From Escherichia phage Qbeta: a stretch of 4,219 nt of DNA. The number at the start of each line of letters is the position of its first letter. Positions within the stretch are counted from its first letter, which is position 1. The stretch lies in sequence record FJ483844.1. The stretch is one strand, 5' to 3'. Below the pieces are notes generated by a model that saw nothing but the letters and a program-made list of their open reading frames with translations, had not been told where the DNA came from and did no database searches. The position numbers and the translations under genes were made by a program. This document shows, piece by piece, positions 1 through 4,219 of the stretch.

Positions 1-61
1 GGGGGACCCCCCTTAGGGGGTCTCCTCACACAGCAGTATTTCACTGAGTATAAGAGGACAT
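1..61 (+). other. 5-prime untranslated leader with G/C-rich terminal hairpin
   Basis: Seen in sequence: window begins GGGGGACCCCCCTTAGGGGG. C8-C12 can pair with G16-G20 around a TTA loop; G1-G5 with the C run is an alternative pairing. A 5-prime GGG start is characteristic of Qbeta-type genomes that Qbeta replicase copies. No ORF before position 62. Confidence 0.85.
52..58 (+). promoter_or_regulatory. Shine-Dalgarno-like ribosome binding site for the A2 cistron
   Basis: Seen in sequence: AAGAGGA at 52-58, with the GAGG core ending 4 nt before the ATG at 62-64. Confidence 0.65.
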
Positions 62-1324
62 ATGCCTAAATTACCGCGTGGTCTGCGTTTCGGAGCCGAT
101 AATGAAATTCTTAATGATTTTCAGGAGCTCTGGTTTCCAGATCTCTTTATCGAATCTTCCGACACGCACCCGTGGTACACACTGAAAGGTCGTGTGTTGA
201 ACGCTCATTTAGATGATCGTCTACCTAATGTAGGCGGTCGTCAAATAAGGCGTACTCCGCACCGTGCTACCGTCCCGATTGCCTCTTCAGGCCTTCGTCC
301 GGTAACAACCGTTCAGTATGATCCTACAGCACTGTCGTTCTTATTGAACGCCCGTGTTGATTGGGATTTCGGTGATGGTGATAGTGCGGACCTTGTCATT
401 AATGACTTTTTGTTCCGCACTTTCGCACCTAAGGAGTTCGATTTCTCGAACTCCTTGGCTCCTCGCTATACCCAGGCCTTCTCCGCTTTTAATGCCAAGT
501 ATGGCACTATGATCGGCGAAGGGCTCGAGACTATAAAATATCTCGGGCTTTTACTGCGCAGACTGCGTGAGGGTTTCCGTGCTGTTAAGCACGGCGATTT
601 ACGCGCTCTTCGTAGGGTTATCCAGTCTTACCACAAGGGTAAATGGAAACCGACTACTGCTGGTAATCTCTGGCTTGAATTTCGTTATGGCCTTATGCCC
701 CTCTTCTATGACATCAGAGATGTCATGTTAGATTGGCAGAATCGTCACGATAAGATTCAACGCCTCCTTCGGTTTTCTGTCGGTCATGGCGAGGATTATG
801 TTGTCGAATTTGACAACTTATATCCCGCCGTAGCTTACTTTAAACTGAAAGGTGAGATTACTCTCGAACGCCGTCATCGTCATGGTATATCTTACGCTAA
901 TCGCGAAGGATATGCTGTTTTCGATAACGGTTCCCTTCGGCCTGTGTCCGATTGGAAGGAGCTTGCCACCGCGTTCATCAATCCTCAAGAAGTTGCCTGG
1001 GAGTTAACTCCCTACAGCTTTGTTGTTGATTGGTTTTTGAACGTCGGTGACATACTCGCTCAACAAGGTCAACTATATCATAATATCGATATTGTAGACG
1101 GCTTCGACAGACGTGACATACGGTTCAAATCGTTTACCATAAAAGGTGAGCGAAATGGACAGCCTGTTAACGTTTCTGCGGACCTGTCTGCTGTTGATAC
1201 ATTTTATAGTCGACTCCATACGAGCAGTATTCCGTTCGCTACACTAGATCTCGATACTACCTTTAGTTCGTTTAAACACGTTCTCGATAGTATCTTTTTA
1301 TTAACCCAACGCATTAAGCGCTGA
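62..1324 (+). CDS. A2: Maturation protein A2 (420 aa); in Qbeta-type phages also the lysis effector that inhibits MurA
   Basis: ORF track 62..1324, ATG start, TGA stop at 1322-1324. N-terminus MPKLPRGLRFGADNEILNDFQELWFPD and overall length match what I recall of the Qbeta A2 protein; first cistron after the 5-prime leader, as in all ssRNA coliphages. The lysis function is established knowledge for Qbeta A2, not shown by the sequence. Confidence 0.95.
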   Translation: MPKLPRGLRFGADNEILNDFQELWFPDLFIESSDTHPWYTLKGRVLNAHLDDRLPNVGGRQIRRTPHRATVPIASSGLRPVTTVQYDPTALSFLLNARVDWDFGDGDSADLVINDFLFRTFAPKEFDFSNSLAPRYTQAFSAFNAKYGTMIGEGLETIKYLGLLLRRLREGFRAVKHGDLRALRRVIQSYHKGKWKPTTAGNLWLEFRYGLMPLFYDIRDVMLDWQNRHDKIQRLLRFSVGHGEDYVVEFDNLYPAVAYFKLKGEITLERRHRHGISYANREGYAVFDNGSLRPVSDWKELATAFINPQEVAWELTPYSFVVDWFLNVGDILAQQGQLYHNIDIVDGFDRRDIRFKSFTIKGERNGQPVNVSADLSAVDTFYSRLHTSSIPFATLDLDTTFSSFKHVLDSIFLLTQRIKR

Positions 1325-1345
1325 AATCTTTGGGTCAATTTGATC

Positions 1346-1747
1346 ATGGCAAAATTAGAGACTGTTACTTTAAGTAACATTGGGAAAGATGGACAAAAAA
1401 CTCTGAACCTCAACCCACGTGGGGTAAATCCCACCAACGGTGTTGCCTCGCTTTCAGAAGCGGGTGCAGTTCCTGCATTGGAGAAGCGTGTTACCATTTC
1501 GGTATCTCAGCCTTCTCGTAATCGTAAGAACTACAAGGTTCAGGTTAAAATCCAAAACCCAACCGCTTGTTCTGCAAACGGTTCTTGTGACCCATCCGTT
1601 ACTCGCCAGGCATATGCTGACGTGACTTTTTCGTTCACGCAGTATAGTACCGATGAGGAACGAGCTTTTGTTCGTACAGAGCTTGCTGCTCTGCTCGCTG
1701 ATCCTCTGCTGATCGATGCTATCGATCAGCTGAACCCAGCGTATTGA
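1346..1747 (+). CDS. cp: Major coat (capsid) protein, 133 codons including the initiator Met
   Basis: ATG at 1346-1348 (the track starts 2 codons earlier at a TTG, 1340). Product MAKLETVTL...IDAIDQLNPAY ends at TGA 1745-1747. Sequence is near-identical to Qbeta coat as recalled, with a few substitutions. Second cistron, as expected. Confidence 0.95.
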   Translation: MAKLETVTLSNIGKDGQKTLNLNPRGVNPTNGVASLSEAGAVPALEKRVTISVSQPSRNRKNYKVQVKIQNPTACSANGSCDPSVTRQAYADVTFSFTQYSTDEERAFVRTELAALLADPLLIDAIDQLNPAY

Positions 1748-2335
1748 ACGTTGCTCATTGCCGGTGGTGGCTCAGGGGAAAACCCCGATCCGGTTGATCC
1801 GGATCCACCGATTGATCCGCCGCCAGGGTCAGGTAGCTATACCTGTCCTTTCGCAATTTGGTCATTAGAGGAGGTTTATGAGCCTCCTACCAGTGACCGA
1901 CCGTGGCCTATCTATTATGCTGTCGAACTCCAACCTCGTGATTTTGATGTTGCCCTTGATGATCTCTTGGGTAACACTAAATGGCGAGACTGGGATTCAC
2001 GGCTTAGTTATACCACGTTCCGCGGTTGCCGTGGCAATGGTTATATTGACCTTGATGCGACTTATCTTGCTACTGACCAAGCGATGCTTGATCAGAAGTA
2101 CGATATTCGCACGGGCAAGAAACCCGGTGCCTTCGGTAACATCGAACAATTCATCTATCTTAAGTCGATAAATGCCTATTGTTCTCTTAGCGATATTGCG
2201 GCCTATCACGCCGATGGTGTGATAGTTGGCTTTTGGCGCGATCCATCTAGTGGTGGTGCCATACCGTTTGACTTCACAGAGTTTGATAAGACTAAATGTC
2301 CAATTCAAGCTGTGATAGTCGTTCCTCGTGCTTAG
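1346..2335 (+). CDS. A1: A1 read-through minor capsid protein (coat plus C-terminal extension, 329 aa) made by suppression of the coat UGA
   Basis: Seen in sequence: the frame stays open from the coat UGA (1745-1747) for 195 further codons to a tandem stop TAG-TAA (2333-2338). The extension begins TLLIAGGGSGENPDPVDPDPPIDPPPG, matching the Qbeta A1 read-through domain as recalled. UGA read-through by tRNA-Trp in Qbeta is established knowledge. Confidence 0.9.
1745..1747 (+). promoter_or_regulatory. Leaky UGA stop codon of the coat gene (programmed read-through site)
   Basis: TGA at 1745-1747 followed by A (context UGA-A), then an in-frame 195-codon extension with no intervening start or ribosome binding site. 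Established mechanism in Qbeta; efficiency cannot be judged from sequence. Confidence 0.85.
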
Positions 2336-2340
2336 TAACT

Positions 2341-2345
2341 AAGGA
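2341..2345 (+). promoter_or_regulatory. Shine-Dalgarno sequence of the replicase cistron
   Basis: Seen in sequence: AAGGA at 2341-2345, 8 nt upstream of the replicase ATG at 2354. It overlaps the upstream in-frame ATG at 2345, which argues against 2345 as the true start. Confidence 0.7.
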
Positions 2346-2349
2346 TGAA

Positions 2350-2369
2350 ATGCATGTCTAAGACAGCAT
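2350..2369 (+). promoter_or_regulatory. Coat-protein translational operator hairpin enclosing the replicase start codon
   Basis: Seen in sequence: ATGCATGTCTAAGACAGCAT folds into an 8-bp stem (A2350-T2369, T2351-A2368, G2352-C2367, C2353-G2366, T2355-A2365, G2356-C2364, T2357-A2363, C2358-G2362) with bulged A2354 and a 3-nt loop TAA (2359-2361). The replicase AUG (2354-2356) lies within the stem. This matches the established Qbeta operator architecture (8-bp stem, bulged A, 3-nt loop). Confidence 0.8.
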
Positions 2370-4123
2370 CCTCGCGTAACTCTCTCAGCGCACAATTGCG
2401 CCGAGCCGCGAACACAAGAATTGAGGTCGAAGGTAACCTCGCACTTTCCATTGCCAACGATTTAATGTTGGCTTATGGTCAATCGCCATTTAATTCCGAG
2501 TCCGAGTGTATTTCACTCGGTCCGAAATTCGACGAAACCCCGGACAACTTTAGGATAAATTATCTTAAAGCCGAGATCATGTCGAAGTATGACGATTTCA
2601 GCCTAGGTATTGATACCGAAGCTGCTGCATGGGAGAAGTTCCTAGCAGCAGAGGCTGAATGTGCTTTAACGAACGCTCGTCTCTATAGGCCTAACTACAG
2701 TGAGGATTTCAATTTCTCACTGGGCGAGTCATGTATTCACATGGCTCGTAGAAAAATAGTTAAGCTAATAGGAGACGCGCCGTCCGTTGAGGGTATGCTG
2801 CGTCACTGCCGTTTTTCCGGTGGTGCTACAACAACGAATAACCGTTCATACGGTCATCCGTCCTTCAAGTTTGCGCTTCCACAAGCGTGTACGCCTCGGG
2901 CTTTGAAGTATGTTCTGGCTCTTAGAGCCTCTACGCACTTCGATATCAGAGTTTCTGATATTAGCCCTTTTAATAAAGCAGTTACTGTACCAAAGAACAG
3001 TAAAACCGATCGCTGTATCGCTATCGAACCCGGTTGGAATATGTTTTTTCAACTAGGTATCGGTGGCATCTTACGCGACCGGCTGCGTTGCTGGGGTATC
3101 GATCTGAATGATCAGACGATAAACCAGCGTCGCGCTCACGAAGGCTCTGTTACTAATAACTTAGCAACAGTTGATCTCTCAGCGGCAAGCGATTCTATAT
3201 CTCTTGCTCTCTGCGAGCTCTTGTTGCCTCCAGGGTGGTTTGAAGTCCTTATGGACCTTCGATCACCTAAGGGGCGATTGCCTAACGGTAGTGTCGTTAC
3301 TTATGAGAAGATTTCTTCCATGGGTAACGGTTACACATTCGAACTCGAGTCGCTTATTTTTGCTTCTCTTGCTCGTTCCGTTTGTGAGATACTGGACTTA
3401 GACTCATCTGAGGTCACTGTCTACGGAGACGACATTATTTTGCCGTCCTGTGCAGTCCCTGCTCTTCAGGAAGTCTTCAAGTATGTTGGTTTTACTACCA
3501 ATACTAAAAAGACCTTTTCCGAAGGGCCGTTCAGAGAGTCGTGCGGTAAGCACTACTATTCTGGCGTAGATGTTACTCCCTTTTACATACGCCGCCGCAT
3601 AGTGAGTCCTGCCGATTTAATATTGGTTTTGAATAACCTATATCGGTGGGCCACGATTGACGGCGTATGGGATCCTAGGGCCCATTCCGTGTACCTCAAG
3701 TATCGTAAGTTGCTGCCTAAACAGCTGCAGCGTAATACTATACCTGATGGTTACGGTGATGGCGCCCTCGTCGGATCGGTCCTGATCAATCCATTCGCGA
3801 AAAACCGCGGGTGGATCCGGTATGTACCGGTGATCATTGACCACACAAGGGACCGAGAGCGCACTGAGCCGGGGTCATATCTCTATGATCTCTTCTCTCG
3901 CTGTTTCTCGGAAAGTAACGATGGGTTGCCCCTAAGGGGTCCGTCGAGTTGCGATTCTATATATCGGTTTGCCGTTGACCAACTTATATGTAAGAGCAAT
4001 CCTACAAAAGTAAGCAGATCTACTGGGAAATTTGATATACAGTATATCGCGTGCAGTAGCCGTGTTCTGGCACCCTACGGGGTTTTCCAGGGCACGAAGG
4101 TTATGCCTCTACACGAGGCATAA
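2354..4123 (+). CDS. rep: RNA-dependent RNA polymerase, replicase beta subunit (589 aa)
   Basis: ATG at 2354 (track starts 3 codons earlier at ATG 2345), stop TAA at 4121-4123. N-terminus MSKTASSRNSLSAQLRRAANTRIEVEG matches Qbeta replicase as recalled. Canonical RdRp catalytic YGDD motif encoded at 3422-3433; motif-A-like VDLSAASD upstream. Third cistron as expected. Confidence 0.95.
   Translation: MSKTASSRNSLSAQLRRAANTRIEVEGNLALSIANDLMLAYGQSPFNSESECISLGPKFDETPDNFRINYLKAEIMSKYDDFSLGIDTEAAAWEKFLAAEAECALTNARLYRPNYSEDFNFSLGESCIHMARRKIVKLIGDAPSVEGMLRHCRFSGGATTTNNRSYGHPSFKFALPQACTPRALKYVLALRASTHFDIRVSDISPFNKAVTVPKNSKTDRCIAIEPGWNMFFQLGIGGILRDRLRCWGIDLNDQTINQRRAHEGSVTNNLATVDLSAASDSISLALCELLLPPGWFEVLMDLRSPKGRLPNGSVVTYEKISSMGNGYTFELESLIFASLARSVCEILDLDSSEVTVYGDDIILPSCAVPALQEVFKYVGFTTNTKKTFSEGPFRESCGKHYYSGVDVTPFYIRRRIVSPADLILVLNNLYRWATIDGVWDPRAHSVYLKYRKLLPKQLQRNTIPDGYGDGALVGSVLINPFAKNRGWIRYVPVIIDHTRDRERTEPGSYLYDLFSRCFSESNDGLPLRGPSSCDSIYRFAVDQLICKSNPTKVSRSTGKFDIQYIACSSRVLAPYGVFQGTKVMPLHEA
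2975..2981 (+). other. Internal partner site of a candidate long-range pseudoknot with the 3-prime-terminal hairpin loop
   Basis: Seen in sequence: AAAGCAG (2975-2981) is the exact reverse complement of CTGCTTT (4197-4203) in the loop of the 3-prime-terminal hairpin. A possible eighth pair is U2974-G4204 (G-U). Qbeta has a known long-range pseudoknot between its 3-prime hairpin loop and a site roughly 1.2 kb upstream that is needed for replication. Confidence 0.65.
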
Positions 4124-4131
4124 CCTGGGAG

Positions 4132-4148
4132 GGCGCCACTATGGCGCC
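4132..4148 (+). other. 3-prime UTR hairpin (GGCGCC stem, ACTAT loop)
   Basis: Seen in sequence: GGCGCC (4132-4137) and GGCGCC (4143-4148) are mutually complementary (palindromic 6-mer) around a 5-nt loop. Confidence 0.6.
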
Positions 4149-4149
4149 T

Positions 4150-4173
4150 AATTGTGAATAAATTATCACAATT
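4150..4173 (+). other. 3-prime UTR hairpin (8-bp AATTGTGA/TCACAATT stem, A/U-rich 8-nt loop)
   Basis: Seen in sequence: AATTGTGA (4150-4157) pairs with TCACAATT (4166-4173); loop ATAAATTA (4158-4165). Confidence 0.6.
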
Positions 4174-4185
4174 ACTCTTTAGAGT

Positions 4186-4213
4186 GAGAGAGGGATCTGC
4201 TTTGCCCTCTCTC
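4186..4213 (+). other. 3-prime-terminal hairpin (9-bp GAGAGAGGG/CCCTCTCTC stem, 10-nt loop), followed by single-stranded CTCCCA tail
   Basis: Seen in sequence: GAGAGAGGG (4186-4194) pairs perfectly with CCCTCTCTC (4205-4213); loop ATCTGCTTTG (4195-4204) contains the 7 nt complementary to 2975-2981. Confidence 0.7.
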
Positions 4214-4219
4214 CTCCCA

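Follow-up and report, generated by a model that had tools for sequence, protein, structure and literature searches.

Genome organization and encoded proteins

The window, that is, the whole 4219-nt stretch of DNA that was analysed, carries genes for the A2 maturation protein, the coat protein with its A1 read-through extension, and the replicase beta subunit, together with RNA elements at its two ends and in and around the replicase gene (Table 1). Untranslated stretches amount to 61, 21, 18 and 96 nt only. The preliminary description had read the stretch as an entire Qbeta-type genome, terminus to terminus, with a G run at its start, CCCA at its end, and three plus-strand cistrons (maturation, coat with read-through, and replicase) filling the space between. 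Our analysis bore out each part of this reading. The sequence opens with GGGGGACCCC and closes with CCTCCCA, and both ends coincide with the ends of independent complete genomes.

Table 1. Coordinates of genes and RNA features in the 4219-nt genome
Feature	Position (nt)	Strand	Description
5' untranslated leader	1..61	+	terminal GGGGG and 11-bp hairpin 1-26
A2 maturation protein gene	62..1324	+	420 aa; Pfam Phage_mat-A, E 3.7e-137; PDB 5VLZ/5MNT A2, E ~1e-282
A2-coat intergenic spacer	1325..1345	+	21 nt; holds coat ribosome-binding region and extra T (1327)
Coat protein gene	1346..1747	+	133 codons; Pfam Levi_coat, E 4.1e-63; leaky UGA 1745-1747
A1 minor capsid protein	1346..2335	+	coat plus 195-codon extension (1748-2332); stop TAG 2333-2335
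Predicted coat-protein operator hairpin	2350..2369	+	8-bp stem, one bulged A, 3-nt loop; contains replicase AUG (2354)
Replicase beta subunit gene	2354..4123	+	589 aa; RNA-dependent RNA polymerase, YGDD motif seen in translation
Stretch of low synonymous variation in replicase gene	2549..2905	+	lowest in genome; mean synonymous pairwise difference 0.02-0.04 vs 0.14 genome-wide
AAAGCAG, candidate pseudoknot partner	2975..2981	+	exact complement of 3'-terminal hairpin loop 4197-4203 CUGCUUU
3' untranslated domain	4124..4219	+	four hairpins; UGGGAG (4126-4131) pairs with terminal CUCCCA; ends CCCA

Alignment against Qubevirus genomes had been set in advance as the check on this description. We observed an end-to-end, collinear alignment with complete Qubevirus durum (Qbeta) genomes, without rearrangement. 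Five complete Qbeta-subgroup genomes (4217-4221 nt) gave 100% coverage of positions 1-4219 at 92.2-93.4% nucleotide identity. All 81 matching records were Qbeta-group phages, and 33 of them covered at least 80% of the 4219 nt. Annotated relatives contain four CDS, whose coordinates equal those of this genome within 1 nt. Relative to the five complete genomes, the only indels were an extra T at 1327, an extra 5' G in comparison with AB971354, and a 3-nt insertion found in HL4-9 only.

Qubevirus durum is phage Qbeta (old name Allolevivirus, serogroup III) of the family Fiersviridae. In keeping with this species, the genome is linear, plus-strand and ~4.2 kb long, aligns at full length to the references, and has the gene order maturation (A2), coat, replicase on a single strand. 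The 4219 nt are almost certainly a cDNA version of the full plus-strand genome of an Escherichia phage Qbeta strain. It is very probably the record with proteins ACT66745-ACT66748; the serial order of these accessions, together with elimination among the group III strains listed in PMC6963950, points to FJ483844, probably strain BZ1.

The encoded proteins had been recognised as Qbeta A2, coat, A1 and replicase beta, and this assignment was confirmed by Pfam families, by matches to Qbeta PDB entries, and by 93-97% amino acid identity to the Qbeta-subgroup proteins. For A2, coat and replicase, identical sequences have already been deposited under Escherichia phage Qbeta (ACT66745.1, ACT66746.1 and ACT66748.1, respectively). 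These exact proteins are on record solely on one 4219-nt sequence, so nothing points to a larger replicon. The genome is already known: it is a textbook Qbeta strain that encodes the four standard proteins, carries the known RNA signals and contains nothing new. Purifying selection acts on every annotated frame (dN/dS 0.05-0.21).

A2 shared 94.3-95.7% amino acid identity with Qbeta-subgroup A2 proteins (dN/dS 0.06-0.10). The extra T in the spacer downstream of it was absent from the other Qbeta-subgroup genomes compared; because of this insertion, the coat gene starts one base later than in relatives. Past the TGA at 1745, the reading frame continues uninterrupted until the TAG at 2333, and the UGA-A context after coat was conserved in 14 of 14 genomes. 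The A1 extension matched the Pfam family Read-through (E 1.8e-95) and the A1 structures 3RLC/3RLK (E 1.4e-121), with dN/dS values of 0.07-0.16 that indicate purifying selection. An A1 protein with a read-through domain is characteristic of Qubevirus durum, and UGA suppression is predicted here.

The replicase matched Pfam RNA_replicase_B (E 1.7e-217) and, over its full length, PDB 3MMP/3AGP/4Q7J (1300 bits). Its start codon is ATG 2354; the mechanical ORF opens further upstream, at an in-frame ATG (2345) that is not the start. ICTV species practice uses at least 80% RdRp amino acid identity; we observed 94.6-96.8% identity to Qbeta-subgroup replicases (dN/dS 0.05-0.08).

Position within the Qbeta subgroup

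Nucleotide identity was highest to strain VK (93.4%), followed by BR12 (92.9%), and ranged from 92.7 to 91.7% for TW18, HL4-9 and Qbeta. Judged by sequence divergence, the genome is a separate third Qbeta-subgroup lineage that differs by ~7% each from the VK/BR12 lineage and the Qbeta/TW18/HL4-9 lineage. Near-equal identity to two sub-lineages could also be produced by a mosaic, and we considered a laboratory chimera or natural recombinant of Qbeta lineages instead of one natural lineage. A 300-nt window scan against seven references showed 86-97% identity all along the genome. No segment came near 99-100% identity to any reference, the nearest relative never switched sharply, and no recombination mosaic was found by this sliding-window comparison, with divergence even along the genome. 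Such a profile is that of a third lineage which diverged independently, and we regard a chimeric origin as very unlikely.

Strain VK (FJ483843.1) was closely similar in architecture: its length is 4218 nt, gene order and boundaries are identical, the termini are the same, and both intergenic spacers are identical except for the inserted T. Amino acid identity to VK was 94.5% for A2, 95.5% for coat, 95.9% for the read-through domain and 96.8% for replicase. The two genomes differ by ~280 substitutions, mostly synonymous (dS 0.15-0.29, dN 0.015-0.028), by the extra T, and at position 23, which is U here and A in VK.

Laboratory Qbeta (AB971354.1 Anc(P1); PDB 3MMP, 5VLZ, 1QBE, 3RLC) was also collinear over its full length, at 92.2% nucleotide identity, with 95.7% amino acid identity in A2 and 95.3% in replicase. 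The operator sequence within the hairpin is identical, and the 3' hairpin loop and its partner AAAGCAG are shared. In contrast, the present genome has five 5' G residues where AB971354.1 has four, and its 5' hairpin contains CCCCCCTTA where AB971354.1 has CCCCCTTTA. The most diverged part is the read-through domain (92.9% amino acid identity).

Whether the phage was Qbeta proper or a relative had been left to percent identity, and the values point to the Qbeta subgroup proper, outside the M11/MX1 and SP/FI/NL95 groups. M11 and MX1 (a second subgroup within Qubevirus durum) and SP (Qubevirus faecium) share the maturation gene, the coat gene with UGA read-through, the replicase gene, the termini (GGG...CCCA), and both the 3' loop and its upstream complement. 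However, nucleotide identity to M11 and MX1 was only ~71%, and replicase amino acid identity to SP was 56%; by these comparisons, the genome belongs to neither the M11/MX1 nor the SP subgroup.

Off-frame and minus-strand reading frames

We screened 17 off-frame and minus-strand ORFs of at least 40 aa using 13 relatives, 1000 synonymous-codon shuffles, synonymous constraint, own-frame dN/dS and Pfam. None of the 17 stood out as an extra overlapping gene. The earlier conclusions that the stretch shows no evidence of a novel system and that its minus strand should carry no genes both survived: the ORFs were no longer than those in shuffles, were broken in relatives, and lacked synonymous constraint, and the minus-strand claim withstood both the codon-shuffle and the conservation tests. 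The absence of a novel system, though negative, is the main useful result for this genome.

One candidate was a +1-frame ORF at 1878-2171 (97 aa, hydrophobic), overlapping the A1 read-through domain, which could be a very young, translated small membrane or lysis protein gene of VK, BR12 and this lineage. Among Qbeta-subgroup genomes, its ATG occurs only in these three, and 11 of the 12 genomes compared lack stops in this frame. The ATG is preceded by GAGGAGG, with GGAGG 3 nt upstream, and the product would have two hydrophobic stretches. However, its length is that expected by chance: the longest plus-strand off-frame ORF in shuffles was ~105 aa, and 57% of shuffles reached at least 97 aa. 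Qbeta, TW18, HL4-9 and the Fr phages carry ACG in place of the ATG, and stops interrupt the frame in TW18, M11 and MX1. Own-frame dN/dS was 2.2-3.9, compared to 0.06-0.16 when this stretch was read in the A1 frame, and A1 synonymous variation in the region (0.173) was above the genome mean (0.140). The GGAGG pairs with CCUCCU in a stable hairpin that has the ATG in its loop. In M11 and MX1 the stem is CAGC/GCUG, so what is conserved is the helix and not the Shine-Dalgarno-like sequence. The hydrophobicity arises because 45% of A1 third positions, which are the second positions of the +1 frame, are T. No Pfam match was obtained. These data make a translated gene in this frame highly improbable.

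A minus-strand gene is the least credible alternative. The 103-aa ORF 1997-2308 and the 97-aa ORF 1204-1497 are the longest non-annotated ORFs, and the former is stop-free in most Qbeta-subgroup genomes and has a Peptidase_A2B match in Pfam (E 0.007), but that match lies below the curated threshold (16.4 bits vs a cut-off of 21.2), 54% of codon shuffles yield at least 103 aa, ORF 1997-2308 has a TTG start and stops in M11, MX1 and GIII_C, and ORF 1204-1497 is interrupted by 2-6 stops in each of the other genomes and arises here only because of the 1-nt insertion and local changes. Translation of levivirus minus strands is not known to occur.

Qbeta A2 binds the pilus and delivers the genome, and is also the lysis protein, acting through MurA inhibition. 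No conserved or constrained off-frame ORF that might be a separate lysis gene was found by conservation, shuffles, synonymous variation or dN/dS. A 95.7% identity to Qbeta A2 suggests that lysis would be carried out by A2, as in Qubevirus durum generally, which has no separate lysis gene.

RNA elements and predicted life cycle

The 5' hairpin, the operator hairpin and the 3' domain each showed the expected fold at the homologous position. The 5' leader (MFE -24.1 kcal/mol, z -2.47) matched the corresponding termini of VK, BR12, TW18, HL4-9 and Qbeta in alignment, at 93-98% identity, and the complement of its hairpin is the 3' end of the minus strand. The 3' domain (MFE -47.4 kcal/mol, z -6.75), which aligned to the 3' ends of the seven genomes reaching the terminus, folded more stably than shuffled sequences (0 of 200 folded as well). 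The 5' GGG... and ...CCCA 3' ends and the structured 3' domain are as in Qubevirus durum. So is the operator hairpin, whose fold (2345-2370; -6.4 kcal/mol) accounts for 80% of the ensemble. Across Qbeta-subgroup genomes this sequence does not vary, except for a single substitution in one laboratory isolate. From established Qbeta knowledge, we take this hairpin to be the translational repressor site; the coat-operator complex 4L8H falls in the cluster of the coat protein.

A search of both strands against Rfam at E up to 1 found no family, and Rfam seems to hold no model for these Qbeta elements. The RNA elements were therefore identified by position, folding and alignment and not by a curated model.

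Minus-strand initiation in Qbeta needs a long-range pseudoknot with the 3' hairpin loop. The AAAGCAG at 2975-2981 was invariant in 14 of 14 genomes, including M11 and MX1, while nearby synonymous sites vary. This segment and loop 4197-4203 are candidates for the exact pairing partners of that pseudoknot. We rejected a 9-nt loop complement at 4012-4020 as a second partner; it is not conserved in M11/MX1 and maps to the part of the genome where synonymous variation peaks.

We observed directly which genes are present, their order and frames, the families they belong to, the termini, the hairpins and complementary segments of the RNA, and the purifying selection that acts on all four frames, and we infer all biochemical steps for this strain from its >92% identity to experimentally studied Qbeta. 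The RNA would serve as both mRNA and genome. A2 would bind the F pilus, deliver the RNA, and later cause lysis by blocking MurA. Coat would be translated efficiently, with occasional UGA read-through giving the minor capsid protein A1, and coat dimers on the hairpin over the replicase start would repress replicase translation. In Qbeta, replicase beta acts as one complex together with EF-Tu, EF-Ts and S1 of the host. Identity to the proteins in the solved complexes 3AGP, 4Q7J and 5VLZ suggests an F-piliated E. coli host and the same EF-Tu/EF-Ts/S1 holoenzyme here. The beta subunit would recruit these host factors and recognise internal sites, and minus-strand synthesis would begin at the 3' CCC, brought near by the long-range pairing.

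The significance of the genome is small, but a third Qbeta-subgroup lineage adds some comparative power. In position, the synonymous minimum of the replicase gene coincides with the Qbeta M-site, an internal replicase/S1 binding region at nt 2545-2867 (PMC4176380). Both this drop in synonymous variation and the invariant partner of the 3' loop agree with predictions of published RNA-structure work. Across lineages, synonymous variation also falls at the 3' end of the replicase gene.

Genome layout and relatives

We observed that the window begins with GGGGGACCCCCC and ends with CTCCTCCCA. ORFs were listed mechanically, giving three long frames, all on the plus strand (see table). The replicase ORF listed in this way begins at 2345, three codons upstream of the ATG. 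Untranslated stretches amount to just 61, 21, 18 and 96 nt. The preliminary description, which had placed maturation, coat (with read-through) and replicase cistrons between the termini of an entire Qbeta-type genome, was accurate in this layout.

Reading frames in the window, with Pfam family matches
Feature	Position	Strand	Length	Remark	Pfam family (E value)
A2	62-1324	+	420 aa		Phage_mat-A (3.7e-137)
Coat	1346-1747	+	133 codons	TGA stop	Levi_coat (4.1e-63)
Read-through extension	past coat TGA to TAG at 2333-2335	+		in frame with coat	Read-through (1.8e-95)
Replicase	2354-4123	+	589 aa	counted from ATG 2354	RNA_replicase_B (1.7e-217)
Non-annotated ORF	1997-2308	-	103 aa	longest non-annotated
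Non-annotated ORF	1878-2171	+	97 aa
Non-annotated ORF	1204-1497	-	97 aa

Megablast against 50,697 phage records gave 81 matches, all to Qbeta-group phages (81/81). Five complete genomes spanned the window from first to last base: VK (FJ483843, 93.4% nucleotide identity), BR12 (FJ483842, 92.9%), TW18 (FJ483840, 92.7%), HL4-9 (FJ483841, 92.3%) and laboratory Qbeta, Anc(P1) (AB971354, 92.2%). The full-length collinearity proposed as a check on the Qbeta assignment was thus found, at 92.2-93.4%. CDS coordinates annotated in these Qbeta-subgroup genomes agree with the window within 1 nt. In the multiple alignment, the window has one more 5' G than AB971354, and a 3-nt insertion occurs in HL4-9 only. 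Identity to M11 and MX1 was ~71%; SP has the same architecture, with a replicase identity of 56%.

The pairwise matrix placed the window ~7% from the VK/BR12 pair and ~7% from the Qbeta/TW18/HL4-9/Fr-phage cluster. A scan in 300-nt windows showed even divergence from all references (86-97% identity throughout) and no mosaic, and a recombinant origin was rejected. The window is an independent third lineage within the Qbeta subgroup. According to PMC6963950, group III in this sequencing series comprises Qbeta, BR12, BZ1, VK, TW18, HL4-9, M11 and MX1. Every strain except BZ1 is represented among the matches, so by elimination the window is most probably BZ1.

Proteins and their expected roles

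The replicase, which contains the polymerase motif YGDD, matched Qbeta structures 3MMP, 3AGP and 4Q7J over its full length, as did A2 with 5VLZ and 5MNT and the A1 domain with 3RLC. Together with the Pfam families, these matches bear out the earlier naming of the proteins as Qbeta A2, coat, A1 and replicase beta subunit. All four frames had a dN/dS of 0.05-0.21 (window compared to VK, TW18 and Qbeta). Because its dN/dS falls in this range, the read-through extension is translated, selected sequence. The exact A2, coat and replicase sequences are already in NCBI (ACT66745.1, ACT66746.1 and ACT66748.1), all named as Escherichia phage Qbeta proteins; the serials from ACT66745 onward come straight after ACT66741-44 of FJ483843, implying record FJ483844. 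The window's genome, like its species, is already known.

Because the window shares >92% nucleotide and 93-97% protein identity with Qbeta, which has been dissected experimentally, the genome is expected to function in the same way. A2 would attach to the pilus, deliver the RNA and bring about lysis by acting on MurA. Coat would form the capsid and act as a translational repressor at the operator hairpin, and UGA read-through would yield A1. The beta subunit would join EF-Tu, EF-Ts and S1, with internal sites and long-range pairing directing the replicase to the 3' CCC. These biochemical steps are expected by homology to Qbeta, and the sequence features were seen directly in the window.

The 90% protein cluster holding the replicase also includes many bacterial EF-Ts proteins. 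This is a database clustering artefact, not biology, and probably arises through the EF-Ts-EF-Tu-replicase fusion chain in 3AGP. The public record of one relative (LC710219.1, 1335-1736) wrongly annotates the coat cistron as 'lysis protein A2' and calls the read-through cistron 'capsid protein A1', an error with no bearing on the window. The proline-rich linker opening the read-through extension (1789-1800) is an indel hot spot in the alignment with relatives L004, L008, L012 and L013 (the last being LC710219.1). HL4-9 carries 3 extra nt there, GIII_C 6, and FrMerlot and FrHibiscus 9; the window, Qbeta, VK and BR12 have the short form.

Candidate additional genes

We traced all 17 non-annotated ORFs of at least 40 aa in 13 relatives, and generated a null model of 1000 shuffles with synonymous codons permuted inside each gene. 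The longest off-frame ORF averaged 122 ± 27 aa in the shuffles and reached at least 103 aa in 75% of them, so the observed off-frame ORFs are, if anything, short. The 97-aa minus-strand ORF was rejected as a gene, with 2-6 stops in each of the other genomes. Also rejected was the 103-aa ORF, whose start codon is TTG and whose frame is broken in M11, MX1 and GIII_C; its sole family match fell under the Pfam threshold. With minus-strand ORFs broken in relatives and within the shuffle range in length, the expectation of no minus-strand genes held. Likewise, none of the 17 ORFs gave a sign of the novel system that the preliminary description had doubted.

Only the plus-strand ORF of 97 aa, which lies in the +1 frame within the A1 read-through domain, had some appeal as a gene: its ATG follows GAGGAGG, its product is hydrophobic, and its frame is open in most Qbeta-subgroup genomes. 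However, within the subgroup the ATG is limited to the window, VK and BR12; Qbeta, TW18, HL4-9 and the Fr phages have ACG in its place, and the frame is interrupted in TW18, M11 and MX1. Its own-frame dN/dS was 2.2-3.9, compared to 0.06-0.16 for those bases read in the A1 frame, and A1 synonymous variation across it (0.173) exceeds the average. The product is hydrophobic because A1 third positions, which are its second positions, are 45% T. The GGAGG before the ATG pairs with CCUCCU in a predicted hairpin whose loop holds the ATG, and M11 and MX1 have CAGC/GCUG in place of this GGAGG/CCUCCU stem. The tests of length, conservation, dN/dS and synonymous constraint each indicate a shadow ORF that arose by chance, and we consider a real gene here extremely improbable.

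The predicted hairpin itself (1869-1889, AGGAGG-UUUAUGAG-CCUCCU) is stable at -11.5 kcal/mol. The change to CAGC/GCUG in M11 and MX1 is compensatory, suggesting that an RNA helix is conserved here.

RNA elements

Synonymous variation among nine Qbeta-subgroup lineages dropped most strongly at 2549-2905 and 4040-4114 (0.02-0.04 vs 0.14 on average over the genome). Of these stretches, 2549-2905 coincides with the published Qbeta M-site, nt 2545-2867 (PMC4176380), and 4040-4114, at the replicase gene's 3' end, is probably part of the 3' structural domain.

The replicase start lies inside a predicted hairpin (2350-2369), identical in sequence in Qbeta, whose 8-bp stem carries a single bulged A and is capped by a 3-nt loop. 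Its shape is that of the known Qbeta coat-protein operator. The coat-operator complex 4L8H falls in the protein cluster of the window's coat. An Rfam search of the window matched no family.

The 96-nt 3' region is predicted to form four hairpins, closed by UGGGAG (4126-4131) and the terminal CUCCCA. This domain had a folding energy of -47.4 kcal/mol (z -6.75), and 0/200 shuffles folded equally well. The last hairpin loop, CUGCUUU (4197-4203), has an exact complement and candidate long-range partner, AAAGCAG, at 2975-2981, which is invariant in 14/14 genomes including M11 and MX1, while neighbouring synonymous sites vary. Overall, the initial observation was confirmed, and the results support its interpretation as a Qbeta-type genome in which nothing points to a novel system.

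A second perfect complement of the 3'-terminal hairpin loop (GAUCUGCUU, 4194-4202), 9 nt long, is AAGCAGAUC at 4012-4020, ~180 nt upstream inside the replicase gene. Differences in other Qbeta-subgroup strains yield G-U pairs with the loop. This complement is probably fortuitous, because M11 and MX1 lack it and synonymous variation there is high; it could compete with 2975-2981 for the loop.

An extra T at 1327 in the A2-coat spacer (GAAATCTTTGGG vs GAAACTTTGGG in 11/11 other Qbeta-subgroup genomes) makes the spacer 21 nt, as in M11 and MX1, and moves the coat gene and all later positions one base along. Either natural polymorphism in the coat ribosome-binding/S-site region or an error made in sequencing the deposited record may account for it.

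At the 5' terminus, nucleotides 1-26 are predicted to form an 11-bp hairpin (-24.1 kcal/mol). Position 23 is U in the window and A in every other Qbeta-subgroup genome. With U23, a G-U pair replaces a G-A mismatch and the predicted helix runs without interruption. It is conceivable that U23 alters how accessible the 3' end of the minus strand is.

What the first reader, a model, noticed from the sequence alone, without database searches (positions are those of the whole stretch)
62..1324. No dedicated lysis gene: lysis is expected to reside in the A2 maturation protein
MS2-type phages carry a small lysis ORF overlapping the coat/replicase junction in the +1 frame. Here the junction region (about 1700-2400) is occupied by the A1 read-through domain and the replicase start, and no such ATG-initiated junction ORF with proper spacing exists. 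This fits the Qbeta strategy in which A2 alone causes lysis by inhibiting MurA, the first committed step of peptidoglycan synthesis. The A2 protein here has some substitutions relative to the Qbeta sequence as I recall it.
Basis: established knowledge. Interest (0 to 1): 0.45.

Follow-up and report, generated by a model that had tools for sequence, protein, structure and literature searches.

The report
Qβ-type phage lyses through A2

Summary
The window is a complete Qβ-type (Qubevirus durum) genome, 93.3% identical to strain VK and about 92% to Qβ. ORF 62..1324 is a full-length A2 maturation protein, 95.7% identical to Qβ A2, the chain solved in complex with MurA. It is under strong purifying selection (dN/dS 0.06-0.10). 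All 18 differences from Qβ fall at positions that vary among natural A2 proteins, and the C-terminal residues needed for lysis are intact. No ORF spans the coat-stop/replicase-start junction as MS2 L does. ORF 1878..2171 (97 aa, +1 frame, AGGAGG upstream, hydrophobic) passes all three published sgl (single-gene lysis) screening criteria. I tested it and reject it as a gene. Its ATG is missing in Qβ and four other strains. The frame is truncated in TW18, M11 and MX1 and absent in group IV. Synonymous change beneath it is not suppressed, and its SD is locked in a hairpin. In addition, 44% of synonymous-shuffled genomes hold an equivalent candidate. MurA-contact residues could not be checked, and lysis itself is inferred.

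The parts
62..1324 (+). A2 maturation/lysis protein gene (420 aa)
   Evidence: ORF. Pfam Phage_mat-A, E 3.7e-137. Residues 1-420 align to 1-420 of PDB 5vlz/5vm7/7lhd Qβ A2, E 3.6e-282. 95.7% identical to Qβ, with 18 substitutions. dN/dS 0.06-0.10. Model TM-score 0.83 to 5mnt.
52..58 (+). Shine-Dalgarno-like AAGAGGA, 3 nt upstream of the A2 ATG
   Evidence: Read directly from the sequence. Its function was not tested.
1346..1747 (+). Coat protein gene ending in the leaky UGA at 1745-1747
   Evidence: Pfam Levi_coat, E 4.1e-63. Same layout as the annotated relatives.
1748..2335 (+). A1 read-through extension, which fills the space where MS2 has its coat/replicase junction
   Evidence: Pfam Read-through domain PF16814, E 1.7e-95.
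2354..4123 (+). Replicase beta-subunit gene
   Evidence: Pfam RNA_replicase_B, E 1.7e-217. The start is placed by the annotations of the relatives.
1878..2171 (+). 97-aa ATG ORF in the +1 frame inside A1: a lysis-gene look-alike judged non-functional
   Evidence: passes the three screening criteria. (ATG absent in five strains; frame truncated in TW18, M11, MX1 and group IV). (start position varies). (length and full-candidate status are expected by chance). (no suppression of dS; dN/dS 2.1-3.9 in its own frame). (no family match).
1869..1888 (+). Hairpin AGGAGGUU/AGCCUCCU with loop UAUG, which sequesters the SD-like motif and start codon of the 1878 ORF
   Evidence: strand folding: -12.7 kcal/mol for 36 nt (z -2.87) and -25.3 kcal/mol for 81 nt (z -3.0). 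The same stem is predicted in Qβ.

Best explanation
The window is a Qβ-type ssRNA coliphage genome with no dedicated lysis gene. The 420-aa product of 62..1324 is the single-copy maturation protein. It also acts as the lysis protein: once enough free A2 accumulates, it binds host MurA through its exposed β-region and blocks the first committed step of peptidoglycan synthesis, and the growing cell then lyses at the septum. Shown here: gene identity, integrity, near-identity to the characterised Qβ protein, purifying selection, and the absence of any credible alternative lysis ORF. Inferred from Qβ: MurA binding and lysis by this variant.
For: Full-length genome match to Qβ strains at 92-93%. 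Same four-gene layout as the annotated relatives, some of which are annotated 'maturation-lysis protein A2'. A2 aligns end to end with the Qβ A2 chain of PDB 5vlz/5vm7, E 3.6e-282, at 95.7% identity. The 18 substitutions avoid every invariant or nearly invariant column of a 14-sequence A2 alignment; F172, H177 and I418 occur in other natural A2 proteins. A2 dN/dS is 0.06-0.10. The predicted fold matches 5mnt with TM-score 0.83. T415, Q416 and R417, needed for A2 lysis, are unchanged, and V418, changed to Ile here, can be deleted without loss of lysis (PMC12856241). The literature states that Qβ and SP have no dedicated lysis gene and that A2 lyses by binding MurA in its β-region. The only alternative candidate ORF was rejected.
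Against: The A2 residues that contact MurA could not be obtained, so it is unknown whether N105D, a window-unique change in a β-hairpin turn, or the other β-region changes (V62I, V69A, A89T, N110D) touch the interface. The exact A2 sequence is not on record anywhere, so no isolate with this protein is documented to form plaques. PMC10614894 notes that the original isolate Q was a poorly lytic, chronic phage, so lytic strength can vary within this lineage.
Confidence: 0.93

Rival explanations
1. ORF 1878..2171 encodes a small membrane protein that acts as a second or emerging lysis protein in the window/VK/BR12 lineage, embedded out of frame in A1 in the way sgl genes are embedded in other ssRNA phages.
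For: It is the only alternative-frame ORF in the window that passes all three published sgl screening criteria: at least 25 codons, an SD-like AGGAGG, and a hydrophobic TMD-like stretch with KD19 2.51 (criteria in PMC7693330). The same 97-aa ATG ORF is present in VK. De novo sgl genes arise readily in these phages.
Against: The ATG is ACG in Qβ, TW18, HL4-9, FrMerlot and FrSangria. The frame stops after 42 codons in TW18 and M11, after 63 in MX1, and after 18-46 in SP, NL95 and FI. Start positions differ among strains. In synonymous shuffles the mean longest +1 ATG ORF is 91 codons, and 37% reach 97 or more. 44% of shuffles contain a full candidate with a TMD-like stretch and an SD. dS of the A1 codons beneath it is 0.32-0.48, the highest in the genome, although every A1 wobble change alters the ORF's second codon position. 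Its own-frame dN/dS is 2.1-3.9, and its amino-acid identity between strains is 71-79%. The SD and AUG are buried in a -12.7 kcal/mol hairpin. It has no Pfam or PHROG match. Its hydrophobicity follows from 38.8% T at codon position 3.
Confidence: 0.03
2. A2 is the only lysis factor, but the substitutions in this strain weaken MurA binding, so the phage lyses late or poorly and behaves like a chronic phage.
For: Four residues are unique to this A2 among eight strains (N105D, Y172F, R177H, H309Q). N105D lies in the turn at 103-107 of a β-hairpin in the region that binds MurA. PMC10614894 reports that the ancestor of Qβ was poorly lytic and that lysis strength depends on A2 affinity and expression.
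Against: All the changes are at positions that vary freely among natural A2 proteins, and three of the four unique ones are in or next to the α-region. The remaining 14 of the 18 changes from Qβ each occur in at least one of the named natural strains compared. There is no sign of relaxed constraint (dN/dS 0.06-0.10).
Confidence: 0.04

Closest known systems
Qβ A2 maturation/lysis protein (type I Sgl, MurA inhibitor; PDB 5MNT, 5VLZ, 5VM7)
   Same: Same length (420 aa), same gene position and same genome layout. 95.7% identity end to end, the same Pfam family, and a predicted fold with TM-score 0.83 to 5mnt.
   Different: 18 substitutions. Four of them (N105D, Y172F, R177H, H309Q) are not seen in the seven other Qβ-like strains compared. 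The function of this variant is untested.
Qβ strain VK (FJ483843) and other natural Qubevirus durum isolates (BR12, TW18, HL4-9, FrMerlot, FrSangria)
   Same: Collinear over the whole genome at 92-93% nucleotide identity with identical gene order. VK also carries the 97-aa ATG ORF.
   Different: The window has one extra base (T1327) in the A2-coat spacer, so all three genes share one frame. No deposited record exceeds 93.3% identity.
MS2 L lysis gene (type II Sgl)
   Same: ORF 1878..2171 resembles it only superficially: a small, hydrophobic, out-of-frame ORF downstream of the coat gene.
   Different: L spans the coat end and the replicase start. Nothing in the window does. The look-alike ORF lies inside A1 and is neither conserved nor under selection.

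Membership tests
Qβ-type A2 (dual maturation protein / MurA-inhibiting Sgl) | Full-length levivirus maturation-protein domain encoded as the first gene of the genome | tested here: met
   PF03863, E 3.7e-137, covering residues 36-420. The gene is at 62..1324, upstream of coat.
Qβ-type A2 (dual maturation protein / MurA-inhibiting Sgl) | Close sequence relationship to the Qβ A2 chain solved bound to MurA | tested here: met
   Residues 1-420 align to 1-420 of 5vlz/5vm7, E 3.6e-282. 402 of 420 residues are identical. It falls in the same 90% cluster as Qβ A2.
Qβ-type A2 (dual maturation protein / MurA-inhibiting Sgl) | Two-region fold (β-region plus α-region) | tested here: met
   AF2 model with pLDDT 73.8: β-strands at 29-120, 237-293 and 341-386; helices at 129-235, 318-335 and 403-419. 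TM-score 0.83 to 5mnt. The model's confidence is moderate.
Qβ-type A2 (dual maturation protein / MurA-inhibiting Sgl) | C-terminal segment through R417 intact (required for A2-mediated lysis) | tested here: met
   The window ends ...LLTQRIKR. T415, Q416 and R417 are unchanged, and the only change is V418I. Deleting V418-R420 does not abolish lysis (PMC12856241).
Qβ-type A2 (dual maturation protein / MurA-inhibiting Sgl) | Conservation of the A2 residues that contact MurA | not testable with these tools
   No coordinates for 5VM7 are available. Cui 2017 and Reed 2012/2013 are not held. Indirect evidence only: the substitutions lie at variable positions.
Qβ-type A2 (dual maturation protein / MurA-inhibiting Sgl) | Expression of A2 alone lyses E. 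coli, and lysis is suppressed through MurA | not testable with these tools
   This needs an experiment. It is established for Qβ (Winter & Gold 1983 and Bernhardt 2001, as cited).
Qubevirus genome organisation without a lysis cistron | A2, coat, A1 by UGA read-through, and replicase, with no further conserved ORF | tested here: met
   No alternative-frame ORF is conserved across group III and group IV.
MS2-type L lysis gene | Out-of-frame ORF overlapping the coat 3' end and the replicase 5' start | tested here: not met
   No + strand ORF of 20 aa or more crosses 1745-1747. Only a hydrophilic 21-aa ORF (2296..2361) crosses the A1/replicase gap.
Embedded sgl gene (Chamakura 2020 sense) | At least 25 codons, an SD and a predicted TMD | tested here: met
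   ORF 1878..2171 only. However, 44% of synonymous-shuffled genomes also contain such a candidate, so this feature does not discriminate.
Embedded sgl gene (Chamakura 2020 sense) | Start, stop, length and sequence conserved among close relatives, with constraint on the overlapped gene | tested here: not met
   ATG absent in 5 of the 7 Qβ-like strains compared. The frame is truncated in TW18, M11 and MX1 and absent in group IV. dS is not reduced, and own-frame dN/dS is 2.1-3.9.

The most novel reading that the evidence does not exclude
The 97-aa +1-frame ORF at 1878..2171, which has an ATG plus AGGAGG only in the window, VK and BR12 among the Qβ-like strains compared, is a newly arising membrane protein. 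It would be a proto-sgl caught at birth inside A1, adding to or modulating A2-driven lysis.
Probability: 0.03. Interest if true: 0.6.

Novelty: already known. Interest (0 to 1): 0.08.

Why it matters
It matters little beyond correct annotation. A2 as the MurA-inhibiting 'protein antibiotic' of Qβ has been textbook knowledge since 1983-2001, and this genome is another strain of the same species. The useful outcome is methodological. A 97-codon ORF with a start codon, a ribosome-binding motif and hydrophobic segments, passing every published screen for embedded lysis genes, turns out to be what the +1 frame of a genome with T-rich third codon positions yields by chance in nearly half of null genomes. 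Such screens therefore need conservation and dS tests before a candidate is believed.

Tried and rejected
1. I tried to obtain the A2-MurA contact residues. Cui 2017 (PMC5676892), Reed 2012 (PMC4631118), Reed 2013 (PMC3709820), Chamakura & Young 2019 (PMC6416421) and Karnik & Billeter 1983 (PMC555316) are not held. A full-text search for MurA plus L138Q returned only unrelated papers. The held reviews say only that the β-region, and its tip, contacts MurA.

2. An exact-sequence look-up of the A2 protein to find the source of the window found nothing on record.

3. My first script for A2 substitutions failed on alignment gaps; it was redone from the annotated coordinates.

4. My first ORF-conservation table was wrong downstream of about 1340. 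A one-base spacer difference made my frame filter discard true counterparts. One search is the corrected table.

5. I considered alternative-frame ORFs 567..731 (54 aa), 3171..3401 (76 aa) and 3657..3785 (42 aa) as candidates. I rejected them because they have GTG or TTG starts, no SD or only a weak GGTG motif, no credible family match, and are absent from M11/MX1 and/or group IV.

6. I did not pursue minus-strand ORFs (for example 1997..2308, 103 aa). By established knowledge of Leviviricetes, the minus strand of these phages is a replication template and is not translated.

7. I recall from memory that por mutations of Qβ A2 map to L28, D52 and E125. Those residues are present here, but I could not verify the claim in a held paper, so I give it no weight.

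Full report
WHAT THE WINDOW IS. The 4219 bases are a complete Qβ-type ssRNA phage genome. Megablast against 50,697 phage records gives full-length collinear matches to Escherichia phage Qβ strains. The best is strain VK (FJ483843) at 93.3%, and the laboratory Qβ reference (AB971354) matches at 92.2%. No record is closer, and the exact A2 protein is not on record in the large protein collection. This is therefore an undeposited strain of Qubevirus durum, not a new kind of phage.

The ORF list and Pfam scans give the canonical layout:
- A2 at 62..1324 (Phage_mat-A, E 3.7e-137).
- Coat at 1346..1747 (Levi_coat), ending in UGA.
- The A1 read-through extension to 2335 (Read-through domain, E 1.7e-95).
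- Replicase at 2354..4123 (RNA_replicase_B, E 1.7e-217).

CHECK OF THE OBSERVATION. The ORF coordinates 62..1324 are exact. The statement that 1700-2400 is filled by the A1 extension and the replicase start is correct. No + strand ORF crosses the coat stop codon. Only a hydrophilic 21-aa ORF (2296..2361) bridges the A1 stop and the replicase start, so nothing resembles MS2 L in position.

It is preceded by GAGGAGG, with AGGAGG ending 3 nt before the ATG. It contains strongly hydrophobic stretches: a 19-residue Kyte-Doolittle (KD19) maximum of 2.51 and a 27-residue run without charged residues. It is the only alternative-frame ORF in the window that meets all three criteria used by Chamakura et al. 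2020 to nominate embedded single-gene lysis (sgl) candidates: at least 25 codons, an SD and a TMD (PMC7693330).

TESTING THE 1878 ORF.
1. Conservation. The ATG exists only where the overlapped A1 tyrosine codon is TAT (window, VK, BR12, M11, MX1). It is ACG in Qβ, TW18, HL4-9, FrMerlot and FrSangria. The frame stops after 42 codons in TW18 and M11, after 63 in MX1, and after 18-46 in SP, NL95 and FI. The corrected table of positional counterparts shows one shared stop codon among the Qβ-like strains and M11/MX1, but starts and lengths that wander: 97 ATG, 84 ATG, 137 TTG, 46 GTG, 75 TTG, 31 and 20, with none in group IV.
2. Chance. In 2,000 genomes with synonymous codons shuffled within each gene, the longest +1-frame ATG ORF averages 91 codons, and 37% reach 97 or more. 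In a further 1,000 shuffles, 44% contain at least one +1 ATG ORF of 25 codons or more with KD19 of at least 2.0 and an SD-like motif upstream. The hydrophobicity has a simple cause. T makes up 38.8% of third codon positions, and these are the second positions of the +1 frame, where T specifies Leu, Ile, Val, Phe or Met.
3. Selection. Every wobble change in A1 alters the second codon position of this ORF, so a functional ORF should depress dS in A1. Instead, the A1 codons beneath it have dS of 0.32-0.48 against four strains. That is the highest of any region; A2 is 0.29-0.34, replicase 0.28-0.32 and coat 0.10-0.18. Read in its own frame, the ORF shows dN/dS of 2.1-3.9 and only 69-77 identical residues of 97.
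4. Expression. The AGGAGG and the AUG sit in a hairpin (1869-1876 paired with 1881-1888, loop UAUG) of -12.7 kcal/mol locally, and -25.3 kcal/mol in an 81-nt context, both lower than shuffled controls. This is weaker evidence, because the MS2 L start is also structurally closed (my own knowledge).
5. Similarity. There is no Pfam or PHROG match even at E of 1 or less.

Together these results show that the ORF is a by-product of composition, not a gene. I put the residual probability that it has a lysis role at about 3%.

THE A2 PROTEIN. It aligns residue for residue, 1-420, with the Qβ A2 chain of PDB 5vlz/5vm7/7lhd (E 3.6e-282); 5VM7 is the MurA-A2 complex. Against Qβ it has 18 substitutions (95.7% identity). 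Against seven natural Qβ-like strains it has 18-24, of which four are unique to the window: N105D, Y172F, R177H and H309Q.

In an alignment with 13 relatives found in a 5.8-billion-protein search, none of the 18 positions is invariant or nearly invariant. F172, H177, I418 and most of the other residues occur naturally elsewhere, and positions 105 and 309 are hypervariable. dN/dS for A2 is 0.06-0.10, so the gene is under strong purifying selection.

An AlphaFold model built on that alignment has moderate confidence (pLDDT 73.8). It reproduces the α-plus-β two-region architecture and matches the Qβ A2 crystal structure 5mnt with TM-score 0.83. In that model, Y172F and R177H lie in the long helices, H309Q lies in a low-confidence linker, and N105D lies in the 103-107 turn between two β-strands.

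A 2026 mutational study shows that A2 expressed alone lyses cells. It shows that the C-terminal region through R417 is needed, and that V418 to R420 can be deleted (PMC12856241). Here T415, Q416 and R417 are unchanged, and the only change in that region is the conservative V418I.

MECHANISM. Shown here: the gene is intact, orthologous, constrained and structurally conserved, and no rival lysis ORF survives testing. Taken from the literature on Qβ: groups III and IV (Qβ, SP) lack a dedicated lysis gene. A2 causes lysis when expressed alone. It binds MurA through its β-region when MurA is in the closed, UDP-GlcNAc-bound state, and so blocks the first committed step of peptidoglycan synthesis. 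Inferred: this variant does the same. My confidence is 0.93.

I therefore cannot exclude that N105D or the other β-region changes (V62I, V69A, A89T, N110D) modulate affinity. A minor rival, at about 4%, is that they weaken lysis. It is worth noting because the ancestor of laboratory Qβ was reportedly a poorly lytic, chronic phage (PMC10614894).

COMPARISON AND NOVELTY. In what it works like and in membership alike, this is Qβ A2. Every defining feature I could test was met, and the two I could not test (contact residues, and lysis with MurA rescue) need coordinates or experiments. It is not an MS2-type arrangement. The finding restates established knowledge for a new strain of a known species, so I rate it 'already known' with low interest (0.08).

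VERDICT.

Noticed in passing
window 1327: There is a single extra T in the 21-nt A2-coat spacer (TGAAATCTTT, against TGAAACTTT in all seven Qβ-like strains compared). It places A2, coat/A1 and replicase in the same reading frame in this genome. The spacer lies close to the coat ribosome-binding region.
   Followed up: partly
window 1869-1888 (extended stem 1858-1900): A stable hairpin forms from AGGAGGUU and AGCCUCCU inside the A1 coding region (-12.7 kcal/mol locally, -25.3 kcal/mol over 81 nt, z about -3). The same stem is predicted in Qβ. Both arms are also constrained by the A1 residues LEEVYEPP, so conservation of structure and of protein cannot be separated here.
   Followed up: partly
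window 2226-2315: A 29-aa TTG ORF in the +1 frame at the 3' end of A1 has positional counterparts in all Qβ-like strains and in group IV (SP, NL95, FI; 28 aa), but not in M11 or MX1. It is not hydrophobic (KD19 1.09) and has only a weak GGTG motif upstream. It is probably a by-product of the highly conserved A1 C-terminus.
   Followed up: partly
whole window: All nine alternative-frame ATG ORFs of 25 codons or more are in the +1 frame, and the +2 frame has none longer than 21 codons. Synonymous shuffles reproduce this asymmetry (mean longest ATG ORF 91 against 29 codons), which goes with 38.8% T at third codon positions.
   Followed up: yes
whole window; A2 62-1324: No deposited phage record exceeds 93.3% identity, and the exact A2 protein is not on record in the roughly 15-billion-protein collection. 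The strain appears to be undeposited and roughly equidistant (92-93%) from all known Qβ lineages.
   Followed up: partly
window 1877-2171 (A1 codons): This stretch of A1 has the highest synonymous divergence in the genome (dS 0.32-0.48, against 0.10-0.18 in coat). Coat has the lowest dS, which may reflect RNA-structure or packaging constraints on the coat gene.
   Followed up: no
window 2345-2353: Two in-frame ATGs (2345 and 2354; MKCMSKT...) precede the replicase body. Annotated relatives place the start at the codon matching 2354. The upstream ATG overlaps the region just upstream of the replicase start.
   Followed up: no
A2 protein (62-1321), PHROGs hit: PHROG family phrog_4286, which A2 matches at E 2.5e-142, is labelled 'head maturation protease'. 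That label is misleading for levivirus maturation proteins, which are not proteases.
   Followed up: no

Follow-up and report, generated by a model that had tools for sequence, protein, structure and literature searches.

A conserved in-frame extension downstream of the coat gene UGA in a Qβ-group coliphage genome

Gene content and organization of the genome

The 4219-nt stretch of DNA analyzed here (hereafter, the window) represents the complete genome of an ssRNA coliphage from the Qβ group (species Qubevirus durum, family Fiersviridae). Its alignment with Qβ strain VK (FJ483843) extends over 100% of the length, with 93.3% identity, and 92-93% identity was found to other full-length Qβ isolates, namely BR12, TW18, HL4-9 and the laboratory strain Anc(P1). 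Both the 5' terminus (GGGGGACCCCCC..., positions 1-30) and the 3' terminus (...CUCUCCUCCCA, positions 4195-4219) are complete, as they are in VK, BR12, TW18 and HL4-9; in the 5' leader, the window reads GGGGGTCTCC where these four strains have GGGGGTCACC. The genes are arranged in the order maturation (A2), coat/A1 and replicase, without a separate lysis gene (Table 1), as in the annotated Qβ records. The records of VK, BR12, TW18, HL4-9 and Anc(P1) each annotate the maturation protein A2, the coat protein, the read-through protein A1 and the replicase, and in the Qβ isolates the coat and read-through CDS pair is annotated at homologous coordinates, within the same gene order as in the window. 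A counterpart of the coat CDS is annotated in every relative that was compared.

Three of the window proteins have exact-sequence matches in GenBank under Escherichia phage Qbeta: A2 corresponds to ACT66745.1, the coat protein to ACT66746.1, which is titled 'capsid protein [Escherichia phage Qbeta]', and the replicase to ACT66748.1. In the sibling records FJ483840-43, the accessions ACT66729-44 form blocks of four that follow the order maturation, capsid, read-through and replicase; judged from this accession numbering, ACT66747.1 would be the annotated read-through protein of the present strain.

The replicase ORF is listed from ATG 2345, and the relatives annotate the equivalent of ATG 2354, which is preceded by an AAGGA core 8-9 nt upstream. 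The sequence AUGCAUGUCUAAGACAGCAU around the replicase start (window 2345-2356) is identical to that of laboratory Qβ and corresponds to the coat-protein translational operator hairpin. The 90%-identity cluster that contains the Qβ replicase (window 2354-4120) also includes many 283-aa bacterial EF-Ts proteins. Their presence is a database artefact rather than biology; they were likely chained to the replicase via the engineered replicase/EF-Ts/EF-Tu fusions made for crystallography.

Table 1. Coordinates of the genes, domains and RNA elements in the window
Feature	Position	Strand	Basis and remarks
Phage_mat-A domain	62-1324	+	Pfam, far above curated cut-off
Levi_coat domain (PF01819)	1346-1747	+	Pfam, E=4.1e-63, full length
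Coat protein CDS, the N-terminal part common to coat and A1	1346-1744	+	133 codons including the initiator Met; PF01819
Leaky stop and recoding site, UGA with next base A (UGA-A)	1745-1748	+	Read directly; comparative
Gly/Pro/Asp/Ser-rich linker, TLLIAGGGSGENPDPVDPDPPIDPPPGSGS	1748-1837	+	Translation; relatives
Read-through extension, the C-terminal domain of A1	1748-2332	+	195 codons; PF16814; PDB 3RLC/3RLK; dN/dS
Read-through domain (PF16814)	1748-2335	+	Pfam, E=1.7e-95
RNA hairpin RT4	1870-1889	+	Loop AUGA (1878-1881) pairs with the replicase-gene loop UCAU (2846-2849; R22)
Tandem terminators TAG-TAA ending A1	2333-2338	+	TAG 2333-2335, TAA 2336-2338; read directly
RNA_replicase_B domain	2354-4123	+	Pfam, far above curated cut-off

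Anatomy and identity of the read-through extension

The layout of the coat/A1 region can be read directly from the sequence, and it bears out to the base the outline given in an earlier note on this DNA: the coat gene ends at a single UGA with A as the next base, and the same frame stays open for another 195 codons, up to the TAG-TAA tandem. The linker rich in Gly, Pro and Asp that was described there as opening the extension is likewise present, with G, P, D or S accounting for 70% of the first 30 residues. With Trp at the position of the UGA, A1 is predicted to comprise 329 aa (36.1 kDa), compared with 14.3 kDa for the coat protein, and the peptide spanning the junction would read ...DQLNPAY-W-TLLIAGGGSGENPDPV.... 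Given the base composition, 195 stop-free codons would arise by chance with a probability of 6.6e-5; only 7 of 100,000 shuffles of the region lacked an in-frame stop, and this stretch has 6 and 24 stops in its two remaining frames.

The extension is an orthologue of the corresponding part of Qβ A1. It matches the 'Read-through domain' family of Pfam over positions 5-182 of the 182-position profile, with a score of 318 bits against a cut-off of 27 (E-value in Table 1), and its residues 12-195 match the crystallised read-through domain of Qβ A1 (PDB 3RLC/3RLK) with E=1.4e-121 and approximately 93% identity. Beyond the 93% identical extension protein, Qβ A1 and the window share the genome position, the UGA-A context, the extension length of 195 codons, the TAG-TAA terminators and the assignment to the species Q. 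durum. A search of IMG/VR for distant relatives of the domain returned only four loci, namely two Qβ-like contigs and the SP and FI genomes, and no wider family in that database.

Conservation of the frame across Qubevirus

The comparison covered 17 genomes, the window and 16 relatives, with eleven from Q. durum, among them M11 and MX1 as divergent members, and six from Q. faecium (SP, FI, NL95 and field strains). Two environmental sequences from IMG/VR (L017 and L018), with 92% nucleotide identity in the extension, were added, for 19 sequences in all. In 17 of the 17 genomes, from both species, the coat gene ends in UGA, and no further in-frame stop separates the coat AUG from the A1 terminator; the two metagenomic contigs likewise keep UGA-A, the open frame and TAG-TAA. 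The conservation of the post-UGA frame across Qubevirus genomes, which had been proposed as the way to check the read-through assignment, is thus complete in this set.

The immediate surroundings of the two stops differ between the species. Every Q. durum genome has A as the base after the UGA and every Q. faecium genome has G, so that a following A is not an absolute requirement in the genus. The TAGTAA tandem is kept in all 11 other Q. durum genomes and in both IMG/VR contigs, and Q. faecium has a single TAA. The length of the extension is 195-199 codons among the 17 genomes, and all indels are whole codons that are confined to the linker or to one surface segment. Within Q. durum, the A1 linker (window 1781-1810) is a hotspot of in-frame length polymorphism, with extensions of 195, 196, 197 or 198 codons, the one in the window being the shortest form. 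The Q. durum genomes share the linker motif PPPG(T/S)G, which takes the form PPGGTG or PPDGTG in Q. faecium.

At the protein level, the extension is under purifying selection, with dN/dS values of 0.07-0.21 relative to the window (Nei-Gojobori), which are similar to those of the coat gene (0.05-0.29). Third positions dominate among the substitutions relative to VK (5, 3 and 29 at the first, second and third codon positions, respectively). The identity of the extension to that of the window is 73-75% in M11 and MX1 and drops to 41-47% in Q. faecium; nevertheless, 59 residues are invariant across both species. Among these are L2 and L3 of the extension, so that protein conservation starts directly after the UGA.

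The alternative that the post-UGA frame is a chance or relic ORF, unexpressed or non-functional in this strain, has nothing in its favor beyond the formal point that the frame lies behind a stop codon. Such an ORF would have to combine a chance probability of about 7e-5 with the low dN/dS, the invariant residues shared by two species at such limited identity, indels that respect codon boundaries throughout and a homologous domain whose crystal structure has been solved. The probability of this alternative can be considered practically negligible.

Independent initiation within the extension

The program-made list of ORFs includes the extension as a TTG-initiated ORF (1751-2335), as the earlier note pointed out, and the frame contains five ATG, GTG or TTG codons altogether, at positions 1751, 1967, 2084, 2219 and 2312. 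Taken at face value, these features would be compatible with the extension being a separate gene with its own initiation, for example at TTG 1751, rather than a product of read-through. However, most Qβ strains have CTG at codon 1751, and GCG or GCA is found there in M11, MX1 and Q. faecium, although the protein itself is conserved. The conservation that begins immediately after the UGA and the in-frame arrangement with the coat gene that is retained in 19 of the 19 sequences also argue against an independent start, as does published protein chemistry, which shows that Qβ A1 shares the N-terminus of the coat protein (Weiner & Weber 1971, as cited in PMC6526423). None of the five start-type codons is preceded by a Shine-Dalgarno-like core at a distance of 4-12 nt; the same scan scored none at the true coat start (1346) either, so that this result is weak evidence against internal initiation.

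Altogether, initiation within the extension appears extremely improbable, and the frame conservation and the lack of conservation of TTG 1751 agree with the original view that the extension reflects a recoding event and is not a separate gene. The accompanying statement that it has no start codon or ribosome binding site of its own holds in substance, given that TTG 1751 is unconserved and that no Shine-Dalgarno core was detected, although five in-frame start-type codons do exist. The recoding can be recognized from the raw sequence, whereas mechanical ORF calling misdescribes the extension as a TTG-initiated gene.

RNA structure around the coat stop

The 131-nt region around the stop (1700-1830) folds far better than shuffled controls (z=-5.6), and the minimum free energy structure of this strain places the UGA in the loop of a 6-bp hairpin. 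These features could point to decoding of the UGA as selenocysteine via a SECIS element or to read-through driven by a downstream RNA stimulator, either a hairpin or a pseudoknot. In the consensus fold of the 17 genomes, however, the stop lies in an unpaired stretch together with about 25 nt of flanking sequence on each side, and the sole covarying local helix lies upstream, at 1708-1730. The 6-bp hairpin is not conserved, as mismatches are apparent in the alignment for both Qb_Anc and VK, and its 5' arm, which is directly upstream of the stop, would have to be unwound in the ribosome when the stop occupies the A site. Comparison of the whole window with Rfam, including the SECIS families, gave no match at E<=1, and no SECIS hairpin was detected directly downstream of the UGA, where the consensus fold is unpaired. 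Strong folding is expected anyhow for highly structured phage genomic RNA (PMC8880383), and the z-score of the single-sequence fold can be attributed to this general genome structure together with the conserved upstream hairpin rather than to a read-through element. Furthermore, a plain UGA reporter shows 2-4% read-through in wild-type E. coli, which is near the level reported for Qβ (PMC10570021), so that no stimulator is required. Accordingly, we regard selenocysteine insertion or a dedicated downstream stimulator as very improbable. The term 'programmed', which was applied to this read-through in the earlier note, is justified with regard to the conserved identity of the stop codon and of the following base but not in the sense of a dedicated stimulatory RNA element, none of which was found.

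The hairpin around the UGA (1737-1753; CAGCGU/ACGUUG, with the UGA in a 5-nt loop) is perfect in this strain only. It is completed by a synonymous ACA to ACG change in the first codon of the extension (1748-1750); Qb_Anc has one mismatch and VK has two. Because the 5' arm must be unwound in the ribosome during decoding of the stop, this hairpin is probably irrelevant to read-through.

The upstream helix is a conserved 10-bp hairpin, GCUGAUCGAU-GCU-AUCGAUCAGC, that closes 15 nt upstream of the UGA and shows compensatory changes across the genus, from G:C to U:A in 8 genomes and from A:U to G:C in 4. At this distance, it cannot act on a ribosome that has paused at the stop; it may be a coat-binding or packaging stem-loop of the genomic RNA.

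Mechanism and function of the read-through

The results converge on the interpretation that the coat/A1 gene of the window undergoes UGA read-through of the coat cistron to give a minor capsid protein of the Qβ A1 type. Nothing that was found contradicts this interpretation, which we consider almost certain. The central claim of the earlier note, that read-through of the UGA yields a second capsid protein from the coat cistron, is thereby upheld by the orthology, the matches to PF16814 and 3RLC/3RLK and the conservation of the frame. The amino acid inserted at the UGA, the efficiency of read-through, the incorporation of A1 into virions and its essentiality in this strain would follow published work on Qβ and E. 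coli, by analogy with which they are described here.

Under this interpretation, most ribosomes initiating at the coat AUG (1346) would terminate at the UGA (1745-1747) through the action of RF2 and yield the major coat protein of 133 codons. In a small minority of cases, Trp-tRNA(Trp) would decode the UGA as a near-cognate codon in competition with RF2. Two features are expected to favor this outcome, namely that UGA is the leakiest stop codon and that it is followed by A. Translation would then run on in frame for 195 codons, up to TAG-TAA, to produce the 329-aa, 36-kDa A1, in which the coat domain is predicted to be joined through a flexible Gly/Pro-rich linker to a globular read-through domain. 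A few copies of A1 would take the place of coat subunits in the capsid and are likely needed for the particles to be infectious.

In Qβ, Trp is misincorporated at a low level at the coat UGA, which is thereby suppressed, and A1 accounts for approximately 3-7% of the capsid protein (PMC6526423; Weiner & Weber 1971 there). In E. coli, tRNA-Trp misreads UGA with particular ease when the next base is A (Engelberg-Kulka 1981, as cited in PMC5289835), and Trp-tRNA(Trp) competes with RF2 (PMC10570021). Because the plain UGA reporter mentioned above already reads through, only the choice of the stop codon and its immediate context appear to be needed, and it is this context that is conserved. With regard to function, A1 is required for infectious Qβ particles (Hofstetter et al. 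1974, as cited in PMC13114773) and is essential for infection (PMC12469967). The mutations Q195R and T222N in the extension increase the efficiency of entry and decrease the burst size (PMC12469967); the window has the wild-type Q and T at A1 sites 195 and 222.

Relation to known read-through systems

The read-through described here is already known and annotated in Qβ; the window carries an ordinary orthologue and reveals no new biology. The interest of the locus stems from the standing of Qβ A1 as the founding example of natural stop-codon read-through in bacteria and from the use of A1 in Qβ peptide display, which rests on the fusion of peptides to the A1 C-terminus.

The differences from laboratory Qβ Anc(P1) are at the strain level only and amount to about 8% of the nucleotides and 14 amino acids in the extension. 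One of the differing segments is in the linker, which reads GENPDPVDPD in the window and GSKPDPVIPD in Anc(P1). Strain-specific tuning of the coat:A1 ratio, whereby the hairpin around the UGA and these linker substitutions would alter the level of read-through or the display of A1 relative to laboratory Qβ, seems very unlikely.

M11 and MX1 within Q. durum, as well as SP, FI and NL95 within Q. faecium, have the same UGA coat stop and in-frame extension, and their A1 proteins belong to the same domain family. A1 of Q. faecium differs from that of the window in the G after the UGA, the single TAA terminator and the extension of 197-199 codons.

The logic of the system, in which a leaky stop holds the extended protein at a fixed, low ratio to the normal one, is shared with the read-through of eukaryotic RNA viruses, such as the CP-RTD of luteoviruses and gag-pol of MuLV. 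Read-through in eukaryotic viruses commonly requires downstream RNA structures or long-range elements together with eRF1, the downstream pseudoknot of MuLV gag-pol being an example, and the protein domains of the respective extensions are presumably unrelated to the A1 domain. The window differs from these systems in that no stimulatory structure was detected and in that termination is performed by the bacterial RF2 (PMC10570021).

A kissing loop within the extension

The extension also encompasses the RNA hairpin RT4. In the RNA model derived from cryo-EM of the Qβ virion, the RT4 loop (1876-ACGA-1879) kisses a loop in the replicase gene (2844-UCGU-2847; PMC8880383). The corresponding loops of the window, AUGA and UCAU, differ from the ACGA and UCGU of laboratory Qβ by a compensatory double change from C:G to U:A. 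Both substitutions are synonymous and occur at third codon positions, with Tyr UAC changed to UAU in A1 and Ser UCG changed to UCA in the replicase. The AUGA/UCAU combination is common to the window, VK, BR12 and M11, whereas ACGA/UCGU is kept in TW18, HL4-9, the Fr* isolates, GIII_C and Anc(P1); the RT4 and R22 loops of MX1 and Q. faecium look different. At the level of sequence comparison, this covariation supports the RT4-R22 tertiary contact of the cryo-EM model. Because the RT4 loop would kiss a loop in the replicase gene, the read-through region appears to act as structural RNA as well, and the combination of a coding and a structural role could constrain the evolution of A1.

Two ORFs of about 100 codons that overlap the extension (1878-2171 on the plus strand and 1997-2308 on the minus strand) were considered as potential genes and rejected as chance ORFs. 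Their starts and open frames are lost outside the closest strains, and both contain stops in M11, MX1 and Q. faecium. The plus-strand ORF, which is in the +1 frame and consists of 97 codons, is also interrupted in TW18. The ATG at 1878, which reads ACG in most Qβ strains, and the spurious +1-frame ORF that begins with it result from the C to U change in the kissing loop.

Follow-up and report, generated by a model that had tools for sequence, protein, structure and literature searches.

What function does the hairpin that covers the start of the replicase gene serve in this phage, and how much of that function can be read from its sequence, its conservation and its likeness to elements already characterised? 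The window analysed here, by which we mean the whole stretch of 4219 nt, is a complete Qbeta-like genome (Qubevirus durum) with the allolevivirus gene order A2 / coat / A1 / replicase. The coat and replicase genes lie on the plus strand. The ORF list places the maturation/lysis gene A2 at 62–1324, the end of the read-through A1 frame at 2335 and the replicase (beta subunit) frame, 589 codons plus stop, at 2354–4123; the coat protein gene (133 aa) occupies 1346–1747. Full-length megablast matches among phage records were to Qbeta-like genomes only. The closest was strain VK (FJ483843) with 93.3% identity, while laboratory Qbeta was 92.2% and M11/MX1 about 76% identical to the window. Judged by this comparison, with at most 93.3% identity to any record searched, the window genome is a distinct Qbeta-like strain.

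The first-pass annotation had described a 20-nt hairpin at 2350–2369 with an 8-bp stem, a single bulged A and a 3-nt loop, and RNAfold returned every one of these features. For the isolated plus-strand 20-mer, AUGCAUGUCUAAGACAGCAU, the predicted structure was ((((.((((...)))))))), which is both the MFE structure and the centroid, with a stability of −5.7 kcal/mol and 61% of the ensemble. Its 8 bp are divided between a lower stem (pairs 2350-2369, 2351-2368, 2352-2367 and 2353-2366) and an upper stem (pairs 2355-2365, 2356-2364, 2357-2363 and 2358-2362), closed by the loop UAA at 2359–2361, in which A+7 is 2360 and A+8 is 2361. The bulged A is 2354 (A+1), the first base of the replicase AUG, and U2355 and G2356 are part of the upper stem. 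The last loop position (A+8) is an adenine, A2361, as a Qbeta-type operator requires. The minus-strand complement of 2350–2369 folds too (−5.7 kcal/mol, 8 bp, UUA loop, bulged U on the 3’ strand); this mirror hairpin has an A in the last loop position and fits the minimal Qbeta coat-protein binding rule on paper, which does not imply a function.

The placement of the hairpin over the replicase start codon, with the bulged A as the A of the AUG, was likewise borne out. The 589-codon replicase frame begins at ATG 2354–2356, which is the homologue of the start annotated for the replicase in eight relatives (including Qbeta, where it lies at 2352, VK, M11, MX1, SP, NL95 and FI) and the only nearby ATG kept in 21 of 21 Qubevirus sequences. 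The AAGGA Shine-Dalgarno noticed just upstream is present at 2341–2345, 8 nt before the AUG, within a Shine-Dalgarno region AAGGAUG (2341–2347, plus strand) that was read directly from the sequence; relatives carry purine-rich AAGGAG or AAGGAU at this position. Two other ATGs lie close by. ATG 2345 is in frame with the replicase and overlaps the Shine-Dalgarno, and ATG 2350, which is out of frame, begins a mini-ORF with the codons AUG CAU GUC UAA, in which the operator loop serves as the stop codon. These two ATGs are found in Qbeta-like strains only and are absent from M11, MX1 and group IV. We rejected each of them as the replicase start because neither is conserved beyond the Qbeta-like strains. 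For annotation, the replicase is anchored at 2354 and not at the in-frame ATG 2345.

The hairpin sequence links the window to a well-studied element. AUGCAUGUCUAAGACAGCAU is quoted verbatim as the Qbeta RNA operator in PMC12724129, and the Qbeta coat protein has been crystallised with operator RNA of identical sequence (4L8H). An 8-bp stem and a 3-nt loop form the key structure for Qbeta coat binding, with A required at the last loop position (PMC12724129); Tyr89 of the two coat subunits provides the stacking surface for A+7 and for the bulged A+1 (4L8H; PMC11724954, PMC12724129). The window's own coat protein, the putative trans-acting repressor that would bind the hairpin as a dimer, is identical to that of Qbeta at 125 of 133 positions, with E values of 3.5e-79 to 5KIP and 5.5e-73 to 4L8H. 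Eight substitutions separate it from Qbeta: G9S, K16Q, Q17K, V20N, Q37E, V50I, T75S and S118D. Ser51, Gln65, Lys67 and Tyr89, whose contact roles with operator RNA have been described (PMC12724129, PMC11724954), are the same as in Qbeta, and V50I adjoins the pocket residue Ser51. That coat-protein dimers repress replicase translation, as the first reading of this locus had proposed, is supported by homology and literature, namely the identical operator, its homologous position and the near-identical coat protein. By analogy with Qbeta, where both properties are known for the identical RNA, the coat protein of this strain would be expected to bind the hairpin and to repress the replicase.

We asked how much of the fold chance could account for. 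The isolated fold is only modestly unusual: its stability relative to shuffles gave z = −2.41, and 7 of 200 shuffles were as stable. The exact architecture of the operator, with G-U pairs allowed, was found four times in the window against 2.0 ± 1.6 times in dinucleotide shuffles, and the fold is therefore not rare in the genome. The register, on the other hand, is unusual, since chance would place the bulge precisely on the A of a given AUG at a rate of about 2/4200. Chance does not account for the register, for the way the hairpin is conserved, or for its sequence identity to an element already characterised.

Prediction in longer contexts gave a consistent picture, with one exception. The hairpin was predicted for the 20-mer alone, at ±100 and ±150 nt, in a 1.4-kb context and in the whole genome, and was absent from the fold of 2300–2420. 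The whole-genome MFE structure contains it exactly, its eight pairs have P = 0.84–0.999 in the 1.4-kb context, and the upper stem reaches P = 0.97–0.98 at ±100 and ±150 nt. Across the genus, upper-stem P was at least 0.97 in eight of nine complete Qubevirus genomes. In the 121-nt fold (2300–2420) the operator hairpin is lost and 2309–2322 pairs with the operator halves instead. Qbeta, VK, HL4-9 and FrBurgundy keep operator P values of 0.81–0.91 even in the 121-nt context. We rejected the 2309–2322 pairing as the native state, as it was seen only in the 2300–2420 truncation and with the window's private U2311. This base, which is C in all relatives, creates a GCUGU/ACAGC pairing that displaces the operator in the 121-nt fold and is lost in longer contexts. 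A second private substitution, C2371 (U in all relatives; synonymous in a Ser codon), creates an AGGAU/AUCCU pairing that weakens the base of the operator when 36 nt are folded. This pairing was also rejected, because it wins only in the 36-nt fragment and is gone once 2326–2339 is included. U2311 and C2371 bracket a 59-nt invariant block, 2312–2370, which is the second-longest invariant run when the window, Qbeta and VK are compared.

Conservation of the hairpin extends beyond the nearest strains. The identical 20-mer is found in 10 of 10 Qbeta-like sequences. In an alignment of 14 sequences (11 distinct), a covariation set limited to known group III/IV isolates, 94.3% of the cells at operator pairs were paired, versus 19–49% when the 3’ partner was slid. 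Double changes occur at two of the eight operator pairs, and none of 500 shuffles reached the covariation score. It is the two outer pairs that change: between groups III and IV one flips from A-U to U-A and the other from U-A to A-U, so that the lower stem AUGC/GCAU becomes UAGC/GCUA, AAGC/GCUU or UUGC/GCAA in group IV (FI, NL95, SP). The flipped pairs have non-coding bases on the 5’ side and coding ones on the 3’ side, where an Ala codon contributes its third base and a Ser codon its first; this Ser codon switches from UCU to AGU with the flip. In M11 and MX1, the lower stem is rebuilt with its 3’ half shifted by 2 nt in the 3’ direction (CUGC/GCAG). Their hairpin has 9 bp and keeps the 3-nt loop; the AUG gives its A to a pair with U, and the bulged base is now a C on the 3’ strand. 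Compensatory flips at both outer pairs and this register shift bear out the stem, from few independent events: the covariation amounts to perhaps two or three on a small tree, and its depth is modest.

Since the bulged A is absent in M11 and MX1, it is not a defining feature of the wider genus. As far as the aligned sequences indicate, what the genus keeps is an 8–9 bp hairpin with a 3-nt NAA loop over the AUG. The same two phages show that the element can do without the bulged A, despite its contact in the crystal. Witherell and Uhlenbeck reportedly found, in 1989, that the bulged A is dispensable for binding of the Qbeta coat protein. Loop positions +7 and +8 are A in 21 of 21 Qubevirus sequences; the paired synonymous sites at +9 (Lys AAG) and +12 (Thr ACA) never vary, and the synonymous loop site at +6 varies between U and A. 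The six pairs with no compensatory change, three of which never vary, lie in or beside the conserved M-S-K-T codons, where constraint on coding could be a sufficient explanation. SP differs from other group IV phages in that Pro (CCA) replaces Ser as codon 2 in three of three sequences (L005, L092, L093). A C.A mismatch in the SP upper stem lowers its predicted hairpin probability to about 0.3.

Searches for further relatives and for covariance models added little. A protein scan of IMG/VR and a metagenome scan returned only replicases 35–46% identical, plus one Qbeta fragment (L009). An IMG/VR pattern scan gave 57 chance matches in DNA-phage contigs and three Qubevirus contigs, with no new operator sequence among them; one of its contigs, L104, is the same as L009. 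Rfam 15, searched over the whole window at E ≤ 1, gave no match, the operator included, and none of the Qbeta operator, the 3’ domain and the replicase-binding sites was represented. It appears that Rfam has no model for the operator element, and its null result is uninformative for that reason.

Just upstream of the operator, a local fold predicts a second plus-strand hairpin at 2326–2348 (core 2331–2343, CUUAG-UAA-CUAAG), whose 3’ strand covers the replicase Shine-Dalgarno. The stop codons of A1, UAG UAA, fall in its 5’ strand and loop. It corresponds to operator-like stem-loop 33 (Qbeta 2329–2341) of the virion RNA model (PMC8880383). The tandem pair of this hairpin and the operator has a local-fold stability of −14.3 kcal/mol (z = −3.07). 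Across the genus the upstream hairpin shows double changes at five of its seven core pairs, compared with two of eight in the operator.

The Shine-Dalgarno region is also predicted to pair over a long distance, 2334–2347 with the coat-gene segment CAUCCGUUACU (1593–1603, plus strand). This pairing, which is a prediction only, is part of the whole-genome MFE structure and has P of about 0.99 in the 1.4-kb fold. It resembles the coat-replicase coupling interaction of MS2. The same pairing is predicted in Qbeta, VK, M11 and MX1, and M11 keeps a perfect 12-bp complement to the Shine-Dalgarno region by way of synonymous coat changes. The segment spans the coat codons P-S-V-T, and the pairing is not kept at the aligned site in group IV. 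A second long-range coat-gene pairing is predicted between 1653–1661 and 2321–2329. Both long-range partner blocks are among the longest invariant runs shared by the window, Qbeta and VK. In these models the Shine-Dalgarno is predicted to be masked by pairings other than the operator, and the upstream hairpin and the long-range pairing appear to be two conformations between which the replicase ribosome-binding site could alternate. One could go further and propose a two-hairpin module, in which two adjacent coat dimers on the operator and on the covarying NAA-loop hairpin 2326–2348 would clamp the Shine-Dalgarno and the AUG, toggling against the 1593–1603 pairing, with the private U2311 and C2371 shifting the equilibrium. 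We regard this as speculative and rather unlikely.

These pairings bear on the explanation that competes best with a translational operator, namely that the hairpin serves mainly in capsid contact or packaging, as one stem-loop among many, with replicase translation governed chiefly by masking of the Shine-Dalgarno (through 2326–2348 or 1593–1603) and coat repression secondary. The Shine-Dalgarno is indeed predicted to be paired, with P of about 0.99, over long range or locally, the upstream hairpin covaries more than the operator (5/7 pairs versus 2/8), and the literature has translation of the coat gene opening the replicase start. The Qbeta virion has 33 operator-like stem-loops, among them the operator, which is bound to a C/C dimer, and 5’ stem-loops are the proposed starting point of assembly (PMC8880383). 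However, the two mechanisms complement rather than exclude each other, and A+7/A+8 and the paired synonymous sites are strictly invariant, in keeping with a specific contact by protein. We give this explanation very little weight. Still less probable, to the point that we set it aside, is that the apparent hairpin is a by-product of a conserved ribosome-binding site and the N-terminal codons MSKTAS with no selection on RNA structure: although six of the eight pairs lack a compensatory change (three of them never varying) and overlap conserved codons and the start codon, the isolated z is only −2.4 and similar hairpins arise about twice per genome by chance, against it stand compensatory double changes at both outer pairs, with one side non-coding and the other at Ala3/Ser1 (including the Ser UCU to AGU switch), the rebuilt, register-shifted stem of M11/MX1, pairing that falls to 19–49% in slid controls, and the binding work and co-crystal structure published for the identical RNA (PMC11724954, PMC12724129).

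We are thus highly confident that 2350–2369 is the translational operator of the replicase gene in this Qbeta-like phage (Qubevirus durum). The observations behind this reading are the fold, its position, its persistence in long contexts, its identity to the Qbeta operator, its conservation with some covariation, and the near-identical coat protein. Binding, repression and capsid contact would be expected in the window strain from the Qbeta literature. Early in infection the weak hairpin could open, allowing replicase to be made; in the literature, the replicase start first becomes accessible when the coat gene is translated. Without protein the hairpin is weak (−5.7 kcal/mol), and we infer that the effective block is the protein-bound state. 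As coat protein accumulates, a dimer would bind the operator hairpin, with A2361 (A+8) sitting in an adenine pocket of the dimer and A2360 (A+7) and the bulged A2354 (A+1) probably stacking on Tyr89 of two subunits. The bound dimer would lock the start codon in the stem and block 30S initiation, turning replicase synthesis off late in infection.

Once the particle is complete, the operator hairpin would be one of about 33 operator-like stem-loops touching capsid dimers. The Qbeta virion model names stem-loop 34, at Qbeta 2351–2364 (window 2353–2366), as ‘the actual translational operator’ and places it in contact with a C/C dimer (PMC8880383). The further suggestion that the hairpin nucleates packaging stands only in part. 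It agrees with the traditional view, but in the complete Qbeta model the operator, with its C/C dimer contact, shares its class with the other operator-like stem-loops, and Qbeta assembly has been proposed to begin co-replicationally at the 5’ stem-loops (PMC8880383). A simple scan of the window found other hairpins with 8 bp and a 3-nt loop at 4–23, 708–726, 1710–1728, 2205–2223 and 4131–4149, which coincide approximately with Qbeta stem-loops 1, 10, 23, 30 and 58. In the virion model, stem-loops 1, 10, 30 and 58 are operator-like and stem-loop 23 is CP-sandwiched (PMC8880383).

The operator is already well known from binding studies, genetics, a co-crystal structure and cryo-EM, and biologically the present analysis adds no new mechanism. 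A reading made from the letters alone correctly picked out a classic regulatory RNA. Two small additions can be made: a divergence of about 7% from known isolates has left the operator of this strain unchanged, and what maintains the hairpin across the genus is compensatory flipping and a register shift, not retention of the bulged A.

Among known systems, the Qbeta operator (stem-loop 34; the RNA of 4L8H) is the closest, with the same 20-nt sequence, AUG position, 8-bp stem, UAA loop and bulged A+1. The genome organisation of Qbeta matches that of the window, and the coat protein is near-identical. The two hairpins do not differ; the window strain has its own flanking U2311 and C2371 and its eight coat substitutions. 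The operators of the other Qubevirus phages (M11, MX1, FI, NL95 and SP) share the hairpin over the AUG, the 3-nt NAA loop and the upper stem UGUC/GACA, whereas they depart from the window in the flipped outer pairs of group IV, the 9 bp and 3’-strand bulged C of M11/MX1, and the C.A mismatch in the upper stem of SP. The MS2/R17-type operator (Emesvirus) follows the same logic, in that a coat dimer on a hairpin containing the replicase start represses translation. In MS2 the operator loop is of 4 nt, the stem is shorter and binding requires the bulged A. For this type, the literature has the coat protein recognising adenines in the loop and a purine left unpaired in the stem. The MS2-type features of a 4-nt loop and a shorter stem are absent from the window hairpin, for which RNAfold gives a 3-nt loop and 8 bp, and the window operator is of the Qbeta type, not the MS2 type.

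Follow-up and report, generated by a model that had tools for sequence, protein, structure and literature searches.

The ten-nucleotide loop of U1, the 3'-terminal hairpin of the Qβ-type genome analysed here, is complementary to eight nucleotides located inside the replicase gene at a separation of 1222 nt, and the pairing of these two elements is very likely the long-range replication pseudoknot already published for Qβ. In two later papers, the U1 loop of Qβ is described as pairing approximately 1200 nt upstream in an interaction essential for replication (PMC3561173, citing Klovins & van Duin, J Mol Biol 294:875 (1999)), and the pseudoknot is reported as essential for the initiation of the minus strand (PMC4176380, citing the same work). 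The original prediction, which had stated that such a pseudoknot is known in Qβ and needed for minus-strand synthesis, agrees with these accounts, the partners being identical at homologous positions; the identity with the element of 1999 was established from its published description, as relayed by these papers, rather than from its exact coordinates. The observation is thus correct but already known, the pseudoknot having been in the literature since 1999, so its rediscovery adds nothing new on the biology of Qβ. Its modest interest lies instead in the fact that the true partner can be told from a stronger-looking local decoy by synonymous-site invariance and accessibility, and in the uncultivated lineages, where there is a compensated change of a kind missing from the classical isolates.

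The window, i.e., the whole stretch of 4,219 nucleotides under analysis (FJ483844.1), is a complete plus-strand genome of the Qβ type, and aligns with Qβ strain VK along its full length at a nucleotide identity of 93.3%. Its gene order is that of Qβ (maturation, coat/read-through, replicase), its open reading frames agree with the annotated genes and, judged by these identities, it is a new strain of Qubevirus durum, the overall divergence between laboratory Qβ and the window strain being 7-8%. The features discussed below are collected in Table 1.

Table 1. Positions in the window of the pseudoknot strands and of the elements around them
Feature	Start	End	Strand	Basis or remark
Replicase beta-subunit gene	2354	4123	+	contains the upstream pseudoknot strand; 96.8% amino acid identity to the replicase of Qβ strain VK
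Internal replicase/S1 binding region (M-site), approximate	2545	2870	+	homology to SP only; ~105 nt 5' of the upstream strand
Hairpin directly 5' of the linker, GAUAUCAGA/UCUGAUAUU	2942	2962	+	alignment columns 98-101/113-116; compensatory changes at two pairs
Predicted single-stranded linker holding the upstream strand	2963	2983	+	consensus fold of 11 genomes; between two local hairpins
Pseudoknot upstream strand, UAAAGCAG	2974	2981	+	replicase codons N207-K208-A209-V210; pairs with 4204-4197
Small hairpin directly 3' of the linker, ACUGU ... ACAGU	2984	3001	+	alignment columns 139-143/152-156; pairs nearly invariant
Competing complement, AAGCAGAU	4012	4019	+	8 Watson-Crick pairs with loop 4195-4202; Qβ-type lineage only
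U1 5' arm	4186	4194	+	fold
U1 loop, 10 nt, AUCUGCUUUG (also ATCTGCTTTG)	4195	4204	+	pseudoknot downstream strand is 4197-4204, CUGCUUUG
U1 3' arm	4205	4213	+	fold and comparison
3'-terminal tail CUCCCA, minus-strand start site	4214	4219	+	CUCCUCCCA invariant in all complete genomes

The two strands and the level of match expected by chance

U1 is formed by a 9-bp stem (4186-4194, GAGAGAGGG, with 4205-4213, CCCTCTCTC; -19.9 kcal/mol according to RNAfold), with compensatory changes at two of its pairs across Qubevirus, and by a loop whose core, UCUGCUU, is invariant in all the complete genomes compared. As in Qβ, it stands just before the terminal CCCA and its loop contains CUGCUUUG; the tail that follows is, in Qβ, the established site of minus-strand initiation (PMC4176380). 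Reading both strands confirms the complementarity originally predicted, as CTGCTTT (CUGCUUU in the RNA, 4197-4203) and AAAGCAG (2975-2981) are exact reverse complements, and also the flanking G-U pair that had been considered possible, since T2974 (U in the RNA) lies opposite G4204 and the wobble adjoins the 7-mer, giving a helix of eight pairs. As an isolated duplex, this helix (2974-2981/4197-4204) has an energy of -7.9 kcal/mol.

By itself, the 7-mer match is within chance and not significant: of 2000 dinucleotide-preserving shuffles of the genome, 39% contain one or more 7-mers complementary to the loop, which bears out the caution already expressed with the prediction, and 0.53 copies of the 7-mer are expected by chance in a sequence search. 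Therefore, it is by conservation, position and accessibility that the partner is singled out. In 15 aligned genomes, only 48 invariant 7-mers are found upstream of the hairpin, so that the chance matches to the loop expected among them drop to 0.008, a significance that needs comparative data.

Conservation of the upstream site

The upstream site and its codons are the same as Qβ 2972-2979 and the loop equals Qβ 4195-4202, elements that are also 1222 nt apart in laboratory Qβ. Synonymous positions included, the site is invariant at homologous codons in 15-16 Qubevirus genomes from both species of the genus, its distance to the loop being 1222 nt in group III and 1191 nt in group IV, and among the loop complements of at least 6 nt it is the only one present at a homologous position in all 15 complete genomes. 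No invariant nucleotide run of the replicase gene is longer than the stretch 2972-2982, one of the two that reach this length. Across this gene, the same codon is kept at only 38 of the 255 degenerate codons whose amino acid is invariant (a background of 15%), but N207, K208 and A209 are all kept, and consecutive triples of kept codons like this one are limited to 2 out of 102. The scan has a positive control in GAAAA (R24), a published kissing-loop partner, which it also picks out, in the run 2751-2758. The coding site is, hence, under a constraint at the RNA level, although part of its invariance is at the protein level, because the amino acids themselves (N-K-A-V/T) are conserved too.

The helix of eight pairs is unchanged in 14 of the 15 classical genomes and seven of its pairs never vary, which is why no covariation is seen within this set. 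The covariation in Qubevirus alignments that the original prediction had proposed as its check is, consequently, uninformative among the classical genomes, and it is in distant uncultivated relatives that a compensated change appears. As for uncompensated changes in relatives, which had been anticipated as evidence against the pairing, a single one was found: in strain HL4-9 the loop carries a U to A change opposite A2975. The change is confined to this strain and falls at the last pair but one of the helix; the pseudoknot model is not refuted by it.

Uncultivated lineages and more distant phages

Among the uncultivated Qubevirus-like lineages, two yielded a U1 hairpin in full; their replicase identities are 50% and 48%. 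Most Logan contigs of intermediate lineages end inside the 5' arm of U1, and the loops were read from the two lineages in which U1 is complete. In both of them, the pair G2981-C4197 is replaced by A-U, a compensated exchange that is probably a single evolutionary event common to the two. Other substitutions in the uncultivated lineages preserve pairing as well (U2974C keeps the pair with G as C-G, and A2980G keeps that with U as G·U), and one lineage shows a helix displaced by 2 nt, with C-G and A-U pairs gained. Each of the two loops pairs best with the site of its own lineage; within those contigs, the homologous site takes first or second place. In a set of 15 lineages, A209 is encoded by GCA or GCG and in no case by GCY, and AAA is the sole codon seen for K208. 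In uncultivated lineages with replicase identities of 49-71%, those that have ACN (Thr) in place of the V210 codon carry A at the equivalent of 2981. The covariation of loop and site gives the pairing modest phylogenetic support.

The searches were also extended to other collections. One of the lineages (P0008, the sole one so searched) has no matching record among GenBank phages. The replicase relatives in IMG/VR include SP, FI and one partial Qβ-like contig; the others do not exceed 43% identity and have incomplete 3' ends, which makes them unusable for the comparison of loops. A search of IMG/VR and metagenome contigs for U1-type hairpins with any loop (GGG-N10-CCCNCNCTCCTCC) gave random DNA, none of the matches listed being Qβ-like. 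Compared with the whole window at a threshold of E ≤ 1, the covariance models of Rfam, which cannot represent a pseudoknot of 1.2-kb range, gave no hit. A pairing position common to Fiersviridae was considered and rejected, since in six other phages (MS2, GA, PRR1, PP7, AP205 and M) the U1 loop finds no complement in the homologous codons.

These comparisons bear on the possibility that the complementarity is a coincidence, in which the site would be kept because it encodes N-K-A-V, where the conserved polymerase core starts, and the loop because it binds a protein (A2 in virions, or the replicase). The frequency of loop complements in shuffled genomes fits this reading, as do the lack of covariation in the classical genomes, the invariance of the amino acids N207-K214, the many distant replicase alignments that start exactly at the site, the recurrence of UGCUU-like loops in phages whose homologous codons are non-complementary, and the binding of U1 by Mat in the virion, where U1 mutants lose infectivity (PMC8880383). 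Nevertheless, conservation of the protein cannot explain why three synonymous positions in a row are invariant when the background is 15%, and coincidence leaves unexplained that the substitutions at 2974 and 2980 in 15 lineages are only pair-preserving, that G-C was replaced by A-U with compensation, and that a shift in register came with new pairs. The site is, in addition, predicted to be unusually accessible (see below) and, according to PMC3561173, the genetics of Qβ, with identical sequences, call the pairing essential. Coincidence is consequently considered very improbable.

Accessibility of the site and the neighbouring M-site

In fold predictions for the window, the probability that the eight nucleotides 2974-2981 are unpaired is 0.19, within the top 1.3% of the genome. 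Values of 0.14-0.23 (top 1-2%) are predicted in four of the five genomes folded (the window, Qβ, M11 and NL95), that of SP being 0.025. When the cost of opening is added to the energy of the duplex, the site reaches -6.9 kcal/mol, the best net pairing energy in the window. The modelled structures thus predict that the upstream partner is single-stranded, in an inter-domain linker; the one helix that the consensus fold places inside this linker is an implausible one of 2 bp made of invariant bases.

The linker lies close to the M-site, whose coordinates in the window are approximate because they were carried over by offset from SP, in whose record "replicase binding region m" is at 2629-2956 and whose pseudoknot site is at 3062-3069. 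This neighbourhood raises the alternative that the A-rich single-stranded AAUAAAGCAGU is kept as a binding site for a protein (e.g., S1, or the replicase beside the M-site) and not as the partner of the loop. The stretch is indeed A-rich, predicted to be single-stranded and ~105 nt from the M-site region, and elements close by, internal and either single-stranded or structured, are recognised by S1 and the beta-subunit (PMC4176380, PMC4678825). However, protein binding accounts neither for the concerted change of loop and site in two uncultivated lineages nor for the first rank of the site among the complements of the loop once accessibility is taken into account, and the two roles of AAUAAAGCAGU are not mutually exclusive. 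As a replacement for the pairing, this alternative is given the slimmest chance of those weighed here.

Rival partners of the loop

A longer perfect complement of the loop, missed by the original prediction, lies elsewhere: AAGCAGAT (4012-4019) matches ATCTGCTT (4195-4202) over 8 nt. U1 could then pair mainly with this segment, ~180 nt away, in a local pseudoknot that replaces the one with 2974-2981 or alternates with it. The eight Watson-Crick pairs of this duplex give -9.0 kcal/mol, compared with -7.9 for the helix with 2974-2981; the seven Qβ-type strains all preserve a helix of 8 bp here, with G·U wobbles in it, and the loop change of HL4-9 extends it to 9 bp and weakens the helix with 2974-2981. 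This retention is uninformative, though, since the variable positions of 4012-4019 are the third positions of two-fold codons (AGC/AGU and AGA/AGG), at which synonymous changes automatically keep wobble pairing. Furthermore, the segment is absent in M11, MX1 and all the group IV genomes, it is ~17 times less accessible (probability unpaired of 0.011 versus 0.19) and its net energy of -6.2 kcal/mol is worse than the -6.9 of 2974-2981. Laboratory Qβ has the same 4012-4019 helix, and the literature (PMC3561173) places the function at the distant site. Altogether, 4012-4019 is probably not the functional partner of the loop, and the local pseudoknot as its main pairing is highly unlikely next to that with 2974-2981.

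Two further complements were considered and discarded. AGCAGA at 2647-2652, a conserved alternative partner in appearance, is predicted to be fully paired (probability unpaired of 0.0001), and the complement found in group IV comes from neighbouring codons of the conserved AAEAEC peptide. The segment GAAGCGGGU (1457-1465) reaches -9.0 kcal/mol with G·U pairs and occurs across group III, but group IV lacks it and its opening costs 6.6 kcal/mol.

Proposed function and known long-range contacts

Under the preferred reading, the U1 loop (4197-4204) would pair with 2974-2981, in the single-stranded linker inside the replicase gene, and the resulting 8-bp pseudoknot would tether the 3'-terminal domain near the M-site, where the replicase holoenzyme docks. 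This tethering may present the 3' CCA end to the active site, so that the synthesis of the minus strand could start. By analogy with Qβ, the pairing presumably forms in the replicating RNA of the window strain and would be required there. Compared with the pseudoknot described in 1999 (as far as the later accounts relate it), the window has identical paired nucleotides at the homologous replicase position, the same separation of 1222 nt and the same U1 architecture; the helix is free of differences, and one pair of the U1 stem is A-U in the window and G·U in laboratory Qβ.

In the Qβ virion, U1 contacts Mat (maturation protein A2) and mutations in U1 abolish infectivity (Chang et al. 2022, PMC8880383), and the complete model of the virion RNA makes no mention of the pseudoknot (PMC8880383). 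Since U1 is bound by A2 in the packaged particle, the pseudoknot most likely belongs to the replication template and not to the encapsidated RNA. The contact with A2 involves the same hairpin and loop, but it is an interaction of protein with RNA in packaged particles, in which the tip of the loop is rearranged, and is presumably mutually exclusive with the pseudoknot (PMC8880383). The invariance of the loop could equally be due to the binding of the maturation protein, and the use of one loop in both contacts raises the question of a switch between replication and packaging. A tentative and rather unlikely extension would make the U1 loop a state switch that pairs with 2974-2981 in the template and is bound by A2 for packaging, with 4012-4019 as a possible third, decoy state in Qβ-type strains, and would have the pairing of loop and site co-evolve, with sliding of the register, across a much wider uncultivated Qubevirus-like radiation. 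If there were such a switch, the binding of A2, or of the decoy, would dissolve the pseudoknot and stop minus-strand synthesis.

Qβ also has a second long-range interaction, between the M-site region and the 3' domain (Klovins, Berzins & van Duin, RNA 1998; cited in PMC4176380), which in that summary serves the same purpose, namely to bring the 3' domain near the replicase site for minus-strand initiation, but as a separate helix made of nucleotides other than those of the pseudoknot. Outside Qubevirus, a putative U1 pseudoknot of phage M pairs UUGCU with AGCAA 1215 nt upstream (PMC3561173), its loop bearing a UGCU-type motif like that of the window. Other ssRNA phages have a loop complement 1.2-1.3 kb upstream in the replicase gene as well, as predictions only; MS2 and GA, for instance, have CAAGCAA at homologous codons, complementary to their own loops. 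However, the partner in these phages is ~47 codons 5' of the Qubevirus site, and their codons homologous to 2974-2981 are non-complementary. Finally, the kissing loops of the Qβ virion (2844-UCGU/1876-ACGA and 2811-UUUUC/2749-GAAAA; PMC8880383) are likewise short long-range contacts within coding sequence, with invariant nucleotide runs, although they are made of other nucleotides and have been proposed to act in the folding and packaging of the genome, as opposed to replication for the pseudoknot.

The pairing and its identification

The window is the complete plus-strand genome (4219 nt) of a Qβ-type ssRNA phage with the standard gene order (maturation, coat/read-through, replicase). Qβ strain VK is 93.3% identical to it in end-to-end alignment and other Qubevirus durum strains 92-93%, and, since no closer database record than strain VK was found, it represents a new strain within a species that has been studied in great depth. 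No Rfam family matched any part of it. All annotated relatives start the replicase at the equivalent of 2354; an in-frame ATG three codons 5' of it (2345-2353) is why a mechanical ORF list begins the gene at 2345.

The seven-nucleotide complementarity originally predicted between the loop of the 3'-terminal hairpin (U1) and a site inside the replicase gene is exact on reading the window, and the possible flanking G-U pair is present (T2974 opposite G4204), raising the helix to eight pairs, with 1222 nt between the strands and -7.9 kcal/mol for the isolated duplex. The warning that such a match may be due to chance was well placed: 39% of 2000 dinucleotide-preserving shuffles yield one or more 7-mers complementary to the loop, and the raw match, taken alone, is without significance. 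Moreover, a longer perfect complement had gone unnoticed, namely AAGCAGAT at 4012-4019 versus ATCTGCTT at 4195-4202.

Features of the long-range pairing in the window and in uncultivated relatives
Feature	Position	Sequence or structure	Remarks
Upstream strand	2975-2981	AAAGCAG	
Loop strand	4197-4203	CTGCTTT	exact reverse complement of 2975-2981
Last hairpin, U1	4186-4194 with 4205-4213; loop 4195-4204	9-bp stem, 10-nt loop	RNAfold -19.9 kcal/mol
Hairpin 5' of linker	2942-2962		consensus fold, covariation-supported
Small hairpin 3' of linker	2984-3001		consensus fold
Clade-specific helix	1457-1465		group III (Qβ strains, M11, MX1)
Clade-specific helix	4012-4019		Qβ-type strains
Clade-specific helices	~2617 and ~1058 (window-equivalent)		group IV (SP, FI strains, NL95)
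Contigs L351, L352		loop UUUGCUUUG, site CAAAGCGA	replicase identity 50%; 8 pairs: C-G, three A-U, G-C, C-G, G·U, A-U
Contig L359		loop GUGUUGCUUA, site AAGCAACA	replicase identity 48%; 8 Watson-Crick pairs with UGUUGCUU

The element is not new: judged against published descriptions of the Qβ long-range pseudoknot (PMC3561173, citing Klovins & van Duin 1999), the window pairing fits point by point and the paired nucleotides are identical. The observation is confirmed and its interpretation supported. In Qβ, according to a passage of PMC4176380, long-range interactions are thought to bring the 3' domain near the active site of the replicase docked via S1 on the M-site, an internal binding region; by offset from the SP annotation 'replicase binding region m', the upstream site lies ~105 nt 3' of it. 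Beyond the pairing, its conservation and its predicted accessibility, which were all established here, we infer from Qβ, with its identical paired nucleotides, that the helix arises in vivo and that replication depends on it.

Conservation and constraint in cultured Qubevirus

The comparison covered 15 further genomes from both Qubevirus species (Qβ strains, M11, MX1, SP, FI strains and NL95), 14 of them with complete 3' ends. The terminal loop carries the core UCUGCUUUG at all complete 3' ends except that of HL4-9 (UCUGCUUAG), and a protein-guided codon alignment places AAT AAA GCA G at replicase codons N207-V210 in every genome, with freely variable third positions on either side. No other loop complement of at least 6 nt occupies a homologous position in every genome; this one lies upstream of the loop by 1222 nt (group III) or 1191 nt (group IV). 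Because seven of the eight pseudoknot pairs never vary in these classical genomes, they give no covariation either way (the formal pair count detects two compensatory pairs in the U1 stem), and the covariation anticipated for Qubevirus was found instead in two distant lineages, as a compensated change from G-C to A-U.

The remaining pair deviates only in HL4-9 (FJ483841), where the loop at 4197-4206 reads AUCUGCUUAG in place of AUCUGCUUUG, a U to A change opposite A2975. Uncompensated changes in relatives had been named as evidence against the pairing, and this is the one seen: the upstream site is unaltered, six Watson-Crick pairs remain in the canonical helix, and the 4011-4019 helix grows to 9 bp. 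The change is a singleton, given that FrMerlot, the strain nearest to HL4-9, shows the usual loop, and it may reflect a sequencing error.

The coding site is constrained at the RNA level. No stretch of the replicase gene stays invariant over more nucleotides than 2972-2982, which ties for longest (16 genomes), and N207, K208 and A209 are all codon-invariant, one of just 2 such triples among 102, when the same codon is kept at 38 of 255 amino-acid-invariant degenerate codons (15%). Over the whole genome, U1 is preceded by only 48 invariant 7-mers, and chance alone predicts 0.008 matches to the loop complement among them. The scan of invariant runs also recovers 2751-2758, a positive control: this is the GAAAA bulge (R24), a kissing-loop partner in virion RNA (Chang et al., PMC8880383). 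Other invariant runs of 8-14 nt, synonymous positions included, were seen in 15-16 Qubevirus genomes (3035-3048, 3668-3678, 3767-3776, 3584-3591, 3539-3546 and 2613-2620); by analogy with 2751-2758, which matches a published partner, these may mark additional RNA-RNA or RNA-protein contacts.

The invariance of the loop, in turn, is not creditable to the pseudoknot alone, since the maturation protein binds U1 in the packaged virion and the loop thus has at least two partners. For that state the loop tip was modelled with additional G-C pairs and the RNA model is silent on the pseudoknot; mutating U1 abolishes infectivity (PMC8880383). The evidence specific to the pseudoknot is therefore the synonymous constraint on the upstream site together with the concerted changes in distant lineages.

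Uncultivated relatives and covariation

A protein search yielded uncultivated Qubevirus-like replicases with 48-72% identity. The Logan and JGI contigs (L342-L360) comprise about a dozen Qubevirus-like lineages with near-complete genomes, most matching the read-through domain family (Pfam PF16814), and are intermediate between Qβ and SP on one side and the remoter leviviruses on the other; the GenBank phage collection, queried with the P0008 lineage alone, gave nothing closer than ~60% identity. In these relatives the homologous codons read AAY AAA GCR, then GTY or ACN: K208 is always AAA, N207 is AAU or AAC, and A209 is GCA or GCG, never GCY, so that the substitutions at 2974 and 2980 are exactly those keeping the pairs with G4204 and U4198.

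Loops could be read in two lineages with the whole U1 hairpin (L351/L352 and L359), most other contigs stopping inside its 5' arm. In both, the Qβ pair G2981-C4197 has become A-U, probably through one event common to the two, and in L359 the helix is shifted by two positions: the two pairs at 2974-2975 are gone, and C-G and A-U have been added at the opposite end. Spacing is kept (1153-1223 nt), and each loop has its own site as best partner in a swap test. Ranked against other sites of its contig, the homologous one comes first in L351; in L359 it comes second and is the sole all-Watson-Crick 8-mer. This covariation is real, if modest.

In the JGI contigs L351 (~3540-3560) and L352 (~54-95) the 3' end (…CCCCUCC) is followed directly by that genome's own 5' end (GGGGUAGGG…), which preserved the complete U1 hairpin; the junction looks head-to-tail, and may be an artefact of assembly or a remnant of concatemeric RNA. 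L342 carries at 1-1037 a tyrosine-rich ORF resembling, by eye, a eukaryotic storage protein, with no tblastn match in six reference ssRNA phage genomes or the window, and is probably chimeric.

Accessibility and rival sites

By local partition-function folding, the upstream 8-mer falls in the most accessible 1-2% of the window and of Qβ, M11 and NL95, against 12% in SP, and a consensus fold of 11 genomes sets it in a predicted linker (~2963-2983). With G·U allowed, several clade-specific helices equal or surpass the canonical one in raw energy; only the 2974 site is common to both species. Once the cost of opening is added, no site in the window has a more favourable net energy than 2974-2981 (-6.9 kcal/mol, against -6.2 for 4012-4019 and -2.4 for 1457-1465).

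The perfect complement at 4012-4019 (AAGCAGAU), ~180 nt upstream of the U1 loop, forms a stronger raw duplex than the canonical helix (-9.0 kcal/mol), but its accessibility is ~17-fold lower. All seven Qβ-type strains keep it, with G·U wobbles, and M11, MX1 and group IV lack it. Its retention is uninformative because the variation falls on third positions of two-fold codons, at which every synonymous change leaves the wobble intact. It may be either a decoy or accidental.

In phages beyond the Qubevirus-like group, codons homologous to the site lack complementarity to the U1 loop. MS2 (2211-2217) and GA (2199-2205) both have CAAGCAA at mutually homologous codons of the replicase (Q-A-T), 47 codons to the 5' side of the position used in Qubevirus; it complements their U1 loops (UGCUUG and UUGCUUG), 1338 and 1246 nt downstream, respectively, and could be an Emesvirus counterpart of the Qβ pseudoknot.
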